NCBI GenBank assembly: GCA_017694875.1
Contig: JADIMG010000084.1
Location: 2,663-66,662, forward strand
Length of the DNA: 64,000 nucleotides
Direction: 5' to 3'
Source: Candidatus Gallipaludibacter merdavium
GTDB lineage: Bacteria > Bacteroidota > Bacteroidia > Bacteroidales > Paludibacteraceae
This document shows positions 1-64,000 of the stretch, one piece after another (within the stretch, counting starts at the first letter, position 1; every line of letters begins with the position of its first letter). The translations under genes and the position numbers were made by a program. Below the pieces are notes generated by a model. It did not search any database. It saw only the letters and a list, made by a program, of their open reading frames with translations, and had not been told where the DNA came from.

Positions 1-1821
1 CAGTCGCAAGGCATCATTTTCCCCAACATTCTGCCACCCAATGAATTGGAATATGTGATGGATGCCGATACCAGCAACCGCTTTTACGAAACGCTGAAAC
101 AACTGACCGACGGCAAGTCTGACAACAATCCCGAAGGGCAAGGCCTCCATTACGCCCGCTACCGTGCCGTGGAATTTCTGAAGCCGGAACACCGCCACAA
201 ATACAGGAATGCTGTCCATATCGGCCAGACACTGGCTGGCATCTATCGTGTGCACATGGTCAAGCGGCTGGAGAGCAGTTTCTACGCCTTCAAAAAGTCA
301 CTCCAAACCCTCCTCCGCATCACCACAGATATGATTAAGATGTTCGATGAAAACAAGGTAATCATTGCTCCCGACCTGAAGGTAAAAGACCTACAGGTCA
401 AAAACATGGAGCTTGACGAAATCATCGAATATGCCCTTGCAAAAGGATATGTTGCCGAAGACATACTTTTTACCGCCGATGCCTTCACACCCGACTTCCT
501 CCAGATGCTCCACCACGACCGCATCATTCTGGAACAGCTCAATGCAGAATGGGAACAGGAAACCAAAGACCCCAAATTCGACAAGTTCCGGGAAAACCTG
601 ACCCAAAACTTTTTCAACAAGGACATCAATCCCTCAGGCAAACTGGTGCTATTCTCCGAAAGTGTTGACACACTCCACTATCTGTACGAACGGCTGACCC
701 GCGATATAGGGCGTCGTGATGTGCTGATGGTAACAGCCGCCAACAGAAACCGCTTGACGCAAACCATCAAGGAAAATTTCGATGCCAACTTCGGCAGCGC
801 TTCCATGCACTACAACATCATCATCACTTCCGATGTTTTGGCAGAGGGTGTAAACCTCCACCGTTCCAATGTGATTGTCAATTATGATTCGCCTTGGAAT
901 GCTACCCGGCTGATGCAGCGCATTGGGCGTGTCAACCGTATCGGCTCCCTCGCTCCCAACATCTACAACTATATGTTCTACCCGTCAAAGCAAGGCGACA
1001 AGGAAATCCAGCTCTACAAGAATGCCCTTGTCAAGTTGCAGGGCTTCCATTCCGCATTTGGCGAAGACGCACAAATCTACTCCAGAGAGGAAATAGTAAA
1101 AGAGTTTCAGATGTTCGACAGCAACGTAAAGGACAGCATCGACAAGAAGATTGCCCTGTTGCGTGAAGTGCGCGAACTCTACAACCACGACCGCAAGCTC
1201 TATCACAAAATCAAGGCTCTGCCTATGAAAAGCCGTGTCATGCGCCACACGGGCAAACACAGCGGCAAGTCCGTCATATTCGTTTCATCTTCCGTAAAGA
1301 CAGAGTTCTATCTGGCTAATTCTAAAGGCATAGAAGTGATTGATTTCCTTGAGGCGGTCAAATACCTCAAAGCCCAACCCGAAGAACAGCCCGTCCCCTT
1401 CAGCAATGAAGAGCAACACTACAGACATGTCAACAGCGCCTTGGCCCGATATACCGCAGAATATGTGGAAGCGGCAGATACCTCCTCCATCAACCGTACC
1501 GACCTTGACAAGATTTCACTGGAGGCCAACAAGTTTCTGCGCACCATCAAGCAGATATGCGCCGACAGCGAACTCAAAACGCAATGCGACGTGCTGATAG
1601 GATATATCAACGAAGGCATCTATGCCCAGCTCCCCCGCTATCTGAAAACCCTGTCGCGCGAGTACAGGAACAACCGCACCAAAATCAAGCAGGACGAATA
1701 CCTTTTGCAAAACAAGATATCCGAACTGCTGGATGAATATCAGACCATGAACAGGGAGCAACGCCACGAAGCTCATGACATTTCCAACCCACAAATCATC
1801 ATTTCCGAATCATTCAAATAG
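1..1821 (+). CDS. SF2/SNF2-type helicase, C-terminal part (5' end lies upstream of the window)
   Basis: Frame 1 is open from nt 1, with no stop before the listed ATG at 46, so the gene is cut by the window edge. Helicase C-terminal motifs are present: LVLFSESVDTLHYL, IIITSDVLAEGVNLH and QRIGRVNRIG (motif VI, QxxGRxxR). The stop lies 8 nt before the methyltransferase start. Confidence 0.75.
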   Translation, partial: QSQGIIFPNILPPNELEYVMDADTSNRFYETLKQLTDGKSDNNPEGQGLHYARYRAVEFLKPEHRHKYRNAVHIGQTLAGIYRVHMVKRLESSFYAFKKSLQTLLRITTDMIKMFDENKVIIAPDLKVKDLQVKNMELDEIIEYALAKGYVAEDILFTADAFTPDFLQMLHHDRIILEQLNAEWEQETKDPKFDKFRENLTQNFFNKDINPSGKLVLFSESVDTLHYLYERLTRDIGRRDVLMVTAANRNRLTQTIKENFDANFGSASMHYNIIITSDVLAEGVNLHRSNVIVNYDSPWNATRLMQRIGRVNRIGSLAPNIYNYMFYPSKQGDKEIQLYKNALVKLQGFHSAFGEDAQIYSREEIVKEFQMFDSNVKDSIDKKIALLREVRELYNHDRKLYHKIKALPMKSRVMRHTGKHSGKSVIFVSSSVKTEFYLANSKGIEVIDFLEAVKYLKAQPEEQPVPFSNEEQHYRHVNSALARYTAEYVEAADTSSINRTDLDKISLEANKFLRTIKQICADSELKTQCDVLIGYINEGIYAQLPRYLKTLSREYRNNRTKIKQDEYLLQNKISELLDEYQTMNREQRHEAHDISNPQIIISESFK

Positions 1822-1829
1822 ACACCGCT

Positions 1830-4800
1830 ATGGCCACCACATACACATCCGACAGCATGAGACAGCTCTTCCAATCACCCTTCCACCTAACTGATTGGTA
1901 CTCGTTCCTGCAACACTTTCTCAACGCCACCGAATTGAAAGCCACTCCAGAAAAAATCATTGGCAGCCACACCGACAACGGCTACTATTTAGGATGCATT
2001 GACACCACCGACAGCTATCGCATAGGTCTGTTTCATTATCCTATTGCCCATGGCTCTGTTGTCAATAAGCGTGTAGGCCTCCGCAACCTTGTCAAGTCGT
2101 TTATCAACCCCACATGGGGTGAATTCGATGCCGCACTGGTAGTGTTCGATAGCGGCGACCATTGGCGCCTGTCGTTTATTTGCGACATCAAAGGCGAAGC
2201 CACATCACCCAAACGATATACATACGTTTTCGGTAGTCATGAACTGCTCTACAAAACCCCTATCGAACGTTTCCGTTTCTTGCAGAATAAGGGCATATCA
2301 TTTGAAAATCTGAAAACCGCCTTCTCAGTCGAAGCCCTCTCCGACGAGTTTTTCGACAAATATCGTGAACAATATGCCGACTTCATCCAATATGTTACGG
2401 GGAAACGTTTTGTCAAGGTGGGCAACAAGTGGCAGGAAAAAGTACTCGGAAGTCCCAACGCCTCACTCATGCGTGCATTCGGCCATAACGAGAAAAAGAT
2501 TCGTGACTATGTAAAGAAGATGATGGGACGCATCACATTCCTCCACTTCCTGCAACGCAAAGGATGGATGTGTGGCGACCTCAACTACATGCAAAACCTA
2601 TTTGAACACTCCCCCTACCAGCACAATTTTCTTGATGCCGTGCTCGAACCACTGTTTTTCGGCATACTGAACACCCCACCCGCCCAACGTTCAGCCTTGT
2701 TTGCCGATTATGGTTGGGACTCCTCCTTGCTTCATGAATGGCAAGATATCCCCTATCTCAATGGCGGTCTGTTTGAGCGTGACGAGGAAGACGAACCCGA
2801 AAGCCGTTTTCCTGCCGAATATTTCAAGCGTCTGTTCCAGTTTTTCAGTGAATACAATTTCACCATCGACGAAAACGACCCCAATGACGCAGAAATAGGC
2901 GTTGACCCCGAAATGCTAGGTAAAATCTTTGAAAACCTGCTGGAAGACAATAAGGACAAAGGCGCATTCTACACCCCCAAAGAGATAGTGCGCTACATGT
3001 GCCAGGAGTCGCTCATTGCCTATCTGGAAACCAACACTTCCATTACCAGCGAGAAACTCAGGAAATTTGTCCTCTCCCCCGAAGATGGAGCCGCCTATAT
3101 CCCCGACAGCCAGAAAGCCCGTCTGCTTCGCGCACTGGAAGAAGTCAAGATTTGCGACCCAGCCATCGGCTCCGGCGCATTTCCCATGGGCTTGCTGAAC
3201 GAACTGCTCCATTGTCGTGAAGCGTTGAACGGCGAGCACAACAACCGTGCAGAAATAAAAAAAAGCATCATACAAAACAATATCTATGGAGTTGACATAG
3301 AAAAAGGCGCTGTTGACATTGCGCGCCTGCGCTTTTGGCTTTCTATTGTTGTGGACGAAGAAACACCCGCTCCACTGCCCAACTTTGACTATAAGATTAT
3401 GCAAGGCAATTCGCTTATAGAGAGCTTTAAGGGCGTCGATTTGAGCCAACTCACTTACGAGAAGAGCAGTAAAAAAGACTATCGCCAACCCTTGATTTTT
3501 GATGACGAGAAAAACCGCCTGCAAAAAACCGTTTCACATCTGCTGTCCACCTATTATTCCTGCTCAGACCACGACAGAAAGATGAAACTGCAACAGGAAA
3601 TTGCCAACACCATCAAAAAACAACTGACTGTACAATCCTACGACTCTGCTATTCTACAAGAACTCCAAACCATTAATCTTGCCGAAAACGACCAGTTCTT
3701 CCTGTGGCATACTTGGTTCAGTGACGTGTTCAGTCGCGAAGATGGTAAAAATGGCTTTGATATTGTTATCGGGAATCCGCCATATTTCTTATATCAAGAA
3801 TCTCATATTGGAGAAATTAGTAACCTGCGTCGTGATAAGGACTATACTATTGCATTTGGAGGAAAATTAAATGCATATAAACTTTTTATCGCAAATGCAA
3901 TTATGAAATTATTAGCTTCAAATGGAATAAATTGCTTTATCTTTCAAAATTCATTTTTGGGAGATCGACAGGCTACTAATTTAAGAAAGTATATTCTTAG
4001 AAATAAAAAAATTATCAAGATTGATTCATTCCCTGAACGAGATAGTAAAAAAAAGCGAGTTTTTGAAAGTGTAAAAATGAGTGTGTGCATATCCTTAATA
4101 CAAAATACCAAAGTAGATAGTAATTATATCTTCCCCATACATATATGGGATGATAAATATAAATCTTCTGGATTAAATACATCTTTTTCTCTAAATGATA
4201 TTATTGCTATTGATAGTGTTGATTATACGATTCCACGTTTACGCCCAGAATACAAAACTATCGTAATAAAATTGTTGAAAAAGAAAGAAGTCACTCTTAA
4301 ATGTATTGAGGGAGAATTGAATGTAACCTTCCATAAGAAATATTTTGGTTCCAATGTGGTGAACCCTATCATTCTGAAAGGTGCTTCTATTCAACGATAT
4401 CATTATACATTTCAAATGAGTCAAGGTCAAATTGACTATCTTGAAGAAGATAAATATTTATCAGAATATGGCACAACTGATAAATCTACCCATCATAAAT
4501 TTGAAAGAATTGCTATGCAAGGAATGACAGGTGCAAATGACAAAATTAGACTTATAATGTCTATTGTACCTCAAGGATATTATTTGGCAAATTCGTGCAA
4601 TTATATACTGCCATCACAATCAACAGATCTATATTGTTTATTGGGATTCCTTAACTCTAAAACCATAAATTGGTTTTTTAGATGTTTCAGTACTAATAGT
4701 AATGTCAATGGCTATGAGGTTGATAATTTCCCTATTCCACAGTTGTCCCCAAATGCTCAAGCGACGATTTCAGAATTGGTTAAAAAGGTTATTGATGCAA

Positions 4801-4907
4801 AAACAAACAGCTCAACTGATACTTCTGCAATAGAAAAGCAAATTGATGAGCTTGTTTATCAAGCTTATGAATTATCAAAAGATGATATAAAAATCATTGA
4901 ACAATAA
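1830..4907 (+). CDS. Eco57I/type IIG-like N6-adenine DNA methyltransferase with C-terminal specificity region (1025 aa)
   Basis: SAM-binding motif I CDPAIGSGAFPMG (about nt 3150-3190). Catalytic motif IV VIGNPPYF (about nt 3766-3789). A long N-terminal extension and a roughly 370-aa C-terminal region resemble TaqI-C-like target recognition domains. Tightly linked to the upstream helicase. Confidence 0.8.
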   Translation: MATTYTSDSMRQLFQSPFHLTDWYSFLQHFLNATELKATPEKIIGSHTDNGYYLGCIDTTDSYRIGLFHYPIAHGSVVNKRVGLRNLVKSFINPTWGEFDAALVVFDSGDHWRLSFICDIKGEATSPKRYTYVFGSHELLYKTPIERFRFLQNKGISFENLKTAFSVEALSDEFFDKYREQYADFIQYVTGKRFVKVGNKWQEKVLGSPNASLMRAFGHNEKKIRDYVKKMMGRITFLHFLQRKGWMCGDLNYMQNLFEHSPYQHNFLDAVLEPLFFGILNTPPAQRSALFADYGWDSSLLHEWQDIPYLNGGLFERDEEDEPESRFPAEYFKRLFQFFSEYNFTIDENDPNDAEIGVDPEMLGKIFENLLEDNKDKGAFYTPKEIVRYMCQESLIAYLETNTSITSEKLRKFVLSPEDGAAYIPDSQKARLLRALEEVKICDPAIGSGAFPMGLLNELLHCREALNGEHNNRAEIKKSIIQNNIYGVDIEKGAVDIARLRFWLSIVVDEETPAPLPNFDYKIMQGNSLIESFKGVDLSQLTYEKSSKKDYRQPLIFDDEKNRLQKTVSHLLSTYYSCSDHDRKMKLQQEIANTIKKQLTVQSYDSAILQELQTINLAENDQFFLWHTWFSDVFSREDGKNGFDIVIGNPPYFLYQESHIGEISNLRRDKDYTIAFGGKLNAYKLFIANAIMKLLASNGINCFIFQNSFLGDRQATNLRKYILRNKKIIKIDSFPERDSKKKRVFESVKMSVCISLIQNTKVDSNYIFPIHIWDDKYKSSGLNTSFSLNDIIAIDSVDYTIPRLRPEYKTIVIKLLKKKEVTLKCIEGELNVTFHKKYFGSNVVNPIILKGASIQRYHYTFQMSQGQIDYLEEDKYLSEYGTTDKSTHHKFERIAMQGMTGANDKIRLIMSIVPQGYYLANSCNYILPSQSTDLYCLLGFLNSKTINWFFRCFSTNSNVNGYEVDNFPIPQLSPNAQATISELVKKVIDAKTNSSTDTSAIEKQIDELVYQAYELSKDDIKIIEQ

Positions 4908-4917
4908 TTTAAATAGT

Positions 4918-4957
4918 AAAAGAGCGACCTGATTTCTCAAGGTCGCTCTTTCGTTTT
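4918..4957. terminator. Bidirectional rho-independent terminator shared by the convergent methyltransferase and repeat-protein genes
   Basis: Perfect 11-bp stem aaagagcgacc (4918-4928) / ggtcgctcttt (4941-4951) with a 12-nt loop. T-rich sequence follows on both strands. It sits exactly between the two stop codons (4907 and 4956). Confidence 0.7.
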
Positions 4958-5381
4958 AATATGTGTAATCTATGAATCCTATACTAATTAGATAGTCTGC
5001 AATATCATTCATATTCCTTTTCTGTAGTTCTTTAATTAAAATATGTGGTGGAGGCCAATTACTCATATATGGGTTACTACATGGACCTGTGTAAAGTCCA
5101 CCACCGGGACCTGTGTAAAGTCCACCACCGGGACCTGTGTAAAGTCCACCACCGGGACCTGTGTAAAGTCCACCACCGGGACCTGTGTAAAGTCCACCAC
5201 CGGGACCTGTATAAAGTCCACCACCAGGACCTGTGTAAAGTCCACCACCAGGACCTGTGTAAAGTCCACCACCAGGACCTGTGTAAAGTCCACCACCGGG
5301 ACCTATGTAAAGTCCACCACCAGGACCTGTGTAAAGTCCACCACCGGGACCTATGTATCTATCTCTTGGCCATTTGTTCAT
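4956..5381 (-). CDS. Glycine-rich repeat protein: 10-aa N-terminus, 11 x GPGGGLY(T/I), 43-aa unique C-terminal domain
   Basis: The start lies 6 nt after the stop of the upstream minus-strand gene, and the terminator hairpin directly follows the stop. Of the three kinds of repeat-unit variant, two are synonymous only in this frame (Pro ccc/cct, Tyr tac/tat) and one is T->I. This supports this frame over the five other open frames. Confidence 0.7.
   Translation of the reverse strand: MNKWPRDRYIGPGGGLYTGPGGGLYIGPGGGLYTGPGGGLYTGPGGGLYTGPGGGLYTGPGGGLYTGPGGGLYTGPGGGLYTGPGGGLYTGPGGGLYTGPCSNPYMSNWPPPHILIKELQKRNMNDIADYLISIGFIDYTY
5082..5357 (-). repeat. Tandem 24-bp repeat, 11 full units plus partial units at both ends (+ strand unit tgtgtaaagtccaccaccgggacc)
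   Basis: Read directly: contiguous 24-nt units from 5088 to 5351 with only 1-2 substitutions per unit. There are no spacers, so it is not CRISPR-like. The unit length is divisible by 3, so copy-number change keeps the frame. Confidence 0.95.
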
Positions 5382-5387
5382 ATCCTA

Positions 5388-6086
5388 TCACTTATGAAGT
5401 TCTTTTCTATCTATCCAAAAAGCATTATCTGGCTTTATTATTAGAATATCAACAGGACCTCCAACCGTCTTCGTCCGCTGTTGAAATTTCATTGTATCTA
5501 TAGTGGTTTGAATTGCATATTTTGCAAAATCAATAGCATCTTGTATTGTAAAATGATTAAATGGGATAGGATAATCTGTTAAAGCATTACCACTCTGCGT
5601 ATACATTGTAGTCAATACTCTACTAAGTACATCTATTTCACCATCCCATATTGCTCCTTGAATATCTGTATCAATAGATTCTATTTTATCTATAGCGGTA
5701 AAAATTCTATATAATTTTTGTTCATATGTTTTTCCTGTGTTTATATAACCTCCAATGATAAAATCTGTATCTATTGTTTGGCATAATGCTTTGAAATATG
5801 GAATTATTTCATCTTTAATTTCATCAACACATCCATCTTTATGTTCATTGATAAAACTTTCTATATAACCTGCGATGGGTTTGTTGTTGATACTTGCTTG
5901 ACCACATGCCGAAATACCAACTCCCTTTGGAGTTAGGAATGTCTTATATGAAGAATCACTATAATGAACTCCGTTATTTTGGACTATTGTTCCATCTTGC
6001 TTATGAATAGTAGCATTGAATGTTGTTCTACTATCACTGGCCATAACAATACCTTCGCCTAAATGTAAAGCAATAATTAACGACAT
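5388..6086 (-). CDS. Proteasome beta / HslV-like Ntn-hydrolase family peptidase (232 aa)
   Basis: The N-terminus M-SLIIALHLGEGIVMASDSRTT aligns by eye with HslV [22 protein letters not shown] and with the proteasome beta TTIVG...G.V.A.D motif. Ser2 sits at the nucleophile position, with no propeptide. Later IIGGY and GGPVDILIIKPD segments fit the proteasome fold pattern. Confidence 0.55.
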   Translation of the reverse strand: MSLIIALHLGEGIVMASDSRTTFNATIHKQDGTIVQNNGVHYSDSSYKTFLTPKGVGISACGQASINNKPIAGYIESFINEHKDGCVDEIKDEIIPYFKALCQTIDTDFIIGGYINTGKTYEQKLYRIFTAIDKIESIDTDIQGAIWDGEIDVLSRVLTTMYTQSGNALTDYPIPFNHFTIQDAIDFAKYAIQTTIDTMKFQQRTKTVGGPVDILIIKPDNAFWIDRKELHK

Positions 6087-6118
6087 GCTATTTTAATAAT
6101 TTATAACTATTAAAAAAA

Positions 6119-7120
6119 TTATCTTTTGTCAATATCAATTTTTGTGATTTCATGCGAATCTACTCTTATACATTTTGCAGAACAATCATCAAACAATACA
6201 TAATTACGACCTCCTTTATGCAAAGAACTCTCAAAGCTTATTCCATCAGCCCCAACAATCCGTTTACAATATTCACAAATTAACTGAGTCGGGACATATT
6301 CTAATTCGGAATCATATCTACGAAGAGGTTTGGAAAGATCTTCACTTATGGCATCTATTATTTTTTTCTTGATGACGATTTCCTTCAGCGATGTAGTATC
6401 ATCATTATATACCAAGAATAAATTCACATCGTAAATAAAATCAACAAGTTCTAATTCACGTTCTATCCTAAATGTACCAACACTTAATTTATCTAAATAG
6501 ACTGCACGTACTTCGAAATAAGTCGTTTTTGCTGAATCACTTAAATATAAATAAGGTATTCCTATCGGGTTTGCACGACCTGCTGTTGCCAGTTCTTTAG
6601 GAGGGCACCCCATTTTATCACATTTAATTTTCTTTTGACCAACGGGTGTTATACGAGAACGATATAATTTTTGACCAACATGTAAACTCTTACCTGCTGT
6701 CAGATAATTATACTGAGCAAATTCATCCATATTGGTGAAGAAGCGGGATTTTTCTTTTACACTAGTTTTAAGTCTATCCCAAACTGCAACACGAATGCAA
6801 ATATCATCAGTGTAATCTACGAAATCAGCTATTGAGTAATCAAGATTATTTGCCTGAATAACATCAGCTAATAAAACCATTGCAACGTCTTTATCTTTAA
6901 AGAAATGCCACTCGTTCTGAATAATGTCAACGATTGTTTTATTACTATTCACTGTTGGAGAATACAATTCCAGTAAGGTAGTAAAAAATCCATAAAACTC
7001 AGAAAAATCCATAACTTTTCCTTTTCCTCCACACACTGCACAAACCCCATCACTACTACCATTTACACTAACCTCAGAACGCAATTCCTCATCATGGAAA
7101 CAATCTTTACAAATATACAT
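6119..7120 (-). CDS. RES-domain protein with N-terminal CxxC...CxxC zinc-ribbon domain (HEPN/RES-NTD1-like)
   Basis: The N-terminus is MYICKDCFHDE...GVCAVCGG, with four Cys at positions 4, 7, 27 and 30. RES signature: AGRANPIGIPYLYLSDSAKTTYFEVRA carries the Arg and Glu, and DGISFESSLHKGGRNYVLFD carries the Ser. Confidence 0.7.
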   Translation of the reverse strand: MYICKDCFHDEELRSEVSVNGSSDGVCAVCGGKGKVMDFSEFYGFFTTLLELYSPTVNSNKTIVDIIQNEWHFFKDKDVAMVLLADVIQANNLDYSIADFVDYTDDICIRVAVWDRLKTSVKEKSRFFTNMDEFAQYNYLTAGKSLHVGQKLYRSRITPVGQKKIKCDKMGCPPKELATAGRANPIGIPYLYLSDSAKTTYFEVRAVYLDKLSVGTFRIERELELVDFIYDVNLFLVYNDDTTSLKEIVIKKKIIDAISEDLSKPLRRYDSELEYVPTQLICEYCKRIVGADGISFESSLHKGGRNYVLFDDCSAKCIRVDSHEITKIDIDKR

Positions 7121-7131
7121 ACACTACATTG

Positions 7132-8076
7132 TTATAATGAAAGGATTAATTCCAAATGATTTTTAACTGACAACTTCTTCAAATACCCTAGACCTGGATA
7201 ACCATCAGGATTTTCCGCTTTTGCTATTATCTCACAAACTGCTGCTGTCTTATCTTTCTCTTTATAAAACAAAACAACCTTTCTTGCAGCTTCTCGAAAT
7301 TTTCCTCGAATATCACTATTCGTCTCGTTACTATCTGAAACAAAATGATGAACATATAACTGCTCCTCATTCTTTTTATACGAGAGATGAATAACTAAAG
7401 CGTACGGCAACATACCTCCTTCTATATATTCAGACGGCAATGTTGTATAATCTGAATAACCATCCAATTTGCCTTCATCTGCATAGAAAAATGGTTCTTC
7501 TGAAAACAACTCGTCTTCATTATACGCATAATCAGCATTACGTACCCTTGGTTTAAAACAATCATCCAATCGGATAATCTGTTTTCCTGTTTCCTTCAAT
7601 TGACTTCTCAATCTTCTTGAAATAGTAGATCCGAAAGAATTGACAATATATTCAACAGACTCATTATTGAGTATTTCCCATGCATCTTCATCATCAATAT
7701 CTATACAAGTACGAAAAATAATCATAACATGCTCAAGCTCATATTTATCAATCATTGAAGATATCTCATGAGCATTACTTTTAGAATAAAGAAAAGCAGG
7801 AATCCAGTCTTCCTTATTTGTCATTAATTTATCGTGTTGATACCATGCATCAAAATGAACTGTAGGATGTTTAAAATCTCCATCTTTCGGATTTAAAATA
7901 AGTGCAAATTTCAGTCTATTATGCATCATCTCATCTATCGCTAAAATCAATGCATTAGGTTGTTGTTTTACAGGTTCCAAGATAGGCGTTATAATTTTTT
8001 GCTCACTATGTTCTGCTGAGAACTCCCTTAAGGCCTTGAGCTCATATTGTTTTGCACGAAGATATGGATAATACAT
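7132..8076 (-). CDS. Beta-protein family (PF14350-like) / sce7725-family protein
   Basis: The N-terminus MYYPYLRAKQYELKALREF matches the characteristic start of Beta_protein/sce7725 family members as I recall it. It lies 3 nt downstream of its usual partner family (sce7726-like). Confidence 0.6.
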   Translation of the reverse strand: MYYPYLRAKQYELKALREFSAEHSEQKIITPILEPVKQQPNALILAIDEMMHNRLKFALILNPKDGDFKHPTVHFDAWYQHDKLMTNKEDWIPAFLYSKSNAHEISSMIDKYELEHVMIIFRTCIDIDDEDAWEILNNESVEYIVNSFGSTISRRLRSQLKETGKQIIRLDDCFKPRVRNADYAYNEDELFSEEPFFYADEGKLDGYSDYTTLPSEYIEGGMLPYALVIHLSYKKNEEQLYVHHFVSDSNETNSDIRGKFREAARKVVLFYKEKDKTAAVCEIIAKAENPDGYPGLGYLKKLSVKNHLELILSL

Positions 8077-8079
8077 AAT

Positions 8080-8955
8080 CTACTCTTGATTTATATTAAT
8101 ATTTAGTTGTTCCAATAACTTATTCGCTTTATCAGCTGATAAATTCAAACTCAACATCATTTGTCTAATCGGCATAGGATATTTTCGCAATAAAGATGTA
8201 TTGTTTTTACGCTTCTTTACTTCACACAAGAAAAGTTCCCTTAACTTACCTGAATCTGCTTGTAAAATAACATTGTAACAGAATTTATACATATCATAGC
8301 CATTCACTCCATCCAAAGAAATGCCTAATGATAATACTATATTCTTATATTCATCTGTTCTAAGGCAAGACATTAATGCTCTAGGATCAAAACGTTCATT
8401 ATGATGCGCAGACCTAACATCTTTAAGCACAATATGGCCATTATTCCAACTCATGGCTATAATACCAATTGTTGAATCTATAATATTGCAATACTCTTCT
8501 AATCTATTTTCTGGAACAACAATATAACATTTATCAAAAAAACACTTATAGTTTTCCATTTGTTTATCTAATCTACGAGGAGTATCATACTCGGTTTTTA
8601 TTTCAAACGCTTTACTTTCACCATTAAACATGACCATGTCAGCAATAGAATTTCCAACTTTGAATTCACTATAAAATACCGAGTTTCTTGTACCATACTT
8701 CTTAAGAAGAAGCTTTATCAACTCATTCTTATATACATACTCACATCTATAGTCTTTTGAGATTAAAGAATATGACTTTTTAAGTAAATCAAAATACGTA
8801 ACACATTTCAATGTGTTATATTTTGATACTAACCAATTAAAATGGGAATAATCATTGTAATTCAGAACATCTACAAATGCACTACGCGAAAAAGCAGAAG
8901 ATAAATCTCTCAGTCTAATCAACTCACTATTTATATTTGTAGTTGCCATAAACAA
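8080..8955 (-). CDS. sce7726-family protein, predicted PD-(D/E)xK nuclease fold
   Basis: The D...ExK motif is readable in SIADMVMFNGESKAFEIKTEYD. Size (291 aa) and pairing with a Beta-protein gene fit the sce7725/sce7726 gene pair. It is the first gene of the operon. Confidence 0.6.
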   Translation of the reverse strand: MFMATTNINSELIRLRDLSSAFSRSAFVDVLNYNDYSHFNWLVSKYNTLKCVTYFDLLKKSYSLISKDYRCEYVYKNELIKLLLKKYGTRNSVFYSEFKVGNSIADMVMFNGESKAFEIKTEYDTPRRLDKQMENYKCFFDKCYIVVPENRLEEYCNIIDSTIGIIAMSWNNGHIVLKDVRSAHHNERFDPRALMSCLRTDEYKNIVLSLGISLDGVNGYDMYKFCYNVILQADSGKLRELFLCEVKKRKNNTSLLRKYPMPIRQMMLSLNLSADKANKLLEQLNININQE

Positions 8956-8973
8956 TACCCCCTATTAATATTG

Positions 8974-8981
8974 CAAAAGTA
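8974..8981 (-). promoter_or_regulatory. Bacteroidetes sigma-AB-type -7 box (TACTTTTG on the minus strand) for the five-gene operon
   Basis: The reverse complement of 8974-8981 is tacttttg, which matches TAnnTTTG. It lies about 20 nt upstream of the ATG at 8955. Confidence 0.5.
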
Positions 8982-9077
8982 ATAATATTTTCACACAACA
9001 TAAAATTTAACAATCATTTAGTCTCTCGATTTCTAGTCCACCTTCGCTCTTTCCTATACACTTAAAAAACATTCCCA

Positions 9078-10277
9078 TCATGTACCCCTTTTAACAACTC
9101 CCTCACACAATCCCATTCTTCCCCTAAAAACAATTCCCCTACTCCCATACAACTTATTTATCCACATGGCAAATAGCCTGTCCGTTACAGAGAACACCTT
9201 GTTGATTTCCGTGATAAGGTCTTTTTCAAGTAGCTTTTTGGCAGCCGATTGTACCGAACTGGCAGAAGTGAGGCTATGGCGCCTGATAAATTCCGACGAG
9301 GTAATACGTTCCGCTTCACCATCCTTGGCAATGGCATAAAGCAATTCTTTTTGCTTTTCGGGAATGTTTGAAAGTATTTCACGGAAAATAGTATCGTTCG
9401 ATGCTATCATATTATCTATGGCTGTCTGTATGGTCTCCAGCGTGCATTCATCTCCTTCGGGGGTATCAGCAAAAGATTCATTGAACGTCTTTTGAATGTA
9501 ATAGGTGTGTCCTTGAAAGAGTGCGTAAACCTTTTCCACATCCGATTCAGCTATCGTGCGGTTGCGTTGCTTGAAATGACGGACAACGAAAGGCACATAG
9601 ATTTCTGCGGGTATGGCTTTCAGTTCCAGCATATCGGCACTATGGTAGAACGGGCGGGCAGACGACACAAACATCTCCTGCATCATGTGACGCTCACTGC
9701 CGGCAAAAATAAAATGACTATTATCCAAACGCCGTATATGGGTTCGCAACAATGCCTCAATGTTATTTTCTGGGTATTTGGCAATCTGCTGAAATTCGTC
9801 GATAGCAACAATGCAAGGCTTGTCGGCATGCGCCAAGTATTGGAAAATCTCATCAAGCGTATATTCGGGACGCTCAATATCTCCCAATTCAACATTAAAG
9901 GTTGGAAGTTGGGTAATGGGGTCAAATCCAAATTTCCCGCTAATGGATTTTATGGTCTGAATAAAGAGTGTCGCCATTTTACGGCTACGGGGCAGGAGTG
10001 TTTCGTATATTTCCCGCCCAAGCAAATATGTAAATTCCCGCAGGCTTGACGTATGCAGAATATCTATAAAGAAAGTGTAGTATGCTTTATTGATTTCTGG
10101 TTTGTCATAGCAAAACTGAATCAGACCGGTTTTACCCATACGACGAGGGGAAATAATGACCATATTATTTCCGTTGGTAATCGACTTGATAAGCCGTGCA
10201 GATTCACTTACACGGTCACAAAAATATTCCGGTGCAATCTTTCCGGTTACTACGAATGGATTTATTGTTTTTGCCAT
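9078..10277 (-). CDS. AAA-type ATP-binding protein (Arch_ATPase + DUF234-like)
   Basis: Walker A IISPRRMGKTGL and Walker B CIVAIDEFQ. The N-terminus NPFVVTGKIAPEYFCDR is typical of this Bacteroidales ATPase family. The C-terminus resembles a winged helix. Confidence 0.7.
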   Translation of the reverse strand: MAKTINPFVVTGKIAPEYFCDRVSESARLIKSITNGNNMVIISPRRMGKTGLIQFCYDKPEINKAYYTFFIDILHTSSLREFTYLLGREIYETLLPRSRKMATLFIQTIKSISGKFGFDPITQLPTFNVELGDIERPEYTLDEIFQYLAHADKPCIVAIDEFQQIAKYPENNIEALLRTHIRRLDNSHFIFAGSERHMMQEMFVSSARPFYHSADMLELKAIPAEIYVPFVVRHFKQRNRTIAESDVEKVYALFQGHTYYIQKTFNESFADTPEGDECTLETIQTAIDNMIASNDTIFREILSNIPEKQKELLYAIAKDGEAERITSSEFIRRHSLTSASSVQSAAKKLLEKDLITEINKVFSVTDRLFAMWINKLYGSRGIVFRGRMGLCEGVVKRGT

Positions 10278-10753
10278 GCGAACATCAGTTTATGCAAAGA
10301 TGATTATTTTATTTGAATTATGCAAATCGAATGATTTCAAACAAAACAAAGTTCTTCGTTCAAATCACTTGCATGATATTCCCGTTTGGCAACCCCGCTA
10401 TTGTTGAAAGTATCTGTTTGCCCCTCTCCATCTTATCAGCATCCTCCACCCTTTTCACTACACGTTGCAAACAGAAAAAAGAATTTGCATATCCACCTTG
10501 AATTTTCATATCAAACTCATGTTCTTTTAAAGTCTTATTCCTATATTTGCAAATATTTAAACGCAAAGACATTCTATGAGTATCAACAAGCACCACAATT
10601 GTATACAAAAAAATCATGTAAAAAACAATAACAGAGGGAGTCACAAGCACGCCCATACTCAGGAATAAAGTTTGCAAGAACGTTTTGGTGATAAAAGTAA
10701 GGATATTAACAAACGATAGAAGCAGATTTGGTATATAAAAAGTAATTGAAGCA

Positions 10754-11485
10754 ATGAATAAATATAACAAACAATTAAACAATTGCATACAGACCATTGA
10801 GCGTATTAGTAACATGATTAATTTGCAACACATTTCAAGTGAAGAAATTAGTTATAATGAGCTTTATAATGATCTATATCAATTGATATCGCTTATACCA
10901 CAAGAATATCATATTTTTCGAGATCGACTAAGAGACAATATTTTGCCAAATTTAAAAATACCAGACCAAGTAACAAAAGCCAGAAATGGACAACTATTTG
11001 TTACCCCAAGAAATGGTATCAATCCTTATTCATTTGGTGAGGTTATTGCAACTATTGCATATCTAAAAGGTAATGGTAACAACAACTCCCCATCAATTTG
11101 GGACAATATCCACCCACAAATTAGCATGGTTGCTAAAAGTCGTTATGATAATGGGCATTATGCTGATGCAGTAGAAGCGGCATTCAAGGAAGTAAACACC
11201 CGAGTTAAAAACATATATAAAATTAGAACGTCAATTGAAAAGGATGGTGCCAAATTAATGCAAGCTGCATTTTCAGTTCATAATCCAGTTATTAAGATCG
11301 GAGATCTTTCAACAGAAACTGGTATTAACATTCAACAAGGATATATGGAAATGTTTGCAGGAGCAATGATAGGGATTAGAAATCCTAAAGCACATTGCAA
11401 CCAAACAATCTCAAAAGCAGACGCAACTAGAAAATTACATTTTGCCAGCATGCTAATGTACAAACTAAATGATGAAATTATTTAA
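10754..11485 (+). CDS. HEPN-domain protein of the Ymh/TIGR02391 type
   Basis: C-terminal HEPN Rx4-6H motif in GAMIGIRNPKAHCNQ. The gene is AT-rich and located in the defence-gene neighbourhood. Confidence 0.6.
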   Translation: MNKYNKQLNNCIQTIERISNMINLQHISSEEISYNELYNDLYQLISLIPQEYHIFRDRLRDNILPNLKIPDQVTKARNGQLFVTPRNGINPYSFGEVIATIAYLKGNGNNNSPSIWDNIHPQISMVAKSRYDNGHYADAVEAAFKEVNTRVKNIYKIRTSIEKDGAKLMQAAFSVHNPVIKIGDLSTETGINIQQGYMEMFAGAMIGIRNPKAHCNQTISKADATRKLHFASMLMYKLNDEII

Positions 11486-11536
11486 CCACCTTAATTGAAT
11501 ATCTTCAAAGAAAAAACCACGATTACATCTTTCAAT

Positions 11537-12913
11537 ATGACAGAAAACAACCGCATAGAATTTAAAAGAGAACTGACTAACGAACTTGATATAGAAAAAG
11601 AGATTGTGGCATTCCTTAATTACAAGGAAGGGGGATATATCTACATTGGCATTGACAATGACGGAAGGACCATAGGAGTAAACGACGTGGATGACTGTAT
11701 GCTGAAATTGAAAGAACGTATCAAACACAATATATCTCCTTCTGCAATGGGTCTGTTTGATATTGCAGAGGAACAAAAAGACGGACATAGCATTATCAAG
11801 GTTACAGTAGCAAGCGGTATTGAGAAACCATATTTCAAAACAAGATATGGAATGACGCCACGAGGTGCATATATGCGGATTGGGACATCGGCTGAACCTA
11901 TGCCGCAAGAACAGATTGACCGTCTGTTTGCTATGCGGACACGTAATTCCATTGGTCGAATAGTGTCAAACCGACAGGATTTGAGTTTTGAACAGTTGCG
12001 TATCTATTACGATGAACGAGGAAAAAGGCTCAACGACAATTTCAAACGAACATTGGAATTGCTTACTGAAGATGGGAAATACAATTATGTAGCCTATCTT
12101 CTGGCTGACGAGAACGGAAATTCTATCAAAGTGGCAAAGTATTCAAGTCTAGACCGCTGTGATTTGGTGGAGAACAACGAATACGGATATTGTTCTCTCA
12201 TAAAAGCGACCAAGAGTGTGTTGGCCAAACTGGATATAGAAAACAAAGTTGCCGCCACCATTACATCTATGGAGCGCATTGAAACCCCTTTGTGGAACAA
12301 GGTTGCTTTGCGCGAAGCGGTTATCAATGCGATTGTACATAACGATTACTCCTTTGAAGTGCCACCCAAATTTGAAATATTTCCCGACAGACTGGAGATA
12401 ACTTCAGCAGGACGTTTGCCGGAATCCCTCTCCAAAGAGGAATTTTTCAATGGTATATCAATTCCACGCAACAAGGAGCTGATGAGAATTTATCGCGATT
12501 TGGAACTGGTAGAATCGTTAGGCTCTGGCATCCCTCGTATTCTGAAAGCCTATGGCGAAGAATGCTTCAAATTTACCGACAATTTTATCCGCATTACTTT
12601 TCCTATTACTGCTCATGATACTAACAGTGACCATGCAAGTGACCATGCAAGTGACCATGCAAGTGACCATGCAAGCACACAAGTAAGAAAGCTCATTTCT
12701 ATTCTTGCCGGAGAGAAAGGGCGTTCAGAACTACAAGAATTGTTGTCGATTAAAAATAGAGATTATTTTAGAACTGATTATTTACTCCCTGCAATTAATA
12801 ACGGCTATATAGAGCCAACTGTGCCTGATAAGCCCAATAGTCAAAACCAGAAATATCGCCTTACTGCAAAAGGTTTAGCATTGAAGGAGAGTTTGAAGAA
12901 TAGCAAACAGTGA
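11537..12913 (+). CDS. AlbA_2 (Schlafen-like) DNA-binding domain + HATPase_c_4-like domain + C-terminal wHTH protein (often mislabelled RecG-like)
   Basis: NNRIEFKREL...IVAFLNYKEGGYIYIGIDNDGRTIGV is the AlbA_2 signature. ALREAVINAIVHNDYS is the HATPase_c_4-like signature. The ORF-track start at 11495 is a TTG; the first ATG (MTENNRIEFK) is at 11537. Confidence 0.7.
   Translation: MTENNRIEFKRELTNELDIEKEIVAFLNYKEGGYIYIGIDNDGRTIGVNDVDDCMLKLKERIKHNISPSAMGLFDIAEEQKDGHSIIKVTVASGIEKPYFKTRYGMTPRGAYMRIGTSAEPMPQEQIDRLFAMRTRNSIGRIVSNRQDLSFEQLRIYYDERGKRLNDNFKRTLELLTEDGKYNYVAYLLADENGNSIKVAKYSSLDRCDLVENNEYGYCSLIKATKSVLAKLDIENKVAATITSMERIETPLWNKVALREAVINAIVHNDYSFEVPPKFEIFPDRLEITSAGRLPESLSKEEFFNGISIPRNKELMRIYRDLELVESLGSGIPRILKAYGEECFKFTDNFIRITFPITAHDTNSDHASDHASDHASDHASTQVRKLISILAGEKGRSELQELLSIKNRDYFRTDYLLPAINNGYIEPTVPDKPNSQNQKYRLTAKGLALKESLKNSKQ
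12626..12673 (+). repeat. Perfect 4 x 12-bp tandem repeat (agtgaccatgca) encoding (SDHA)4 in a linker
   Basis: Read directly from the sequence. It is in frame inside the AlbA_2 protein gene. Confidence 0.95.
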
Positions 12914-12930
12914 TTAAACGAGGAAAACAC

Positions 12931-12938
12931 TATCTTTG
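12931..12938 (+). promoter_or_regulatory. -7 promoter box TATCTTTG
   Basis: Matches TAnnTTTG, 22 nt upstream of the ATG at 12960. The ORF-track TTG start at 12936 is part of this box. Confidence 0.5.
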
Positions 12939-12959
12939 CAGCCCAAACGAACATCCGAC

Positions 12960-14315
12960 ATGCAACTGACACTATACAGACAACACTACCGCTCGCTGCT
13001 GCAACTGGGTTTGCCCATTATGGTGGGACAATTGGGTACTATCATCCTGGGATTTGCCGACACACTTATGGTGGGACACTACGGCACAAACGAACTGGCA
13101 GCGGCAAGTTTTGTCAACAACATGTTCAATCTGGTCATCGTGTTTTCCACTGGTTTCTCTTACGGACTCACACCCATTGTCGGACAACTTTACGGACAAA
13201 ACAAACCCATACAAATCGGGCAAACGCTCAAAAACGGACTGGCGGCCAACTCGGTCATTGCTCTGCTGCTCATGCTCATCATGACGGTTCTATACCTGAA
13301 CATCCACCGTCTGAACCAACCCGTTGACCTATTGCCGCTCATGCGCCCTTATTATCTTGTGTTGCTGGCATCGCTCATCTTTGTGCTGCTGTTCAACGCT
13401 TTCAAACAGTTTGCCGAAGGCATCACCGACACGCAAACGCCCATGTGGATTCTCCTGGGCGGCAATCTGGTCAATATCATTGGCAACTGGCTGCTGATTT
13501 TCGGCAAATGGGGTTGCCCTGAACTGGGACTGCTGGGAGCTGGCATCTCAACGCTGCTGTCGAGAATCATCATGGTCATCACCTTCATCATCATTTTTCT
13601 GACGGCCAAACGATACAGAACCTACAAGGAAGGATTCTTGCAGGAAAGACTCAATAAAGACAGTTTTACCCAACTCAACCAACTGGGCTGGCCGGTAGGA
13701 CTGCAAATGGGAATGGAAACGGCTTCTTTCAGCCTTAGCACCATTATGGTGGGCTGGCTGGGAAAAACGGCATTGGCGGCTCATCAGGTGATGCTCACTG
13801 TGGGACTGTTCGGATTTATGCTCTATTACGGAATGGCGGCTGCGGTAGCTGTAAGAATCAGCTATTTCAAGGGACAAAACGACTGGAGAAATATAAAGAA
13901 CACAGCCAGTGCGGGCTTCCACCTTATCCTGCTGCTCGCCATTATGGTATCCGTTCCTTTGTTCCTGCTGCGCCACCAGATAGGCTATCTTTTCTCGTCA
14001 GACACCGATGTGGTTCTTCTGGCGGCACAACTGGTATTGCCTTTCATTCTCTACCAATTGGGCGACGGACTGCAATGCAATTTTTCCAATGCACTAAGAG
14101 GCATTGCCGATGTGAAACCGGTAATGCTCTTTGCCTTTATTGCCTATTTTGTCATTGCCCTGCCCGTGGGCTATCTGTTTGGATTCATATTTGATTGGGG
14201 ACTCACGGGTATTTGGCTCTCCTACCCCTTCGGACTCACCAGTGCGGGACTGATGTTTTATGCACGCTTCAAGTCAAAAACGAAAAATGCCCTGACACGT
14301 GCCAAAGCACAATGA
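12960..14315 (+). CDS. MATE family multidrug efflux transporter
   Basis: About 12 predicted TM helices. The N-terminus YRSLLQLGLPIMVGQLGTIILGFADTLMVGHYGTNELAA is typical of the NorM/MATE family. Confidence 0.8.
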   Translation: MQLTLYRQHYRSLLQLGLPIMVGQLGTIILGFADTLMVGHYGTNELAAASFVNNMFNLVIVFSTGFSYGLTPIVGQLYGQNKPIQIGQTLKNGLAANSVIALLLMLIMTVLYLNIHRLNQPVDLLPLMRPYYLVLLASLIFVLLFNAFKQFAEGITDTQTPMWILLGGNLVNIIGNWLLIFGKWGCPELGLLGAGISTLLSRIIMVITFIIIFLTAKRYRTYKEGFLQERLNKDSFTQLNQLGWPVGLQMGMETASFSLSTIMVGWLGKTALAAHQVMLTVGLFGFMLYYGMAAAVAVRISYFKGQNDWRNIKNTASAGFHLILLLAIMVSVPLFLLRHQIGYLFSSDTDVVLLAAQLVLPFILYQLGDGLQCNFSNALRGIADVKPVMLFAFIAYFVIALPVGYLFGFIFDWGLTGIWLSYPFGLTSAGLMFYARFKSKTKNALTRAKAQ

Positions 14316-14341
14316 CAGGGCATACAAAACAACGAACTAAT

Positions 14342-15637
14342 CTAAACAGTATATCTTTTTCTAACACTTTCTTCAATTATCCGTACACAACCATCCACTC
14401 CAAACTTTCCACTGTCCAAACTCAGGTCGTAGTTCGAAGCATCGTTCCATACGCCACCCGTATAGGTCTTGTAATGGTTGGCACGACCATGGTCCACCCG
14501 ACTCAAATCTTCTATGGCCTGCTCACGGCTCTCATGATATTCCGTAATGACCCGCTCCAACTTGCTGTCATAATCAGCGTGAACAAAAACCTTAAAGCAA
14601 TTAGGATAATCACGCAAAACATAATCGGCACAACGGCCTATGATGACACAAGAGCCTTGGGCTGCCAGCTTGCGGACAATCCGGCTCTGCACCACAAACA
14701 AGGCATCATCACGCGACAAACTCTTTTCCAAGGGTGCGGTAAAGTCCTGCATCACCATCTCATACAACAAGGAACTTGGAATATTCTGCTCGCGCGATGC
14801 CACATAATCCACATCCACCCCAGCATCCTTGGCTGCCATATCAATCAATTCCTTGTCGTAAAAAGGTATATGGAAACGCTCAGCCAAACGCTTGCCTATT
14901 TCACGTCCTCCACTACCAAATTCACGGGCAATTGTTACCACAAACGCATTCCCGGCAACTGCTATTGGCTTATCCTCCACAACCTGAGAAGAGGAGTCCA
15001 CCAAATAACGGTTTATAAAAGACAGTTTCTTATTAAAGAAACGGGCAAACAATCCAACCACAAGAGCAGCAACGATGGTCCCTTCACGCACACCTAAAAT
15101 CTTTCCAGAAATAATCAAGGAAGATATTACGGCCAATATCATCAAGGAACAATCGAAACAAATCTTGACAATGCCGAACTCTTTCTTGTACTTTACACAA
15201 ACAGCCTGAACAAAGGCTTCGCCTGCCAGCATCAACACATTGGCAATCACTTCCAAACTAACGCCCAAACCCAATATGCCACAACCTATAAGCAACACCA
15301 CCAGTTTCATCACATAGCTTTCGGGAGTTATCCATGACAACATCCACATGGAAAAATCTATAAATGCACCAAACAATATTGATATGGGCAATTGCAGCCA
15401 CTCTCGTTGCTTAAAGTCCTTACCCAGCACTATTTTCTGACCTACAATCATAAAAAAGTTCAAGATGAAGGTAAAGGTTCCCAACGACATAGGGTAACGA
15501 AGACTGAAAGTATAAGGCAAGCTGGATATGGGCGATGAACCCAAATCGGCCTTAATGATGAAACATATACCCAACGAATTGATAAACAAGCCTAAAACAA
15601 ACAACAGATAACGTTTGGACAACTCCTTTATAGCCAT
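14342..15637 (-). CDS. Fusion protein: YczE/YitT-like integral membrane domain + cytidylate-kinase-like (Cytidylate_kin2) domain
   Basis: The N-terminal ~200 aa are multi-TM (LFVLGLFINSLGICFIIKADLGSSPISSLPYT). The C-terminal half has the motif VVTIAREFGSGGREIGKRLAERFHIPFYDKELI. Confidence 0.65.
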   Translation of the reverse strand: MAIKELSKRYLLFVLGLFINSLGICFIIKADLGSSPISSLPYTFSLRYPMSLGTFTFILNFFMIVGQKIVLGKDFKQREWLQLPISILFGAFIDFSMWMLSWITPESYVMKLVVLLIGCGILGLGVSLEVIANVLMLAGEAFVQAVCVKYKKEFGIVKICFDCSLMILAVISSLIISGKILGVREGTIVAALVVGLFARFFNKKLSFINRYLVDSSSQVVEDKPIAVAGNAFVVTIAREFGSGGREIGKRLAERFHIPFYDKELIDMAAKDAGVDVDYVASREQNIPSSLLYEMVMQDFTAPLEKSLSRDDALFVVQSRIVRKLAAQGSCVIIGRCADYVLRDYPNCFKVFVHADYDSKLERVITEYHESREQAIEDLSRVDHGRANHYKTYTGGVWNDASNYDLSLDSGKFGVDGCVRIIEESVRKRYTV

Positions 15638-15793
15638 ATAATCATATTTCTAAAAAACGGCGCAAAGGTACTCCTTCACAACGACCTTTATTTGTCTGTA
15701 GAATTCATTCTATATTGTCTGAAAAAGTCAAAAAGCAGAAAATTCATGCTTTTGTTTCCCTTCAAAACAAGGTATTTTCGATGAAAAATCACC

Positions 15794-15801
15794 TATCTTT
15801 G
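15794..15801 (+). promoter_or_regulatory. -7 promoter box TATCTTTG
   Basis: Matches TAnnTTTG, ending 5 nt before the ATG at 15806. Confidence 0.45.
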
Positions 15802-15805
15802 CACC

Positions 15806-16675
15806 ATGAAAGCACCCGAACTACATTCAGAAGCGCCATTTTTCACCGTTTCCTATACCCATACCACTCAAAGGGAATTGTTCGAACGGCATTTTAAAGT
15901 CATTAAAATCATATCCGGACATGCGCTTTTTACAGCACAGCAGCACACACTATGCGTAAAGTCAAACGAATATGCCTTTGTTACGCCTGGCGGCTTCTCC
16001 AAAATAAAGATGTTTCCTGCCAAAAACCAGGCGTTCAGGCTCATCTGTTTGAACTTTACAGACAAAATCATCAACAAACATGTGCGTTTGCATGGCATAA
16101 CAGGCTCTCCATCCCACAAAATGGACTGCTTTGAAAAAATCCGCCCGGATGCATGGCTTGATGCGCTTTTTGCGTCATTAAATGCCTATTGCAACAAACA
16201 AGATCAGCCTGACAACGATTTGTTGAGAATCAAGCAGGAAGAGTGTCTGTACATTCTCTCACAACGGCATCCCGACCTTTATTTGTCGCTCTATGCCAAA
16301 CGAAACCACCAACGGCAAGACCTCAACAGTTTCATGGAGAAAAACTACATGTATAACGCCCCTCTGGAGCGTTTTGCGGAGTTGTCGGGCAGAAGTCTTT
16401 CTACCTTCCGAAGGGAATGTATGGAACTGAGCGGCATGACTCCCGCCCAATGGATTACGGAGAAAAGGCTGGAGAAAGCCTATCAGAAACTGACACAGGA
16501 AAACTGCCAACCAAGCACCATATTCAACGAACTGGGCTTTGAAACATTGGCCCATTTCTCCAGAAAATTCAAGCAGAGATACGGATTTCCTCCCTCAAAA
16601 GCCAAACCGACTGCTACAGAAACGCCTGCAAATAATGGGCAAGCGCCTCTTTGTCATAACCGTCACGAGGAATAA
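15806..16675 (+). CDS. AraC family transcriptional regulator
   Basis: C-terminal double HTH: LERFAELSGRSLSTFRRECMELSGMTPAQWITEKRLEKAYQKL ... LAHFSRKFKQRYGFPPS. Confidence 0.8.
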   Translation: MKAPELHSEAPFFTVSYTHTTQRELFERHFKVIKIISGHALFTAQQHTLCVKSNEYAFVTPGGFSKIKMFPAKNQAFRLICLNFTDKIINKHVRLHGITGSPSHKMDCFEKIRPDAWLDALFASLNAYCNKQDQPDNDLLRIKQEECLYILSQRHPDLYLSLYAKRNHQRQDLNSFMEKNYMYNAPLERFAELSGRSLSTFRRECMELSGMTPAQWITEKRLEKAYQKLTQENCQPSTIFNELGFETLAHFSRKFKQRYGFPPSKAKPTATETPANNGQAPLCHNRHEE

Positions 16676-17069
16676 TCAATATCGTGTCATATCCGGCTAT
16701 GGTGCCCAGAATCATTTCCGATTCCTGCGCATCTATCTCCATGGCCAAAGCCTGCGCAAGGGCGGGACGGGTCTTGAGCACCCCGAAACGCCCGGAAAAC
16801 TCCAAAGACAAGGCTTTTCGGGAAGTCTGTTGGGTTGGCCCTTCAGTCAATGTCTCATCTTCCAGCTTCATCGGCAATACATAGCAATCCTTTCCATTGG
16901 GTTTGCGCACCTTCCGTACACCCAAATCCTCCAAATCACGCGAAATGGTGGCCTGCGTTACCTTACATCCACGCGAACGCAAAGCATCACACAAGGATTG
17001 TTGGTCGGAATACAACCCAGCACGCAGCAATGTGGCCAATAAAGACTGACGGTTTGCTTTTGACATCAT
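16614..17069 (-). CDS. argR: Arginine repressor
   Basis: N-terminal wHTH QSLCDALRSRGCKVTQATISRDLEDLGVRKV. C-terminal oligomerisation domain with GTIAGYDTILII (ArgR GTIAGDDT motif). Confidence 0.85.
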   Translation of the reverse strand: MMSKANRQSLLATLLRAGLYSDQQSLCDALRSRGCKVTQATISRDLEDLGVRKVRKPNGKDCYVLPMKLEDETLTEGPTQQTSRKALSLEFSGRFGVLKTRPALAQALAMEIDAQESEMILGTIAGYDTILIIPRDGYDKEALAHYLQAFL

Positions 17070-17230
17070 AAGGCATCATTGATTTCTGGTTACAAAGATA
17101 ATACAAGGCGAGTGGAGTGACAAATGAAAAACAAAGTTTTGCAATTTGGCAATCCCGAGCCGATAGTTATCTTCTTTAAAGATAATACAACAAGCCATTC
17201 CCTACTACAAGGCATTCCAATAAAATAGCC

Positions 17231-17238
17231 TATATTTG
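17231..17238 (+). promoter_or_regulatory. -7 promoter box TATATTTG
   Basis: Matches TAnnTTTG, 13 nt upstream of the ATG at 17251. The ORF-track TTG start at 17236 lies inside this box. Confidence 0.5.
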
Positions 17239-17250
17239 CAAACCAAAATT

Positions 17251-19266
17251 ATGCGACACTTTTTCATCACCATACTATTGACTACCCTAACGGCCATTGC
17301 TGTGTCACAAACACCCGGCGATACGGTTTGGTATTCACTGCATGCACTCGATTCGCTTCAGGAAATCGAGGAGATAACCGTTACCGCCAAACGCAGGGAC
17401 AAGGAAATCATTACGCCCCAGAAACTGGAAGGAAAAACCCTGCAACGCCTCAACAGCCTTTCCGTGGCCGATGCCATACGCTATTTTGCGGGCGCACAAA
17501 TCAAGGACTATGGTGGTGTGGGCGGCATCAAGACCATTGACATTAGAAGTATGGGCTCCAACCACATGGGGGTCTATTACAACGGCATCCAGCTGGGCAA
17601 CGCCCAAAACGGACAGATAGACCTGGGAAAATTTTCACTTGAAAACTTAGAGGAAATCACTTTATACAGCGGTCAGCGAAGCGATATTTTCCAGTCAGCA
17701 CGTGAATTCGGTTCGGCAGGAAGCGTTTACCTGCAATCAAGAAAGCCGAAATTCCAAAACGGGAAAAACGTCAATGTCAAGGCATCCATGAAAGGTGGCT
17801 CCTTCTTTTTGGTCAACCCTTCACTGCTCTTGGAATACAAATTGACAGACCAAATCAGCATGTCCATGAATGCGGAGCTGACCAGCTCTGACGGCAAATA
17901 CAAGTTTCGCTACAAACGGGTGACGCCTTCCGGCGAGGTGGCCTATGACACCACAGCCATACGCGAAAACGGCGATATCAACGCCATACGTGTGGAAACG
18001 GGCATACAGCACTACTATTCATCTACCGGCTATTGGAAACTGCACACCTACCACTACAATTCCGAACGGGGCATCCCCGGTGCCATTGTCAACAATGTAT
18101 GGCGGCGTGGCGAACGCCTTTGGGACAGGAACAGTTTCCTGCAAGGCAGCTTCGAGGATGAGTTTTTCCGCTTCTGGGGGTTGCGTGTCAATGCAAAATA
18201 TGCCTATGACTACACACATTACGTGAATAACGACGACAAACTCATCCACACCGACAACCAATACAAACAGCGGGAGTTTTACATTTCAGCTGCCAACAAG
18301 TTCGCTTTGTTCAATTGGTGGGATGTTTCCTTGGCCTATGATTTTCAATGGAACAACATGTCGGAATATATCGATGCCACCCGCACCAGCCATTGGTTGG
18401 CTGCCGCTACAGCCATGAACTTCTACGACAAACTGAAAATGCAGGCCAGTATTTTAGGCACATTCATTAACGACCACACTGGTAAATCCCATACCAAAGG
18501 AAGTTATCGTGCCACACCAGCCATCTTCCTGTCCTACCAGCCTTTTCACGACATAGGATTATCGTTGCGTGCCTTCTACAAGCAGGCTTACCGTTACCCC
18601 ACTTTCAACGACCTGTATTACACCGACATGGGTAACGCCGAGTTGAAACCGGAGCTGGCCATACAACACAATGTCGGATTACATTACAACCTCAAGCAGG
18701 AAAAGAAAATCTTCCACCAGTTCCACATTGGCGTGGATGTCTATTACAACAAGGTGAAAGACAAAATCATTGCCTATCCGAAAGGGCAGCAGTTCCGCTG
18801 GACCATGCTCAACCTTGGCCTGGTCAAGATTCATGGAGTGGATGCCGATATGCAAATGACCTTATTACTCCCGGCGGATTGGACGCTGACGGGCAAATTG
18901 CAATACACCTACCAGCAAGCCATTGATGTAACTGACCCTGCCGACACCTACTATGGCGACCAGATACCCTACATTCCCTGGCACAGCGGTTCGGCCATTG
19001 CCATGCTCACTTGGCGCAACTATGGACTGAACTACAGCTTCATCTATGTGGGCGAACGATACAGCCAGCAGGAAAATATCATCTACAATTACGTGCAGCC
19101 TTGGTACACCCACGACCTTTCCATCATGGGCATGTGGAACATCAACAAAGTGCGCCTCAAAGCCACTGTCGAAGTCAACAACCTGCTCAGTCAAGACTAC
19201 GATGTCATTATCAACTACCCCATGCCTAAACGCAACTACCGCATCGGGTTATCAGTGGAATTCTAA
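17251..19266 (+). CDS. TonB-dependent outer-membrane receptor (BtuB-size, no SusD partner)
   Basis: Signal peptide, a plug domain (EEITVTAKRR...SVADAIRYFAGAQIKDYGGVGGIKTIDIRSMG) and a C-terminal beta-barrel ending ...YRIGLSVEF. Confidence 0.85.
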   Translation: MRHFFITILLTTLTAIAVSQTPGDTVWYSLHALDSLQEIEEITVTAKRRDKEIITPQKLEGKTLQRLNSLSVADAIRYFAGAQIKDYGGVGGIKTIDIRSMGSNHMGVYYNGIQLGNAQNGQIDLGKFSLENLEEITLYSGQRSDIFQSAREFGSAGSVYLQSRKPKFQNGKNVNVKASMKGGSFFLVNPSLLLEYKLTDQISMSMNAELTSSDGKYKFRYKRVTPSGEVAYDTTAIRENGDINAIRVETGIQHYYSSTGYWKLHTYHYNSERGIPGAIVNNVWRRGERLWDRNSFLQGSFEDEFFRFWGLRVNAKYAYDYTHYVNNDDKLIHTDNQYKQREFYISAANKFALFNWWDVSLAYDFQWNNMSEYIDATRTSHWLAAATAMNFYDKLKMQASILGTFINDHTGKSHTKGSYRATPAIFLSYQPFHDIGLSLRAFYKQAYRYPTFNDLYYTDMGNAELKPELAIQHNVGLHYNLKQEKKIFHQFHIGVDVYYNKVKDKIIAYPKGQQFRWTMLNLGLVKIHGVDADMQMTLLLPADWTLTGKLQYTYQQAIDVTDPADTYYGDQIPYIPWHSGSAIAMLTWRNYGLNYSFIYVGERYSQQENIIYNYVQPWYTHDLSIMGMWNINKVRLKATVEVNNLLSQDYDVIINYPMPKRNYRIGLSVEF

Positions 19267-19274
19267 AAAAAGAA

Positions 19275-19300
19275 GCCCGTCGGCCAAACGGCCAACGGGC
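19275..19300 (-). terminator. Rho-independent terminator (mainly for the minus-strand HIT gene)
   Basis: GC-rich hairpin gcccgtcggcc / ggccaacgggc with one mismatch and a 4-nt loop. On the minus strand it is followed by a T-run (the + strand shows aaaaaaag at 19264-19272). Confidence 0.6.
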
Positions 19301-19330
19301 GAAATGCATCGTAAAAGCTAAAAGCCTATC

Positions 19331-19762
19331 TTACAATCCCAACGCCTTGCGCATATCGGCTACCATAGCCGCATATTCCTCGTCCGTCAAATAGACTTCC
19401 CCCGGATTCATACGGAATGTGCCACCATAATCAGGACCATCTACATATTTCGGAGCCAAATGGAAATGCAAATGCGACAGCTTGTCGCTATAAGCTCCAT
19501 AATTGATTTTTTCAGGGTGAAATACATCGTTCATTGCACGCGTAACACGTACCACATCCGCCATAAAGGCATTGCGTTCTTCATCATTCAATTCGTTCAA
19601 ATCGTTCACATGCTTGTCATAAGCCACCAGGCAACGTCCGTGGTAGGTTTGTTCTTTAAACACAAACGCACGTGATACACTCAAATGGCCAATTTCAATC
19701 ATCAAGTCATGCAAAGTCTGATTGTTGGTGCAATACAAGCACTCTTTCGGATCACTATACAT
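19331..19762 (-). CDS. HIT (histidine triad) family protein
   Basis: Histidine triad motif LSHLHFHLAPKY. Confidence 0.8.
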   Translation of the reverse strand: MYSDPKECLYCTNNQTLHDLMIEIGHLSVSRAFVFKEQTYHGRCLVAYDKHVNDLNELNDEERNAFMADVVRVTRAMNDVFHPEKINYGAYSDKLSHLHFHLAPKYVDGPDYGGTFRMNPGEVYLTDEEYAAMVADMRKALGL

Positions 19763-19805
19763 AATAAGTTGCTTTTAAAGTTTGAGGCAAAGGTACAAAA
19801 TTGTT

Positions 19806-19840
19806 TATAAAAAAAGCGCCGCCCTCAAGACGACGCTTTC
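19806..19840 (-). terminator. Rho-independent terminator downstream of the lipoprotein gene
   Basis: The minus strand reads aaagcgtcg-tcttgaggg-cggcgcttt followed by tttttt. The stem has one mismatch. Confidence 0.55.
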
Positions 19841-19859
19841 CTCAGCTATTGTTTTATTA

Positions 19860-21257
19860 TTAATTCTTTTTTACAAAGTAAGCACCCATAACCTCAACCT
19901 TGCCATTGTATGATCCGCGGTAGCCGCGAATAGTAATATTGTCACCCTCATTCAAGCCAAGAGAGGCATAAGACTTGTCGTTTTGTCCGCCTGCAGGAAT
20001 ATAAGTAGCAGTCAGACCATATACATAAACAGAACCCGTTTCATCAACCAAATCAAAGTTACCATACGTAGTATTAATACTACCTTCACCGGCACTTATT
20101 GTACCTGTCAATTCATAATATACTTCTTCCGATTCTGATGCCTCAATAAATTCTGCTATTGTAACTGGGGTTGCTTCTGGCTCAACTATAGGCTCATCAG
20201 GATTCAAACCATATTCAACACCATCAACAACAGCATATGTTGGTGATTTTACACCAGGAACACGGAAATATGCTTCCAAATTACCATAGACCAGAATTTC
20301 TTTCTGATACATATCCCCATTTTCAGGGAGGTTCAAAGCATTTCGTAATTCACCGCTTGGCAGTTGTACCGGTACAACATTCTTCACATCAGTTTCATCA
20401 ATGCTGACAGCAATTAAAATATTTGTATTGTACGTATTTAACTCTCCTGTATTTTGATTTGTTGAAGGTGTCCAAGGCGCAACAAACTCAGAGCCACTAT
20501 CTAAAGATTGACCAACGACTTGACCAACAATATATCCTTTTACATAGAATGGGCCAACTATAGAATTATTAAGGGAAATTACATCGCTTACTGTGTATGG
20601 TTCTTCTTTAGTTCCTTTTCCCGTCAATTCTGTACTTTCTCCTGCAGCTTCCCCTTCTTCCACAGCAACACTCTTCACTTCAATAGTACCTGCTTTCGTA
20701 TCAGTCGATACATATTTAATAGCAAAACGGATTGTTTTGCCCACATAAGAAGTCAAGCTATATTCAGTGGTTGCAAAGGTATTCCAATCAGTTCCTTCAA
20801 CCAATGCACTGGCAGGCTTAACTTCCGTCCATTGTGCAGTAGAAGGAGCTCCTTCTGTATAGTTTTCAGAAACCCATACCGTAATATCCGCTGATAAGTT
20901 GTCAAAATATTGTGCAACATATTCCATTTTCAGCTTAGCAGCGGTAACATTCTCCAACTTGATTTCTGGAGAAATCAACCAGTCTTCATTGGCGCGATTT
21001 TCTTTGGTCGCATTAATATATCCCGTCATCTTGGCTGTCTCGTAATCAATCATCCAAGATTCGTCACCCAAAACATCCTGTGTAGTAAATTCACCAAATG
21101 AGGTAGAGAATTCCCAAGAGAATATTCCTTCTGTAGGCTGCTTATCATTTCCTCCGTCATCAATACCCGGACCTGTAATTTCAGGCTCGTTGTTACATGA
21201 AGCAAATGCCAGCACAAACAAGGCGGCAAGTGCCATAAATAAATTTTTCTTCTTCAT
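19860..21257 (-). CDS. Surface lipoprotein with C-terminal OB-fold-like domain(s); function unknown
   Basis: Lipoprotein signal MKKKNLFMALAALFVLAFASC. The C-terminal segment YELTGTISAG...GNFDLVDETGSVYVYGL...GDNITIRGYRGSYNGKVEV resembles OB-fold (tRNA_anti-like) modules found on extracellular nucleases and binding proteins. Confidence 0.4.
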   Translation of the reverse strand: MKKKNLFMALAALFVLAFASCNNEPEITGPGIDDGGNDKQPTEGIFSWEFSTSFGEFTTQDVLGDESWMIDYETAKMTGYINATKENRANEDWLISPEIKLENVTAAKLKMEYVAQYFDNLSADITVWVSENYTEGAPSTAQWTEVKPASALVEGTDWNTFATTEYSLTSYVGKTIRFAIKYVSTDTKAGTIEVKSVAVEEGEAAGESTELTGKGTKEEPYTVSDVISLNNSIVGPFYVKGYIVGQVVGQSLDSGSEFVAPWTPSTNQNTGELNTYNTNILIAVSIDETDVKNVVPVQLPSGELRNALNLPENGDMYQKEILVYGNLEAYFRVPGVKSPTYAVVDGVEYGLNPDEPIVEPEATPVTIAEFIEASESEEVYYELTGTISAGEGSINTTYGNFDLVDETGSVYVYGLTATYIPAGGQNDKSYASLGLNEGDNITIRGYRGSYNGKVEVMGAYFVKKN

Positions 21258-21506
21258 AATGTTCTAATTTTTAGTTAGTTTTATTCCTTCAAAATTAAAT
21301 GAGGAAGCAAAAATAAGGAATACTTGGCAAAACAACAAATATCCACAAACATTTAATACAATCTTCATAAATTCTGCCATATACGACACAAGGCATCAGC
21401 AGCTCATCCATCGCTCCATATAGTTAAATTAATAAAACAATATAAAATAAAAATTCAAAATAGGACGCAACACGGAACATATCATTTTACTTCGTAAAAA
21501 AAATCG

Positions 21507-21514
21507 TACCTTTG
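21507..21514 (+). promoter_or_regulatory. -7 promoter box TACCTTTG
   Basis: Matches TAnnTTTG, 38 nt upstream of the ATG at 21552. Confidence 0.45.
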
Positions 21515-21551
21515 CACACCCATAAAGTTTGCTTGCAAACTCTATAGTAAA

Positions 21552-22163
21552 ATGATTATGACACTAGACAACTATAAACTTACATTACTAACTGCTGTTT
21601 TTATTTTTATCATACTACCAGCTAGAGGACAAATTAAATTCCCCAGTTACAAACCGGCGGAACAGAATTTCCGTGCAGCAACACAACCGGAAGCACAGAC
21701 CCAGCAATTTTACTCCATTACATCTGAAGAAGGACAAGCAACCATCCAAATAGAGAAAAAACAGTACAACCCTACGGCCGTACCAAATTCGTTGTATAAA
21801 AACGACTACAATTATTCTACCAGCGGCCTACAACTCTCAACTAATAAAACCATTAAGAGCTTTGGTGGAGGGACAGGAACTGTAAGTTCAACGGGAAGAA
21901 GAAGCACCAACCAAAAATTAAATACCACAAACAATACTAGTCTCTCATACTCTAGCCTAACATATAGGAAGAACGAAACGGAAACAAAAGAGAACATAAT
22001 ACAACAAGAGACACAAACCATACAAGACTATACTGAGGAAGGGATGTCACGCCTCCCTAGTGAACCGGGTACTAACCCAGATCAGATGCCTATACCTTCG
22101 GGTATTTCATTCTTGCTGATATCCGCAGCCCTTTACGCATTTATTTTCAAAAATAAAAAGTAG
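21552..22163 (+). CDS. Hypothetical secreted S/T/N/Q-rich protein with a C-terminal TM helix and basic tail
   Basis: N-terminal signal/TM LTLLTAVFIFIILPARGQ, a low-complexity middle, and the C-terminus PIPSGISFLLISAALYAFIFKNKK. I recognise no family. Confidence 0.4.
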   Translation: MIMTLDNYKLTLLTAVFIFIILPARGQIKFPSYKPAEQNFRAATQPEAQTQQFYSITSEEGQATIQIEKKQYNPTAVPNSLYKNDYNYSTSGLQLSTNKTIKSFGGGTGTVSSTGRRSTNQKLNTTNNTSLSYSSLTYRKNETETKENIIQQETQTIQDYTEEGMSRLPSEPGTNPDQMPIPSGISFLLISAALYAFIFKNKK

Positions 22164-22207
22164 AACTATCAATCTTAATTTATCCGACCAACTCAATCTT
22201 GACTATC

Positions 22208-24523
22208 ATGAGGAAATTCGTTTTTATATTAATTATTATAAGTTGCGCCATTATTAATGTAGCCGCACAAGTAGCTGCCACTTTGAAAAGCGATGCCATA
22301 TCTGGCAATTGGTCAGATCCAATATGGGAAATAAATTACAATGGGAACTCATACGAAAATTTAATTGATTTGCCTACTAACATCCTAAATGGACAAATAC
22401 AATTGTATTTTGAAAATTCAGCCCAATTAAACATGGAGGCTTTCTCTGGGAATCCACCTTTTAAAAACATAATTTACAACCAAATTATGTTTGTAAACAA
22501 TGACGGAAGAACAATCAATGGAACAAGCAAGATAACAGTTAAAACTATTTCAAATTGGTCCTATGGCACCCATACATTCAACGTTCCAGTTGAAATCAAA
22601 GAAGTAGGAACATTGGATGTCTATGCACCACTTATATTCAAAAAAGCCTTTACTTCCACAGCAAGTGACATTACTTTAACGGCCAATGAAGGAGCGATTG
22701 AGTTACAAGAAGGTCAGAGTTACTATGTTTTTGAAAACACGGTAAATACAAAAATACTCAATATAAACGCAGAAACCATTTTCAACTCCAAACTAACTTG
22801 TTCTGGACTAAATATTGCAAAATCATCAAAAAAAGTTACTTTTAAAGATGACGTCCAAGTGAATGGAGATGCTATCGGTAATGGTGTATCCAATTACGAA
22901 AAGACACTAAATATTACGGGACATCTTACCACGAATGATACCACAGCCATACAAATGCATACAACAGTTGGTAAAAACTGCTATATCAACGCTCCTCTCT
23001 ACATACTTGATACATTAAAGGTCAGTGGAGATATTCTAATTACCAGTAACTCCCCTATTGTTATAATGCAAAGTCTCAATGGAACACGCAAAGGATGGTT
23101 ACAGATGACTGAAGAAAATCATGAAATTCCATTGCTGCACATTTACAATGGAGGAATGGCAAATATATCTAATGGCACTATCTACAAACTTGCTTTCAAA
23201 GGAGCATGGAATGCAGGAACAGCCAATGCAACAACAAACGTAATGCTAAAAGATGAAACTATCAATAACCTTTCAATGGTTCGTACTGCCAACGAAAGCA
23301 GGAAATTGCCTATAAACGGAACGGGACTCACCATAAACAATACTACAATAGAAATGGATTTTCCCAACCCAAGCCGTTATTATTGTGTAGGTTTCCCGTT
23401 TGATGTGACAGTTTCAGGTTCTCCCGAAGAAATTGCAGAATACGATGGTGCAACCAGAAGCAACGGAGGTGCTGGATGGAGATTAGCCACAGGCAATACG
23501 CTTAAAGCTGGACAAGGCTATGCTATCATGTCAAGTACACCTGTGACATTCACTGCTACCAATACAGGTGCAAAATTCACACAAACAACTGGTACATTGC
23601 CTCTAACATACTACAAAGGAACAAGTACTTACCAAGATAATTACGGATGGAACTTAGTGACTACACCTTTCGCCAATCCCCAACCGTTGAATATAACGAA
23701 AGGAATGTTTGTATATAGATACGTGCCTGAATCTGATAACTACACTACCCTAGAAACTGGTGATGCATTTACCCCCCATCCTTTTGAGGCTTTCTTTATC
23801 AAAACAGCAGAAGGAACCGAAACTGCAGAATTTGGTGCCACACAAGCATCCATGCCAAGTAGAATAGCAAGGGCGGCACAACCCCGCATCGAATTAAGCC
23901 TATTGGCAGATGGATATGAATATGGCACACGTATCAACTATAACGAAAATGCCACTACAGCCTATGATGCACTATATGATGCTCCTTTCTCTGGCGGAAT
24001 GATGCCAAATGCCACTTGGTTCTACAGTTTCTGTGCAGGTCAAAACGGACAATACGCCATTAATGCTGTACCTGAAGAAATCGAAAGCATCAACCTTGGT
24101 TTCCGCCTTATGAACACCAATGGCGGCACATCCTATACCATCACGTGGGAAAACATGGCAGGAATGGACCTTGAACTGTATGACACAGAGATGCAGATTG
24201 CAACAGACATGGTCAGCCTGAATTCCTATAGTTTCCTGGTTGCCAATGACGGTATCAATACAGAACGTTTCGTGATACGCAAAAAGAATGCTTCCGGACC
24301 AACTACTTCCATAGAAGAGGTTTCCGCAAACAAGAACATCCTTATCCAAGAAGGCACTATCATTATCAACACAGAAAATTCTGCACACATCAGTATATAC
24401 GATATAATGGGACATGTAATAGCAGAAGGCTATAACAAAGGCCAACAGCAATATAACATTGGACAGCCAGGTATATACGTTGTAAAAATCAATGGAGAAG
24501 CAACTAAAGTATTGGTAAAATAG
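22208..24523 (+). CDS. T9SS cargo protein (large beta-rich surface protein with Por/T9SS C-terminal sorting domain)
   Basis: Signal peptide MRKFVFILIIISCAIINVAAQ. The ORF-track start at 22199 is a TTG. The C-terminal ~80 aa (...ISIYDIMGHVIAEGYNKGQQQYNIGQPGIYVVKINGEATKVLVK) match the type A T9SS CTD pattern. Confidence 0.7.
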   Translation: MRKFVFILIIISCAIINVAAQVAATLKSDAISGNWSDPIWEINYNGNSYENLIDLPTNILNGQIQLYFENSAQLNMEAFSGNPPFKNIIYNQIMFVNNDGRTINGTSKITVKTISNWSYGTHTFNVPVEIKEVGTLDVYAPLIFKKAFTSTASDITLTANEGAIELQEGQSYYVFENTVNTKILNINAETIFNSKLTCSGLNIAKSSKKVTFKDDVQVNGDAIGNGVSNYEKTLNITGHLTTNDTTAIQMHTTVGKNCYINAPLYILDTLKVSGDILITSNSPIVIMQSLNGTRKGWLQMTEENHEIPLLHIYNGGMANISNGTIYKLAFKGAWNAGTANATTNVMLKDETINNLSMVRTANESRKLPINGTGLTINNTTIEMDFPNPSRYYCVGFPFDVTVSGSPEEIAEYDGATRSNGGAGWRLATGNTLKAGQGYAIMSSTPVTFTATNTGAKFTQTTGTLPLTYYKGTSTYQDNYGWNLVTTPFANPQPLNITKGMFVYRYVPESDNYTTLETGDAFTPHPFEAFFIKTAEGTETAEFGATQASMPSRIARAAQPRIELSLLADGYEYGTRINYNENATTAYDALYDAPFSGGMMPNATWFYSFCAGQNGQYAINAVPEEIESINLGFRLMNTNGGTSYTITWENMAGMDLELYDTEMQIATDMVSLNSYSFLVANDGINTERFVIRKKNASGPTTSIEEVSANKNILIQEGTIIINTENSAHISIYDIMGHVIAEGYNKGQQQYNIGQPGIYVVKINGEATKVLVK

Positions 24524-24544
24524 ATTTCGTGATATTATAAAGTG

Positions 24545-24587
24545 AACAAGGAGGGAACGGGTCAAAAGAGTTCTCTCCTTGTTTTTT
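24545..24587 (+). terminator. Rho-independent terminator
   Basis: Stem aacaaggagggaac / gttctctccttgtt (one G-U pair) followed by tttttt, 22 nt after the stop. Confidence 0.7.
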
Positions 24588-24680
24588 GTATGCTCCACAC
24601 ACATATTTCCATCAAAAATAAATCACTGTAACTACTCCCTTTTCCATATTCATCCATTTGGATGTATGAGCAAAAAAATG

Positions 24681-24688
24681 TAACTTTG
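24681..24688 (+). promoter_or_regulatory. -7 promoter box TAACTTTG
   Basis: Matches TAnnTTTG, 27 nt upstream of the ATG at 24715. Confidence 0.45.
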
Positions 24689-24714
24689 CACATAAATCAC
24701 AAGCCTTTACGATT

Positions 24715-26853
24715 ATGTCTGAAATCTTTGGTATTGCCCTTCCCCTAAAGAATCCAACACTTATTTTTGGAGTAGTGATGGCTATCATTCTATTGTCACC
24801 ACTCATTTTCAAAAAACTCCATATTCCATCCATTATCGGACTGATTTTGGCTGGCGTGATTTTAGGTCCTTACGGATTGAATCTTTTGGCACATGACGAA
24901 AGTTTTAACCTGTTCGGACGGGTGGGATTACTATATATTATGTTCCTGTCAGGCATAGAGATAGACATCAACGACTTCAAGAAAAACCGCTATAAGAGCA
25001 TCATATTCGGTATGTACACCTTCCTGCTCCCCATGGGTTTAGGTATACTCTCGGGAATGTATATACTGAACTTCAGCTTCATCACATCCACTTTGCTGGC
25101 CAGCATGTATGCTTCCCATACACTTATGACCTATCCTATTGTCAGCCGCTATGGAGTAGCTAAAAGTCAGGCCGTTAACATTACCATAGGCGGTACCATT
25201 GTCACAGTAACGCTTTCACTCATCATTTTGGCTGCCATTGCAGGCATGTACAAAGGAACAGTGAACACCTTTTTCTGGATTCGCTTCATACTGATGACCA
25301 CCTTGTTCTGCCTGTTCGTTTTACTGGTAATCCCACGAATAGCCAGCTGGTTCTTCAAACGCTTCAGCGACAGTGTACTGCAATATTCATTTGTACTGGC
25401 CACAGTGGCACTAGCCTCTTTCCTGGCTGAACTGGTAGGAATGGAAGGCATTTTGGGAGCATTCCTTGTCGGTTTGTCACTCAATAAGCTCATTCCCAAC
25501 CTTTCTCCTCTTATGAGCAGAATCAATTTTGTGGGAAATGCATTGTTTATCCCTTTCTTCTTGATTAGCGTCGGCATGCTGGTCGATGTGCGCGTTTTCG
25601 CCAACGGATACGAAGCCTTGCTGGTTGCCTTTGTCATGACAGCCATAGCCACACTGAGTAAATGGCTGGCTGCATGGGCTGGACAAAAGACATTTGGCAT
25701 GAACAAAGTGGAACGGGACATGATTTTCGGCCTCAGCAACGCACAGGCAGCTGCCACACTTGCTGCTGTTATGATTGGCTATAACATCATTTTGCCGGAC
25801 GGCAGTCACTTGCTGAACGAGAATGTACTGAACGGTACTATCGTCATGATTCTTGTTACTTGCCTGATAAGTTCCATTGTAACCGAAAAGGCTGCACAAC
25901 AACTTTCTGCAACGAAGGAAGTGGATATAGACCAAACCACACCGGAACGCATCCTTATTCCTTTGTCCAACCCCAATACGTGCGACTCCCTCATGGAACT
26001 GGCTGTATTGATGAAAGAGCAGAAAGGAAGCAACATATATGCCCTTTCCGTTATACAAAACGAGGAACAGTCAGAACATGCCAAGAACATTCTGGAACGG
26101 GCGGTAAAGATTGGAGCGGCAACCGACAATCACGTCGAAATGCTCACCTGCATAGACTTGAACCCTGCCAACGGAATAAGGGAAACAGCCGAATCGAAAA
26201 ACATTACCGACATTGTCATCGGTTTGCACGAACGCATGAGAAACAATGATTCCGTGTTTGGTGCCATATTCAATACGCTTTTGAAATCCGTTACCCAAAG
26301 TATCTACATCTATCACAAAACCCAACCTATCAACACCATCAAACGCATATTGGTGGCTGTTCCAGCGCAAGCCGAACGGGAAAGCGGTTTCCTGGGATGG
26401 TATGACAGATTACGCCAATTGTCCATGCAAATGGGTGCCAAGGTATGTTTCTACGCCAATGAAGAAACAACACGGATACTCCGTATGCTGTGCAACCGCA
26501 AGCAACGCGGACTGGTGGGCGCACAATTCAATGAATTGAACGATTGGGAAGATTTTCTAGTAATTGCCAAGGCTATCAAATCAAATGACATGCTGGTCGT
26601 TATTCAAGCCCGCAAGGCTACAGCATCCTATCATCCTTTGTTTGCACAAATGCCGAAGTTATTGGAGGAGTTCTTCATCAACAATTGTTTTATTGTCATC
26701 TATCCGCGACAAGACGGCACACTTGAAGAGAACGGTATCATTTTCAATACAATGGCTCAAAGTCCTAACGGCGATTTCAATTTCATCAGACGATTGCGCA
26801 TGTACATTGCCAAACGGAAAAAGACCCGTTACGAACGTAAGCAAAATTCATAG
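24715..26853 (+). CDS. Cation:proton antiporter (CPA family) with a cytoplasmic C-terminal regulatory region (USP-like)
   Basis: The N-terminal ~400 aa are multi-TM and carry IIGLILAGVILGPYGLNLL, typical of Na_H_Exchanger. The ~300-aa soluble C-terminus has two alpha/beta repeats (ERILIPLS..., KRILVAVP...). Confidence 0.75.
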   Translation: MSEIFGIALPLKNPTLIFGVVMAIILLSPLIFKKLHIPSIIGLILAGVILGPYGLNLLAHDESFNLFGRVGLLYIMFLSGIEIDINDFKKNRYKSIIFGMYTFLLPMGLGILSGMYILNFSFITSTLLASMYASHTLMTYPIVSRYGVAKSQAVNITIGGTIVTVTLSLIILAAIAGMYKGTVNTFFWIRFILMTTLFCLFVLLVIPRIASWFFKRFSDSVLQYSFVLATVALASFLAELVGMEGILGAFLVGLSLNKLIPNLSPLMSRINFVGNALFIPFFLISVGMLVDVRVFANGYEALLVAFVMTAIATLSKWLAAWAGQKTFGMNKVERDMIFGLSNAQAAATLAAVMIGYNIILPDGSHLLNENVLNGTIVMILVTCLISSIVTEKAAQQLSATKEVDIDQTTPERILIPLSNPNTCDSLMELAVLMKEQKGSNIYALSVIQNEEQSEHAKNILERAVKIGAATDNHVEMLTCIDLNPANGIRETAESKNITDIVIGLHERMRNNDSVFGAIFNTLLKSVTQSIYIYHKTQPINTIKRILVAVPAQAERESGFLGWYDRLRQLSMQMGAKVCFYANEETTRILRMLCNRKQRGLVGAQFNELNDWEDFLVIAKAIKSNDMLVVIQARKATASYHPLFAQMPKLLEEFFINNCFIVIYPRQDGTLEENGIIFNTMAQSPNGDFNFIRRLRMYIAKRKKTRYERKQNS

Positions 26854-27002
26854 GGAGCGGTGTGTAATAATATGCCATCTGCCGCATTGCTATCAGGATG
26901 CAGGCTCGGTCATTTACGCCAGTAAACTTCCTGCGCCTTGACCTTATATATTCTGACACGCCTTAAAGGACTTGTATCAAAATGGCTCATTGGGGTACAA
27001 GC

Positions 27003-29417
27003 TTATTCCAGTTCTACGACCGTAATACCGGCCCCGCCAAACTGGACATGCTCGTCATGAAAAGAAGCAACACCGGAAACGGTTGACAGATACTGTCGAA
27101 TAACCTGACGCAAAGCACCGGTTCCTGTACCATGAAGAATACGCACTGTTCCGGCCCCTACCATAATGGCATCATCAATAAAATACATGACTGCCTGCAA
27201 GGCTTCGTCGGCACGCATTCCCCGCAAATCAATGTCATGCTTGAAATGCAGCTTGCGCTGTCTAACTTCATCCGATGTACGCCCGCCTGCAGCTGAGGCT
27301 TGTTTCTTCAATTGCGTATTGCTGACATATTCCAACCTTTCCAGCGGAACGTTCGACTTCAATGCACCAATTGCTATCAAAGCGTTTTTTCCCTGTATTT
27401 CCAATATGGTACCATTCATGGACTGGCCCTTCAAACGAATAGTATCACCAACGGCAAGCTCGCGTTCTGTGTTTTTTATCTGCGGCTTATTCTTAACCGG
27501 CTTGGACTTGGCTGCCTTCAGCTTTGGACTATCGGATATCTGTTGCTTGTATTCCTCCAGCTCCTGACGCACCTTACGTGTAGTTTCCTTATCGGCTTGC
27601 GCTTCCTTGATTTTACGGATGGTATTCTCAATCAACGAATTGGATTGCTGCAACAAATCGGCTGCTTCCTGCTTGGCCTTGCTGACAATCTCCTTCTTCG
27701 TACGGTTGATATTGTCCATCTCGCTCTGATAGCGCGCAATGGTTTCCTCCAGCTTCTTCTCCTGCTGACGAATTTTCTGCCGCTTGGTCTCCCAATACCT
27801 TTTATCGCGTGCTATGTCCTGCAAATGCTTGTCATAATCAACGTGCTCAGCTCCCACCTTATCTACCGCCGCCTGTATGATGTCTTCCGGCAAACCAATC
27901 TTACGGGCAATTTCCACAGCAAAGGAGCTACCGGGCCTACCTATTTGCAACAGAAAAAGTGGCTGCATATTATGGCGGTCATAGAGCATCGCACCATTAA
28001 CAATACCCTCAACGTCTTCTGCAAAATGCTTGAGATTGGTATAATGGGTAGTTATCACCCCGTAAGCCCCGTTCTTGTTCAAGCGGTCAAGAGTGGCTTC
28101 AGCAATGGCACCGCCTATTTGAGGCTCCGTACCTCCACCAAACTCATCAATCAGCAATAAGGTTCTATCTTTGGCATAGCGCACAAAATGCTTCATATTA
28201 CGCAAATGGGAGCTATAAGTGGACAAATCATCTTCAATGGACTGCTCATCACCTATATCAATAAAAATGTCTTGAAAAATGCCCATTTGGGAGGTTTCAG
28301 CTACTGGCACCGGCAAACCACACTGCACCATATATTGCAACAAGGCTACTGTTTTCAAACAGACGGATTTTCCCCCTGCATTCGGGCCTGAAATAAGCAG
28401 AATACGCTGTTTTTTATTCAGCAGAATATCGAGAGGCACAATGGTTTTTCCCTGTTTTTGAAGCGTAAGAAGAAGCAGAGGATGACGCGCACGTTGCCAA
28501 TCGACAAGGGGCTCGTCTGTAACAGTTGGACGAATTGCTCCAATTTGCTGCGCAAACAACGCCTTCGCCCGCAGAAAGTCTATATGACCGAGAAACAACT
28601 GTGTATTCAGCAAATCAGGAATATGCGGACGGAGTTGATTGGCAAACAGAGTTAGGATGCGTATGATTTCCCTTCTTTGCTCTCCTTCCAGCTCACGAAT
28701 GCGGTTATTGGCCTCGACCACTTGTGCCGGTTCCACGAAAACCGTTTTTCCTGTAGCAGATTCATCGTGAACGATACCGCCGAGTTTCCGCTTATACATA
28801 GGTGGCACTGGAATAACAAGCCTACCTTCACGCATCGTGGGTGATACATCCTTTTCTATATAACCATCGGTCTGAGCTTGTTTCAGAATGGAATTTATCA
28901 AACGTGACACACTGGATTGGGCCTGCGAGAGTTCCTTACGTATAGTGGCCAATTCTGGAGAAGCATTATCCTTGATCCGACCAAACTTATCGAGAATCCT
29001 ATCAATATCGCGCAATATAAGCGACAAGGGCGGCAATTGGGAGGCCATTCCACTCAAGATGGGATATTCATGTTCGGGAAGTGTCTGTATAAACATGCGG
29101 AGCTGATGAGTTGCTTCCAAGGTTTTTCTCAGCTGAAACAGTTCATTCTCATCCAAGAACAGACCTTCCACCCTAATCCGGGCCAAATCCTCCCTCAAAT
29201 CATAAAATCCACCTACGGGCAAATCCAACGAAGCATCTTGCAGAATACGCATAAGCTCATGCGTCTCGTCAAGCATAAGCTCTATCTCTCTCTTGTTGGA
29301 TGTAAACACAATCCGTTGTACTTCTTCCTTGCCTAACGGGAAAGTACATAAAGCCTCCATCTGCGTTCTTAACACATGGAAATCTATTTTCTGTTCAAAA
29401 TTCTCCGGAAATATCAC
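27003..29417 (-). CDS. mutS2: Endonuclease MutS2 (MutS domain V ATPase + C-terminal Smr domain)
   Basis: Walker A LLISGPNAGGKSV and the Smr domain DLRGMRADEALQAVMYFIDDAIMVGAGTVRILHGTGTGALRQ. The longest ORF reaches 29522 but overlaps rmuC by 47 nt. An in-frame GTG at 29417 gives (M)IFPENFEQKIDF, the canonical MutS2 N-terminus. Confidence 0.85.
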   Translation of the reverse strand: MIFPENFEQKIDFHVLRTQMEALCTFPLGKEEVQRIVFTSNKREIELMLDETHELMRILQDASLDLPVGGFYDLREDLARIRVEGLFLDENELFQLRKTLEATHQLRMFIQTLPEHEYPILSGMASQLPPLSLILRDIDRILDKFGRIKDNASPELATIRKELSQAQSSVSRLINSILKQAQTDGYIEKDVSPTMREGRLVIPVPPMYKRKLGGIVHDESATGKTVFVEPAQVVEANNRIRELEGEQRREIIRILTLFANQLRPHIPDLLNTQLFLGHIDFLRAKALFAQQIGAIRPTVTDEPLVDWQRARHPLLLLTLQKQGKTIVPLDILLNKKQRILLISGPNAGGKSVCLKTVALLQYMVQCGLPVPVAETSQMGIFQDIFIDIGDEQSIEDDLSTYSSHLRNMKHFVRYAKDRTLLLIDEFGGGTEPQIGGAIAEATLDRLNKNGAYGVITTHYTNLKHFAEDVEGIVNGAMLYDRHNMQPLFLLQIGRPGSSFAVEIARKIGLPEDIIQAAVDKVGAEHVDYDKHLQDIARDKRYWETKRQKIRQQEKKLEETIARYQSEMDNINRTKKEIVSKAKQEAADLLQQSNSLIENTIRKIKEAQADKETTRKVRQELEEYKQQISDSPKLKAAKSKPVKNKPQIKNTERELAVGDTIRLKGQSMNGTILEIQGKNALIAIGALKSNVPLERLEYVSNTQLKKQASAAGGRTSDEVRQRKLHFKHDIDLRGMRADEALQAVMYFIDDAIMVGAGTVRILHGTGTGALRQVIRQYLSTVSGVASFHDEHVQFGGAGITVVELE

Positions 29418-29475
29418 GTTTGTAAATTTGATTGACTGGAGGTTAAAACCAGACTGCAAAGATAGCCTTTTTCCT

Positions 29476-30828
29476 TTAATTGTCTTGAAAATTGTCGGGT
29501 AATTGTCGGGTCGTCTTTGCACCCAAAGCCTTAATCTTGTCGGCCGTACGCATCACATTTCCATTGCCGGATGTCAATTTTCGGTAAGCATCACTATAGG
29601 CATTGTCGGCTGCATCGAGGCTTTTCTTGATTTTTTCCATATCGGCTGTAAAACCTACCAGTTTGTCGTACAATTGCCCCGCCAAGCGGGCTATCTCCTG
29701 TGCATTTCTCGTTTGGTTCTCCTGTTTCCAGATGGAAGCTATCGTACGCAAGGTAGCCAAAAGGGTTGTTGGACTTACAATGACAATGTTTTTCTCCCAT
29801 GCAAACGAAAAGAGTTCCGTATCGTTCTGTACCGCCAACGCAAAAGCCGCTTCAATCGGCATAAAAAGCAAGACAAAATCAGGTGTATTGATATTGCGGG
29901 CATGTTGATAGTTCTTTTCGCTCAAACCTTGAATATGGCTCCGTATGGAATGTATATGCGCCTTAAGCTCCTGTTTCCTTTGTGCTTCATCAGAAGATGA
30001 TATATAACGCTCGTAAGCAACCAATGAAACTTTGGAATCAATAATGATATGCTTGTTGTCTGGCAAATGCACAATGACATCCGGACGGATTGTTTGCCCA
30101 TCGTTACCTGTCAAGACCTCTTCCCGCTGGTATTCACTGCCTTGTTTCAAACCGGAACGTTCCAACACACGCTCCAAAATCACTTCACCCCAATTACCCT
30201 GCTTTTTGGGGTCACCTTTTAAGGCTGTAGCCAAATTATTGGCTTCACGGCTCATTTGCAGATTGATTTCCGTCAGCTTCTTGACCTCCTCGGTCAATGA
30301 CAATTTATCACGAAGTTCCTTCTCATAGGTTTCTTCCACCTTTTTCTCGAACGAAGCTATTTTCTCTTTCAAAGGAGAAAGTATTTCCCCCAGATTTTTC
30401 TGATTATGCTGGGCGAATTCATCTGTGCGCTGTTTCAATATACGGGTAGCAATGTTCTCAAATTCGGTAGTAAGCCGCTTTTGCATGGCTTCAAGTTCCT
30501 GCTTCTGCAACTCCAGCTTCTCGGATAGTGTTTTATTTTCTGACATTTTCAAACCGAGCTGGAGCTCCAAGTCCTGTTTTTGCTCTCTCAACTTTTCAAT
30601 GGTTGCCTGCTGTTGCTCTGTAAGCTGCAACACTTCATGAAGACGGTTGGAAGCCAATTGGAACTCCGTTTGCAAAGCGGAAAATTTAACCTTTATCTGC
30701 TGCGAATCAGCAGTAAGCTGTTCATACGTACGGCCATGAGCTTTCTGTGAACTAAGATGCCATACGAAAGCCACAATAAGCCCAAGACACAACCCTCCTA
30801 TCAAACCCAAAAACAAGTATACTCCCAT
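29476..30828 (-). CDS. rmuC: DNA recombination protein RmuC
   Basis: N-terminal TM, a long coiled coil, and a C-terminal RmuC nuclease-like domain (...PDVIVHLPDNKHIIIDSKVSLVAYERY...). Confidence 0.85.
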   Translation of the reverse strand: MGVYLFLGLIGGLCLGLIVAFVWHLSSQKAHGRTYEQLTADSQQIKVKFSALQTEFQLASNRLHEVLQLTEQQQATIEKLREQKQDLELQLGLKMSENKTLSEKLELQKQELEAMQKRLTTEFENIATRILKQRTDEFAQHNQKNLGEILSPLKEKIASFEKKVEETYEKELRDKLSLTEEVKKLTEINLQMSREANNLATALKGDPKKQGNWGEVILERVLERSGLKQGSEYQREEVLTGNDGQTIRPDVIVHLPDNKHIIIDSKVSLVAYERYISSSDEAQRKQELKAHIHSIRSHIQGLSEKNYQHARNINTPDFVLLFMPIEAAFALAVQNDTELFSFAWEKNIVIVSPTTLLATLRTIASIWKQENQTRNAQEIARLAGQLYDKLVGFTADMEKIKKSLDAADNAYSDAYRKLTSGNGNVMRTADKIKALGAKTTRQLPDNFQDN

Positions 30829-30897
30829 AAATATTACATCGGTATTCTATTGAACATATTCCATTCATCCATGTTTTATATATAGCCACAGCTTTCT

Positions 30898-30905
30898 TAT
30901 CTTTG
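30898..30905 (+). promoter_or_regulatory. -7 promoter box TATCTTTG
   Basis: Matches TAnnTTTG, 21 nt upstream of the small-ORF ATG at 30926. Confidence 0.45.
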
Positions 30906-30925
30906 CAATGTAGAAAAGAAATGAT

Positions 30926-31105
30926 ATGACAGAGGAAATCATCGTTTTCTTTATTGTATTCTGCGCTGTGTTATACGCAGCTATAAAGACATACAAATCA
31001 CTGCACAACTGCACGAAAGACAAAAAGGGCGGTTGCACCAACTGTCCCCTTAGCGATGCGTGTAAACGCGACGACGTATCACAAAGAAAACCACACCAAA
31101 AATAG
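30926..31105 (+). CDS. Small (59 aa) Cys-rich membrane protein, FeoB-associated Cys-rich type
   Basis: It is below the ORF-track cutoff, so I translated it by hand: MTEEIIVFFIVFCAVLYAAIKTYKSLHNCTKDKKGGCTNCPLSDACKRDDVSQRKPHQK. It has one N-terminal TM helix followed by a basic, Cys-rich tail, and a -7 box precedes it. The 3' end overlaps the convergent gldG-like gene by 56 nt. Confidence 0.5.
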   Translation: MTEEIIVFFIVFCAVLYAAIKTYKSLHNCTKDKKGGCTNCPLSDACKRDDVSQRKPHQK

Positions 31106-32717
31106 CCAAGAACAATAAAGGCAATCCCACATTGATCAATTGAAGAGGCAACCGCATATTGGTGGCTATATTTTTATTGATGAGTCTTATTTTCAGCTGT
31201 TTGTTACGCAAATTAATCCAACCCTGGTCATCTGTCAGATAGAGCAGTGCATTGATAAAGAAATCCCTATTCCCGAACTGCGTCTGCGTGTAGCGATCAT
31301 ACCCCACAGGAAGAGGCTGCCCATCCTGTATATCGTTGCTGATAAATGAACCTGATGCCATGACTATCTGTTTTGTCGGTACACTTTCCTTTAGTTTGGC
31401 AGGCGCATTGGTGATATTCTGAGGCATCAAACGATGTGCAAAAAGCGAAGGGAACACCCCATCCAAGGCAACAGCAACCGGCACATAAGCCAAATTGAAA
31501 TAATCGGGCGTCAGCTCTATTTCCTCTACATTGATGGCTGCCGGTGCACTGATGATATGTGTAGCATTTGAAGTAGCCAAAAGCACGTCACGGCGCAAAT
31601 TTTCATTCTCTCCCACCATGTCCAGGCAAGACACGAATGTTCCTGTTACCTGAGGCAAATTACGGGAAACCGGATGATTGGGCGATGTAAGCAAAAGAGG
31701 CGCAAAATACCACGGCATTGGTTCAAAATGTGCCGGTTCACCTTCGGAAGCCACATTAACTGGAACAAGCAGACATTGCTGGTCCTGAACAATCATAGGA
31801 TTTACACGGACACCATAGCGGAAAAGCATGTCTGTCAAATTTACATCCATTGGAATAGTTGGCGACATGCCGGTGGTACTCAAACTGTTCTCGTCCAAAC
31901 GGACACCATCAATCAACCACAAAACACGACCTCCCCGCATAATGTATTGGTCAATAATATATTTGTCATTTTCTGAAAAAGGCTGGATTGGAGCGGCAAT
32001 AATGATGGCTTTATAATCGTCAAGCACGGAAGCGTCAGTACCCAAGACACCCCTATCAATCTGAAAATAACGGCTCAATGCCAAACTAATGTCCCATGTA
32101 TTATAGTCGGAAAGCTCGCCATGACCTTCAATAAAAGCTATTTTCTGTATCTCTTTTTGCGTAAGTAGACGTATAGCATCTGTCAATTGGAACTCCAAAG
32201 ATTCAATAGAAATATTAAGATTTTCTTCTCCAGAATTTCCTTTGATATTTTTCAGCAAAGACACCCACTGCTGCTTATCGCCATAGCTTATTCTCAACCA
32301 AGGAAACAAAAGACGCTGAACGGACTTACCATCCCTGTTGCGCTCGTAAATGGTTGTGGGCGATATTCCATTTTCCGCAAAAAGCTGCATCAACCGCTTC
32401 TGTTCCTCCTGTGGCAAGGAGGTCGGATTGGTGAACGAATAGTTTATACCCTCAGGAGCATAAATGCTAAGTTCATCCAACAATTCCGCAACCGAACGCT
32501 TCAAACGCAGAAAGCCGGAATTCATTTCTCCATCCAAATAGATTGTTACATCTACCTCCTGATTCAAACCCGCCATCAACTGTTTGGTGGGCTGACTGAC
32601 ACTATGCCGTTTATCCGAAGTAAGGTCTATACGAAAGAATAAGTTGGCTGAGAGAATATTGAGAAGCACAACAATTAAACAACCAATAAGCAAAGAATAT
32701 TTTTTCAAGAACTTCAT
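31050..32717 (-). CDS. gldG: GldG-like gliding-motility-associated ABC transporter accessory protein
   Basis: N-terminal TM followed by FRIDLTSDKRHSVSQPTKQLM, and a C-terminal TM (LPLLFLAIFGVVFFVIRRR). This architecture is typical of GldG / ABC_transp_aux proteins. Confidence 0.6.
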   Translation of the reverse strand: MKFLKKYSLLIGCLIVVLLNILSANLFFRIDLTSDKRHSVSQPTKQLMAGLNQEVDVTIYLDGEMNSGFLRLKRSVAELLDELSIYAPEGINYSFTNPTSLPQEEQKRLMQLFAENGISPTTIYERNRDGKSVQRLLFPWLRISYGDKQQWVSLLKNIKGNSGEENLNISIESLEFQLTDAIRLLTQKEIQKIAFIEGHGELSDYNTWDISLALSRYFQIDRGVLGTDASVLDDYKAIIIAAPIQPFSENDKYIIDQYIMRGGRVLWLIDGVRLDENSLSTTGMSPTIPMDVNLTDMLFRYGVRVNPMIVQDQQCLLVPVNVASEGEPAHFEPMPWYFAPLLLTSPNHPVSRNLPQVTGTFVSCLDMVGENENLRRDVLLATSNATHIISAPAAINVEEIELTPDYFNLAYVPVAVALDGVFPSLFAHRLMPQNITNAPAKLKESVPTKQIVMASGSFISNDIQDGQPLPVGYDRYTQTQFGNRDFFINALLYLTDDQGWINLRNKQLKIRLINKNIATNMRLPLQLINVGLPLLFLAIFGVVFFVIRRRVYTHR

Positions 32718-32730
32718 GTTGCGGATTTAG

Positions 32731-35010
32731 TTATTCAACAAATCGTTCCTTAAAAATAAGGAAACCTATATTAAGTCCTACATTCCAACACTTTTCGGGC
32801 ATGGAATAGTAGTTGACATAAAGATTGGCTGTAGCAATCTTAAAATTATAATTGACCGACAGTTCTGTAATAAAACGCAATGCTGAAAACGGCTTTCCAT
32901 AATAAGCGGTATTATCAGCCTTTCTCATAATGGTTCGATAGGGCGCAAATGCGTAGGCCTCTGCCCGGATATGCCAACTATCATTTATAACATAAATGGG
33001 TTTTACACCTACCGCCAGGAACTGATTGGCCGAGAAATACTCATTAAATATAGCCACACTATGCACTGTTGGCGTAAAACGAGGGGCCTGAATCAAAGTG
33101 GCCGTATAATTGTTCAACATACCCCTGTTTGATATGGCCAAATCGGCCGACACGCCTAACGTAAAGTGTCTAAACAATCGTATATACTCATCATATTGAG
33201 CTCGGAACTGTACCCACCATCCAAAAACGCCTTCCACATCGTCGGTGGGAAACAATGAAGACTTGAAATATTCATTACCCCCAACTATTTGCAGAGAGCC
33301 CAGAAAGCGTCTTCCCGCCGTTGGATACATTCTGCTGTTCAACGAATTTCCATCAATACGGGCAAAAACATTGAACAACGAATAGGAACTTCTATCATCC
33401 CCGTTTCTATATTCAATTGCCAACTGCTTGTCTTGGATATACAAATCGCGCAAATAGCCATAGCCTGCCCCACACTCCAAACGTGCTTTCATGGTAACCG
33501 GAAAGCCCACTTTCAATTTAGTATAAATCTCGTTTTGCGTAAAAAAAGCCGTCCTATCATCAAAATAGAACAAATGGTCATCCTCAAAATAATTGAAACG
33601 ATGAATGACAAATTCTGGACGGAAATAAACCTTCTGAGGCAAATCGATGCGAGTTCCCAGATTCATTCCATTGTATGTCCTTCCGAAATGAAAATTAATC
33701 CATGCTGTTTGCGCAAAACTGGAGAGATTCTGATAACGGACACCAATAAAAGTCTGATTGGGTGTTGAGGTGGATATATTGCCCCCCACCATCACCTTCA
33801 ACTGGTCACGCGTTGTTACTTGCAAATCCAAGGTATAAGAGCTGTCTTCCGGAACATATATGGCATGAGGCACAATCTCAGAAATCACATTATCGGATAT
33901 AAGGTTAAAATATCCCTTTCTAAACTCCTCCATACCGAAGCTTACACCCTTATGATGAAAGCTTTGTTCTATATATTGCTGTTGGGCGGGAGAGATACCC
34001 TTAAACTGAATCTCGCTGAACCTTAAAGGTGGTATCTTTTCTTGAAACTCTTTCCGTTTTTGTGAAATCTCTTCTTTGGAAATCCGGCGGTCAATACTGG
34101 CTTTTATCTCATCCATGTGTGCCATTGTTGAGTCATAGCCAATCTTTACCAATTCATTTACCTGCTGAAAATCCCACAGGCTCACATCATCCAAAGTAAA
34201 ACGCAGTAGCAAACCATTATCTATCTGCTGTTCATCACGCTTTACAATCATACTTTCAATCAACTTGAAAATATCACGCTTATCCGGTTTGGTCGGGGCC
34301 GACCCGACATCACTTCCAATTATGTATCCGGGTTGGAAAGTGGTGTCCATCACATCAACCGGAAAATTATTGTATATACCTCCGTCATACAAAATCTTTC
34401 CGTCGATTTCTACCGGTCGGAACATAAAAGGAAACGACATGGATGAACGTACGGCATCTCCCAAATCACCCTCAGACATGACAGTTGCCTTCTTGGCAAA
34501 TATATCAGAAGCAACGCAGCGGAAAGGAACCATGAGATTATTGAAATCACGACCGCAGGCAGCTGTAGCAGGAGCGTATAATTCCATCACGGCTATATTC
34601 ATCTGCTGGGGATTTACAACGTTTGTCGGCAAAAAATAAGATTGTAAAGAAACCTCTTTTCCCCACCTTGCATTCAGTTCGATAATGTTGGGTAATATAT
34701 CAGCCTGTCTGTAATAATATTGGTCCTTGGAAGCAACCGCACCCGTCTGCCAACTATGAAACTCCTTGGAAGTAATAAGCGCAATCATTTCATCGGTTGT
34801 ATAACCAATAGCATATAAACTGCCCACAATCGCTCCCATCGAGGTTCCTGCTATATAATCTATAGGAATCTCGTTCTCTTCCAGAGCTTTAATTACACCT
34901 ATATGCGTCAATCCTCTGGCTGCACCTCCACTTAATACCAAACCAACCTTCTTTGCACAAACAGTTGATATGGAAAAAGCAAACAATAAAAACCACGCAG
35001 CCCGCTTCAT
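32731..35010 (-). CDS. Patatin-like phospholipase fused to a C-terminal Omp85/beta-barrel-like region
   Basis: Signal peptide. Patatin motifs GLVLSGGAARGLTHIGV (oxyanion GGxR) and GTSMGA (GxSxG). The C-terminal ~400 aa are rich in alternating aromatic beta-strand patterns and end in F-rich strands. Confidence 0.75.
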   Translation of the reverse strand: MKRAAWFLLFAFSISTVCAKKVGLVLSGGAARGLTHIGVIKALEENEIPIDYIAGTSMGAIVGSLYAIGYTTDEMIALITSKEFHSWQTGAVASKDQYYYRQADILPNIIELNARWGKEVSLQSYFLPTNVVNPQQMNIAVMELYAPATAACGRDFNNLMVPFRCVASDIFAKKATVMSEGDLGDAVRSSMSFPFMFRPVEIDGKILYDGGIYNNFPVDVMDTTFQPGYIIGSDVGSAPTKPDKRDIFKLIESMIVKRDEQQIDNGLLLRFTLDDVSLWDFQQVNELVKIGYDSTMAHMDEIKASIDRRISKEEISQKRKEFQEKIPPLRFSEIQFKGISPAQQQYIEQSFHHKGVSFGMEEFRKGYFNLISDNVISEIVPHAIYVPEDSSYTLDLQVTTRDQLKVMVGGNISTSTPNQTFIGVRYQNLSSFAQTAWINFHFGRTYNGMNLGTRIDLPQKVYFRPEFVIHRFNYFEDDHLFYFDDRTAFFTQNEIYTKLKVGFPVTMKARLECGAGYGYLRDLYIQDKQLAIEYRNGDDRSSYSLFNVFARIDGNSLNSRMYPTAGRRFLGSLQIVGGNEYFKSSLFPTDDVEGVFGWWVQFRAQYDEYIRLFRHFTLGVSADLAISNRGMLNNYTATLIQAPRFTPTVHSVAIFNEYFSANQFLAVGVKPIYVINDSWHIRAEAYAFAPYRTIMRKADNTAYYGKPFSALRFITELSVNYNFKIATANLYVNYYSMPEKCWNVGLNIGFLIFKERFVE

Positions 35011-35032
35011 AAAAAACAGATTTGAAAATCAA

Positions 35033-35923
35033 TTAATCGTCTATTCTGAACGAAAAGCGCCCTATTTGATGTCCGTCTACAAAAAAATCAGCTGTATAAT
35101 CACCTACTTGCAAAATCTCTTGCACATTCCAATATAAGACATCCGACAATTCTTCACCTGCATATTCAAATTGCTTGCACAAGGAATAAAGCAATTCCGT
35201 ATCCTCAAACGGGAATAAATTCTTGTCTGATTTTGACATCACTTCACCGTCAGGACGAACAATACGCAAATACAAAGTCTTTATTCCCGGCGTTGCTGTG
35301 ATATTTTTTGCCAATGTGTAATTGAACTGTAATTTGGCAATCTGTGAATAACGGCGAGTCTTACGCCCTCTGTCATTCAATGTTTGCATAGAAAAGTCTG
35401 TCAGCTCCAACATACTGGCTCTTACCACCGTCTGGTGCAATTCTTCCTTTTCCTGCTGTAGCTGTTCCGCTTTATGAGACGCAGTTTCATATTTCCTGCG
35501 TACCTCGGTATTTTCTGCAATCAGCTCCTTGTTCATTCTATCCAACGAGTCAATCTGATGCACATATTGAATCATGACAGAGCGTACGGTTGCCAATTCC
35601 TTTTTCAAGGCTGCAATACGTCTGGCATTGGTTGCCTTGGTCACCCGCAATTCTTCCAAAAGCTGGGCAACTTTCTGCTTTTCCTTATCCAGCAATTGAA
35701 CCAAAGAGTCATTCCCAATATTCATCCCATAGCCATCGAACTGCATGGCCAAATCCGTGTATTCCTCTTCCAATTGCTCTTTCTCGAAATTCATCATCTC
35801 CACCATCTCACTCATTTCCGCTTTTGTTTCATGGGTTTTATATAAACTCCATGTCAAGGCACCAGCCAATATAACGACGAGAAGAACAATAGAGGCAATA
35901 ATGACTTTTGTCTGTTTACTCAT
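35033..35923 (-). CDS. Hypothetical membrane-anchored coiled-coil protein
   Basis: N-terminal TM VIIASIVLLVVILAGALTW, a ~150-aa heptad-rich region, and a C-terminal beta-rich domain. I recognise no family. Confidence 0.45.
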   Translation of the reverse strand: MSKQTKVIIASIVLLVVILAGALTWSLYKTHETKAEMSEMVEMMNFEKEQLEEEYTDLAMQFDGYGMNIGNDSLVQLLDKEKQKVAQLLEELRVTKATNARRIAALKKELATVRSVMIQYVHQIDSLDRMNKELIAENTEVRRKYETASHKAEQLQQEKEELHQTVVRASMLELTDFSMQTLNDRGRKTRRYSQIAKLQFNYTLAKNITATPGIKTLYLRIVRPDGEVMSKSDKNLFPFEDTELLYSLCKQFEYAGEELSDVLYWNVQEILQVGDYTADFFVDGHQIGRFSFRIDD

Positions 35924-35938
35924 ATGCGAAACTGAATA

Positions 35939-37009
35939 TTATTTGTTTTCCTGAGGTTGTGTTAACTGCAACAAAACTCCGGTTTTGGGATTAAACGTAG
36001 CCTCATACGATTCTTTCACAAACAAGGACATAGGCAATGGTATGCTTAGTCCAAATTGTGGCATAGGCAATTCACGTGTCAGATATGTCTGCATACCATC
36101 AGACAAAGTAATCATAGCCGAACCCGGAGAATTATAATAGAACACTGTATTCTCCTTGTTTTGAGCCGATTTCTTAGTTTCCGGCAAGAATTCCGGCAGT
36201 TTTGCTTGCAATGTCAAATAAACAGGTGCACCACTCAAATCAGAAGAAGGCACGATTCCCCAAAGGGGAGAAACACGGAACAGGACATGATTTTCCACAC
36301 TTTGATAGGGTGTATATTCCACGACCTGCACTTGTCGTTCTGTGATGGTTTTGCCCACAAAAAGCTCACACAATTCTCTCTCTTCCCTGTCCAGACGTTC
36401 CAAAGTAATCTTCAAGGCCTCACCATCAGCAGGCAACACATCAACATCACCCATCAGCAAGCTCAATCTGTTTTCTCTTATTCTATATATTTGCTGCGCT
36501 ACACCTTCAGCCATCTTAGCGATGGAATTCGCCTGCATCTGTTCCTCACCCAACGGCATCAAATCGTCATCTTTTTCTTTCAAGGGTTTAGGGTGGTCCT
36601 TCTTGGAAGGATGTTTTTTAAACGGGTGCTTTTTCACCAAATCCATCTGTTTATTGATGGAACACAAAATGCCATTATCATTTATCTGTATGGATGGCAA
36701 ATCTTTCATATTCAAAGGAATGACATACTGGCGGGTTGCATCTGCCACTGTCTTAACTTTCATATGAACATTGAGCATCCTATAATTTTCCGTACGTTCA
36801 GTAATCACATCGGATGTCCCCAAAAACCTTTTGGCATACAAATAGAAAGGACCTGGTTCCTGTATCTGTTTTTCCACTTCCACTTCAAAAACCAATACGG
36901 ATTTTGGCATAGAGTAAACAATAGCCGACTGTCCCTCATAAATATTCTGGGCCGACGACAACATAACACAGCATAACAAGCAATATACTGCAATTAGTCT
37001 GTTTCTCAT
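35939..37009 (-). CDS. Hypothetical secreted protein (possibly DUF4831-like)
   Basis: Signal peptide MRNRLIAVYCLLCCVMLSSAQ. The ORF is well defined and lies 11 nt downstream of aroE. The family assignment is from memory only. Confidence 0.4.
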   Translation of the reverse strand: MRNRLIAVYCLLCCVMLSSAQNIYEGQSAIVYSMPKSVLVFEVEVEKQIQEPGPFYLYAKRFLGTSDVITERTENYRMLNVHMKVKTVADATRQYVIPLNMKDLPSIQINDNGILCSINKQMDLVKKHPFKKHPSKKDHPKPLKEKDDDLMPLGEEQMQANSIAKMAEGVAQQIYRIRENRLSLLMGDVDVLPADGEALKITLERLDREERELCELFVGKTITERQVQVVEYTPYQSVENHVLFRVSPLWGIVPSSDLSGAPVYLTLQAKLPEFLPETKKSAQNKENTVFYYNSPGSAMITLSDGMQTYLTRELPMPQFGLSIPLPMSLFVKESYEATFNPKTGVLLQLTQPQENK

Positions 37010-37020
37010 AACTCTTTCAT

Positions 37021-37764
37021 TTATTCTTGTTTATTCCAAATTTCCCAAGCCGCTTCTGCCTGGCCACGCAACATGGCATAGCCATTCATCACCTGTGCGC
37101 CTCGTTCTTTACCATGACGCAAAAATAATGTTTCTTGCGGATTATACACCAAATCATACAGCAAATGTTTATTTGTTATGTTTTGATAAGGTATATCTAC
37201 ACACGTATCTACATGTGGAAAAGTTCCAAGAGGAGTTGCATTCACCAACAACTGATAGCTCTGAAGCACTTCCGGTGTAATCTGCTCATACGACAGCACA
37301 GAATCTTTGGCCTGTCTGGATACCAATTGTACTTCTATACCTAACCGACTCAATACATATTCGACAGCTTTGGATGCTCCTCCCGTTCCAAAAACCAAAG
37401 CTCTTTTATGATAAGGCCGAAGCAACGGAACCAATGAGTCATGAAAACCAATCACATCGGAATTATAGCCTTTCAACACGACTTCTCCTGAACGGCGAAC
37501 AAATTTAATGACATTGACAGCCCCCACTGCCCTTGCCGTTTCATCAAACTCCGACAAATAAGGGAGAACGGACTGCTTGTAAGGAATGGTTACATTCAAA
37601 CCAGAAAAGGATTTCTGCTGACAAAGCTGTTTTAAATCCTCTATTTTATCCAGCTCATACAATCCATAGGCAGCATCTATGGATTCCTCCTGAAACTTTT
37701 GCGTGAAATAGCGTTGAGAGAAGGAATGTACCAAAGGCTTGCCTATCAGTCCGAAATATCTCAT
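37021..37764 (-). CDS. aroE: Shikimate dehydrogenase
   Basis: FGLIGKPLVHSFSQRYF (substrate-binding N-terminus), LNVTIPYK, and the NADP-binding motif ALVFGTGGASKAV. Confidence 0.85.
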   Translation of the reverse strand: MRYFGLIGKPLVHSFSQRYFTQKFQEESIDAAYGLYELDKIEDLKQLCQQKSFSGLNVTIPYKQSVLPYLSEFDETARAVGAVNVIKFVRRSGEVVLKGYNSDVIGFHDSLVPLLRPYHKRALVFGTGGASKAVEYVLSRLGIEVQLVSRQAKDSVLSYEQITPEVLQSYQLLVNATPLGTFPHVDTCVDIPYQNITNKHLLYDLVYNPQETLFLRHGKERGAQVMNGYAMLRGQAEAAWEIWNKQE

Positions 37765-38687
37765 GCGTCAGTCTTTGTTTTAAATTTCTTCGACAAAAGT
37801 TCAATGGCAAACATCAGCACAACACCCAGCACGATCAAACCGATAGCATAGAAGAACTCTCCATCTATATTGGCTGGTAAAATATTTTCCTGCGCCAAAG
37901 GCTGAGCAACCCCATGACGGTCAATATATGTTTCCAAGGTTCTTTTCCAAGGCCATATTTTGTTCAAGGAACCAAACATAAACCCAGTCAAGGCCGCCAG
38001 TGTTAGCATCTCATAATGCTTGAACAGCCATGTCAAAAGATTGGAAAAGCTCACAATACCAATTACAGCTCCCAGAATAAAAGTAAGTATTACGGGTATA
38101 TTCACATCCAGCAGAGCCTGAAGAATATAGGTATATTCACCCAACAACACCAATATGAAACTTCCCGAGATACCTGGCAAAATCATAGCGCAAATGGCTA
38201 TGACACCGCACAGAAAGATATACCAATAGGCAACACCTTCATGTGTCTTAATTGGCACATTCTCGGGCGATGTGATATAAAAAGACAGAACCGTAAACAG
38301 TAAAAAGAAAAGTATCGTTTTCCAATTCCACTTAACATCCCGTGCCACAAAAATAGTAGAAGCAATAATCAGCCCAAAGAAGAAGGACCAAATCAAAACT
38401 GGCTGATGCTCGATAAGATAAGTGATAACCTTGGCCAAAGACAAAAAACTAGTAGCTATACCGGCAAAAAGGCACACTAAAAAGTTTCCGTCCAGATTTT
38501 TCCAAAACTGCTTGAAATGTCCGGTAAAAAGCAACTTCAAGTTAGTCAGGTTTACACTTTTTATGGCACACAAGAGGCGTTCATAAATGCCTGTGATAAA
38601 TGCAATCGTTCCTCCGGAAACTCCGGGAACGACATCGGAAGCCCCCATAGCGACTCCTTTCAAAAACAACAAAATCCAAAATTTCAT
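37761..38687 (-). CDS. DUF368-family membrane protein (polyprenyl-phosphate transporter family)
   Basis: Characteristic N-terminus GVAMGASDVVPGVSGGTIAFITGIYERLL and about 8 TM helices. There are 4-nt overlaps (ATGA) with both neighbouring genes. Confidence 0.75.
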   Translation of the reverse strand: MKFWILLFLKGVAMGASDVVPGVSGGTIAFITGIYERLLCAIKSVNLTNLKLLFTGHFKQFWKNLDGNFLVCLFAGIATSFLSLAKVITYLIEHQPVLIWSFFFGLIIASTIFVARDVKWNWKTILFFLLFTVLSFYITSPENVPIKTHEGVAYWYIFLCGVIAICAMILPGISGSFILVLLGEYTYILQALLDVNIPVILTFILGAVIGIVSFSNLLTWLFKHYEMLTLAALTGFMFGSLNKIWPWKRTLETYIDRHGVAQPLAQENILPANIDGEFFYAIGLIVLGVVLMFAIELLSKKFKTKTDA

Positions 38688-40078
38688 TTCTTACGTTCTA
38701 TATAATTCTTAACTACTTCAGACAATTCCGGACAAACATTCAAAAAGATATTGATATCCTCCGTGCCTGATGTTACCATTTTCCCTAAACAATCCAACAA
38801 GTTCTCGGAATCATTCAAACCATAATAGACAACAGCTAAAAGCAGATACAAACGGGGAGTTTCAGGCTCCATGGCCTTCACCCGCAGCAAAACAGGCAAA
38901 GCCTCCGACGGCTTATCCTCATCTATATAAGTCGTTGCCAATGCTATCATAGCATCTATATTCTTGGGATCCAGCTCAATGGCACGCATATAATAGGAAA
39001 CAGCATCGGCAGGTTGATTCTTGAAATTAAGTACCTCTCCCATGTTAAACCATGCTTCTGATGCTTGTGGACGCAACTTTACTGCGGCCGACAACAAATC
39101 TTGTGCTTCATCCAGCTGTTTTTTCTCCATCAGACAACAACCCAGAGCTATCAACGCATCATAGTTGGAAGGTTGTGCTTCCAATACCTTTCTATTATAA
39201 CGGATTGCCATGTCGCAATCACCTAATTTATCATAACATTCAGCCAAGAACAAATATAACTGCCAATTATCTTTCGTGTCCTTCAGACAATGCTCATAAC
39301 ATTCTATTGCTTCATGAAATTCATCCAAAGAAAAATGTGCATGCCCTTTCTGTAGCCATACCAATGAATCAGAGTCATCTATAGTCAAACACATTTCATA
39401 AGCATGCAACGCCTGCCTATAACGATTCTGCCCTAAAAAAACTTGAGCAAGATTAAACCAGGCATCAGCATAGTATGGGTCTATGTCTATTATGTCATTA
39501 TAAACATCTATGGCTTTATCAACATCACCAACTTTTTCCAAACAAAAAGCTAACTCGGAAAGCAATTCTATATTATTGGAACAATACTGCTTTCCTACCT
39601 TCAAATAACTCAGTGCAAGATCATAATGGTCCTGTTCAATGAAAATACTCGAGATGTCCAAACATGTCGAACACATTTCCGTGTCTTCCTCATTCTTCAA
39701 CAAATTTTCGGCCAACTCGACAGCCTCCGATAAACGGTTCAGTTTAACGAGAGCCTCCATTTTAAGCATGGTTACTTCATAATCATCCACGGAAAGAGTA
39801 TCCAAGAGTACAGAAGCTTTTCCTATATCGCCTTGCAACAGCAAAAGTTTCGCTTTTTTCACAAGCAATTCACTACTATTGGGATGCAACTTCAAACCAT
39901 ATTCCAATAAGGCAAAAGCATCAGAATCCCGCCTTTGAGCAATATAGTGGTCAACAAGTATTTCCAACTCATCAACATCAAAATAAAGCTCTGAAAAACG
40001 GTCACTTAAAAACTTCTCAGCACGCTCTTTCAAGCCGTCTGACAAGTCTTCAAAATCATATGAATTATTTTGCTCCAA
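38684..40078 (-). CDS. Tetratricopeptide repeat protein
   Basis: Multiple 34-aa TPR-like units, for example AWFNLAQVFLGQNRYRQALHAYEMCLTIDDSD and AWFNMGEVLNFKNQPADAVSYYMRAIELDPKN. Confidence 0.75.
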   Translation of the reverse strand: MEQNNSYDFEDLSDGLKERAEKFLSDRFSELYFDVDELEILVDHYIAQRRDSDAFALLEYGLKLHPNSSELLVKKAKLLLLQGDIGKASVLLDTLSVDDYEVTMLKMEALVKLNRLSEAVELAENLLKNEEDTEMCSTCLDISSIFIEQDHYDLALSYLKVGKQYCSNNIELLSELAFCLEKVGDVDKAIDVYNDIIDIDPYYADAWFNLAQVFLGQNRYRQALHAYEMCLTIDDSDSLVWLQKGHAHFSLDEFHEAIECYEHCLKDTKDNWQLYLFLAECYDKLGDCDMAIRYNRKVLEAQPSNYDALIALGCCLMEKKQLDEAQDLLSAAVKLRPQASEAWFNMGEVLNFKNQPADAVSYYMRAIELDPKNIDAMIALATTYIDEDKPSEALPVLLRVKAMEPETPRLYLLLAVVYYGLNDSENLLDCLGKMVTSGTEDINIFLNVCPELSEVVKNYIERKK

Positions 40079-40112
40079 AATACATCAATCAATGTAGATT
40101 CCAGCCTCCTTA

Positions 40113-40568
40113 TTACATTCCAGCCAAAACCTTCTTTACCATTTCTGCAATCTGTTTGCCTTCCGCCTTACCGGATAATTCTTTGGATGCAACTCCCATC
40201 ACCTTGCCCATCTCTTGTGGAGACTTAGCACCAACTCTTTCTACAATCCCTTTTACGGCACTTTCCAGTTCCTCTTCTGACATCTGTGCCGGTAAATATT
40301 TTTCAATTACGGCAACCTCCATCATTTCTTTTTCAGCCAATTCCGGTCTACCCGCCGCAACATACATATCAGCCGATTCCTTGCGCTGCTTCACCATCTT
40401 CTGCAATATTTTCAGTGCCTGGTCATCATGAAGTTCGCCATCAGAACCTTTAGCTGTTTTTGCTTCCAAAAATTCTTTCTTTATACCACGCAATGCATCC
40501 AATGTTACTTTATCTTTTGCGAGCATTGCTTTCTTAATGTCTTCGCTAACTGTATCAAAATAGTTCAT
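40113..40568 (-). CDS. GatB/YqeY domain-containing protein
   Basis: 151 aa. The N-terminus DIKKAMLAKDKVTLDALRGIKKEF and the C-terminus MGKVMGVASKELSGKAEGKQIAEMVKKVL are typical of YqeY. Confidence 0.8.
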   Translation of the reverse strand: MNYFDTVSEDIKKAMLAKDKVTLDALRGIKKEFLEAKTAKGSDGELHDDQALKILQKMVKQRKESADMYVAAGRPELAEKEMMEVAVIEKYLPAQMSEEELESAVKGIVERVGAKSPQEMGKVMGVASKELSGKAEGKQIAEMVKKVLAGM

Positions 40569-40624
40569 GTCTTCTTTATTTTTTTAATGTGATTCAATCA
40601 AAATAATCCTACGGATAAAATCTG

Positions 40625-41857
40625 TCATTTAAAATCAATATCATCCAGACTATCCATATCCATTTCCTCTACATCTTCCTCTTCCGTCTTTACTTCCTCT
40701 TCAACAGATATCTGTTCCTTTTTCTTAGGAGCCGGTATATCTATGTTCTCATACATATCGGCTATATATTTCTTCCGCATTTCTTCTTTGTCCAGCTCGT
40801 CTTCGTCCACCTCCTCTTTTTCTTTCTGCTGATGACCGGTCCACAAAGTCGGGTCTGGTAAGCAATCCATATCAAAGCCTGTGGCAATCAATGTAATCTT
40901 AACTTCATCTTCCAGCGAATCATCAAATGTGGCTCCCCAAATCACATCTACCTCTTGACCAATCTTCTTGATAAAAGCATTGATTTCATTGACCTCGTCC
41001 ATTTTTATTTGCGACTTTTTGGAAGAATAGAAGCTCAACAAGAGTTTCTTGGCACCTTTGATATCATTGGCATTGACAATCGGAGATTTCAGTGCATCTT
41101 CTATGGCTTTCGTGATACGGTTTTCACCCGAAGCTTGTCCCGTATTCATGATGGCAACACGACCATCCTTCATCGTGTTGTATACATCCGCAAAGTCAAC
41201 ATTGACATAGCCTGGGATGGTAATGATTTCTGCTATGGATTTTGCCGCGTTAGCCAACACGTCATCGGCAATGGCAAAGGCATCTGACATCTCCAAATCA
41301 GGATAAACCAAACGCAACTTTTCATTGTTAATCACCAATATGGCATCCACATGCTTGCTCAACTCGGCAACCCCTTCCAGGGCTTTCTCTATCTTCTTGA
41401 AACCTTCAAAAGCAAAAGGAATGGTAACAATGCCAATCGTCAAGATACCCATGTCATGAGCCACCTTGGCTACTATCGGAGAAGCTCCTGTTCCAGTGCC
41501 ACCACCCATTCCTGCTGTGACAAAAACCATGTGGGTATCCGTTCCCAGTACTTTCTTAATCCTGTCAATGCTTTCTTCGGCTGCTTCTCTTGCTTTTTCA
41601 GGACGTCCACCAGCTCCCAATCCTGCCGTAGTATTATCACCCAACTTCACTCTGTTGGGAACAGGAGAATGTTCCAATGCCTGATTGTCTGTATTGCAGA
41701 CAACAAACGAAACACCCTCAATACCTTTCCTATACATGTGATTTACAGCATTACTACCTCCACCACCTACACCAATTACCTTAATAATGCTATCCTTCGT
41801 TTCTTCCACTAACGGAACATTGGGTACCTCACCCCAATTAATTGCTTTATCGTCCAT
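40625..41857 (-). CDS. ftsZ: Cell division protein FtsZ
   Basis: Tubulin signature [16 protein letters not shown], plus [15 protein letters not shown] and NTDNQAL. Acidic C-terminal tail. Confidence 0.95.
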
Positions 41858-41883
41858 ATCTCAGTCAGTATATTAAAGTAAAG

Positions 41884-43158
41884 TTAATAATCCTCGTTTT
41901 CATTGCCAAACAAGTTTGAAAGAAAGCCCTCTACAAACGTTCCGCTTTTTTTAACCATCGTTTTTATTGAGCTTGTCTTAGGCTTGGAATGAACTGCATC
42001 CTGCAAACGCTGCCCCCCTAAAACAACTACCCCCATCAAAAGGTTATTGGAAGGAGTGTCACTCAGTTCACCACTGGCAATCCATCTGCTATGCGAACCT
42101 TTTCTCACTTCGATTGTCGGCATCAGTTCCTTTATCATCTCCGGCAAGCCCAACAAATTTGCTCCGCTGTTTGTCAATACCACTTTGGTTATTCCTTCTT
42201 GCTGTATTTTTGCCAAAATAGGACGCAAAAGCTGACGCAGACGCTTCTCTATGATTTTCGCCAAATCCGTATTTAGAATTCCTACCGTCTCACCTTTAGA
42301 CGGAGATTCCACTTTGACTAACAATTTTTTGGTTACCAGCTTAGGCATTGCCTTCCCTATCTTCCTTTTCAGCTTCTCCGCATTGGAATAGGAAATTTCA
42401 AATGCATTTTCAATGTCTTGGGTTATGTCATTTCCTCCATGCTCAAGATTGCCCAAAAAACATAATTGATGGTCTTTGTATATGGACAAACAAGTGTTAT
42501 AAGTACCCATATCAATAATGGCACACCCTTCTTCCATCTCTTCATCATCAAGCAAAACACTGGCGTAAGCATCCGGCCTGATGAAATATGCGTTTACCAC
42601 CACCTTGGAGGATTCAAAATCTGCCAACAAATTCTGTTCTGATTCTTTAGGCAACATCACCAAGGAATAATGGCCCAATATAGTCTTGGCTTTCTTGTTG
42701 ACCGGCTCACTCTCCAATCGGCCATCCAAATAGATTCCTTCGTTCCTGCAAGCATATACGGTCATTGGAGGGTTATCATGCTCCATACTCTCCTTTAACT
42801 CTGCCTCCATTTGTCCAAGCAGCTTTTCCGATACAAAGGTCTGCTTGTCCAATTTAACTTCCTTTTTCCGGATGACCAACCCATCATTTTCAACACAAGT
42901 GAAAATAGGAGACTCGCCCAAACTTTTCTGTATTCTATTACCCAATAGATGCAACACTTTCCTGATGGCATAGTCCACCGTAAAATTGCTTTTTACCGAT
43001 TCGGCATTAGTGACTTTAGAGGCATTGCATTCCACCTCTTCCAAAGCCAATATGTCATAAAGGGCAGCTGCATTTTGGACAGCAGCTATAGCACGAACTT
43101 TCTGCTGGCCTATTATCAAGCCAACAATCACATCACTGTTTTTCTCTTGCTTTGCCAT
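41884..43158 (-). CDS. ftsA: Cell division protein FtsA
   Basis: Actin-like ATPase pattern (CAIIDMGTYNTCLSIY, VVLTNSGANLLGLPEMI). Position between ftsQ and ftsZ. Confidence 0.85.
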   Translation of the reverse strand: MAKQEKNSDVIVGLIIGQQKVRAIAAVQNAAALYDILALEEVECNASKVTNAESVKSNFTVDYAIRKVLHLLGNRIQKSLGESPIFTCVENDGLVIRKKEVKLDKQTFVSEKLLGQMEAELKESMEHDNPPMTVYACRNEGIYLDGRLESEPVNKKAKTILGHYSLVMLPKESEQNLLADFESSKVVVNAYFIRPDAYASVLLDDEEMEEGCAIIDMGTYNTCLSIYKDHQLCFLGNLEHGGNDITQDIENAFEISYSNAEKLKRKIGKAMPKLVTKKLLVKVESPSKGETVGILNTDLAKIIEKRLRQLLRPILAKIQQEGITKVVLTNSGANLLGLPEMIKELMPTIEVRKGSHSRWIASGELSDTPSNNLLMGVVVLGGQRLQDAVHSKPKTSSIKTMVKKSGTFVEGFLSNLFGNENEDY

Positions 43159-43169
43159 ACATCATCTTC

Positions 43170-43907
43170 TTAATATCTACACACCACCTGATTTTTATAC
43201 TGTACATCTACAACCTTATAATCTTTCCAACCTAATTTTCCAAATCCATCCACATAAAGCAGTTCCAGTTTTTTCAGTTTTGACGGATAGTCTTCCAACG
43301 ACCCCAACTCTATCAAATAGCTTCCTATACGCGGTATCAACTGAATTTGCCTACTGTTTACTACATTAACCTGTGTAACCTGATTATGCCAGAATTCATC
43401 ATTTTCAATATAATCGACAAAGTCATACAACTCTCCCTTAGCAAAGTCTTTGTTTACATTACCTGTAACTACAGGTACATAAGCAGCACAACCACTTATT
43501 GCCGGCATTATCTTACGTTCAATGTCAACATAATAGTTTCCCTCCGAACTCATTACGTAATAATGCGGTATACGCTGACGCACATCCACCTTCAAAATTC
43601 CCTCCTTGGTTTTATAACATTGCACATCCTTAATCAAAGGATGCTTAAGCAAGGCTGACTCCATCTCTACCGTTTTAATATCGGCATAATTCACACCAAC
43701 GGGATATTTACCACTACGCTGCAACATAGATGATATCTCAGCGGGAGTCACAAAACTACGCTGAAGGCTGTCCTTCAAAGTGATGCGTACTTCTTTACAA
43801 ACAACTTCACCAGCATCTACATGCAAAAAGAGGACACTGTAAATCAAATAGCTCATCATCAACAACAAGCCAACTGATATGATTATATTTTTCCATATGT
43901 TCCTCAC
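43170..43907 (-). CDS. ftsQ: Cell division protein FtsQ
   Basis: Single N-terminal TM followed by a POTRA-like region. Position between murC and ftsA, with a 4-nt overlap with murC. Confidence 0.75.
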   Translation of the reverse strand: MRNIWKNIIISVGLLLMMSYLIYSVLFLHVDAGEVVCKEVRITLKDSLQRSFVTPAEISSMLQRSGKYPVGVNYADIKTVEMESALLKHPLIKDVQCYKTKEGILKVDVRQRIPHYYVMSSEGNYYVDIERKIMPAISGCAAYVPVVTGNVNKDFAKGELYDFVDYIENDEFWHNQVTQVNVVNSRQIQLIPRIGSYLIELGSLEDYPSKLKKLELLYVDGFGKLGWKDYKVVDVQYKNQVVCRY

Positions 43908-45286
43908 TGTGCTTTTTTTATACTCAAATATTCATTCTTCAGCATTTCAGCCACTTTCGGCACTAAAGCATCAATATCACCAGCCCCCAATGTCAAAATG
44001 ACTTCTCCATCGCGATGAGACAAGACTTGCAACAACTGGTCTTTACTGACCAATTGTTTATGTGGACACACGACCTTATCAAAAATAAGAGAAGAGCTTA
44101 CTCCCTCAATAGGCCGCTCACGTGCCGGATAAATGGGCAACATAATCAATTCATCCAACAAAGACAAGGATTCTGCGAAACCATCAGCAAAGTCACGTGT
44201 CCTACTATACAGATGAGGCTGGAAGACGCCAGTCAATTTCCGATTGGGATACAATTTCCTAACCGACTCTATGCTGGCCCGTAATTCTGCCGGATGATGT
44301 GCATAATCGTCAATTAAAACGACATGTTCATTTTTCACCAACACATTAAACCGCCGATAAATACCAGCATATGAACTCAAAGCCGTTCGCATTTCATTAT
44401 GTGTAATACCATTCAGCCATGCAACTGCCAAGGCTGCAACACTGTTCTCTATATTAATCAACACAGGAACACCCAACTTCAGATCATGCACAGTTTCTGT
44501 TGGCGCAACAAAGTCAAATAAGATTTCTCCCTCACTTATTCTAATATTATCTGCATAAAAATCCGCTTTCTCATTTGCCGAATAAGTAAATAGTTTTACG
44601 CCTTTTTGCAGACATGGAGTCAGAAGTATGCCTTTCTTCATTACCAATGCGCCACCCGGTTGTATAAGCGAAGTAAAATATTCAAAGCCTTTCCTGTATC
44701 CCTCTGCATCGCCATATACATCCAAATGGTCTGGATCAACCGAAGTTACTATGGCCATATATGGATGCAGATAATGGAATGAGCGGTCAAACTCATCAGC
44801 TTCTATCACCACAAAATTGCTGTTGGGCGACAATAACAGATTAGTTTCATAGTTATTGCTAATTCCTCCTAAAAATGCATTGCACTCTATGCTTGATTGA
44901 TATAACAAATGAGCCAAAATAGTAGATGTTGTCGTCTTTCCATGCGTTCCTGCGACACACAATCCCCGCTCATTACGCGTTATTTCTCCAAGAACCTGCG
45001 AGCGCTTATACATTTTAAATCCAGTATTCTTAAAAAAATAAAATTCTTTCGAATCTTCCGGAATCGCTGGCGTATAAACAACCATAGTCAAAGCTGGATC
45101 CAGGCAAGATGACGGTATTAACGAAAGATTATCTTCATAATGCACATCAAAGCCTTCTCCTTCCAACTCTTCACATATCAAGCCACGCACTCTATCATAA
45201 CCTGCTACATAAAAACCTTGCGATTTATAATAGCGGGCAATGGCGCTCATGCCAATTCCACCAATACCCAAAAAATAATAATTCAT
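43904..45286 (-). CDS. murC: UDP-N-acetylmuramate--L-alanine ligase
   Basis: N-terminus YFLGIGGIGMSAIARYY and P-loop VAGTHGKTTTSTILAHLL, within the Mur ligase architecture. Confidence 0.9.
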   Translation of the reverse strand: MNYYFLGIGGIGMSAIARYYKSQGFYVAGYDRVRGLICEELEGEGFDVHYEDNLSLIPSSCLDPALTMVVYTPAIPEDSKEFYFFKNTGFKMYKRSQVLGEITRNERGLCVAGTHGKTTTSTILAHLLYQSSIECNAFLGGISNNYETNLLLSPNSNFVVIEADEFDRSFHYLHPYMAIVTSVDPDHLDVYGDAEGYRKGFEYFTSLIQPGGALVMKKGILLTPCLQKGVKLFTYSANEKADFYADNIRISEGEILFDFVAPTETVHDLKLGVPVLINIENSVAALAVAWLNGITHNEMRTALSSYAGIYRRFNVLVKNEHVVLIDDYAHHPAELRASIESVRKLYPNRKLTGVFQPHLYSRTRDFADGFAESLSLLDELIMLPIYPARERPIEGVSSSLIFDKVVCPHKQLVSKDQLLQVLSHRDGEVILTLGAGDIDALVPKVAEMLKNEYLSIKKAQ

Positions 45287-45437
45287 ACAAATTATACGAC
45301 TTCATTTTAAGAGCACAAAGATAGTGAAAGCCGAGCGCAGAACAAAATAATGAAACTTGTTTCAATTATTTTTTATGCAGAGCCGCCTCCTATCTTATTC
45401 CAACCAAAGATCTGCTGTTTTTGTTTCATCACTAACA

Positions 45438-46280
45438 TTACCAGTTCCAAACTCGAACATCCAATTCCTGCTCCACACATTCCTCTAAGCTATCAGGTAA
45501 AAGAGAAAAGAAATCCATATTGCACACCGTCTCCAGGTCATCAACGCTCATCGCATAAGTTTGCAACGGCTTACTGCCTGCCCTATTAGCAAACAAAAAG
45601 CCAATTGATTCAACTTCCTCACCCATGCGCAATACCACTTTAAAAAAAGCGGCAGGAACAACCACCCCAACATCACCTATACGCTGAGGATTATCTGTTA
45701 CTACCGGACCACAAGCAATATACAATCTTCCCCATTTCTTTGCCCATGAACGACATAGTTCCTCCAAGTCATTCCAATCACCTCTATTCAAATTCGGATT
45801 CTGCGGACAAATATTTGTCATCAAAAAGCTGTCGTACATGGCTTGTTGACTCCATTTCACATCTGCAGCAGGAATCATATGTCCCCTATCATAACCGGAA
45901 TGACTATAAGCACTTGTTTCAACACGCGGAGAAGGAGCATCTTCATCGACCTTAAAATGACCGGCACGCTCTACTTCCCCAAAGGTTTCATCATCAGTCA
46001 ACTCATAAGCCACCCAATTAGGAATACGCCAGTCGACATTATAATTCACAACAAACCCTGTTTTGTACAACAAATATTCGCTTCTAGCGTCCGTAATCAC
46101 GGGAAATTCCAGACGCGCCATTTTTTCAGACCCGCCTGCCTTTTCTGGAGAATCAGGACTACGATTGACCCATCCTCCTATTCCCTGACCCACTCTTTCA
46201 GACTCTGCATAGCATAAAAGCGCTAACAGTGCCACAAACACAAGCAATATTCTGTTTCTCATTTTTCCGACTAGATTCAT
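45438..46280 (-). CDS. Secreted DNA/RNA non-specific endonuclease (NUC/beta-beta-alpha-Me family)
   Basis: Signal peptide. Catalytic motif SGYDRGHMIPAAD (DRGH) and downstream NICPQNPNLNRGDW. Confidence 0.8.
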   Translation of the reverse strand: MNLVGKMRNRILLVFVALLALLCYAESERVGQGIGGWVNRSPDSPEKAGGSEKMARLEFPVITDARSEYLLYKTGFVVNYNVDWRIPNWVAYELTDDETFGEVERAGHFKVDEDAPSPRVETSAYSHSGYDRGHMIPAADVKWSQQAMYDSFLMTNICPQNPNLNRGDWNDLEELCRSWAKKWGRLYIACGPVVTDNPQRIGDVGVVVPAAFFKVVLRMGEEVESIGFLFANRAGSKPLQTYAMSVDDLETVCNMDFFSLLPDSLEECVEQELDVRVWNW

Positions 46281-46423
46281 TCAATGTACAAAGATAATCA
46301 TAAATCACGTGAACAGCTATCATGAATGTAAAAAATTGGGGCACATCGCAAAACGACGCACCCCAACTACAAAATTTATCCCTCTAAAATTGAATCCATA
46401 TTTAGGATCCAACTTTTTCGCTC

Positions 46424-46897
46424 CTAAAACAAATAGCGTATTCCCAAACCAAAGCTGGACAATCCATATTCATTAAATCCCACATGATCTTTACCGAAGC
46501 TAGGACCAATAACCGGGCTCCAGTCCAAAGACAATTGCATTGGGAACCAGAAGTTGTATTCCACGCCTATACGGCCTGCCACGCCGGCAAAACCTACAGG
46601 ATGATCAAAACCCCACATTCCAACACCACCACCGACACCAGCATACCAGTTCCACGTGCCTTGTTCCTGCCATGAAGTAATTGGAAATATCCAATCATAT
46701 GTTACTACACCCTCAAGACCAAAGCCATTCAAGAAAGGCAAACCAACCTGAAGGTTAACCATGTTGGACGCACCAACGGAATGCTGATAAGAAAATTCAA
46801 TACCATGACCTAAACGCCCACCAATAGAACGAGATTGGGCATCTGCTGCTACAACCACCATAAGTAGCAACATCATCGACAATAATAACTTTTTCAT
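46424..46897 (-). CDS. Small outer-membrane beta-barrel (porin-family) protein
   Basis: Signal peptide MKKLLLSMMLLLMVVVAADAQ, Gly/aromatic-rich alternating strands, and a C-terminal ...GLGIRYLF. Confidence 0.6.
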   Translation of the reverse strand: MKKLLLSMMLLLMVVVAADAQSRSIGGRLGHGIEFSYQHSVGASNMVNLQVGLPFLNGFGLEGVVTYDWIFPITSWQEQGTWNWYAGVGGGVGMWGFDHPVGFAGVAGRIGVEYNFWFPMQLSLDWSPVIGPSFGKDHVGFNEYGLSSFGLGIRYLF

Positions 46898-46961
46898 TTT
46901 TCAAACAATTAAACGTGTTTATAATTATGTTTATACGCCCCATGACAGGGTATTTTATTCA

Positions 46962-48491
46962 CTATTTAGCATAACTTACTGCCCGCGTTTCACGGATTAC
47001 AGTAATTTTTACCTGACCAGGATAAGTCATCTCATCCTGAATCTTTTTAGCAATATCAAACGACAACAATTCAGCTTCCTTATCATCAATCTTATCAGCG
47101 CCCACAATTACACGCAACTCTCTACCTGCTTGAATTGCATAAGTCTTAATAACGCCTGGATAGGATAAGGCAAGATTTTCCAAATCATTCAAACGTTTGA
47201 GATAAGCCTCAACGATTTCACGACGGGCACCTGGACGAGCTCCGGAAATCGCATCACAAGCTTGCACAATAGGTGCCAATAGGGTTTCCATTTCCACTTC
47301 ATCATGGTGCGCACCAATTGCATTGCAAACATCTGGTTTTTCTTTATATTTTTCCGCCAATCGCATACCCAAAATAGCATGTGGCAATTCCGGTTCTTCA
47401 TCGGGCACTTTTCCAATATCATGAAGCAATCCGGCACGTTTGGCTTTTTTCGGATTCAATCCTAATTCAGAAGCCATTATGGCACAAAGATTCGCCGTTT
47501 CGCGTGCGTGCTGCAAAAGGTTCTGACCATAGGAAGAACGGTATTTCATACGCCCTACCATACGAATCAGTTCCGGATGCAAACCATGAATACCCAAATC
47601 AATAGTTGTGCGCTTTCCAGTTTCGATAATTTCCTCTTCCACTTGTTTTCTCACCTTGCTCACCACTTCTTCAATACGAGCCGGGTGAATACGTCCATCC
47701 GTTACCAATTGGTGCAACGACAGACGGGCTATTTCACGACGCACGGGGTCAAACGCAGACAACACAATAGCTTCAGGAGTATCGTCTACAATAATTTCTA
47801 CACCTGTAGCTGCCTCCAAAGCACGGATATTACGTCCTTCCCTTCCGATTACACGACCTTTGATTTCATCCGATTCAATATGGAAAACCGTAACGGAGTT
47901 CTCTATGGCCGCCTCAGTTGCCACACGCTGAATTGTCTGAACCACAATCTTCTTGGCTTCTTTGTTAGCCGTCATCTTCGCCTCTTCCATAATCTCATTC
48001 ACATACGACATGGCATCAGTCTTAGCCTCGTCCTTCAAACTTTCCACCAATTGCGCCTTGGCCTCCGCTGCCGACAGACCTGATATCACTTCCAATTGCT
48101 CTTGTGCTTGTCGATGCAATTTATCCAACTCCTTACTACGATGTTCAATGACAGACATCTGATTCTCAACAGTTTCTTTCAATTGATTCAACTCGTTTTG
48201 TGCACGTTGCAAATCACCTTGACGTTGGTTCAACTGATTTTCACGCTGTTGCAAACGAGATTCCTGCTGTTGCAATTTGCTATTTGCTTGCTGTACTTGT
48301 GCTTCATGTTCCGACTTCAGAGCAATAAATTTCTCTTTTGCCTCAATAATCTTGTTCTTCTTTATCAATTCTGCCTCAGCCTCAGCCTCTTTCAAGGTCT
48401 GCTTGCTGACATATCGCAGAATCAGAAAACAGCCGCCAGCCCCTAACACTAGAGCTGCAAGCGCTATCAATATAATTGCTATAGTTCCCAT
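46962..48491 (-). CDS. rny: Ribonuclease Y
   Basis: N-terminal TM, a coiled coil, a KH domain ([17 protein letters not shown]) and an HD domain (LLHDIGK...GAHHDE). Confidence 0.95.
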
Positions 48492-48524
48492 ACTTTTTAT
48501 ATATATGAATTATTAAAATATCCA

Positions 48525-48569
48525 TTAAAAAAAATGCACCTGCACACTCATTCCCGAGTGTTGCGGTGC
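48525..48569 (-). terminator. Putative terminator/attenuator hairpin between zapA and rny
   Basis: On the minus strand there are stems of 5 and 6 bp with a 3-nt internal loop and a 6-nt apical loop (48536-48549 pairs with 48556-48569), followed by an 11-nt U-run (the + strand shows a(11) at 48525-48535). Confidence 0.4.
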
Positions 48570-48611
48570 GCAATCTATTTACCTTCATCATAAAAGAAAC
48601 CGACTCCAGCA

Positions 48612-48908
48612 TTAAAAGCCGTTATCTTCCATAAAACGATCGATTTCGTCGATACAATCATTTGCCGTTGAAACTAAAGGAGTTTCAGATGCATCCAACA
48701 AGACTTTTCCACATTCTACTGTCATTGCATAAGCCGCTAACATCCACAGCTCTTCCGGCGATTTTCGCGGATAACGCAAAGCCAAATCATCATATACTTC
48801 TCCCACATGAATGCCGGCTTCCCGATAAAGACGCTCATCCGTCATATCCACATTTAACACCAAACGATAAGCGCCTACCCCCACATGTATCTTCATCTTC
48901 TTTCCCAT
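48612..48908 (-). CDS. zapA: Cell division protein ZapA
   Basis: About 98 aa starting from MGKKMKIHVGVGAYRLVLNVD. The layout resembles Bacteroidales ZapA, and it lies immediately upstream of rny. The start at 48908 abuts the stop of the upstream coiled-coil gene; the longest ORF start (48935) would overlap it. Confidence 0.6.
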   Translation of the reverse strand: MGKKMKIHVGVGAYRLVLNVDMTDERLYREAGIHVGEVYDDLALRYPRKSPEELWMLAAYAMTVECGKVLLDASETPLVSTANDCIDEIDRFMEDNGF

Positions 48909-48910
48909 GC

Positions 48911-49207
48911 TTAACCAAGCAACAATTGAAGGCATTTGTCAATCTCGCGCACCATCTTGCCAATCTTTTGTCGGGCAAATGCTTTTTCTTCTGACTTGTC
49001 ATCAAGCATACCATACAAACACCGCAAGCGGTCTGCTTCTTTTTGAAGAGCAACCAATTTTTCACTCTGTTGTGCCATTTCCTTTCTACGCCACTCCAGT
49101 TCCTTCTGCAACTCTGCATTTTCATGCTTCAACGCATTAAATTGTTCTAACAATGTTTGAATGCGTTGACTCAGATTTACTCGGACATCTTCGTTTTTAT
49201 TGGCCAT
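48911..49207 (-). CDS. Small coiled-coil protein (ZapB-like position), function unknown
   Basis: MANKNEDVRVNLSQRIQTLLEQFNALKHENAELQKELEWRRKEM... shows continuous heptad character and is co-oriented with zapA. Confidence 0.5.
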   Translation of the reverse strand: MANKNEDVRVNLSQRIQTLLEQFNALKHENAELQKELEWRRKEMAQQSEKLVALQKEADRLRCLYGMLDDKSEEKAFARQKIGKMVREIDKCLQLLLG

Positions 49208-49536
49208 ATTTCTCCAAAAAACCACACAAAGATACAACTTACTATTCAGATATGAAAATTTAAATCCATTATTTACTTAAGAATTCACTTTTCAGCTCCT
49301 TCCCAACTAAGAATAGGGCCATTATTGTGCTATCAAATTAGTCAAGTTCCTCTCTATTTTATGTCAAAACCCCTCAAGTCACACAGCAAAACCATCAGAC
49401 TATAAGAACTAGCATTAAATACCCTCACGATTAACCATTTAAGTTCTAATCCCACAAAAACATCGGCAGCCCCTTCCCCATAGCCTGAAAGATGGATTTT
49501 CTTGCAAAATCAGGTTGAACTAACTACTTTTGCAAT

Positions 49537-50520
49537 ATGAACCGCATACACATAACCAATTTTATTTACAGACGATACGCCCCAATTGTTATCGCCTGCA
49601 TTTTTATTTGCTTCATATGCATTTCCTGCAATCAAAATGATACGCAAAACATTACATTTACGCCGTGCACTCCTATGCCGGAACAAAGAGCTTCCGCTGC
49701 AGTTGCGACATACGACAACAAGGCTTTCATATATGGAGGAAGGGCAAAAACCCATTCCGAGATTAAAGGCGATTTCTGGCAATATGACCCACAAAAAGAT
49801 TCATGGACAAAACTGAAACAACCACCTCTTAAAGCCAGAACTGGAGCTGTTGCAATCGCAACAGACAGTTTAATATATATTGGGCTGGGTTTTAATGGCC
49901 AGGTTTATAACGATTCATCCTATTTAAGGGATTGGTGGCAATACAATCCCTTAACAGAAGAATGGAAACAATTGCAAGATTATCCGACTAACAAAACTGC
50001 CGCCCCTTCAGCATTCTTGCATGAAAACTATATATATATAGCTTTTGGCTCTTACGATATATCTACCAATAAATTATATCGGTATAACATTACCCACAAT
50101 ACATGGTCGGAAGTCAATGCTGGCTCATGTGCCAAATTAGTGGAAACCGTAGCCACATCGATCAAAGGAAGATCGTTTGCCGGTACTAACAGATATTGGT
50201 ACGAATTTAATCATACAAGCTGCCAATGGGAAAGAAGAGGTGACTACAAAAAAGATGGAAATTGGTTATCATCCACTCTTTTACAACACAATGACTACAT
50301 CTATATTTTAGGAGGTCGGGAATGGACTGCCACTGCCTCCAAATCAGGTATTATCCGTTATAATCTACATTCTGACACTTGGGATTTCATTGGTCATCTT
50401 CCTCAAGAAGCGGGCAAGGAAAATGCAATTGGCTTTACCATCAATGGCATAGCATATTATGGCTTGGGCGAAGAAATGGGCAACACATCTGACAAACTTT
50501 ATAAAATCACTTTCAATTGA
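49537..50520 (+). CDS. Kelch-repeat beta-propeller lipoprotein
   Basis: Lipobox FICISCNQ. Repeated kelch-like blades: DFWQYDPQKDSWTKL, DWWQYNPLTEEWKQL, LYRYNITHNTWSEV, IIRYNLHSDTWDFI. A -7 box TACTTTTG lies at 49524-49531. Confidence 0.7.
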   Translation: MNRIHITNFIYRRYAPIVIACIFICFICISCNQNDTQNITFTPCTPMPEQRASAAVATYDNKAFIYGGRAKTHSEIKGDFWQYDPQKDSWTKLKQPPLKARTGAVAIATDSLIYIGLGFNGQVYNDSSYLRDWWQYNPLTEEWKQLQDYPTNKTAAPSAFLHENYIYIAFGSYDISTNKLYRYNITHNTWSEVNAGSCAKLVETVATSIKGRSFAGTNRYWYEFNHTSCQWERRGDYKKDGNWLSSTLLQHNDYIYILGGREWTATASKSGIIRYNLHSDTWDFIGHLPQEAGKENAIGFTINGIAYYGLGEEMGNTSDKLYKITFN

Positions 50521-50521
50521 C

Positions 50522-51994
50522 ATGCCCATGCGAAAATATCTTATATTCTTTTGTCTCATCTGTTTGCACCTTGCATCCCATGCCCAAAGTAACCCAACGT
50601 TGCTTCACCGCTCCTTATACGGCTATACGGATTATTCTTGGGAAACCGGACAAAAAGACACTATCAGCTGGGGATTTAATGTTTTTGCCGTTGCTTCTTC
50701 CGGCAAATATGCCCCATATTGGCTGTTTACCAACTATGACGGATGCCCCTTCACTCCATACAACGGCTCAACATCAATTGTAATCCAAAAAGCATATACA
50801 AACCCTAACCGTTGGATGGATTATTCATTTAAGGTCAATCCCATGCTTACTATCGACAGGAATGGATTCAGTCCTTGCTTTCAGGAACTTTATTTTTCGG
50901 CCAGATTGCTTGTTTTTGAAATAACCGTTGGCATGAAGCCAGACAACTATGGATATTATGAGGCGGACGAAGATATCACATCCGGTGGATTATTATTCTC
51001 CCATAACGCATCACTCATTCCACGTATTTCCGTTGGAACAACCGATTATATTCCCATTCCATTTACCTTTGGATATGCAGAAATCAAAGGCGGCCTAACT
51101 CACGGTTGGTTTGGCAATGACGGCTATGTAAAAAAAGCCTTCTTGCACCACAAATATGCCGGCCTTAAATTAGGTGGGCGGTTACCCGTCAATATCGGTT
51201 ATGAATTTCATCATGCCGCACAATGGGGAGGAGTATCACCAGTCTATGGAGAATTGGGTTCATCCTTTCATGACTTTCTCAACACTTTTTTCGTAAGGAG
51301 TGGTGGGGTAATGGCCAATGACCAAATCAATGCTCAAGGGAATCACATAGGTAGTCAAATTCTTACGGCTGACTTCAAATGGAAAGACTGGAATGTTTCC
51401 GCCTATTGGCAAACCTTGTCAGAAGATGGTCCCATCCGTTTTTTGTGGAATGCCATGAATGCTTATGACGGATTATGGGGTATCAAAATCAGCAATACCT
51501 CCTTTCCTTACTTGTCAACCATTTTATACGAATTTCTAAATACGACCCAACAATCCGGTGCATTCCATGACAGAGACGGAATCGTCTATGGTGGCGGCGA
51601 CCATTACTTTACAAACGGCATATACAAAAACGGATGGACGTATGGTGGCTTTACTATAGGTCATCCTCTCATCACCTCCCCTGTTCTATTATCCGGCGAG
51701 CAAATTTCTCCGATTTATAATAGAGTAAGAGCCCATCATGTGGGTATAAAAGGAGATATATTCGGCTATAATTACAAGGCCATGACCACGTTCTCCAAAT
51801 ATTACGATGATTATCAAGTACCAAACGGAATAGAAAATTGTGCCATTCTCATCGATGTAAAAAAACAGTTTAAAAAAGCCTGGAACTTGGAGTTTGGTCT
51901 TTCACTTGCAGCCGACATCGGTACACAATTCGGAAACTCCTTTGGAGCTATGGTATCAATTGCTAAAAGAGGTATAATATGGGGACAAAAGTAA
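50522..51994 (+). CDS. Capsule-assembly Wzi-like outer-membrane protein
   Basis: Signal peptide MPMRKYLIFFCLICLHLASHAQ, with the ATG 1 nt after the kelch gene stop. It is a beta-barrel-like, aromatic/Gly-rich sequence with a YAPYWLFTN motif that recalls the Wzi family. It sits in a glycan-gene context. Confidence 0.5.
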   Translation: MPMRKYLIFFCLICLHLASHAQSNPTLLHRSLYGYTDYSWETGQKDTISWGFNVFAVASSGKYAPYWLFTNYDGCPFTPYNGSTSIVIQKAYTNPNRWMDYSFKVNPMLTIDRNGFSPCFQELYFSARLLVFEITVGMKPDNYGYYEADEDITSGGLLFSHNASLIPRISVGTTDYIPIPFTFGYAEIKGGLTHGWFGNDGYVKKAFLHHKYAGLKLGGRLPVNIGYEFHHAAQWGGVSPVYGELGSSFHDFLNTFFVRSGGVMANDQINAQGNHIGSQILTADFKWKDWNVSAYWQTLSEDGPIRFLWNAMNAYDGLWGIKISNTSFPYLSTILYEFLNTTQQSGAFHDRDGIVYGGGDHYFTNGIYKNGWTYGGFTIGHPLITSPVLLSGEQISPIYNRVRAHHVGIKGDIFGYNYKAMTTFSKYYDDYQVPNGIENCAILIDVKKQFKKAWNLEFGLSLAADIGTQFGNSFGAMVSIAKRGIIWGQK

Positions 51995-52725
51995 CGACGG
52001 TTATTAATCCGACATATCAAGCTATTGCTCCTTTTATCGCATCCATTCCTGACATTTTCCACCGAACAGGAAACACCATTTATAAAGAAAGGAACGAAAT
52101 CAAGGTAATGAAAACGGGGGACTTGACCGTCAATGTCAAGCAATATAAGAAACCCATTTTCATCAATCGGCTCATATACTCTTTCCTTCGGCCCTCAAAA
52201 GCAGAAAGAGCATACAAATATGCATTAAAAATCAGCAAAATAGGAATAGCCACCCCTACTCCAATTGCCTATATTATCATTAACAAAAACGGATTGATTT
52301 CTCTTTCATATCTCATTACAGTACAGAGCGATTTGAAAAGAAATTTCTACGAATTTGGCAAAGGCGGCATTGAAGAAAGAAAGAAAATCATTCAAGACTT
52401 GGCCGTTTTTACAGCAGATATGCACCAGAAAGGTGTTTACCATAAAGACTTTTCACCTGGCAATATCTTGTTTGACACAACCCCTGACGGACATACACAA
52501 TTCTCTATAGTCGATATTAATAGAATGCAATTTGGCGAAGTATCCATCAAAAAAGGTTGCGAAAACTTTGCCAGATTATGGGGGAAAAAGGATATGTTTG
52601 AATTGTTGGCACAGTCCTATGCCAAAGAACGAAAAGCAGACCCGAAGAAATGCATTGAATGGACATTGAATGCAAGGGAGAAATTCTGGAAAAACAGGAA
52701 ACATGACTTTTATGAATATGAATAA
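51979..52725 (+). CDS. Lipopolysaccharide (Kdo/WaaP-type) kinase family protein
   Basis: Kinase catalytic loop GVYHKDFSPGNILF and the downstream IVDINRMQF. Confidence 0.7.
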   Translation: MGTKVTTVINPTYQAIAPFIASIPDIFHRTGNTIYKERNEIKVMKTGDLTVNVKQYKKPIFINRLIYSFLRPSKAERAYKYALKISKIGIATPTPIAYIIINKNGLISLSYLITVQSDLKRNFYEFGKGGIEERKKIIQDLAVFTADMHQKGVYHKDFSPGNILFDTTPDGHTQFSIVDINRMQFGEVSIKKGCENFARLWGKKDMFELLAQSYAKERKADPKKCIEWTLNAREKFWKNRKHDFYEYE

Positions 52726-53545
52726 TAATAAAACGTTTAGTGTAGGAGTCATCATCTCTACATATAACAACCCACAATGGCTTGAAAAGACATTGTGGGG
52801 CTATCTTGCCCAAACTGTCAAACCGGACGAGATAATCATTGCCGATGATGGCTCTACAGATAAAACAAAAGCATTATTGCTCAAATATCAAGACAGACTG
52901 CCCATCAAGCATGTCTGGCACGAAGACAATGGGTTTAGGAAAACGGAAATTCTCAATAAGGCGGTACTTGCCTCTACCGCTGACTATCTGATTTTCACAG
53001 ACCAAGATTTGATTCCACGTGCCGATTTCGTGGAAACACATTGTCAATTCGCCGAACAAGGATATTTTCTGTCTGGCGGCGCTGTTATGCTTCCAGCAGG
53101 AATAAGCCAACAATTGACACAAGAAGACATTATCTCACAAGCAGCATTCTCCATTGACTGGCTATGTAAAAACGGCGTCAAACGTTCCTGGAAACTCATG
53201 AAGTTGTGCAAAAACAAAACCATCACCCAATTATTAAACCGCCTTACTACCGCCAAAGCTTCATGGAATGGAGGTAATGCTTCCACATGGAGAAACTTCA
53301 TCTTAAAGGCCAATGGTTTTGACCAGCGTATGAAATATGGAGCAGAAGACCGCGAATTTGGTGAACGACTATTCAATGCTGGAATCCGTTCCAAACAATT
53401 ACGTTATTCACTTCCACTGCTCCATTTATATCATACCAGGCCCTATAGGAACAAGGAAGATTGGGATGCCAATCAAGTTATCCGCCGTCAGACTAAAGAA
53501 AATAAAAGTACAACAACGCCATTCGGTATCAACCAAAAACCATAA
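52712..53545 (+). CDS. Glycosyltransferase family 2
   Basis: FSVGVIISTYNNPQWLEKTL, IIIADDGSTD and LIFTDQDLIP (DxD-like). Start chosen at the MNMNNNK ATG, giving a 14-nt overlap with the kinase gene. Confidence 0.8.
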   Translation: MNMNNNKTFSVGVIISTYNNPQWLEKTLWGYLAQTVKPDEIIIADDGSTDKTKALLLKYQDRLPIKHVWHEDNGFRKTEILNKAVLASTADYLIFTDQDLIPRADFVETHCQFAEQGYFLSGGAVMLPAGISQQLTQEDIISQAAFSIDWLCKNGVKRSWKLMKLCKNKTITQLLNRLTTAKASWNGGNASTWRNFILKANGFDQRMKYGAEDREFGERLFNAGIRSKQLRYSLPLLHLYHTRPYRNKEDWDANQVIRRQTKENKSTTTPFGINQKP

Positions 53546-53547
53546 AC

Positions 53548-54513
53548 ATGAATACGACACAAACACCTTTAATTACAGTTGTTATACCTGTTTACAACGT
53601 TGAAGCTTACGTAGAAAAATGCGTAACATCTGTATGTAACCAACACTATACTAATCTTGACATTATTCTTGTGGATGACGGTTCAACCGATTCATCCGGT
53701 AAAATATGTGATGAACTGGCAAAAAAAGACGCTCGCATCAGAGTATTGCATACAGAAAACCATGGTTTGAGTGCTGCCAGAAATGCCGGTATTGACATAG
53801 CCAAAGGCTCATTAATTGGGTTTGTGGACAGTGATGACTGGATTGAACCGGACATGTACAGTTTCTTGTATAATCTTATGATAAAACATGATGCTGATGT
53901 AACGGTTTGTACTCATTATGTTGACAAAAACGGGAAAAGTAAATGTAAACTTCAAGAGAACCATCCTGTCATATGTAATAGAGACGAAACTATGGAACTT
54001 CTGATGATTGACAAACTATTGCACAATTACGCTTGGGACAAATTATACAAGATAGAATTATTTGATGGTCTCCGTTATCCAGAAGGTGTTCTTTATGAAG
54101 ACATTGCATTTACTTTCAAAGTATTATACCGCGCCAAGAAAACCGTTATATATGCCCAGCCAAAATACCACTACCTGGTTCGTCCTGGAAGTATTGTTTC
54201 GCAACGCTACACCGTCAAGAGAAACCTGTCCTATTTCAATTCGGAATATGTTCTCATGACATTTATGGTGGAACATGGATATGCAAATGGAGCGAAACAT
54301 CTCGTAAGAAGAGGTATACACACATTAAAAAGGCTCATTATGTCCAATGCTCCTGACGAAATTCTAATCGACATCCTTGAACGCCTAAGACCCTACCATT
54401 ACATCGGAATAAAAGAAATTGGGTGTGCCAATGTATGGCGACGCTACATGATGGAAAACCATTTACAGCTTTACAAAAAAACATATCGTTTCTCAAAAAA
54501 AATATTCAAATAA
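53548..54513 (+). CDS. Glycosyltransferase family 2
   Basis: LITVVIPVYNVEAYVEKCV, IILVDDGSTDSS and GFVDSDDWI (DxD). Confidence 0.85.
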   Translation: MNTTQTPLITVVIPVYNVEAYVEKCVTSVCNQHYTNLDIILVDDGSTDSSGKICDELAKKDARIRVLHTENHGLSAARNAGIDIAKGSLIGFVDSDDWIEPDMYSFLYNLMIKHDADVTVCTHYVDKNGKSKCKLQENHPVICNRDETMELLMIDKLLHNYAWDKLYKIELFDGLRYPEGVLYEDIAFTFKVLYRAKKTVIYAQPKYHYLVRPGSIVSQRYTVKRNLSYFNSEYVLMTFMVEHGYANGAKHLVRRGIHTLKRLIMSNAPDEILIDILERLRPYHYIGIKEIGCANVWRRYMMENHLQLYKKTYRFSKKIFK

Positions 54514-54516
54514 AAC

Positions 54517-55521
54517 ATGAATACTCCGTTAGTCAGCGTCATCATACCCAATTATAATTATTTGTGCTATCTTGAACAGCGCATATCTTCTGTTCTTAAT
54601 CAAACATGCAAGGATATTGAGATTATATTGCTTGACGATGCATCTACTGACGGCAGCCAGGATTATTTGGAAAGTTTGTCAGCCATCCCTCAGGTAACTC
54701 ACATTATATATAATCAAACGAATACCGGCTCCCCTTTCTCACAATGGGAAAAAGGTCTCGAACTGGCCCGAGGCAAATACATTTGGATTGCCGAGGCCGA
54801 TGATTTGGCAGATGTCACATTTCTACAGAAATTACTGCCTGCCATGGAATACAACGACCAAATCGTATTATCTTTCAGCGCCTCACAAATGATAGATACT
54901 GAAGGACAAGCCATCAACAAAGATTATGACCATCTGGAAAGACGGAAATATACACATACGAGACTCGCCAGCATATATGACGGAACAGCCTTTGTAAAAA
55001 AGAACATGTATTGGCGCAATTGGGTCTACAATGCAAGCGGCGTACTTTTTCGGCGTTCGGCCATTACAGAAAAAGCATTGAAAGCATTATCTATGCATTA
55101 TTCAGGAGATTGGCTGTTTTGGTCGAACATTGCGAATCAAGGGAAAGTAGTGGAATATCATGAACGACTAAACAAATTCCGTTTTCATACCTCAAGCACA
55201 ACGCACAAAGGAGCATATATGGGTTTTATAGAAGACATTGACATAGTGAAGACATTTAACAGGGATTACTCCATTTCCACACTGAAACGTTGGATTAGAG
55301 GTGGACGGTTTTTCCGCCGCATGAGTAAAATGGGTTTTAGTCAAGAGCAAACCAATAAAATCAGACAAAAAATTTCAGAAGATATTTGTCCTGAATTATG
55401 TGGGCGATTGGCAGACCTTTTATCTAAGATATGTCCGTGGCTTGCTTCTGAAACACACGACTCTGTTGCAGGTCAGGCTCTCCAATTCCCCCTTCAAGGA
55501 ATAGAAGCATGCCCAAAGTAA
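54517..55521 (+). CDS. Glycosyltransferase family 2
   Basis: LVSVIIPNYNYLCYLEQRI, IILLDDASTDGS and WIAEADD. Confidence 0.8.
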   Translation: MNTPLVSVIIPNYNYLCYLEQRISSVLNQTCKDIEIILLDDASTDGSQDYLESLSAIPQVTHIIYNQTNTGSPFSQWEKGLELARGKYIWIAEADDLADVTFLQKLLPAMEYNDQIVLSFSASQMIDTEGQAINKDYDHLERRKYTHTRLASIYDGTAFVKKNMYWRNWVYNASGVLFRRSAITEKALKALSMHYSGDWLFWSNIANQGKVVEYHERLNKFRFHTSSTTHKGAYMGFIEDIDIVKTFNRDYSISTLKRWIRGGRFFRRMSKMGFSQEQTNKIRQKISEDICPELCGRLADLLSKICPWLASETHDSVAGQALQFPLQGIEACPK

Positions 55522-56719
55522 TACAGATAGGCTGCATTGCCATTGTGAAACTTTCAAACATTCCTTGAACACAAATCACAAAAAGAAAGAAGAAAATTCC
55601 CACTTTACGATATGGAGAAACTATAAAATATGGGTATATCAAAATAAACAGCAACACCAGTAGGCCCAAGATTCCAAAGTCCATTGCTGTTTCTATAAAT
55701 ATATTATGAGGATGCAATAAGATTTTATCATTAGGATCTGGATATATGTGTATAAACCCCTGATCATAATAATTATGGAAATCCTTGTCTGCAAATCCCC
55801 GTTCCAACAGAACATAACGGGAATTGCTGACTCCATATCCGGTAAAAGGTTTATCCTTAACCATGTCGATACAAACATCCCAAATCACGGTTCTTGGATC
55901 ATCAAAAACCTGCGGACTGATTCGCTTATGTTGCCCCAAAGCCCAAAACAGGGCAAAAGCAATAAGTATCATGGATGGAATAACAATTTTGGGAATATAC
56001 TTGTAGATATTGTATATAGCAAAAAAGGCGAATAGCATAAGAGACGTAAAAAATCCCACTCGTCCTTCCGAGCAAATTAATACGCTTAAAATAAAGCAAC
56101 ACCCCAAGGCAAACAAAATCTTTAAATAAGGCGTCAGACGATCTTTTAAAAGGGAATAAAAAAGAAAAGACAAAGTAATATTAAGGAAAAGATTAAATGT
56201 GATGTGACTATTAATATATTTGGTTCGCATGAAAGAAAACAACTCGCTACGATTGTCACATACTATAAAATCTCCAAACCCAATTTTATGTATAATATAC
56301 AGAACGGACAGCACAGACACCAACAACATGCCTATAGCAACATATTTAATTCTGATTTCTTTATTGATACCCAATAAGCCAATCAAACCTATACCCAAGA
56401 AAGGTAACCTATATTCTAATGTTCTTTGAAACCACGGATCGTACCACGAAGCCGTAAATAGTTGCCACATAGGTACCATCAGATAAAAAACAATCATAGC
56501 TACATATAGCCATTTTACTGGTCGCCATTTAAAGTTTTGTATCCGCTTTTCCCATATAACATCTATGAAATACGTAGTAAAGAATCCCCATAAAGCAATC
56601 CGCTGTACTTCAAAAGGAAGAATCCACGAAGACATCAAGAAAACAGCAAAAAAAACGTGAAGACCCATAAACCATTTGAAAAGTCTCCCCTCTACAGCTC
56701 TCATATAACAAATGCACAT
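55424..56719 (-). CDS. O-antigen ligase / Wzy_C family membrane protein
   Basis: About 10-12 TM helices plus a periplasmic loop with FTGYGVSNSRYVL...HPHNIFIETAMDFGILGL, typical of O-antigen ligase-like proteins. Confidence 0.7.
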   Translation of the reverse strand: MCICYMRAVEGRLFKWFMGLHVFFAVFLMSSWILPFEVQRIALWGFFTTYFIDVIWEKRIQNFKWRPVKWLYVAMIVFYLMVPMWQLFTASWYDPWFQRTLEYRLPFLGIGLIGLLGINKEIRIKYVAIGMLLVSVLSVLYIIHKIGFGDFIVCDNRSELFSFMRTKYINSHITFNLFLNITLSFLFYSLLKDRLTPYLKILFALGCCFILSVLICSEGRVGFFTSLMLFAFFAIYNIYKYIPKIVIPSMILIAFALFWALGQHKRISPQVFDDPRTVIWDVCIDMVKDKPFTGYGVSNSRYVLLERGFADKDFHNYYDQGFIHIYPDPNDKILLHPHNIFIETAMDFGILGLLVLLFILIYPYFIVSPYRKVGIFFFLFVICVQGMFESFTMAMQPICITLGMLLFLEGGIGEPDLQQSRVFQKQATDIS

Positions 56720-56875
56720 TTTTCAAATTGTCTGCAAAGATAGAACAATTCGCGCTACAACACAAATATGAAGATAAACAGCATGTTCCGCAGCATATTA
56801 TCTATATCATAACAATTTATTCCAAAAATAATAATTACCTTTACAGCCTAATTCAACAAAAACACTTTAAATCTC

Positions 56876-57487
56876 ATGTTAGTAATTGGAATTGCAGGAG
56901 GGACAGGTTCCGGTAAGACCACAATAGCCCATAAATTGTATAAGATTTTCAAAGAACAGGCAGTCATCATACCACATGACTATTACTACAAACCACATCC
57001 GGAACTGTCTTTGGAAGAGAGGAGCAAACAGAATTACGACCACCCGGACGCTCTTGATACAGAGTTGCTCATCGAGCATATCAAACAGTTGAAAGAAGGA
57101 AAATCCATCCAGCATCCTACTTATAATTTCTCATTACATCAACGTAATGAAAAATGGGAAACCATGGAAAGTGCAGATATTATTATTGTAGAAGGTATTC
57201 TTATTTTCAACAGTCCGGAATTATGCGATTTATGCGATGTCAAGCTTTATGTTGACACTGATGCAGATGTACGCTTTATTCGACGACTCCGCCGAGATGT
57301 CAACGAACGAGGCAGAACAATGGATTCTGTCGTAAAGCAATACCTCAGCACAGTCAAACCCATGCACGAACAATTTGTTGAACCAACCAAACGCAAAGCA
57401 GACCTTATTGTTCCCGAAGGTGGCAATAATCGCATTGCACTGGAAATCATTACCAAATATCTAGAACATCGTTTCATTAAAAAATAA
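56876..57487 (+). CDS. udk: Uridine kinase
   Basis: P-loop VIGIAGGTGSGKTT, IIIVEGILIF and RFIRRLRRDVNERGR. Confidence 0.9.
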   Translation: MLVIGIAGGTGSGKTTIAHKLYKIFKEQAVIIPHDYYYKPHPELSLEERSKQNYDHPDALDTELLIEHIKQLKEGKSIQHPTYNFSLHQRNEKWETMESADIIIVEGILIFNSPELCDLCDVKLYVDTDADVRFIRRLRRDVNERGRTMDSVVKQYLSTVKPMHEQFVEPTKRKADLIVPEGGNNRIALEIITKYLEHRFIKK

Positions 57488-57496
57488 TACGACAAA

Positions 57497-58240
57497 ATGC
57501 CTCCATCACTCTCATACGATAAAATCCTGTTTCTTGACGTGGAGACAGTTCCATGTACAAAGCATTTTGACAAACTGTCTGACGAGCTGCAAATGCTTTG
57601 GAAAGAAAAATGGGATTCATTGTGTATGAGATCACCCGAGCGCTTCTCGGGCACCTATCCCGAAGGCTTTGAAAGAGAGGCAGGCATTTTTGCTGAATAT
57701 GGGAAAATTATATGCATATCTGTCGGCTTTTGCTATAAAAATGAACATGACGGACAGTTCCATATTCGTACCCGTTCGTTCTGCGGTGATGATGAGAAGG
57801 AAATCTTACATGATTTTTTTGATCTCATTGCCAGATTTGTACATACACCTTATCACTCTTTAGCCGGCCACAACATAAAAGAGTTTGATATACCCTTTAT
57901 CTGTAGACGCGCTTTAATTAATGGACTCCCACTACCGGAAATATTGCAGATTTCTGGTAAAAAACCATGGGAGATCAATTTTATTGATACCCTTGAGCTA
58001 TGGAAATTTGGAGATTTCAAGCACTACACTTCACTCAGAACACTTACAGCCTTGTTTGGAATCCCAACCCCCAAAGATGATATTGACGGTTCTGAAGTAG
58101 CACAAGTATATTATACAGACCACAATATAAACCGGATTTCTACCTATTGCCAAAAAGATGTAATCGCCACTATCCAGGTTTATTTACGATTGCGTGGAGA
58201 GGCAACAGTTCCTAACGATTGTATTGAATGCGTTCTGTGA
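57497..58240 (+). CDS. DEDD 3'-5' exonuclease (PolB-exonuclease-like, RNase H fold)
   Basis: Exo I ILFLDVET, Exo II GHNIKEFDIPF and Exo III YCQKDVIAT. Confidence 0.7.
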   Translation: MPPSLSYDKILFLDVETVPCTKHFDKLSDELQMLWKEKWDSLCMRSPERFSGTYPEGFEREAGIFAEYGKIICISVGFCYKNEHDGQFHIRTRSFCGDDEKEILHDFFDLIARFVHTPYHSLAGHNIKEFDIPFICRRALINGLPLPEILQISGKKPWEINFIDTLELWKFGDFKHYTSLRTLTALFGIPTPKDDIDGSEVAQVYYTDHNINRISTYCQKDVIATIQVYLRLRGEATVPNDCIECVL

Positions 58241-59601
58241 CAAAAGTTATCTTCATATTATGTGCACTTATTGGTTGTTTGTCATGCAATAAGAAAACCA
58301 CACAAATTCCTGCACAAAGGGATTTGCTGGCAATTGTAGCAAACGATACTCTCCATGTGGGAACTATTTTCGGTCCTACTACCTATTTCTACTATAGAGA
58401 CGTTCCCATGGGCTATGACTATGACTTGGCCAAAAGTTTTGCTGCATCTATTCATACCCATCTGAAAGTACATACCTACAGCTCGGTTGAAGAACTTTAC
58501 GACCAGCTTGAAACCGGCGACATAGACTTGATTGCATTCCCCTGCGTACCTACTCGTGAGCGTAAGAAGACTTTCACCTATTTTTCCACACATAAGAATG
58601 CACCGCTTCATCTTGTTCAAATAGGTGGCAAAGAAGCCATAAAGAATGCAGCCCAATTACAGGAAAAGCGCATCTATATTCCACGAAACTCACAAGCCTA
58701 TACCCGTTTAAAACATCTGAACATGGAAATTGGTGGAAATATGCGCATAATTTTAGCACATGACTCGGTAAGCATTGATATGTTAATTGCCGATGTTGTA
58801 AATGGCAAGCTTCCTTATACAGCTGCCTATGCACCACTCGCGCAACTCTACCAGCAATATTATCCACAATTAGACATCAGCGTTGCTTTGGGGGTAGAGC
58901 AAACACTAGGATGGGTAACACGGAATTCCTCAACAGCTCTAAATGAAACTATCAGTTTATGGCTGGAAAAAATGGATGAAACAGAAATAGAAAAACTATA
59001 TACGCGCTATTTACGCAAAAACAATACCTTCAAGCCTCATCCTTATTTTGAAACGAGTTCTACTTCTTCCATCTCGCCCTATGACCAATGGTTCAAGGAA
59101 TATGCCCCCCAAATCAATTGGGACTGGCGGCTATTGGCAGCTGTAGCTTTTCATGAATCCCGTTTTAATCCCAATACTGTTTCACCAATGGGTGCATGTG
59201 GTTTGATGCAGCTGATGCCGGTTACCGGCGCAAAATTCGGATTGGATTCATTGAATATGTTCGACCCGGAAGCCAATATTGCAGCAGGCGTACAATACAT
59301 CAAATACTTGAAAATGGTTTACCATGACATTGAAAACAAAGAAGAAAAAACCAAATTTGTACTTGCCAGCTACAATGCTGGCCCTGCCCATGTTTTAGAC
59401 GCCATGAAACTGACAGAAAAATATGGGGGTGATCCCCATATATGGTATGGCAATGTAGAATATTACCTACAGAAAAAAAACGACCCGGAATTCTACAATG
59501 ACCCTGTCGTGCGCTATGGGTATTTTAACAGTGGACCGACACGGTCATATGTACAAAACGTATTAGCAACTTACCACAATTACATCAGCCGAAAACAATG
59601 A
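58228..59601 (+). CDS. mltF: Membrane-bound lytic murein transglycosylase F-like (SBP_bac_3 + SLT domains)
   Basis: Lipoprotein-like signal ILCALIGCLSC. An N-terminal solute-binding-like domain. The C-terminal SLT domain has AFHESRFNPNTVSPMGACGLMQLMP (catalytic ES) and ASYNAGP. Confidence 0.8.
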   Translation: MRSVTKVIFILCALIGCLSCNKKTTQIPAQRDLLAIVANDTLHVGTIFGPTTYFYYRDVPMGYDYDLAKSFAASIHTHLKVHTYSSVEELYDQLETGDIDLIAFPCVPTRERKKTFTYFSTHKNAPLHLVQIGGKEAIKNAAQLQEKRIYIPRNSQAYTRLKHLNMEIGGNMRIILAHDSVSIDMLIADVVNGKLPYTAAYAPLAQLYQQYYPQLDISVALGVEQTLGWVTRNSSTALNETISLWLEKMDETEIEKLYTRYLRKNNTFKPHPYFETSSTSSISPYDQWFKEYAPQINWDWRLLAAVAFHESRFNPNTVSPMGACGLMQLMPVTGAKFGLDSLNMFDPEANIAAGVQYIKYLKMVYHDIENKEEKTKFVLASYNAGPAHVLDAMKLTEKYGGDPHIWYGNVEYYLQKKNDPEFYNDPVVRYGYFNSGPTRSYVQNVLATYHNYISRKQ

Positions 59602-60653
59602 ATAAAGAGAAAAAACACATCAATATAAATTTTATTGATTTCTATGATTCATTTGTTCCTGAACAAAGTTTCATATATAAGCTACTCGAAAAACACTATC
59701 ATATACACATAACGGACAATCCGGACTACCTGTTTTGTTCCGTGGCTTCAGATGACCATCTTACCAAAAAAGATTGCATTAAAATCCTATGGACCGGTGA
59801 AAACCAAACACCAGACTTCAATCTCTATGACTATGCCATGGGATTTGATTATCTCAATTACGGCGACCGCTATTTACGCCTACCATTTTATTATCTCTAC
59901 AAACAGGATTTTGAGTTAATGTCATGTAAACACCAATTCACAGAAACTGATTTAAAATCCAAGAAAGGTTTCTGCAGTTTTGTTGTTTCAAATAATCATG
60001 CATCAGCACACCGCAAAGAGTTCTTCGATTTATTATATGCCTACAAGCCAATTGCCTCTGGCGGTAGGTATATGAACAATATTGGCAAAGCAGTCGATAA
60101 CAAACTGGATTTTACCAGGCAATACAAATTTGCCATTGCTTTTGAAAACAGCAGCTCACCCGGATATACAACCGAAAAACTTATCCAAGCATTTGCTGCC
60201 CAAGCCATACCCATCTATTGGGGAGATCCGACCATAACGGAACACTTCAATCCTAAATCCTTTATCAACTGTAATGATTACGATTCTTTTGATGAAGTAG
60301 TAGCCGAAGTAAGACGATTGGACAATGATGACAATGCCTATTTAGAAGTCATGCAAACACCTGCACTAAATGAAGGGGAAATGAACGTGGATGAAATGTT
60401 TGCCAAAATAGAGAATTTTCTTATTGCCATCATAGAACAACCCTTGAGTAAAGCCCAGCGATATGACAGAACCTATTGGGGCCGAAAGTACAATCAGAAG
60501 CTACTGCGGAGAAAATTGTGCGAAGAAAAAAGCATAAAAGGAGTGATGGAAAAATTGTATCGGAAGGTTTTTCGCTCCGTTATGAACGGAAGCAATAAGA
60601 ATGTATTCTTATGGAACCTGCACAAGTGGTTAATGCACAAAATGGGACGTTGA
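59598..60653 (+). CDS. Glycosyltransferase family 10 (alpha-1,3/4-fucosyltransferase-like)
   Basis: The alpha-1,3-FucT motif is readable as YKFAIAFENSSSPGYTTEKLIQAF (compare H. pylori FutA ...CFENSQGYGYVTEK...). There is a 4-nt overlap with the upstream gene. Confidence 0.75.
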   Translation: MNKEKKHININFIDFYDSFVPEQSFIYKLLEKHYHIHITDNPDYLFCSVASDDHLTKKDCIKILWTGENQTPDFNLYDYAMGFDYLNYGDRYLRLPFYYLYKQDFELMSCKHQFTETDLKSKKGFCSFVVSNNHASAHRKEFFDLLYAYKPIASGGRYMNNIGKAVDNKLDFTRQYKFAIAFENSSSPGYTTEKLIQAFAAQAIPIYWGDPTITEHFNPKSFINCNDYDSFDEVVAEVRRLDNDDNAYLEVMQTPALNEGEMNVDEMFAKIENFLIAIIEQPLSKAQRYDRTYWGRKYNQKLLRRKLCEEKSIKGVMEKLYRKVFRSVMNGSNKNVFLWNLHKWLMHKMGR

Positions 60654-60674
60654 AAAAAACGACAGAATTATGAA

Positions 60675-60729
60675 TCTAAACACATCATCCGGATAGCATT
60701 ATTTCCGCTATCCGGATGATGTGTTTAGA
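60675..60729. terminator. Bidirectional terminator: perfect 23-bp stem hairpin between convergent genes
   Basis: tctaaacacatcatccggatagc (60675-60697) and gctatccggatgatgtgtttaga (60707-60729) are perfect reverse complements with a 9-nt loop. ttttt follows on the + strand. Confidence 0.75.
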
Positions 60730-60737
60730 TACCTTTT

Positions 60738-63188
60738 TTAGTTCTTTCTACATTTTCTAATAGAGAAAATTACAGCTGCTATAGCAGTCAGAAACATAAT
60801 AGCTATGCATATAGAAGCCAACAAATCGCCTTTCTTGATGCTGTCCGGGTCAAAAATGAAATGAACTTCATGTTCTCCTGCAGGAATTCTCAGAGCACGC
60901 AACATGTAATTCACACGGAAATGTTCCACCGGCTCTCCATCAATAAACGCTTTCCAACCATACGGATAATAAATTTCAGAGAATACAGCTATTTGCTCTT
61001 CATTGGCAGTTGTTTTATAGAATAGTTCTTTCGGTGTACAACTGGTCAAGCGAATGCTTGCCAAAGAATCCATTGACGGTTTCCATCCTTCTACAAAGGG
61101 AGCAAAACTCTTGTCTGTAACTGCGGTTGTATGCAAATCAATCTGCATCAAGGCATCCGACTCTTTGTTTGCATTATCCACCACCTTAACATCATTGACA
61201 AACCAGGCATTTCCCATAGCATCAGGATTCAATTGCGGAACAACGTTTCCTGCATTGTCTTTCACAATGAAATACTTGGTATTAAGCATATTATATACAG
61301 GCATATGCATTTTCGACAAGTGTTCATCTATCAAGTCCTGATAGCGCCTCAATTTTGCTGCCGAATATCCGCCTACAGAATGCAAATAGTAAGACGTCCG
61401 TGACTCATTAAACGGATTGACAGTAAGATTTATCACTCTGAAATTAGGATCTGTATCCTGCAAAATATACTCCTCATACGGCAACTTTTCAAAAAACTGC
61501 TCCCTCTTCTTTGCATATTCAAAATGGTCAGCATTGAAATAGCGTTTGTCCACCGGCCACATATCAATCAAAACAAAAGCAGCCAACAATAACCCGAAAT
61601 ACATTGTTTTCAGTTTCCCTTGTGCATAGAGCCAAGTCAATGCCGCTCCCACAACAACAAAGAACAACGAACGCCATGCGTCTGCCACCAACATACTTTG
61701 GCGTTGAGCAATTATAGCATCATAAGCAAAGTCTGGAATCTGTGAGATAAAATTCGCATCATGGCGTGAAGTAAAACTGAAAAACGCTCCACTAAAAAGA
61801 GCCAACAGCAAACAAATACCACCCGTTATTCCTGCTGAATAGTATATGGCTCTAACCACCTTTTCTTTGGACAAGGTACCTTCCGTAATTGTTTTCAACC
61901 CCCAGAAAGCCATCAGTGGAATAGTAATTTCCGCCACTATCAAAATAGAAGAAACTGTTCTAAATTTATTGTAAAGCGGAAAGTAATTGTAGAAGAATTC
62001 CGTCAACGGCATAAAATGATATCCCCACGACAACAGTATAGAGAAAATGGTTGCAACCAGCAATGCCCATTTATAGGGTCCCTTCAGCAAGAAAAGACTC
62101 AACACAAACAGGAAACAGACAATTGCCCCTATATAGACTGGACCTGCTGTAAATGGCTGGTCACCCCAATAAGTAGGTGCAGCAGAGCAGAATGCCTGTG
62201 CACTGCTACGGGGAACACCATTACGCACCAATTCCGTATATAACTTTGAATCGTTATCAAGAGGATAACCATTAGCTCCACCCATCAGATTCGGCACCAA
62301 AAAAGTAAGGGTTTCATCAATACCATAGCTCCATTGCGTAGCATAGTCCAAATCCAAACCATTGCCTGTATTATTTTGGCTATCTGTCTCTTTTACCAGC
62401 TCCGAATGTCCACCACGCATCGTTTCCTTCACATATTCCTGATTGGAAAAAACAGAAGCACCATTTAGACCCAAACCAACAAGAAAAGCACCGGCAAAAA
62501 TCCCTGTTCCTATCAACAAATCCTTATAGCGCTTTTCCTTGATATGTACATATAATTCTGCACAATAAAGTACTCCCATCAGCATGCAAAGATAGTAGGC
62601 CATCTGAGGATGCACGGTAAAGCCCATGGCCATAAAGAACATAATAAACAACGCTCCCCAGCCATATTGCTTTCTGAACACCAGAATAAATCCGACAATC
62701 ACTAAAGTAGTCCATGCAATCGTAGAACATTTACCATTATGTGAAGCGGCTATGACAATAAAGAAATAAGAAGAAAAAGCTGTTGCAAACGCTCCCGCCA
62801 AACTTATCCACTTATCAATCTTAAACGTACGCATCAGCACAAAAAAAGCTATAAAGTAAAAAATCAGGATGGGTATCACATACCTATGCCCCAAACGGAA
62901 AAACCAAATAAAAGGATAAAGAATTTTACTGGAGAGCATACCACCTCCACCACCTATCTGGTAATTAGGCATTCCAGAAAACATGGAACTGTTCCACCAT
63001 GTATAATCTCCCGTTTCTTCATGATACCGAATGCCATCCTCAACAGCCGCACGAGGTTGCAAACTATCTGTAGCCACTATTTTTTTACCTTCCAATTCAG
63101 GATAGCAATATATAATCGCGGCAACGATAAAAGCCACGAGAATCAGAAGATTCGGTAAAATCTCCTTTTTAAAATTCAAGTTCTTCAT
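60738..63188 (-). CDS. YfhO family membrane protein (glycosyltransferase-C-like)
   Basis: 816 aa with a multi-TM N-terminal two-thirds, a large soluble region and a terminal TM. The N-terminus ...YCYPELEGKKI...DGIRYHEETGDYTWWNSSMFSGMPNYQI is typical of YfhO proteins. Confidence 0.7.
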   Translation of the reverse strand: MKNLNFKKEILPNLLILVAFIVAAIIYCYPELEGKKIVATDSLQPRAAVEDGIRYHEETGDYTWWNSSMFSGMPNYQIGGGGGMLSSKILYPFIWFFRLGHRYVIPILIFYFIAFFVLMRTFKIDKWISLAGAFATAFSSYFFIVIAASHNGKCSTIAWTTLVIVGFILVFRKQYGWGALFIMFFMAMGFTVHPQMAYYLCMLMGVLYCAELYVHIKEKRYKDLLIGTGIFAGAFLVGLGLNGASVFSNQEYVKETMRGGHSELVKETDSQNNTGNGLDLDYATQWSYGIDETLTFLVPNLMGGANGYPLDNDSKLYTELVRNGVPRSSAQAFCSAAPTYWGDQPFTAGPVYIGAIVCFLFVLSLFLLKGPYKWALLVATIFSILLSWGYHFMPLTEFFYNYFPLYNKFRTVSSILIVAEITIPLMAFWGLKTITEGTLSKEKVVRAIYYSAGITGGICLLLALFSGAFFSFTSRHDANFISQIPDFAYDAIIAQRQSMLVADAWRSLFFVVVGAALTWLYAQGKLKTMYFGLLLAAFVLIDMWPVDKRYFNADHFEYAKKREQFFEKLPYEEYILQDTDPNFRVINLTVNPFNESRTSYYLHSVGGYSAAKLRRYQDLIDEHLSKMHMPVYNMLNTKYFIVKDNAGNVVPQLNPDAMGNAWFVNDVKVVDNANKESDALMQIDLHTTAVTDKSFAPFVEGWKPSMDSLASIRLTSCTPKELFYKTTANEEQIAVFSEIYYPYGWKAFIDGEPVEHFRVNYMLRALRIPAGEHEVHFIFDPDSIKKGDLLASICIAIMFLTAIAAVIFSIRKCRKN

Positions 63189-63200
63189 CTTGTTTCTTAT

Positions 63201-64000
63201 TTATTTGTTTCTACGTAGTTTCATTATAATATAATCTATCAAGGTATTAAGCTCCTCAGAAAATTTAAGGCGATATATTATTATAACCGCAAGCAAACTT
63301 ACAATGCCTGTTCTGAAAATAGCTTCAACAAAACCCCAAAATACGGTCTTAGGCAATATTTGTGATGTGAAATACTCCAAAATAAAATCAACCAAGCCAA
63401 AACACAATAACAAACCTAGCACTTGCAACTGTCTGGAGGAGAACGGACACGTCTTTATTTTCAGATAATTCAATCCCAACAATGCTGCATAGTACAACAC
63501 GGATGACAATAAAGTTGCCAATGCAGCTCCATTCATACCCCACAAAGGTATGAAACTATTGTTGAACACTATGGAAATAATGGTATAGAATGCAGAAAAA
63601 ATAAGCGAATAATAATAAAAACGGGAATAATTCAAGACGGAAACACCTATGCTACAAACAGAAACAAAAAGCTTTGAGATGGCCAAGATAAAGACTACCC
63701 ATTTAGCTGTTGCATATTGTTCACCATTAGGCAATATCTTAAACATAAAATCCAGATTCATCCATATTAGCAGAAAGATAAACGCTCCCGCCAACAACTG
63801 ATGAAAAGATATATTACGGCACAAAGCATTCGCCTCAACAATCTGGTTTTCCTTTATGGCCCTTGACAATTGCGGTTGCGCTATTGCCCCCAAAGAACGG
63901 TAGGGAATCTCAATCAATGCTGTGATATAACTTGCAATGGCAAATATTCCCGTATAGGTCAATCCCATTTTTGCACTGATAAAAAAGGAATTTACAAATG
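63201..64000 (-). CDS. Polysaccharide/oligosaccharide flippase (Wzx/MOP superfamily), C-terminal part; the N-terminus lies beyond the window end
   Basis: Multi-TM C-terminal region characteristic of MOP flippases, in a glycan-cluster context. The reading frame appears to continue to the window edge. Confidence 0.5.
   Translation of the reverse strand, partial: FVNSFFISAKMGLTYTGIFAIASYITALIEIPYRSLGAIAQPQLSRAIKENQIVEANALCRNISFHQLLAGAFIFLLIWMNLDFMFKILPNGEQYATAKWVVFILAISKLFVSVCSIGVSVLNYSRFYYYSLIFSAFYTIISIVFNNSFIPLWGMNGAALATLLSSVLYYAALLGLNYLKIKTCPFSSRQLQVLGLLLCFGLVDFILEYFTSQILPKTVFWGFVEAIFRTGIVSLLAVIIIYRLKFSEELNTLIDYIIMKLRRNK

What the first reader, a model, noticed from the sequence alone, without database searches (positions are those of the whole stretch)
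4918..8981. Compact AT-rich five-gene operon as a candidate undescribed defence/conflict system: PD-(D/E)xK (sce7726-like), Beta-protein (sce7725-like), Zn-ribbon-RES, proteasome-like Ntn hydrolase, octapeptide-repeat protein
Seen in the sequence:
- Five co-oriented minus-strand genes have intergenic gaps of only 3, 11, 32 and 6 nt.
- A TAnnTTTG -7 box (8974-8981) precedes the operon and a perfect hairpin (4918-4951) closes it.
- The block is about 30% GC against about 45-50% in the flanks.
- It is wedged between a helicase/N6A-methyltransferase pair and an ATPase / HEPN / AlbA_2 trio, which is typical defence-island context.

Established knowledge:
- RES domains are NAD+-consuming or ADP-ribosylating toxins, normally restrained by an Xre-type antitoxin. 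No such antitoxin is present here.
- PD-(D/E)xK is a nuclease fold.
- sce7725/sce7726 is a recurrent gene pair with no assigned function.
- I recall that the Beta_protein family takes its name from the beta gene of a phage/satellite gop-beta-cII type locus reported to exclude phages. I cannot verify that here.

Inference:
- I do not recognise the combination of a nuclease-fold protein, a Beta protein, a RES effector, a self-compartmentalising-type peptidase and a silk-like repeat protein as any named defence system.
- It could be an abortive-infection module in which proteolysis of the repeat protein or of the RES protein gates NAD+ depletion.
Basis: partly seen in the sequence, partly recalled or inferred. 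Interest (0 to 1): 0.9.

Follow-up and report, generated by a model that had tools for sequence, protein, structure and literature searches.

The report
Two stacked cassettes: cII/beta/RES plus proteasome-like
The five genes are real and their predicted folds hold up, but they are two independently mobile cassettes joined in one gut Bacteroidales lineage: a widespread, unnamed three-gene relative of the phage-P4 Gop-beta-cII anti-phage system that carries an NAD+-targeting RES toxin, and a separate pair made of an uncharacterised proteasome-like enzyme and an octapeptide-repeat protein.

Summary
**Observation: confirmed.** Five co-oriented minus-strand genes lie at 4956-8955 with gaps of 3, 11, 32 and 6 nt. 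They are closed by a strong hairpin (-22 kcal/mol) and average about 30% GC.

**Domain calls: all hold.**
- g1 is sce7726/P4-cII-like, with an invariant D..ExK motif.
- g2 is sce7725, a distant Beta_protein relative with a TIM-barrel-like model.
- g3 is Zn-ribbon + HEPN/RES-NTD1 + RES, with R/E/S invariant.
- g4 has a proteasome-beta/Anbu-like fold, with an M-S N-terminus and invariant D18 and K48.
- g5 carries 11 copies of GPGGGLYT.

**Interpretation: partly supported.** The block is not one five-gene system.
- The order cII-like, beta-like, RES is conserved and tightly packed in almost all of the 80 genome loci that have room, across several phyla, without g4/g5.
- g4+g5 occur alone elsewhere, and g4 belongs to a family of about 1,900 clusters that is mostly solo.
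- DNA homology to each cassette stops inside the 32-nt g3-g4 spacer.

**Best reading.**
- Cassette A is a toxin-based, abortive-infection-type relative of the validated Gop-beta-cII system, with RES replacing Gop. I found no name for this triad and no experimental test of it.
- Cassette B is an independent protease plus probable substrate or regulator of unknown role.

**Novelty:** new variant of a known kind. **Interest:** moderate.

The parts
8974..8981 (-). Bacteroidota-type -7 promoter box candidate (TACTTTTG = TAnnTTTG), about 25 nt upstream of the g1 ATG
   Evidence: Sequence read. The upstream region to 9008 is conserved with the three-gene loci L020/L026. The motif frequency in the window equals chance, so support is positional only.
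8080..8955 (-). g1: sce7726 / P4-cII-like protein with a PD-(D/E)xK motif (cassette A). The likely start is the ATG at 8949.
   Evidence: NCBIfam sce7726_fam 9.7e-49. PADLOC 'cll' 1.5e-23. BLASTP against P4 cII: 27% identity, E 1e-18. D106, E118 and K120 are invariant in 72/72 homologues. NCBI names it sce7726 family protein.
7132..8076 (-). g2: sce7725 family protein, a distant Beta_protein (P4 beta) relative with a TIM-barrel-like model (cassette A)
   Evidence: NCBIfam sce7725_fam 1.5e-78. Pfam Beta_protein matches residues 2-52 only, at 25.3 bits against a cut-off of 27. hhalign against P4 beta: E 5e-4, probability 30%. AF2 model pLDDT 82.3, with weak generic TIM-barrel matches. About 20 invariant residues, most of them polar.
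6119..7120 (-). g3: Zn-ribbon + HEPN/RES-NTD1 + RES domain protein, the presumed toxin/effector (cassette A)
   Evidence: Pfam RES 6.5e-13. RES is found in 34/34 diverse homologues and HEPN_RES_NTD1 in 10/34, best 3.3e-8. C7 and C27 are invariant and C4 and C30 are conserved in at least 90%; R182, E203 and S298 are invariant. NCBI names it 'RES family NAD+ phosphorylase'.
6087..6118 (-). 32-nt A+T-rich spacer: the junction between cassette A and cassette B
   Evidence: Homology to triad-only loci L020/L026 ends at 6102/6118. Homology to the g4+g5-only locus L009 starts at 6086. No hairpin is visible in the spacer.
5388..6086 (-). g4: stand-alone proteasome-beta/Anbu-like Ntn-hydrolase-fold protein, Ser2 as presumed nucleophile (cassette B)
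   Evidence: AF2 pLDDT 91.9. Foldseek PDB top hits are Anbu 5nyj and 20S beta subunits, E about 1e-8, TM 0.55-0.65. M1, D18 and K48 are invariant and S2 is present in 85/86. No Pfam or NCBIfam family passes threshold. The family has 1,866 clusters at 50% identity.
4956..5381 (-). g5: 141-aa protein with an N-terminal NKWPRDRY motif, 11 copies of GPGGGLYT, and a conserved C-terminal domain of about 45 aa (cassette B). The repeat array is at 5083-5357.
   Evidence: TRF: 24 nt x 11.5 copies. Orthologues with 6-11 units follow g4 homologues of at least 67% identity. There are 48 synonymous against 3 nonsynonymous codon differences within arrays.
4918..4952 (-). Terminator-like hairpin shared with the convergent methylase gene
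   Evidence: RNA fold -22.1 kcal/mol, z = -6.0. Sequence read.

Best explanation
The 4-kb block is a co-oriented, probably co-transcribed stack of two independent cassettes.

**Cassette A (g1-g2-g3).** This is a conserved three-gene system made of:
- a cII-like PD-(D/E)xK protein;
- a beta-like TIM-barrel protein;
- a Zn-ribbon/NTD1/RES toxin.

It is a distant relative of the phage-satellite P4 Gop-beta-cII anti-phage system, with an RES NAD+-targeting enzyme in place of the small Gop toxin.

Inferred mechanism:
1. RES is the effector. It acts by NAD+ phosphorolysis or hydrolysis, or by ADP-ribosylation.
2. In uninfected cells it is kept silent by the beta-like and/or cII-like partners. These act as a toxin-agnostic sensor/regulator pair.
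3. A phage product or phage DNA relieves the block. NAD+ loss then arrests the infected cell (abortive infection).

**Cassette B (g4-g5).** This is a separate module. g4 is a member of a large uncharacterised family of stand-alone proteasome-like hydrolases with an N-terminal Ser/Thr. In a Bacteroidales subclade it is paired with an octapeptide-repeat protein that is most simply its substrate or regulator.

**How the two came together.** They became neighbours by recombination in one lineage.

**What is shown and what is inferred.** Shown: the anatomy, the homologies, the conservation and the modularity. Inferred: toxicity, who neutralises whom, the trigger, and any role of cassette B.
For: **Modularity.**
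- tblastn of g1-g5 on the 80 genome loci found with a g2 profile: the order cII-like, beta-like, RES-like is present in almost every locus with room. g2 identity runs from 31% to 82%. The hosts are Bacteroidota, Clostridia, Nesterenkonia, Gastranaerophilales and Ignavibacteria. g4/g5 appear only in the closest relatives.
- Intragenic gaps in the triad are -19 to +21 nt apart from two outliers (-35, -100), while outer neighbours vary in size, strand and distance.
- The triad is also annotated on Moraxella and Rhizobium plasmids as sce7726 / sce7725 / 'RES family NAD+ phosphorylase'.
- L020-23 and L026 carry the triad followed by a protein of about 970 aa (a weak NACHT Pfam hit in L020-22) instead of g4-g5.
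- L009 and L105 carry g4+g5 without the triad.
- DNA homology breakpoints fall in the 32-nt spacer.
- A recombination tract at 6913-4517 is 93-99% identical to L016, between flanks that are 71-84% identical.

**Kinship with Gop-beta-cII.**
- for cII. for beta (weak, N-terminal).
- Gop-beta-cII protects against lambda and P1, and Gop is toxic without beta (PMC9122126).
- A phage gene triggers its toxicity (bioRxiv 10.1101/2023.04.06.535777).
- The beta-like PD-lambda-2C is required for defence but not for toxin neutralisation (PMC9519451).

**Effector swapping around the beta-like gene.** Gop in P4, RES here, GNAT on an E. faecium plasmid, and HigB/Xre-peptidase in PD-lambda-2.

**Active sites intact.** RES R182/E203/S298, g1 D106/E118/K120, and about 20 invariant residues in g2, most of them polar.

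**Cassette B.** Fold, catalytic register, family size, and strong purifying selection on the octapeptide.
Against: - No experiment exists for this triad. I found no paper or PADLOC v2 model that names it.
- The link of g2 to P4 beta is weak. The Pfam score is under threshold, hhalign probability is 30%, and the PADLOC beta model does not hit.
- No Gop homologue is present and the gene order differs from P4.
- Neighbours of the triad in 31 loci are mostly housekeeping genes, with only a minority of RM, integrase or candidate defence genes. Guilt by association with defence is therefore modest.
- The many invariant polar residues in g2 suggest an enzyme rather than a simple binding antitoxin.
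- g4-g5 sits 32 nt after g3 with no terminator between them. The adjacency is kept in six sampled loci (L016-19, L025 and the window), with a remnant in L028. A lineage-specific functional coupling is therefore not excluded.
- The g4 family's neighbourhoods are heterogeneous, so even a defence role for cassette B is unproven.
Confidence: 0.6

Rival explanations
1. One reading: all five genes form one integrated defence system, in which the proteasome-like protease processes the repeat protein or the RES protein to gate NAD+ depletion.
For: - The genes are co-oriented, with a 32-nt spacer and no hairpin between g3 and g4.
- One promoter-like box and one terminator-like hairpin bracket the block.
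- The five-gene arrangement recurs in L016-19 and L025, in different upstream contexts.
Against: - About 75 of the 80 triad loci lack g4/g5.
- g4+g5 occur without the triad.
- The g4 family is mostly solo and never sits next to g1-g3 in 85 further loci.
- Homology breakpoints fall exactly between g3 and g4.
- L028 lost g4 but kept the triad.
- All five-gene loci belong to one close clade (g3 94% identical).
Confidence: 0.12
2. Cassette A is a three-component toxin-antitoxin/addiction module that stabilises mobile elements or genomic islets, not primarily an anti-phage system.
For: - RES toxins are classical TA toxins (Skjerning et al. 2019, as cited in PMC9503650).
- Gop/beta was first described as a toxin-antitoxin-like pair.
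- The triad occurs on plasmids and next to integrases.
- Many chromosomal copies are small islets among housekeeping genes.
Against: - Its nearest characterised relatives, Gop-beta-cII and PD-lambda-2, were shown to protect against phages.
- The two roles are not mutually exclusive.
- No Xre-type DNA-binding antitoxin is present.
Confidence: 0.18
3. g2 is an enzyme acting on nucleic acid or on an NAD+/ADP-ribose-derived small molecule, and g1 is the real effector nuclease. RES would then generate a signal or modify a target rather than kill by NAD+ depletion. This would be a signalling or modification-type system.
For: - About 20 invariant residues, most of them polar, in a TIM-barrel-like model of g2.
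- An invariant catalytic D..ExK in g1.
- RES and other ART-superfamily enzymes can generate ADPr derivatives (PMC9503650).
Against: - The same beta-like/cII-like chassis accompanies unrelated toxins (Gop, GNAT), which argues against chemistry specific to RES products.
- There is no specific structural match for g2.
Confidence: 0.1

Closest known systems
Gop-beta-cII (DefenseFinder Rst_gop_beta_cll; PADLOC gop_beta_cll) of satellite phage P4
   Same: - It has a cII/sce7726 homologue (27% identity, E 1e-18; PADLOC cll 1.5e-23).
- It has a beta-superfamily protein sharing the N-terminal YYPxLRx(K/R)xxE motif.
- It has three genes, one of which is a toxin.
- It is a mobile, AT-rich accessory locus.
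   Different: - There is no Gop. The third gene is a 333-aa Zn-ribbon/NTD1/RES enzyme.
- g2 belongs to the separate sce7725 family. It does not reach the Pfam Beta_protein cut-off and does not hit the PADLOC beta model.
- Gene order is cII, beta, toxin on one strand. In P4 it is gop-beta with cII convergent.
- The triad is found across many phyla, whereas Rst_gop_beta_cll was reported only in Proteobacteria.
RES-Xre type II toxin-antitoxin modules (MbcTA, ParST, Pseudomonas/Photorhabdus RES-Xre)
   Same: It has an RES domain with conserved R, E and S. The presumed target is NAD+ (phosphorolysis or hydrolysis) or ADP-ribosylation.
   Different: - There is no Xre antitoxin.
- The RES domain is C-terminal to a Zn ribbon and HEPN/RES-NTD1.
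- The partners are a TIM-barrel-like protein and a PD-(D/E)xK protein.
- A profile of the family detects no solved RES structure.
PD-lambda-2 (HigB-like / Xre-peptidase / beta-like PD-lambda-2C)
   Same: It contains a beta-like third component that is needed for defence but not for neutralising the toxin. g2 gives a weak N-terminal hit to PD-Lambda-2_C (E 0.0086).
   Different: The A and B components are absent here, and the similarity of g2 is marginal.
Bacterial proteasome homologues Anbu, BPH, HslV and 20S beta subunits
   Same: g4 has the same alpha-beta-beta-alpha Ntn fold (Foldseek E about 1e-8). It shares the N-terminal nucleophile position and the Asp17/Lys33-equivalent residues.
   Different: - Ser rather than Thr is the usual nucleophile.
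- There is no propeptide.
- There is an insertion of about 14 residues before the Lys.
- It falls below the Pfam Proteasome threshold.
- It lacks the HslU partner or the Anbu-operon partners.
- It is a solo accessory gene in variable contexts.
- A subclade is paired with an octapeptide-repeat protein.
ZnR + HEPN/RES-NTD1 + RES architecture described by Anantharaman et al. 2013 (PMC3710099)
   Same: g3 has exactly this domain architecture.
   Different: In the passages I read, that paper lists the architecture among conflict-system toxins but does not describe the sce7726/sce7725 partners.

Membership tests
Gop-beta-cII system | cII (sce7726 / PF26915) component | tested here: met
   PADLOC cll 1.5e-23. 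NCBIfam sce7726_fam at 165.8 bits against a cut-off of 70. BLASTP against P4 cII E 1e-18.
Gop-beta-cII system | beta (Pfam PF14350 Beta_protein) component | tested here: inconclusive
   The Pfam hit covers residues 2-52 only, at 25.3 bits against a cut-off of 27. hhalign against P4 beta gives E 5e-4 and probability 30%. There is no PADLOC beta hit. PF14350 is precomputed on many close homologues.
Gop-beta-cII system | Gop toxin (133-aa protein) | tested here: not met
   No PADLOC gop hit for any of the five proteins. The third gene is RES.
Gop-beta-cII system | Anti-phage phenotype with toxin neutralised by beta | not testable with these tools
   This needs cloning and phage challenge.
sce7725/sce7726 gene pair (NCBIfam NF033831/NF033832) | Both proteins above the curated cut-offs and adjacent | tested here: met
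   264.6 bits against a cut-off of 60, and 165.8 against 70. The gap between them is 3 nt.
RES-Xre toxin-antitoxin | RES domain with conserved Arg/Glu/Ser | tested here: met
   PF08808 at 49.4 bits against a cut-off of 23.2. R182, E203 and S298 are invariant in 34 diverse homologues.
RES-Xre toxin-antitoxin | Adjacent Xre/HTH antitoxin in a two-gene operon | tested here: not met
   No HTH family in g1, g2, g4 or g5. The conserved partners are sce7726 and sce7725.
PD-(D/E)xK nuclease superfamily | D...(D/E)xK catalytic motif | tested here: met
   D106, E118 and K120 are invariant in 72/72 homologues and shared with P4 cII.
PD-(D/E)xK nuclease superfamily | Restriction-endonuclease-like fold | not tested
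Proteasome-type Ntn hydrolases | alpha-beta-beta-alpha sandwich fold | tested here: met
   AF2 pLDDT 91.9. Foldseek matches to Anbu and 20S beta subunits at probability 1.00, E about 1e-8, TM 0.55-0.65.
Proteasome-type Ntn hydrolases | Thr/Ser nucleophile at the mature N-terminus plus Asp17 and Lys33 equivalents | tested here: met
   M-S start in 85/86 homologues (one M-T). D18 and K48 are invariant. 65 of 72 distant representatives start MS or MT at a fixed distance from the SDSR motif. Met removal and catalytic activity were not tested.
Proteasome-type Ntn hydrolases | Pfam PF00227 gathering score | tested here: not met
   14.3 bits against a cut-off of 22.4, covering residues 4-31 only.
PD-lambda-2 | HigB-like A and Xre-peptidase B components | tested here: not met
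   Only a marginal PD-Lambda-2_C hit for g2 (E 0.0086), and no A or B hits.

The most novel reading that the evidence does not exclude
g4 founds an undescribed branch of stand-alone bacterial proteasome homologues with a Ser1 nucleophile. In gut Bacteroidales it cleaves its partner g5, a precursor with 6-11 identical octapeptide cores, into many copies of an 8-mer such as TGPGGGLY. That peptide acts as a signal or toxin in phage or inter-bacterial conflict. In parallel, the cII-like/beta-like pair is a toxin-agnostic infection sensor that can be wired to Gop, RES or GNAT effectors.
Probability: 0.15. Interest if true: 0.8.

Novelty: new variant of a known kind. Interest (0 to 1): 0.55.

Why it matters
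**Cassette A.** Gop-beta-cII is a validated anti-phage system with no known mechanism, and it was thought to be confined to Proteobacteria. Two observations here bear on that:
- Its cII-like/beta-like core recurs across Bacteroidota, Bacillota, Actinomycetota, Pseudomonadota and other lineages.
- In those lineages it is coupled to a biochemically tractable RES (NAD+) effector.

This gives a handle on how the core senses infection and controls a toxin. It also suggests a reusable sensor chassis with swappable toxins.

**Cassette B.** The g4 family (about 1,900 clusters at 50% identity, with no Pfam or NCBIfam model) would add a new stand-alone member to the small set of bacterial proteasome homologues. 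Its strictly conserved octapeptide-repeat partner offers an obvious candidate substrate.

Tried and rejected
**Searches that found nothing useful**
- Sequence and profile searches of g1, g2 and g3 against the PDB found no relatives, not even RES structures.
- The Foldseek search of the g2 model gave only generic TIM-barrel matches (E at least 2e-3, TM 0.3-0.45). The best viral match was an uncharacterised Gordonia phage protein. No specific enzymatic function could be assigned.
- hhalign of two g2 profiles against P4 beta stayed weak.
- PADLOC gave no system-level match beyond cll. PHROGs gave only unknown-function families.
- g4 has no match in annotated plasmids or phages. Only five of the 20 viral-contig hits were near full length, so a phage origin was rejected.
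- Literature searches for the triad, for RES with beta protein, and for proteasome-like proteins in defence found nothing specific.

**Ideas considered and rejected**
- *The g5 repeat works at the DNA level.* Rejected. All arrays are in frame, and differences are overwhelmingly synonymous.
- *The upstream protein of the E. faecium GNAT variant is a g1 homologue.* Not shown (E 0.098).
- *The simple terminator scan's failure to report the hairpin is meaningful.* Rejected. The scan is limited in the loop sizes it accepts, and the fold is strong.

Full report
**1. The observation**

The region contains five minus-strand ORFs:

| Gene | Coordinates | Length |
|---|---|---|
| g1 | 8080-8955 (probable ATG start at 8949) | 289-291 aa |
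| g2 | 7132-8076 | 314 aa |
| g3 | 6119-7120 | 333 aa |
| g4 | 5388-6086 | 232 aa |
| g5 | 4956-5381 | 141 aa |

- The gaps are 3, 11, 32 and 6 nt, as stated.
- TACTTTTG lies at 8981-8974. TAnnTTTG occurs in the window as often as chance predicts, 70 against 69.6. It is a positional hint only.
- The hairpin at 4918-4952 folds at -22.1 kcal/mol with z = -6.0. It sits between g5 and the convergent methylase gene.
- g1 to g4 are 29.5-33.5% GC, against 40-50% in most flanks. The AT-rich tract also includes the 3' half of the methylase gene and the HEPN gene.
- The window comes from a Candidatus Gallipaludibacter merdavium MAG. NCBI names g1 to g4 as sce7726 family, sce7725 family, RES family NAD+ phosphorylase and hypothetical protein. 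g5 is not in the protein collection.

**2. The five proteins**

*g1.*
- It matches NCBIfam sce7726_fam (9.7e-49) and the PADLOC 'cll' model (1.5e-23).
- It is 27% identical to P4 cII (E 1e-18). RefSeq itself annotates P4 cII as an sce7726 family protein.
- D106, E118 and K120 are invariant in 72 homologues. This fits a PD-(D/E)xK active site.

*g2.*
- It matches sce7725_fam (1.5e-78).
- Against Pfam Beta_protein, only the first 51 residues match, just below the cut-off.
- hhalign against P4 beta gives E 5e-4 and probability 30%.
- Its AF2 model (pLDDT 82) gives weak, generic TIM-barrel matches.
- About 20 residues, most of them polar, are invariant down to 28-30% identity.

*g3.*
- It has a CxxC...CxxC Zn ribbon, a helical HEPN/RES-NTD1 domain (10 of 34 homologues hit PF18870, best 3.3e-8) and an RES domain (34 of 34). 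R182, E203 and S298 are invariant.
- This exact architecture was listed by Anantharaman et al. 2013 (PMC3710099).

*g4.*
- No family passes threshold.
- A confident model (pLDDT 91.9) matches Anbu and 20S beta subunits (E about 1e-8, TM 0.55-0.65).
- All 86 aligned homologues start with Met. The next residue is Ser in 85 and Thr in one. D18 and K48 are invariant. This is the proteasome Thr1/Asp17/Lys33 register.

*g5.*
- It has 11 GPGGGLYT units between a conserved N-terminal NKWPRDRY motif and a conserved C-terminal domain of about 45 aa.

**3. The block is composite**

- *The triad is conserved on its own.* A genome-collection scan with a g2 profile returned 80 loci. Almost every locus with room has the order cII-like, beta-like, RES-like. 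Internal gaps run from -19 to +21 nt apart from two outliers, and the outer neighbours vary.
- *It spans many phyla.* The hosts are Bacteroidota, Clostridia, Actinomycetota (Nesterenkonia), Gastranaerophilales and Ignavibacteria. Annotated plasmids of Moraxella and Rhizobium carry the same triad.
- *g4/g5 are rare next to it.* Only the closest clade (L016-19, L025) has them. L020-23 and L026 have a protein of about 970 aa there instead, with a weak NACHT hit in L020-22. L028 keeps only a 120-nt remnant of g4.
- *g4/g5 occur without the triad.*
  - g4 homologues of at least 67% identity are followed by g5 orthologues with no triad (L009, L105; contigs L010-13 and L104 break inside the repeat).
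  - More distant g4 homologues are solo genes. Examples lie between hsdM and hsdS, next to Fic/methylase genes, next to Gabija, and in ordinary metabolic neighbourhoods.
- *The family is large.* It has 1,866 clusters at 50% identity.
- *The DNA breakpoints agree.* Homology to triad-only loci ends at 6102/6118. Homology to the g4+g5-only locus begins at 6086.
- *There is a recent recombination tract.* Against L016, the window is 76-81% identical over g1, g2 and the start of g3. It is 93-99% identical over 6913-4517, and 71-84% identical beyond that. This tract of about 2.4 kb carries g4-g5.

**4. Mechanism**

*Established background.*
- RES enzymes degrade or phosphorolyse NAD+, or ADP-ribosylate targets (PMC9503650).
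- Gop-beta-cII protects E. coli from lambda and P1, and Gop is toxic without beta (PMC9122126).
- A phage gene, orf184, triggers its toxicity.
- The beta-like PD-lambda-2C is required for defence but not for neutralising the toxin (PMC9519451).

*Inference for cassette A.* The beta-like gene is found with unrelated toxins: Gop, RES, GNAT on an E. faecium plasmid, and HigB/Xre-peptidase. I therefore infer that the cII-like/beta-like pair is a toxin-agnostic sensor/regulator and that RES is the effector. On this reading, infection relieves inhibition and NAD+ loss aborts the infection. None of these steps is shown.

*Cassette B.* Its role is unknown. The octapeptide is under strong purifying selection: 48 synonymous against 3 nonsynonymous codon differences, and up to 8 of 24 nt differences between loci with no amino-acid change. 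This makes g5 a plausible substrate or regulator of g4.

**5. Comparison and novelty**

- The locus fails the Gop-beta-cII membership test. There is no Gop, the beta model is not reached, and the gene order differs.
- It also fails the RES-Xre test, because there is no Xre antitoxin.
- It does share homologous parts with both.
- I found no PADLOC v2 model and no paper that names the triad. A 2024 survey found Rst_gop_beta_cll only in Proteobacteria.
- I therefore file the locus as a new variant of a known kind, stacked with a cassette built on an undescribed proteasome-like family.
- Defence-island context holds in this window. It is only a minority pattern elsewhere.

**6. Verdict**

- Interest is about 0.55. 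The five-gene 'system' dissolves into two cassettes, but each is untested and mechanistically open.

Noticed in passing
window 4517-6913, compared with L016: Mosaic identity. The window is 93-99% identical to L016 across most of g3, g4, g5, the hairpin and the last ~390 nt of the methylase gene. It is only 71-84% identical on both sides. This looks like a recent recombination tract of about 2.4 kb carrying g4-g5.
   Followed up: partly
window 1830-4907: The Eco57I/N6_Mtase/TaqI_C methylase gene switches from 47.9% GC (5' half) to 32.5% GC from about 3500 onward. This is what a swapped target-recognition half would look like.
   Followed up: no
window 46-4907; L016-L019: The helicase is SNF2-type and is cut by the window start. 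In the related loci its full-length counterpart also has a PLD domain. It hits the PADLOC HmaA and DrmD models. Together with the methylase it forms a pair that stays next to the five-gene block in L016-19, while the other flank differs.
   Followed up: no
window 9078-12913: Three further candidate defence genes lie here:
- an ATPase_2/AAA_14 protein;
- a HEPN Hypoth_Ymh protein that hits PADLOC PD-Lambda-3_B (1.8e-12);
- an AlbA_2/HATPase_c_4/Fic-like_C protein.

The last has a perfect 12-nt x 4.2 repeat at 12626-12675 encoding (DHAS)x4.
   Followed up: no
L004-L006 (about 7001-7777 in L004): A g4 homologue (50% identity) sits between hsdM and hsdS inside a type I restriction-modification operon. 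By my own recollection, this position recalls embedded abortive-infection genes such as prrC.
   Followed up: no
L011-L013; two metagenome loci in A3: g4 homologues lie directly downstream of an AAA_14/DUF4143 ATPase gene. Flanking genes of this type in the metagenome loci match the PADLOC candidate PDC-S01.
   Followed up: no
L204 (E. faecium plasmid p114-2) 3306-5513: An sce7725 family gene is followed by a GNAT N-acetyltransferase instead of RES, and is preceded by a 229-aa hypothetical protein with no detectable similarity to g1. This may be an effector swap.
   Followed up: partly
L020-L023, L026: The triad (g3 87% identical) is followed by a protein of about 970 aa, which has a weak NACHT Pfam hit in L020-22. 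In L020-23 it is preceded by a tyrosine integrase and a 129-aa gene.
   Followed up: no
L028 9974-10093: A 120-nt remnant (40 aa, 80% identical) of g4 follows a 74%-identical RES gene. This shows loss of cassette B with the triad retained.
   Followed up: partly
window 5083-5357; L009, L019, L105: The copy number of the GPGGGLYT unit varies from 6 to 11 between loci, while the peptide unit stays identical. Many short metagenome contigs end inside this repeat.
   Followed up: yes

Follow-up and report, generated by a model that had tools for sequence, protein, structure and literature searches.

The stretch of DNA analysed here, called the window, is 64,000 nucleotides of Candidatus Gallipaludibacter merdavium (assembly GCA_017694875.1, contig JADIMG010000084.1, positions 2,663 to 66,662). 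Near one end it carries a small gene, named rep, that encodes a 141-aa protein built around eleven glycine-rich octapeptides. The gene lies immediately behind a gene for a proteasome-like hydrolase (p232) and converges with a restriction-modification gene. The features of the locus, in window coordinates, are:

1830-4907, plus strand: convergent Type IIG restriction-modification enzyme (Eco57I/MmeI-type) identified by Pfam and PADLOC.
4918-4952, minus strand: strong stem-loop directly after the rep stop codon, followed by a U-rich tail, the likely terminator of the transcription unit, lying between convergent genes.
4956-5381, minus strand: rep, encoding MNKWPRDRYI, eleven GPGGGLYT units and a 43-aa C-terminal module.
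4956-5087, minus strand: C-terminal module of rep, GPCSNPYMSNWPPP plus two helices, with the invariant P104, N108 and P110, and including the stop codon.
5088-5351, minus strand: eleven 24-nt units encoding GPGGGLYT (GPGGGLYI in unit 2).
5352-5381, minus strand: N-terminal segment with the family motif W-P-R-D-x-Y, in which W4, R6 and Y9 are invariant, inferred to form a clasp with the C-terminal side.
5388-6086, minus strand: p232, a proteasome beta-subunit/Anbu-like Ntn hydrolase with a Ser nucleophile, whose stop codon lies 6 nt before the rep start codon.
6119-8955, minus strand: upstream module in the same orientation, comprising a RES-domain protein (6119-7120), an sce7725/Beta_protein family gene (7132-8076) and an sce7726 family gene (8080-8955), identified by Pfam, NCBIfam and PADLOC hits.

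The preliminary description of this locus reported a translated array of eleven near-identical octapeptides, and that observation is confirmed. Tandem Repeats Finder gives one array at 5083-5357 (period 24, 11.5 copies, 96% matches, no indels, score 501), by far the strongest repeat in the window. Reading it unit by unit shows eleven in-register 24-nt units that differ only at CCC/CCT (Pro, synonymous), TAC/TAT (Tyr, synonymous) and ACA/ATA (Thr to Ile, unit 2), the three kinds of substitution listed beforehand. The encoded protein has exactly the sequence given there, with a 10-aa N-terminus, 11 x 8 aa and a 43-aa C-terminus. The other long ORFs over the array (5043-5444 and 5045-5503 on the plus strand, 5063-5296 on the minus strand) are stop-free by-products of the repeat. 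The array is not an assembly loop, as its longest perfectly 24-periodic stretch is 128 nt, below the assembler's k of 141, and identical DNA was assembled in two samples. An independent 11-unit allele with diverged unit DNA is found at locus L124.

The interpretation that accompanied this observation is partly supported. Its claim that the repeat is translated in the minus-strand frame under purifying selection holds: against the L124 allele, which is 73% identical, there are 77 synonymous and 19 non-synonymous codon differences overall, and 56 versus 3 within the array. Homologues in many phyla keep this frame. The window array is the most homogenised at the DNA level of 32 compared, with a within-array identity of 0.964 versus 0.61-0.87 in the others. 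The prediction, set out beforehand as a test, that strains would differ in unit number and always in frame was borne out by alleles of 6, 7, 9 (two different alleles), 11 and 13 units with identical flanks (30/30 and 132/132 nt), among which all unit differences are synonymous and 11 units is the commonest number. Periodic runs in these alleles are shorter than the assemblers' k, and identical alleles were recovered from independent samples and assemblers, although contigs of related strains often break inside the array (loci L039, L125-L127 and L143-L148), one scaffold has an N-gap there and one has a 1-nt insertion.

Rep belongs to a large family without annotation. An exhaustive HMMER search returned 899 representatives at E <= 1e-3 (clusters at 50% identity) from more than 10 bacterial phyla and archaeal MAGs. 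Scans of rep with Pfam (E <= 0.01), NCBIfam, PADLOC and PHROGs found nothing, and a profile search of PDB sequences hit only a Plasmodium low-complexity tract. Full-text literature searches for the motif, for sce7725/sce7726, for glycine-rich repeats in defence and for octapeptide repeats gave no relevant paper, and none contained the motif. No match was found by tblastn in phage and plasmid collections, a result to be discounted because the low-complexity filter masks the query; a pattern-based scan of viral sequences found one locus, at a prophage edge. A profile search aimed at finding the C-terminal module without repeats, or fused to other domains, returned only the same family or gene calls starting at internal Met codons.

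The family architecture is WPRDxY, eight-residue units of the type x-P/V-G-G-G-L/M/A-Y/S-T, normally eleven of them, PYxSNxPP and then a helical hairpin. The 11-unit span occurs in 34 of 71 hits and in about 22 of 30 genome loci, although family members with 1 to 12 units exist. Among 83 distinct 11-unit arrays, unit 3 is Ala in 73 and never Leu, units 6, 8, 9 and 10 are Leu in 77-81, and Tyr is replaced by Ser in many homologues. Most members are cytosolic, but some carry signal peptides, and a second, secreted architecture has exactly 11 units with Cys at -5, +5, +85 and +104. In exported members a Cys before W co-occurs with a Cys in PYC (13/8/6/147, p = 3e-10, not corrected for phylogeny). 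The AF2 model of rep, based on a 23-sequence alignment, is confident only for the C-terminal module (block-mean pLDDT 90-95 for residues 111-130, over helices 112-121 and 125-133; 65 for residues 101-110). It pairs a strand at residues 4-6 (block mean 51) with a strand at 105-107. The array, residues 7-101, has pLDDT below 50, with bridges about every 16 residues in this low-confidence model; glycine-rich folds are often mispredicted.

The p232 product has no Pfam hit, including to Proteasome (PF00227), and a single-sequence search of PDB gave only a faint match to Anbu 5lox at the N-terminus (E = 1.2). Its AF2 model (pLDDT 86, pTM 0.81) nevertheless gives Foldseek hits to Anbu (5nyw/5nyj) and 20S beta subunits with probability 1.0 and E about 1e-8, and 320 hits have E <= 0.001, supporting the earlier proposal that the neighbour of rep is a proteasome-like Ntn hydrolase. 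In an alignment of 34 sequences the Asp17 of the ASD17SR motif and K47 are invariant and the Ser after Met is nearly invariant, being Thr in one member. Among the proteasome homologues surveyed by Fuchs, Alva and Lupas in 2021, which share this beta-subunit fold, the triad is Thr1/Ser1-Asp17-Lys33 (PMC8665760); in p232 the nucleophile is also directly after Met but the Lys is shifted by an insertion. That survey reports no informative genomic context for such homologues, whereas one clade here has a conserved partner gene.

Rep follows p232, with gaps of 0-6 nt or overlapping stop and start codons, in the window and at loci L039, L040, L124-L127 and L130-L148. It does so in every p232 relative at least 67% identical. 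This two-gene cassette recurs in Bacteroidales behind four different upstream contexts: the RES operon of the window, a divergent OLD-TOPRIM ATPase plus UvrD helicase in sister strains (Gabija-like by domain content), an AAA_14/DUF4143 ATPase, and a mobilisable element. The RES module is thus replaceable and not part of the cassette, whereas the Type IIG enzyme is a constant neighbour in the strains sampled, the same 1025-1026-aa protein lying downstream in L130-L140. Outside this clade the two genes almost always occur apart: 79 of 80 other p232 loci lack rep, as does the 59%-identical L128, none of 36 rep loci in other genomes has p232, and the p232 family, with more than 1,100 clusters, almost always lacks rep. 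BLAST of the neighbours in the window against the 36 genome loci, together with all-vs-all clustering of neighbours and Pfam over 37 loci, found no conserved partner for rep, and the same holds for p232.

Rep and p232 have no PADLOC family themselves, but members of the rep family lie beside different defence systems (Lamassu, short pAgo, TIR, IetS, PDC-S06, Type ISP). The neighbours include LmuA/LmuB, short pAgo plus its REase partner (8-nt gap), a TIR protein plus PD-Lambda-3_A (0-nt gap), IetS, PDC-S06, PDC-S59, a dCTPase-model protein, a CAP12-type TIR protein (44-nt gap), Type ISP RM and DUF4145. At least 12 of about 37 loci have PADLOC- or Pfam-defined defence genes within two genes, often within 100 nt and co-oriented, a count made without a formal background control. 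Several other rep neighbours are housekeeping genes such as carA, guaA, an SDR and a glycosyltransferase.

We favour, with a probability of about 0.5, the hypothesis that rep is a folded, cytosolic small protein acting as a binding partner or regulator of the adjacent effector. The analysis itself establishes that the array is translated and under strong purifying selection, that its length is held near 11 units across phyla, that individual units have their own conserved residues, that family members are embedded in defence islands next to quite different anti-phage effectors, that the cassette with p232 moves as a unit between contexts in one Bacteroidales clade, and that in this lineage recombination between near-identical units homogenises the array and creates in-frame alleles. 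The fold and the function are inferred. The WPRDxY and PYxSNxPP segments would pair with each other and bring the two ends of the array together, so that it forms a compact repeat domain, probably a beta-roll-like or polyglycine-II-like stack with the Leu/Met/Ala position buried and the Tyr/Ser-Thr hydroxyls exposed. A folded array rests on conservation patterns only, and the tolerated variation in unit number sits uneasily with a strictly closed fold. Since the protein has no catalytic features, it most likely acts stoichiometrically as a sensor, adaptor or inhibitor; for p232 it could be a regulator or pseudo-substrate. No experiment bears on these roles, neither gene needs the other in general, and the signal peptides of some members are hard to reconcile with one shared cytosolic partner mechanism.

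The preliminary description had proposed a multivalent disordered or silk-like scaffold or decoy, a dedicated substrate or plug of the peptidase, or a RiPP- or signal-like multi-core precursor. The substrate or plug reading is only weakly supported and appears unlikely. In it, p232 would cleave the array, for example after Leu-Tyr into octapeptides, or be kept shut by a glycine-rich pseudo-substrate until infection. It is favoured by the tight coupling of the cassette across four upstream contexts and by the catalytic Ser, Asp and Lys of p232. Glycine-rich tracts (the NF-kB p105 GRR, EBNA1 Gly-Ala) impede proteasomal processing, and chymotrypsin-like proteasome sites cut after Tyr or Leu. However, the two genes mostly occur apart, rep elsewhere sits beside non-protease effectors, Tyr is often Ser, and conserved unit identity and an N/C clasp are not needed for a mere cleavage substrate. 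It is scarcely less doubtful that rep and p232 are independent single-gene residents of variable or defence islands merely linked in one clade, rep acting alone, for example by binding a phage or envelope component. Both families are scattered among RM genes, transposases and integrases without a conserved neighbour, exported rep variants exist, and rep also occurs beside housekeeping genes; yet the gaps to different effectors are repeatedly very short (0, 8, 44 and 53 nt) and co-oriented, and the p232-rep pair stays together while its surroundings change.

The remaining readings are weaker. A disordered, silk- or elastin-like scaffold or condensate former is not supported and is improbable, in spite of the low pLDDT over the array, a composition of about 50% Gly with Pro-Gly turns and regularly spaced Tyr, and the variable unit number among strains. 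Against it stand the recurrence of eleven units across phyla and in the second architecture, the position-specific residues, the evidence for an N/C clasp, the existence of Ser-type proteins in which Tyr is dispensable, and the very strong constraint on every codon of the array. A RiPP-like precursor processed into identical Tyr-containing octapeptides is suggested by identical tandem cores next to a peptidase, but is likewise not supported and very improbable: no conserved modifying enzyme, transporter or leader is present in 36 + 3 loci, the cores are the most conserved part rather than hypervariable, the short flanks are conserved and structured, and most members are cytosolic with no peptidase neighbour. 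A non-coding satellite or assembly artefact, to which the contig breaks might point, is effectively refuted by the short periodic runs, the independent recovery of identical alleles and the protein-level conservation across phyla.

Comparison with characterised repeats shows partial resemblances. RTX beta-rolls also have short glycine-rich units with one conserved hydrophobic position, arrays of roughly a dozen units and likely turn-plus-short-strand geometry, but their GGxGxDxUx unit has period 9 and a conserved Asp Ca2+ ligand. In rep the period is 8, Asp is rare at every unit position, position 3 is Gly in 74-79 of 83 arrays, there is no HemolysinCabind hit, and most members are cytosolic rather than T1SS substrates. 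Polyglycine-II bundle proteins (snow-flea antifreeze protein, Obg N-domain, phage S16 gp38 tip) are, as rep is inferred to be, compact folds of Gly-rich segments that sequence methods and AF2 handle poorly, but they use Gly-x-x tripeptide periodicity, whereas rep has GGG within an 8-residue unit, and the PDB profile search gave no sequence or structure match. Spider flagelliform/MaSp2 silks share the local motif G-P-G-G-x with Pro-Gly turns, but as pentapeptides in very long, variable arrays within spidroins with dedicated terminal domains, while rep is prokaryotic, with 141 aa in total, a strict spacing of 8, usually 11 copies in its family and position-specific residues, and no Pfam family, spidroin terminal domains included, matches it at E <= 0.01. 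A collagen-like triple helix was rejected by inspection, Gly not being at every third residue with an 8-residue period. In-frame VNTR or contingency-type genes have near-identical DNA units, concerted evolution within the array and strain alleles differing by whole units between identical flanks, as found here, but they usually encode surface proteins of freely varying length, whereas here the number 11 is conserved across phyla even where the unit DNA has diverged.

A more far-reaching and tentative possibility is that the clasped 11 x 8 array is a new protein fold and the family a new modular component of prokaryotic immunity that plugs into many effectors, forming with p232 in Bacteroidales a previously unrecognised two-gene anti-phage system; this would give the first functional context for one of the orphan proteasome homologues. 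If the favoured inference holds, a family of roughly a thousand sequence clusters, spread over bacteria and archaea and found in defence islands, would become a candidate immunity component with no catalytic domain, the kind of small accessory protein that current defence-system catalogues miss, and the cassette would provide a genomic partner to an orphan proteasome homologue. The locus would also be a natural experiment in repeat evolution, its 6- to 13-unit alleles forming a length-function series that already exists in nature.

Two further observations concern the transcription unit. The ATPase encoded upstream of the operon (9078-10277) shows no BLAST similarity to the AAA_14/DUF4143 ATPase upstream of the cassette in L040 and L126, so the idea that they are the same, ancestral gene was rejected. 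A consensus terminator scan returned none, probably because of loop length, but direct RNA folding of the sequence after the rep stop codon showed a strong hairpin (-22.1 kcal/mol, z = -6.3, with 0 of 200 shuffles folding as well).

The tandem array is real and lies where the preliminary description placed it. Tandem Repeats Finder reports a period of 24, 11.5 copies, 96% matches, no indels and a score of 501, the next best repeat in the window scoring 100. The features concerned are:

5083-5357: tandem array as delimited by Tandem Repeats Finder
4956-5381, minus strand: ORF of the repeat protein (rep), giving MNKWPRDRYI, (GPGGGLYT)x11 and a 43-residue tail
5088-5351: the eleven units of the array
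5388-6086: p232, the neighbouring gene for a predicted proteasome-like hydrolase

The eleven units differ only by CCC/CCT, TAC/TAT and one ACA/ATA (Thr to Ile in unit 2). Three other long ORFs over the array are by-products of a stop-free repeat. The contig comes from a k = 141 assembly and the longest perfectly periodic run is 128 nt, so that every k-mer is anchored, and two samples gave identical DNA.

A search of a 5.8-billion-protein collection returned 830 hits. Their inspection shows one architecture in Armatimonadota, Actinomycetota, Myxococcota, Bacteroidota and others, composed of WPRDxY, 8-residue units, the segment G-P-C/S-x-x-P-Y-x-S-N-x-P-P, and about 30 mostly helical residues. 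In locus L124, a 77%-identical copy of the upstream gene p232 is followed by another 141-aa, 11-unit allele whose DNA is only 73% identical to that of the window. The two alleles differ at 77 synonymous and 19 non-synonymous codons, and at 56 and 3, respectively, within the array. The minus-strand frame is therefore under strong purifying selection.

An exhaustive HMMER search of 1.84 billion cluster representatives found 899 proteins at E <= 1e-3 and 305 at E <= 1e-10. A scan of one genome per species found 36 loci, including isolates and complete genomes, in Fusobacteriota, Desulfuromonadota, Actinomycetota, Bacteroidota, Acidobacteriota, Myxococcota, Campylobacterota, Chloroflexota, Patescibacteria, Armatimonadota, Bacillota, Pseudomonadota and two archaeal MAGs. 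No Pfam, NCBIfam, PADLOC or PHROG model matches the protein, no solved structure matches apart from a low-complexity tract, and no paper in the literature searched contains the motif. The C-terminal module was never found on its own: a profile of it retrieves only the same architecture with fewer units, or gene calls that begin at an internal Met of the array.

Several lines of evidence argue for a defined fold rather than a silk-like polymer. The span from W to PY is exactly 100 residues (11 units) in 34 of 71 hits and all other spans differ by multiples of 8. In the less biased genome set, about 22 of 30 complete members have 11 units. The units also have individual character. Among 83 distinct 11-unit arrays the hydrophobic position of unit 3 is Ala in 73 cases and never Leu, whereas it is Leu in 77-81 cases in units 6, 8, 9 and 10, and a Leu/Met mixture in units 2, 4, 5 and 11. 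Tyr is replaceable by Ser, but GGG and the hydrophobic position are not replaceable. AlphaFold models the array poorly (pLDDT below 50), pairs residues 4-6 with 105-107 and places two helices at 112-133. Only the C-terminal module is confident in this model (block-mean pLDDT 90-95 for residues 111-130), the blocks holding the two paired strands averaging 51 and 65. Independently, exported members that carry a Cys just before the Trp ('AECPxGTW') almost always carry a Cys in 'xYCSN' (counts 13/8/6/147, Fisher p = 3e-10, not corrected for relatedness). A second architecture is found in secreted or lipoprotein-type proteins (P0360, P0362, P0378, P0391, P0396 and locus L011), whose variable N-terminal parts look Sel1-like, FKBP-like or PEGA-like by eye. 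These proteins end in a Cys-capped array of exactly 11 GPGGx units at strict 8-residue spacing, with Cys at -5, +5, +85 and +104, probably the same repeat fold in an extracytoplasmic setting. Together these points argue for a compact repeat domain whose first and last units lie close together, with a geometry that could be beta-roll-like or polyglycine-II-like.

None of the 36 genome loci contains a BLAST-detectable relative of the neighbours of rep in this window, and all-vs-all clustering of neighbours finds no conserved partner. The neighbours are nevertheless far from random, judging from their inventory rather than from a formal enrichment against background.

Co-oriented, adjacent defence genes at rep loci of the family, with the gap to rep where recorded

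L003: LmuA and LmuB
L021: LmuB-like ATPase
L025: PDC-S06; gap about 53 nt
L032: IetS
L009: SpbK-like TIR protein upstream, PD-Lambda-3_A downstream; gap 0 nt (downstream)
L005: short pAgo with its REase-APAZ partner; gap 8 nt
L017: dCTPase-model protein
L020: PDC-S59
L121: CAP12-type TIR protein; gap 44 nt
L122: DUF4062 protein and Type ISP enzyme
L023: DUF4145

Transposases are frequent, while some loci instead border housekeeping genes. Only one locus was found in 2.9 million viral contigs, at a prophage edge. The family is thus a cellular resident of defence islands, next to many different systems.

The assignment of the neighbour p232 as a proteasome-like peptidase in the preliminary description is correct at fold level. 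P232 has no Pfam hit. Its family (more than 1,100 clusters) has a nearly invariant Ser directly after Met (Thr in one member), an invariant Asp17 in an ASDSR motif and an invariant Lys. The AF2 model is confident (pLDDT 86, pTM 0.81) and Foldseek returns Anbu and 20S beta subunits with probability 1.0. The 2021 survey of new proteasome homologues lists a Thr1/Ser1-Asp17-Lys33 triad and states that no informative genomic context was found (PMC8665760). Across 80 metagenomic p232 loci we again find no conserved neighbour, the surroundings being a mix of RM, CARF, integrase, transposase and housekeeping genes.

Only close p232 relatives are followed by rep, but all of them are. These are L039 (87% identical; the contig ends inside the array), L040 (69%; 6 units, with overlapping stop and start codons), L124/L125 (77%), L126/L127 (67%; the contigs end inside the array) and all contigs carrying p232 variants at least 90% identical. 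A 59% relative (L128) lacks rep. The 90%-identity cluster of p232 includes 69-72-aa fragments annotated in complete Bacteroides fragilis genomes (for example WP_032560377.1), which may be remnants of the cassette in a cultivable species.

The cassette has four different upstream contexts: the co-oriented sce7726-sce7725-RES operon of this window, a divergent OLD-TOPRIM ATPase (608 aa) plus UvrD helicase (650 aa), which is a Gabija-like pair by domain content, an AAA_14/DUF4143 ATPase, and a mobilisable element with a relaxase and NikA. The first two occupy the same chromosomal slot, between the cassette and the flanking genome, in different sister strains (window compared with loci L130-L138), which looks like a defence-island hotspot with swappable cargo. 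The apparent five-gene operon of the window, with gaps of 3, 11, 32 and 6 nt, is therefore two modules, 3 + 2. A strong hairpin follows the rep stop codon (-22.1 kcal/mol, z = -6.3). The whole block is low in G+C, at 0.29-0.33 against 0.48-0.50 in the flanks. The host, Candidatus Gallipaludibacter merdavium, is a gut Bacteroidales lineage. Other features of the island are:

6119-8955: the sce7726-sce7725-RES operon
7132-8955, minus strand: the sce7725 and sce7726 family genes of this operon
1830-4907, plus strand: Type IIG restriction-modification gene
46-1821, plus strand: SNF2/PLD-type helicase gene, cut by the window start
10754-11485, plus strand: gene for a Hypoth_Ymh/HEPN protein
11495-12913: ORF of a 472-aa protein next to the HEPN/Hypoth_Ymh gene
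12626-12675, plus strand: tandem repeat inside this ORF

The sce7725 and sce7726 family proteins match PHROGs of unknown function (phrog_34524, E = 3e-40; phrog_984, E = 1e-27), and the sce7726 protein also matches the PADLOC 'cll' model and Pfam Phage_P4_cII. This pair thus occurs also in phages or satellites, and is joined here to a RES-domain protein.

The array of the window is the most homogenised of 32 arrays. Its unit-to-unit DNA identity is 0.964, against 0.61-0.87 elsewhere, while identity between the window and L124 arrays is 0.747, which indicates concerted evolution. Strains whose flanks are 100% identical at the DNA level (30/30 and 132/132 nt) carry different alleles.

Unit number of rep alleles among loci with identical flanks

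11 units: window, L130, L131, L133, L135, L139
9 units: L132 and L134 (same allele); L138 (a different allele)
7 units: L140
6 units: L136
13 units: L137

The alleles differ by clean block gains and losses, and all unit differences are synonymous. Perfect 24-nt and 48-nt periodic runs are 47-59 nt and 83-117 nt in the alleles whose assembler k is known (119-141), while L137, from an assembler of unknown k, reaches 165 nt. These alleles are thus unlikely to be assembly collapses. Assembly does struggle at this locus, since many contigs end in the array, one scaffold has an N-gap, and the 11-unit allele of L142 (2766-3190) has a single extra base (GGGTCCC) at unit 3 that would break the frame, being either a natural null allele or a strain-mixing assembly error. 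The in-frame copy-number variation predicted in the preliminary description is therefore borne out. Eleven remains the commonest number here and is the dominant state family-wide. The allele of the window is unusual in having Leu in unit 3, where the family has Ala, which fits recent homogenisation.

The analysis establishes that the gene encodes a real, constrained protein of a large unannotated family with a fixed architecture, that this family resides in defence islands, that in this clade it forms a mobile two-gene cassette with a proteasome-like hydrolase, and that strains carry in-frame length alleles. That the array is a compact fold with adjoining ends is an inference, as is any function. 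The protein has no catalytic features, so it probably acts by binding, and it is most plausibly an accessory (sensor, adaptor or inhibitor) of the adjacent effector, here p232. We privilege this composite hypothesis with a probability of about 0.5. Its main weaknesses are that it rests on sequence and prediction alone, that the array is left unmodelled, that 6-13 units are tolerated, that exported members exist, and that residence in defence islands is judged from the inventory of neighbours alone.

Within this hypothesis, the specific version in which rep is the substrate or plug of p232 appears unlikely. An independent single-gene function is hardly more probable. A disordered scaffold is improbable and a RiPP-like precursor more so, while an artefact can be practically dismissed. 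The interpretation advanced in the preliminary description is supported only in part. The family matches no described family, fold or system that we could find. The nearest analogies, RTX beta-rolls, polyglycine-II bundles and silk GPGGX, each fail on their defining features, and we consider it categorically new at the level of protein family and probable fold.

The Type IIG restriction-modification gene changes G+C abruptly, from about 0.48 to about 0.30, near position 3400-3600. The low-GC part covers its C-terminal half, which includes the TaqI_C specificity domain, suggesting a recombined or exchanged target-recognition region. The SNF2/PLD-type helicase (1097 aa in locus L001) lies directly upstream of the Type IIG enzyme. 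The Hypoth_Ymh/HEPN protein matches PD-Lambda-3_B, and in L009 a rep homologue abuts a PD-Lambda-3_A-like gene. The repeat inside ORF 11495-12913 is a second perfect in-frame tandem repeat of the window, with a period of 12, 4.2 copies and 100% identity, that encodes (SDHA)x4.

Follow-up and report, generated by a model that had tools for sequence, protein, structure and literature searches.

Two adjacent genes in the genome of Candidatus Gallipaludibacter merdavium encode proteins of the sce7726 and sce7725 families, which databases label an obligate pair of unknown function. Is this pair a unit in itself or part of something larger, and what might it do for the cell? We considered these questions in a 64,000-nucleotide stretch of contig JADIMG010000084.1 (hereafter the window, meaning this whole stretch) and in related loci. 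The pair is laid out as follows:

8080..8949, minus strand: g1, sce7726 / P4-cII-family protein, 289 aa from the ATG at 8949
8080..8955, minus strand: full open reading frame of g1, 291 aa from the TTG at 8955
7132..8076, minus strand: g2, sce7725-family protein, TIM-barrel-like, 314 aa

Both reading frames lie where the first-pass annotation of this DNA had put them, on the minus strand and separated by the 3-nt spacer that it described (bases 8077-8079), and the two strings that it quoted, ADMVMFNGESKAFEIK and MYYPYLRAKQYELKALREF, are present in the sequence. It had given the first protein as 291 aa, which holds for the open reading frame from the TTG; the ATG at 8949 is the likely start, and the product of an identical locus in public contigs is also called as 289 aa.

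The pair opens a self-contained cassette of three genes that is horizontally mobile (6119-8949, minus strand) and is completed by a RES gene:

6119..7120, minus strand: g3, RES candidate effector, 333 aa, with a zinc-ribbon / HEPN_RES_NTD1-like N-terminal part and a RES C-terminal part

The order sce7726, sce7725, RES is kept in 80 of the 81 related loci in which the contig extends beyond g2 (g2 identity 82-39%), and the genes are separated by gaps of a few nucleotides or overlap. RES likewise takes third place in Shinella, Rhizobium, Moraxella, Ralstonia and Salmonella; the triad is present in Alpha-, Beta- and Gammaproteobacteria, and its order recurs in about 13 distinct IMG/VR loci. The copy of Salmonella enterica subsp. 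houtenae ATCC BAA-1581 occupies 375133-378001 of AGRM01000005.1 (SEHO0A_04578-04580). One locus (L057) keeps the pair and lacks the RES gene, RES-free pairs, some in reversed order, occur in prophage and phage gene sets, and sce7726 genes are also found singly. Clustering at 50% identity sorts the relatives of sce7725 into 1029 groups, and a relative is encoded in at least 581 stretches of a species-representative genome set. Contrary to the database label, the sce7726/sce7725 family is mostly a three-gene system, and 'obligate' is too strong a word for the pair given the solo sce7726 genes and a beta-family protein that works without cII in the PD-lambda-2 system.

Among 128 flanking proteins of triad loci we found no conserved fourth gene; what recurs in these flanks are integrases, resolvases and restriction-modification (R-M) genes. 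Triads are found on plasmids, beside ICE genes, and beside integrases or resolvases, and the cassette of the window has a GC content of 30-34%, against 41% for the whole window. The defence island proposed earlier for this locus is borne out by a PLD-SNF2 helicase, a type IIG-like methyltransferase and a Hypoth_Ymh/HEPN gene nearby. Across triad loci, enrichment of the flanks for defence and mobile-element functions is only modest (a rough estimate from the same 128 proteins), and some flanks consist of housekeeping genes.

The family assignments made in the first-pass annotation hold: g1 scores 165.8 bits against the NCBIfam model NF033832 (sce7726_fam; profile positions 1-183 of 184, curated cut-off 70), and g2 scores 264.6 bits against NF033831 (sce7725_fam; positions 1-309 of 312, curated cut-off 60). 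The attached 'unknown function' is outdated. P4 cII itself scores 151 bits against sce7726_fam, placing it in the same NCBIfam family as g1, P4 beta is the founder of Beta_protein, and gop-beta-cII is an abortive-infection system with validated defence activity. BLASTP aligns g1 with P4 cII at 27% identity (E 1e-18), the PADLOC 'cll' model matches g1 at 81.9 bits, and the precomputed Pfam family PF26915 (Phage_P4_cII) matches a protein identical to g1. Our local copy of Pfam yielded no match for the g1 family; this copy seemingly lacks PF26915, which was found in precomputed tables only. Within the triad, PADLOC-DB v2.0.0 recognises g1 alone.

The motif set of g1 comprises E95, D104, E116-x-K118 and Q130-xxx-Y134 (289-aa numbering). 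The D...ExK motif that had been pointed out earlier is indeed conserved, with D104, E116 and K118 invariant across 32 aligned family sequences, P4 cII among them; E95 is near-invariant in this alignment and invariant in 75 closer homologues. QxxxY is a motif that we take to be typical of RecB/Cas4-type nucleases. As sequence searches with g1 and its family profile gave no usable match in the PDB, nor the local Pfam copy any, we infer from these motifs that g1 is a RecB/Cas4-like PD-(D/E)xK nuclease-fold protein. Neither Pfam nor NCBIfam models detect an HTH or DUF2384 domain in g1 or g2.

g2 is TIM-barrel-like and remotely homologous to P4 beta, as a divergent member of the Beta_protein superfamily. 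The Pfam Beta_protein model (PF14350), with which the first-pass annotation had proposed to search, matches g2 weakly, at 25.3 bits over residues 2-52 only; as this lies under the gathering threshold of 27, g2 is a superfamily relative and no Beta_protein member by Pfam's rule. For many close homologues of g2, a PF14350 match is precomputed. Direct BLASTP and HMM comparison of g2 with P4 beta aligned only the N-terminal YYPxLR...E motif (E 0.05, 12.8 bits), and profile-profile comparison was therefore needed: with hhalign, g2 and the P4-beta family align over their full length (83.5%, E 8.4e-6, 273 columns). A beta protein of Bacillus (B. cereus) matches both the sce7725 and the P4-beta profiles. 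Besides the YYPxLR...E motif, g2 and beta have in common an aspartate at g2 D209. The PADLOC 'beta' model PDLC02985 gave no match to g2 at E<=0.01. In the AF2 model of g2 (pLDDT 95.6) strands and helices alternate, and the best structure matches in the PDB are generic TIM barrels only (TM ~0.4); weak neighbours are the glycoside hydrolases GH84 O-GlcNAcase, GH123 and GH18, at a TM of ~0.4 that is not specific. Sequence searches of the PDB with g2 and its family profile returned no usable match. The conserved polar residues R7, E34, N62, D172 and D209 lie just after barrel strands of the model, and from this placement g2 looks like an enzyme.

g3 matches Pfam RES (PF08808) at 49.4 bits (cut-off 23.2), and the RES triad R182 / E203 / S298 is intact in g3 and invariant in 77 homologues. 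Its N-terminal part contains a CxxC...CxxC arrangement in which C7, C27 and C30 are invariant. PF18870 (HEPN_RES_NTD1) matches 18 of 29 members of the g3 family (best E 1.4e-5) and g3 itself at E 0.62 and 10.8 bits (cut-off 27.4), values that are bit scores and E-values, whereas the criterion of the authors who described aRES proteins is an HHsearch probability >80%. RefSeq labels g3 homologues 'RES family NAD+ phosphorylase', and sequence searches of the PDB with g3 and its family profile gave no usable match. From its sequence, g3 is a putative RES effector of the NAD+ phosphorylase type, probably with the architecture of the aRES family.

The P4 gop-beta-cII genes confer protection from lambda and P1, and in the absence of beta Gop is toxic (Rousset et al. 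2022, PMC9122126, where Ghisotti et al. 1990 is cited on P4 gop-beta-cII). A phage gene, orf184, triggers cell death via gop-beta-cII (10.1101/2023.04.06.535777). Our literature searches found no mechanistic paper on this system, and those for PF14350 or 'beta family protein' brought up TGF-beta papers only. The triad resembles the P4 system in that the cII component is present (g1 and P4 cII are of one NCBIfam family), beta and g2 share remote homology from end to end, and both are three-gene cassettes on mobile elements. They differ in the third gene, P4 Gop (133 aa, 2-TM) being replaced here by a 333-aa RES protein, and in layout, with P4 cII convergent with gop-beta and the triad co-directional as cII-like, beta-like and effector genes. 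Further, g1 has an N-terminal extension of ~70 aa that is missing from P4 cII, and g2 falls outside the Pfam and PADLOC definitions of beta. The convergent layout of P4 also occurs in Rhodococcus and B. cereus plasmids, and no Gop homologue was found in the 90 loci examined. We also considered g3 as a relative of Gop and rejected this, as the two are unrelated on comparison; a faint TIGR04402 CxxC match of Gop is meaningless, Gop having no such cysteines.

In PD-lambda-2, defence depends on the beta-like PD-lambda-2C, whereas neutralisation of the toxin does not (Vassallo et al. 2022, PMC9519451). This system is like the triad in having a beta-family protein, as its third component; the PD-lambda-2C model matches P4 beta at E 8e-14 and g2 weakly, at E 0.0086. 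It differs in its partners, a HigB-like protein and an Xre-peptidase fusion, and has neither a cII-like nuclease nor RES.

On the effector side, proteins that combine RES with PF18870 (aRES) defend by NAD+ phosphorolysis; they are defined with a total length of 300-600 aa, and the examples studied stand alone, 'not operonically associated' (Osterman et al., bioRxiv 10.64898/2026.01.28.702374). g3 is like them in its RES domain with an intact triad, in the PF18870 match shown by most members of its family, in its length, which is within range, and in its defence-island context. It differs in lying 11 nt after g2 in a conserved three-gene operon. With the RES-Xre, MbcTA and ParST modules the triad shares a RES-domain toxin predicted to degrade NAD+ or transfer ADP-ribose; unlike them, it has no Xre/DUF2384-type antitoxin in its operon, and g3 has an extra zinc-ribbon N-terminal domain and two unrelated partners.

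Collectively, these comparisons suggest that the cassette is probably a RES-armed relative of the P4 gop-beta-cII abortive-infection system. In the uninfected cell, the RES enzyme would be kept inactive by g2, possibly together with g1, much as beta neutralises Gop. A phage cue would be sensed by g1 and g2, either a phage protein (compare orf184) or phage DNA via the nuclease-fold protein. The RES enzyme would then be released or activated and convert NAD+ to nicotinamide and ADP-ribose-1''-phosphate, as described for aRES and MbcT, and the loss of NAD+ would stop growth and abort the infection. Each functional step is drawn by analogy. Gop is unrelated to RES, and beta-type control of RES is therefore an extrapolation; the beta homologue of PD-lambda-2 is not an antitoxin, which makes a neutralising role of g2 uncertain; and RES activation may do without g1 and g2, given that the aRES proteins studied work on their own. 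The first-pass annotation had proposed nucleic-acid sensing or cleavage during phage conflict. Sensing by g1 is still plausible, and the killing step is likely NAD+ depletion by RES rather than cleavage.

A broader reading, which we hold only tentatively and consider rather doubtful, is that the beta/sce7725 barrel, usually with a cII-type protein, forms a conserved, catalytically active phage-sensing module with interchangeable killers: Gop in P4, HigB/Xre-peptidase in PD-lambda-2, RES in the triad and possibly a GNAT acetyltransferase on an Enterococcus plasmid.

The cassette could instead be a plain addiction (toxin-antitoxin) module that stabilises plasmids, ICEs and prophages, with RES as toxin, g2 and/or g1 as antidote and no part in defence. 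RES toxins are classic toxin-antitoxin toxins, as in RES-Xre and MbcTA (10.64898/2026.01.28.702374), and the mobile settings of the triad and the housekeeping genes in some of its flanks fit such a role. We consider it unlikely, given that the homologous P4 module and RES + PF18870 proteins give measurable phage protection, that the window copy sits among defence genes and that the operon has no Xre/HTH antitoxin; moreover, many toxin-antitoxin modules do both, which makes addiction compatible with defence. The nuclease itself might also be the centre of the system, with g1 cutting phage or host DNA, g2 as sensor or regulator, and RES, Gop and other third genes as optional effectors. This would accord with the (near-)invariance of E95, D104, ExK and QxxxY across the g1 family and with the RES-free pairs, both in prophage and phage gene sets and at L057, and is nevertheless quite unlikely: RES is present in 80 of the 81 informative loci of the window's subfamily, the toxic part of P4 is Gop and not cII, and PD-lambda-2 functions with a beta homologue and without cII. 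Some RES-family toxins, such as ParT, ADP-ribosylate protein targets, and g2 could be an enzymatic antidote (compare DarG/DarT) that reverses or consumes the RES product, for example an ADP-ribosylated target or ADPR-1''-phosphate, until infection blocks it. The enzyme-like polar residues at the strand ends of the g2 barrel and its glycoside hydrolase neighbours point this way. The TM of those neighbours is too low to be specific, however, the same superfamily partners Gop and HigB/Xre-peptidase, neither of which yields an ADP-ribose product, and the sharing of YYPxLR...E and D209 with beta speaks for a function that the two have in common, whatever the effector; we regard an antidote of this kind as improbable.

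A last alternative concerns the extent of the system. The first-pass annotation had extended the pair by three further genes (RES, peptidase and repeat protein). Such genes do follow on the same strand, and RES, as the tabulation above makes clear, is no local add-on. The other two, with sequence elements in and around the five genes, are these:

5388..6086, minus strand: g4, proteasome-beta / Anbu-like Ntn hydrolase, 232 aa
4956..5381, minus strand: g5, Gly-rich repeat protein, 141 aa, with 11 tandem GPGGGLYT repeats and a short C-terminal domain
5083..5357: 24-nt tandem DNA repeat, 11.5 copies, 96% matches, encoding the g5 repeats
8974..8981, minus strand: promoter-like TACTTTTG, matching the -7 box TAnnTTTG, read from the sequence
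4919..4951: perfect 12-bp inverted repeat with a 9-nt loop, read from the sequence

The AF2 model of g4 (pLDDT 84.8) has 368 Foldseek matches in the PDB at E<=1e-3, and the best 50 of these consist entirely of 20S beta subunits and Anbu (TM 0.53-0.64); by sequence, the family profile gives a weak match to proteasome beta subunits (E 0.021). Of 31 aligned sequences, 30 carry Ser at position 2 and one carries Thr; all of them keep D18 and K48. g4 thus has the fold, the N-terminal Ser/Thr and the equivalents of Asp17 and Lys33 of an Ntn hydrolase; catalysis is predicted, with the residue 2 Ser/Thr as nucleophile after removal of Met1. g5 starts 6 nt downstream of g4 and matches no Pfam, NCBIfam or PADLOC family, and its repeat number varies between otherwise identical public contigs (L007 and L008), giving 141 and 125 aa.

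TACTTTTG precedes the g1 ATG by 25 nt, lies inside the 128-nt gap after the upstream ATPase gene, and is a putative promoter element, TAnnTTTG being what we take to be the Bacteroides -7 promoter consensus. The inverted repeat separates the stop codon of g5 from that of the convergent methyltransferase gene and probably serves as a terminator in both directions. A sigma-70 promoter/terminator scan is uninformative for Bacteroidales sequence, and it skipped this hairpin because the 9-nt loop exceeds the scanner's limit of 8. The upstream ATPase_2 gene (9078-10277) was considered as a member of the system and set aside, given the 128-nt gap, its GC of 0.43, which exceeds the 0.30-0.33 of the cassette genes, and its absence from the recurring flank families of other loci.

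A five-gene system, in which the peptidase would process or activate a component, would explain the single strand, the gaps of 3, 11, 32 and 6 nt, the placement of the only terminator-like hairpin after g5 and the recurrence of the order at one other locus (L011). Yet neither g4 nor g5 is present in the other 79 complete triad loci or in the proteobacterial triads, and the two are found side by side in places that lack the triad: on a mobilisable element (L110/L111), where a g4 homologue is followed by a g5 homologue with the same repeats, and beside an unrelated ATPase. At L108, a g4 homologue is likewise followed by the start of another g5 homologue, and more distant g4 homologues lie within R-M operons. 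We therefore regard a five-gene system as very improbable. g4-g5 is a separate two-gene module that landed beside the triad and is no part of the system, and it is probably co-transcribed with it.

The preferred reading, a RES-armed relative of gop-beta-cII, links systems that have been studied separately: gop-beta-cII, which has no known mechanism, and aRES, whose chemistry is known and whose trigger is not. This link predicts that a RES NADase can be put under cII/beta control, and the RES readout (loss of NAD+, appearance of ADPR-1''-phosphate) would offer an easy assay for what the barrel and the cII-like protein sense. On the broader and more doubtful reading above, a barrel that produces, degrades or detects a small molecule or a modification of nucleic acids would amount to a sensing logic not described before, common to a family of abortive-infection systems in many bacterial phyla. 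The triad is common and spans Bacteroidota, Proteobacteria and other phyla; among its hosts are gut Bacteroidales, whose defences are poorly characterised by experiment.

The two open reading frames singled out in the first-pass annotation, their 3-nt spacing and both quoted peptide strings were found at the reported positions, on the minus strand.

7132–8076, minus strand: open reading frame of g2 (sce7725 family)
8080–8955, minus strand: open reading frame of g1 (sce7726/P4-cII family), 3 nt from that of g2

The most likely start of g1 is the ATG at 8949, giving a 289-aa product that is also called on public contigs with an identical locus. Searching with the suggested family models bore out both names, with g1 scoring 165.8 bits against NCBIfam sce7726_fam (cut-off 70) and g2 264.6 bits against sce7725_fam (cut-off 60). 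The Pfam Beta_protein model was less decisive: it touches g2 over residues 2–52, but its 25.3 bits lie slightly under the threshold of 27.

A scan in which each species was represented by a single genome gave 80 loci, their g2 identities running from 82 to 39%, and protein look-ups added five more. The scanned loci are mostly from Bacteroidota, with a few from Ignavibacteriales, Cloacimonadota, Clostridia, Izemoplasmatales and Gastranaerophilales. The order g1, g2, g3, where g3 (6119–7120, minus strand) encodes a RES protein, holds in 80 of 81 loci with a contig reaching past g2, the genes being separated by a few nucleotides or overlapping; the RES gene is disrupted in two of these 80 (L006 and L026), and the sole exception to the order, L057, is flanked on both sides by serine recombinases. 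The coupling of the three genes is tight and conserved. On plasmids of Shinella, Rhizobium and Moraxella the triad is annotated as ‘sce7726 / sce7725 / RES family NAD+ phosphorylase’, and it also occurs on a Ralstonia megaplasmid and adjoining ICE genes in Salmonella houtenae. No fourth gene is conserved in the flanks of 32 triads (128 proteins); recurring there are integrases, resolvases, type I R-M subunits, McrB-like ATPases and housekeeping genes. The GC content of the cassette is 30–34%, compared to 41% for the window. The cassette is a mobile, self-contained three-gene unit.

More distant family members are arranged differently. Rhodococcus and B. cereus have a P4-type layout, in which a short cII is convergent with beta; prophage gene sets contain sce7726–sce7725 pairs without RES, in reversed order in some; and in Mycobacterium and Monoglobus sce7726 genes are solo. 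On an Enterococcus plasmid a different D...ELK-motif protein precedes sce7725.

L150:3306–5513 (E. faecium plasmid p114-2) and L152: D...ELK-motif protein, sce7725, GNAT acetyltransferase, in that order

This D...ELK-motif protein (229 aa) is unrecognised by the sce7726 profile, and the acetyltransferase, 44 nt after sce7725, may be a third effector type. L152 is a ‘Listeria phage LM 4-14-1’ contig whose record is marked unverified and which is near-identical here to the Enterococcus plasmid. In an IMG/VR contig (L148:6001–6710), a truncated sce7725 frame is directly followed by an 83-aa protein with one transmembrane helix and a coiled coil, which recalls P4 Gop. Given the RES-less, GNAT and P4-type layouts among distant members, the third gene is variable across the superfamily and is RES in the window’s subfamily.

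Within the triad, PADLOC-DB v2.0.0 recognises g1 alone, at 81.9 bits on ‘cll’, which models cII from gop-beta-cII, a system of the phage satellite P4. P4 cII itself scores 375.9 bits on that model and 151 bits on sce7726_fam, and RefSeq names it ‘sce7726 family protein’ and P4 beta ‘beta family protein’. The two cII-type proteins align at 27% identity (E 1e-18), although P4 cII lacks the ~70-aa N-terminal extension borne by window-type g1 proteins. In pairwise or HMM comparisons, g2 and P4 beta have only an N-terminal YYPxLR...E motif in common; comparing profiles built from 92 sce7725 and 52 P4-beta sequences gave 83.5% probability (E 8.4e-6, 273 columns), and a ‘beta family protein’ from a Bacillus cereus plasmid matches both. 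These comparisons show g1 and g2 to be homologous to parts of an abortive-infection system that has been validated. The cassette is nevertheless not gop-beta-cII proper, as it has no Gop, g2 does not match the ‘beta’ model and the gene order differs.

Seventy-five close homologues of g1 conserve E95, D104, E116-x-K118, D122, R126 and Q130-xxx-Y134, and the same residues are kept when P4 cII and Gram-positive members are aligned. We take this to be the motif set of RecB/Cas4-type PD-(D/E)xK nucleases; no profile match in Pfam or the PDB supports that fold. The g2 model (pLDDT 95.6) is a TIM-barrel-like domain of alternating strands and helices with a C-terminal helical extension. Its structural neighbours in the PDB are generic TIM barrels only, at TM ~0.4 (GH123, GH84 O-GlcNAcase, GH18 and aldolases), and among viral proteins it has one good match, an uncharacterised protein from a Gordonia phage (TM 0.64). 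The invariant or near-invariant polar residues R7, E34, N62, D172 and D209 are modelled directly after barrel strands, where they would occupy TIM-barrel active-site positions.

The RES protein g3 has four conserved cysteines (C4, C7, C27 and C30), and its RES triad (R182, E203, S298) is intact. Pfam RES matches 29/29 members of its family and HEPN_RES_NTD1 (PF18870) 18/29 (best E 1.4e-5), with g3 itself at only E 0.62. Defensive aRES proteins, defined as RES plus PF18870 in 300–600 aa, convert NAD+ to nicotinamide and ADPR-1''-phosphate and cause growth arrest; in their published description the genes stand alone (10.64898/2026.01.28.702374). Components are shared, but g3 is not stand-alone and so falls outside aRES as described. 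It is homologous to NAD+-phosphorolysing effectors, a class that has been validated.

The first-pass annotation saw the pair as extended by RES, peptidase and repeat-protein genes. RES proved near-constant rather than a local addition, whereas the other two, g4 and g5, stand beside the triad in window-type loci and L011 only.

4956–6086, minus strand: g4 and g5 (also L110:5001–6129 and L108:5001–5786)
5083–5357: 24-nt tandem repeat encoding the g5 repeats

The 232-aa g4 product belongs to a large uncharacterised family whose alignment has Ser or Thr at residue 2 and an unvarying D18 and K48. The g4 model (pLDDT 84.8) resembles beta subunits of the 20S proteasome and Anbu, with 368 PDB matches at E<=1e-3, the best 50 of which have TM 0.53–0.64. 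‘Peptidase’ is a reasonable word for it. g5 (141 aa, eleven GPGGGLYT repeats) begins 4–6 nt after g4 across copies of the module, and the copy number of its 24-nt repeat differs between the otherwise identical contigs L007 and L008 (products of 141 and 125 aa), which suggests ongoing slippage or recombination. Without the triad, g4 and g5 occur in L110/L111, on a mobilisable element that has a relaxase, and in L108, where they follow an unrelated AAA_14/DUF4143 ATPase. Distant g4 homologues stand alone in type I (between hsdM and hsdS) and type IIG R-M operons, and beside methyltransferases of the MmeI/Eco57I type; a Fic gene is often close by. These two genes are a recurrent module, separate from the triad and placed beside it. 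Co-transcription with the triad is probable, given gaps of 32 and 6 nt and a sole terminator-like hairpin that follows g5.

Other genes, among them ones of defence type, surround the cassette.

46–4907, plus strand: PLD + SNF2/ResIII helicase, then Eco57I/MmeI-type adenine methyltransferase (full genes at L007:13170–19549)
9078–10277, minus strand: ATPase_2/AAA_14 protein whose C-terminal part is a MarR-like winged helix, immediately upstream of the triad
10754–12913, plus strand: Hypoth_Ymh/HEPN-like protein, then Schlafen AlbA_2 + HATPase_c_4 + Fic-like_C protein

The helicase (1097 aa) is cut by the window start, and the methyltransferase (1025 aa, type IIG-like or BREX/DISARM-like) is convergent with the triad operon; together they resemble a defence pair of their own, R-M-like or DISARM-like. 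The genes at 10754–12913, the first of which matches PADLOC PD-Lambda-3_B (45 bits), complete a ~13-kb island bounded by a MatE transporter gene. GC at 4000–12000 is 0.33–0.37, lower than in the flanks (0.43–0.49) and in the window overall (0.41), consistent with horizontally acquired DNA. The ATPase gene has a higher GC (0.43) and lies 128 nt from the triad; as its family is absent from those recurring in the flanks of other triads, it is probably independent.

In E. coli, P4 gop-beta-cII counters the phages lambda and P1, while in the absence of beta its Gop component is toxic (PMC9122126); the phage accessory gene orf184 sets off cell death via this system (10.1101/2023.04.06.535777). In PD-lambda-2, a beta-like third component is needed for defence, not for toxin neutralisation (PMC9519451). 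Our literature search turned up no mechanistic work on either beta or cII, and the few papers on sce7725 or sce7726 merely list the families. With moderate confidence, we read the triad as NAD+-depleting abortive infection by a RES enzyme under g1/g2 control. g2, with or without g1, would hold the enzyme off; on sensing a phage cue the g1/g2 module would release it, and NAD+ would collapse, aborting infection. Confidence is much higher in what the parts are than in this regulatory logic.

Four less likely rivals share some of this evidence. The triad could be a pure addiction module, a reading that plasmid and ICE carriage would suit; the anti-phage activity of the P4 relative and of aRES proteins speaks against it. 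A nuclease-centred system with optional effectors would draw on the g1 motifs and the RES-less layouts, and has to accommodate the near-constant RES gene of this subfamily. Were g2 an enzymatic antidote, its predicted active-site positions would have a role; against this, proteins of the same superfamily also partner Gop and a HigB/Xre-peptidase pair, neither of which yields an ADP-ribose product. That all five genes form one system, as first proposed, fits their probable co-transcription and sits poorly with the separate occurrence of g4 and g5.

The triad provides a tractable way to read out what the beta/cII module does. It is also widespread: relatives of sce7725 fall into 1029 clusters at 50% identity, and one is encoded by at least 581 stretches of the species-representative genome set.
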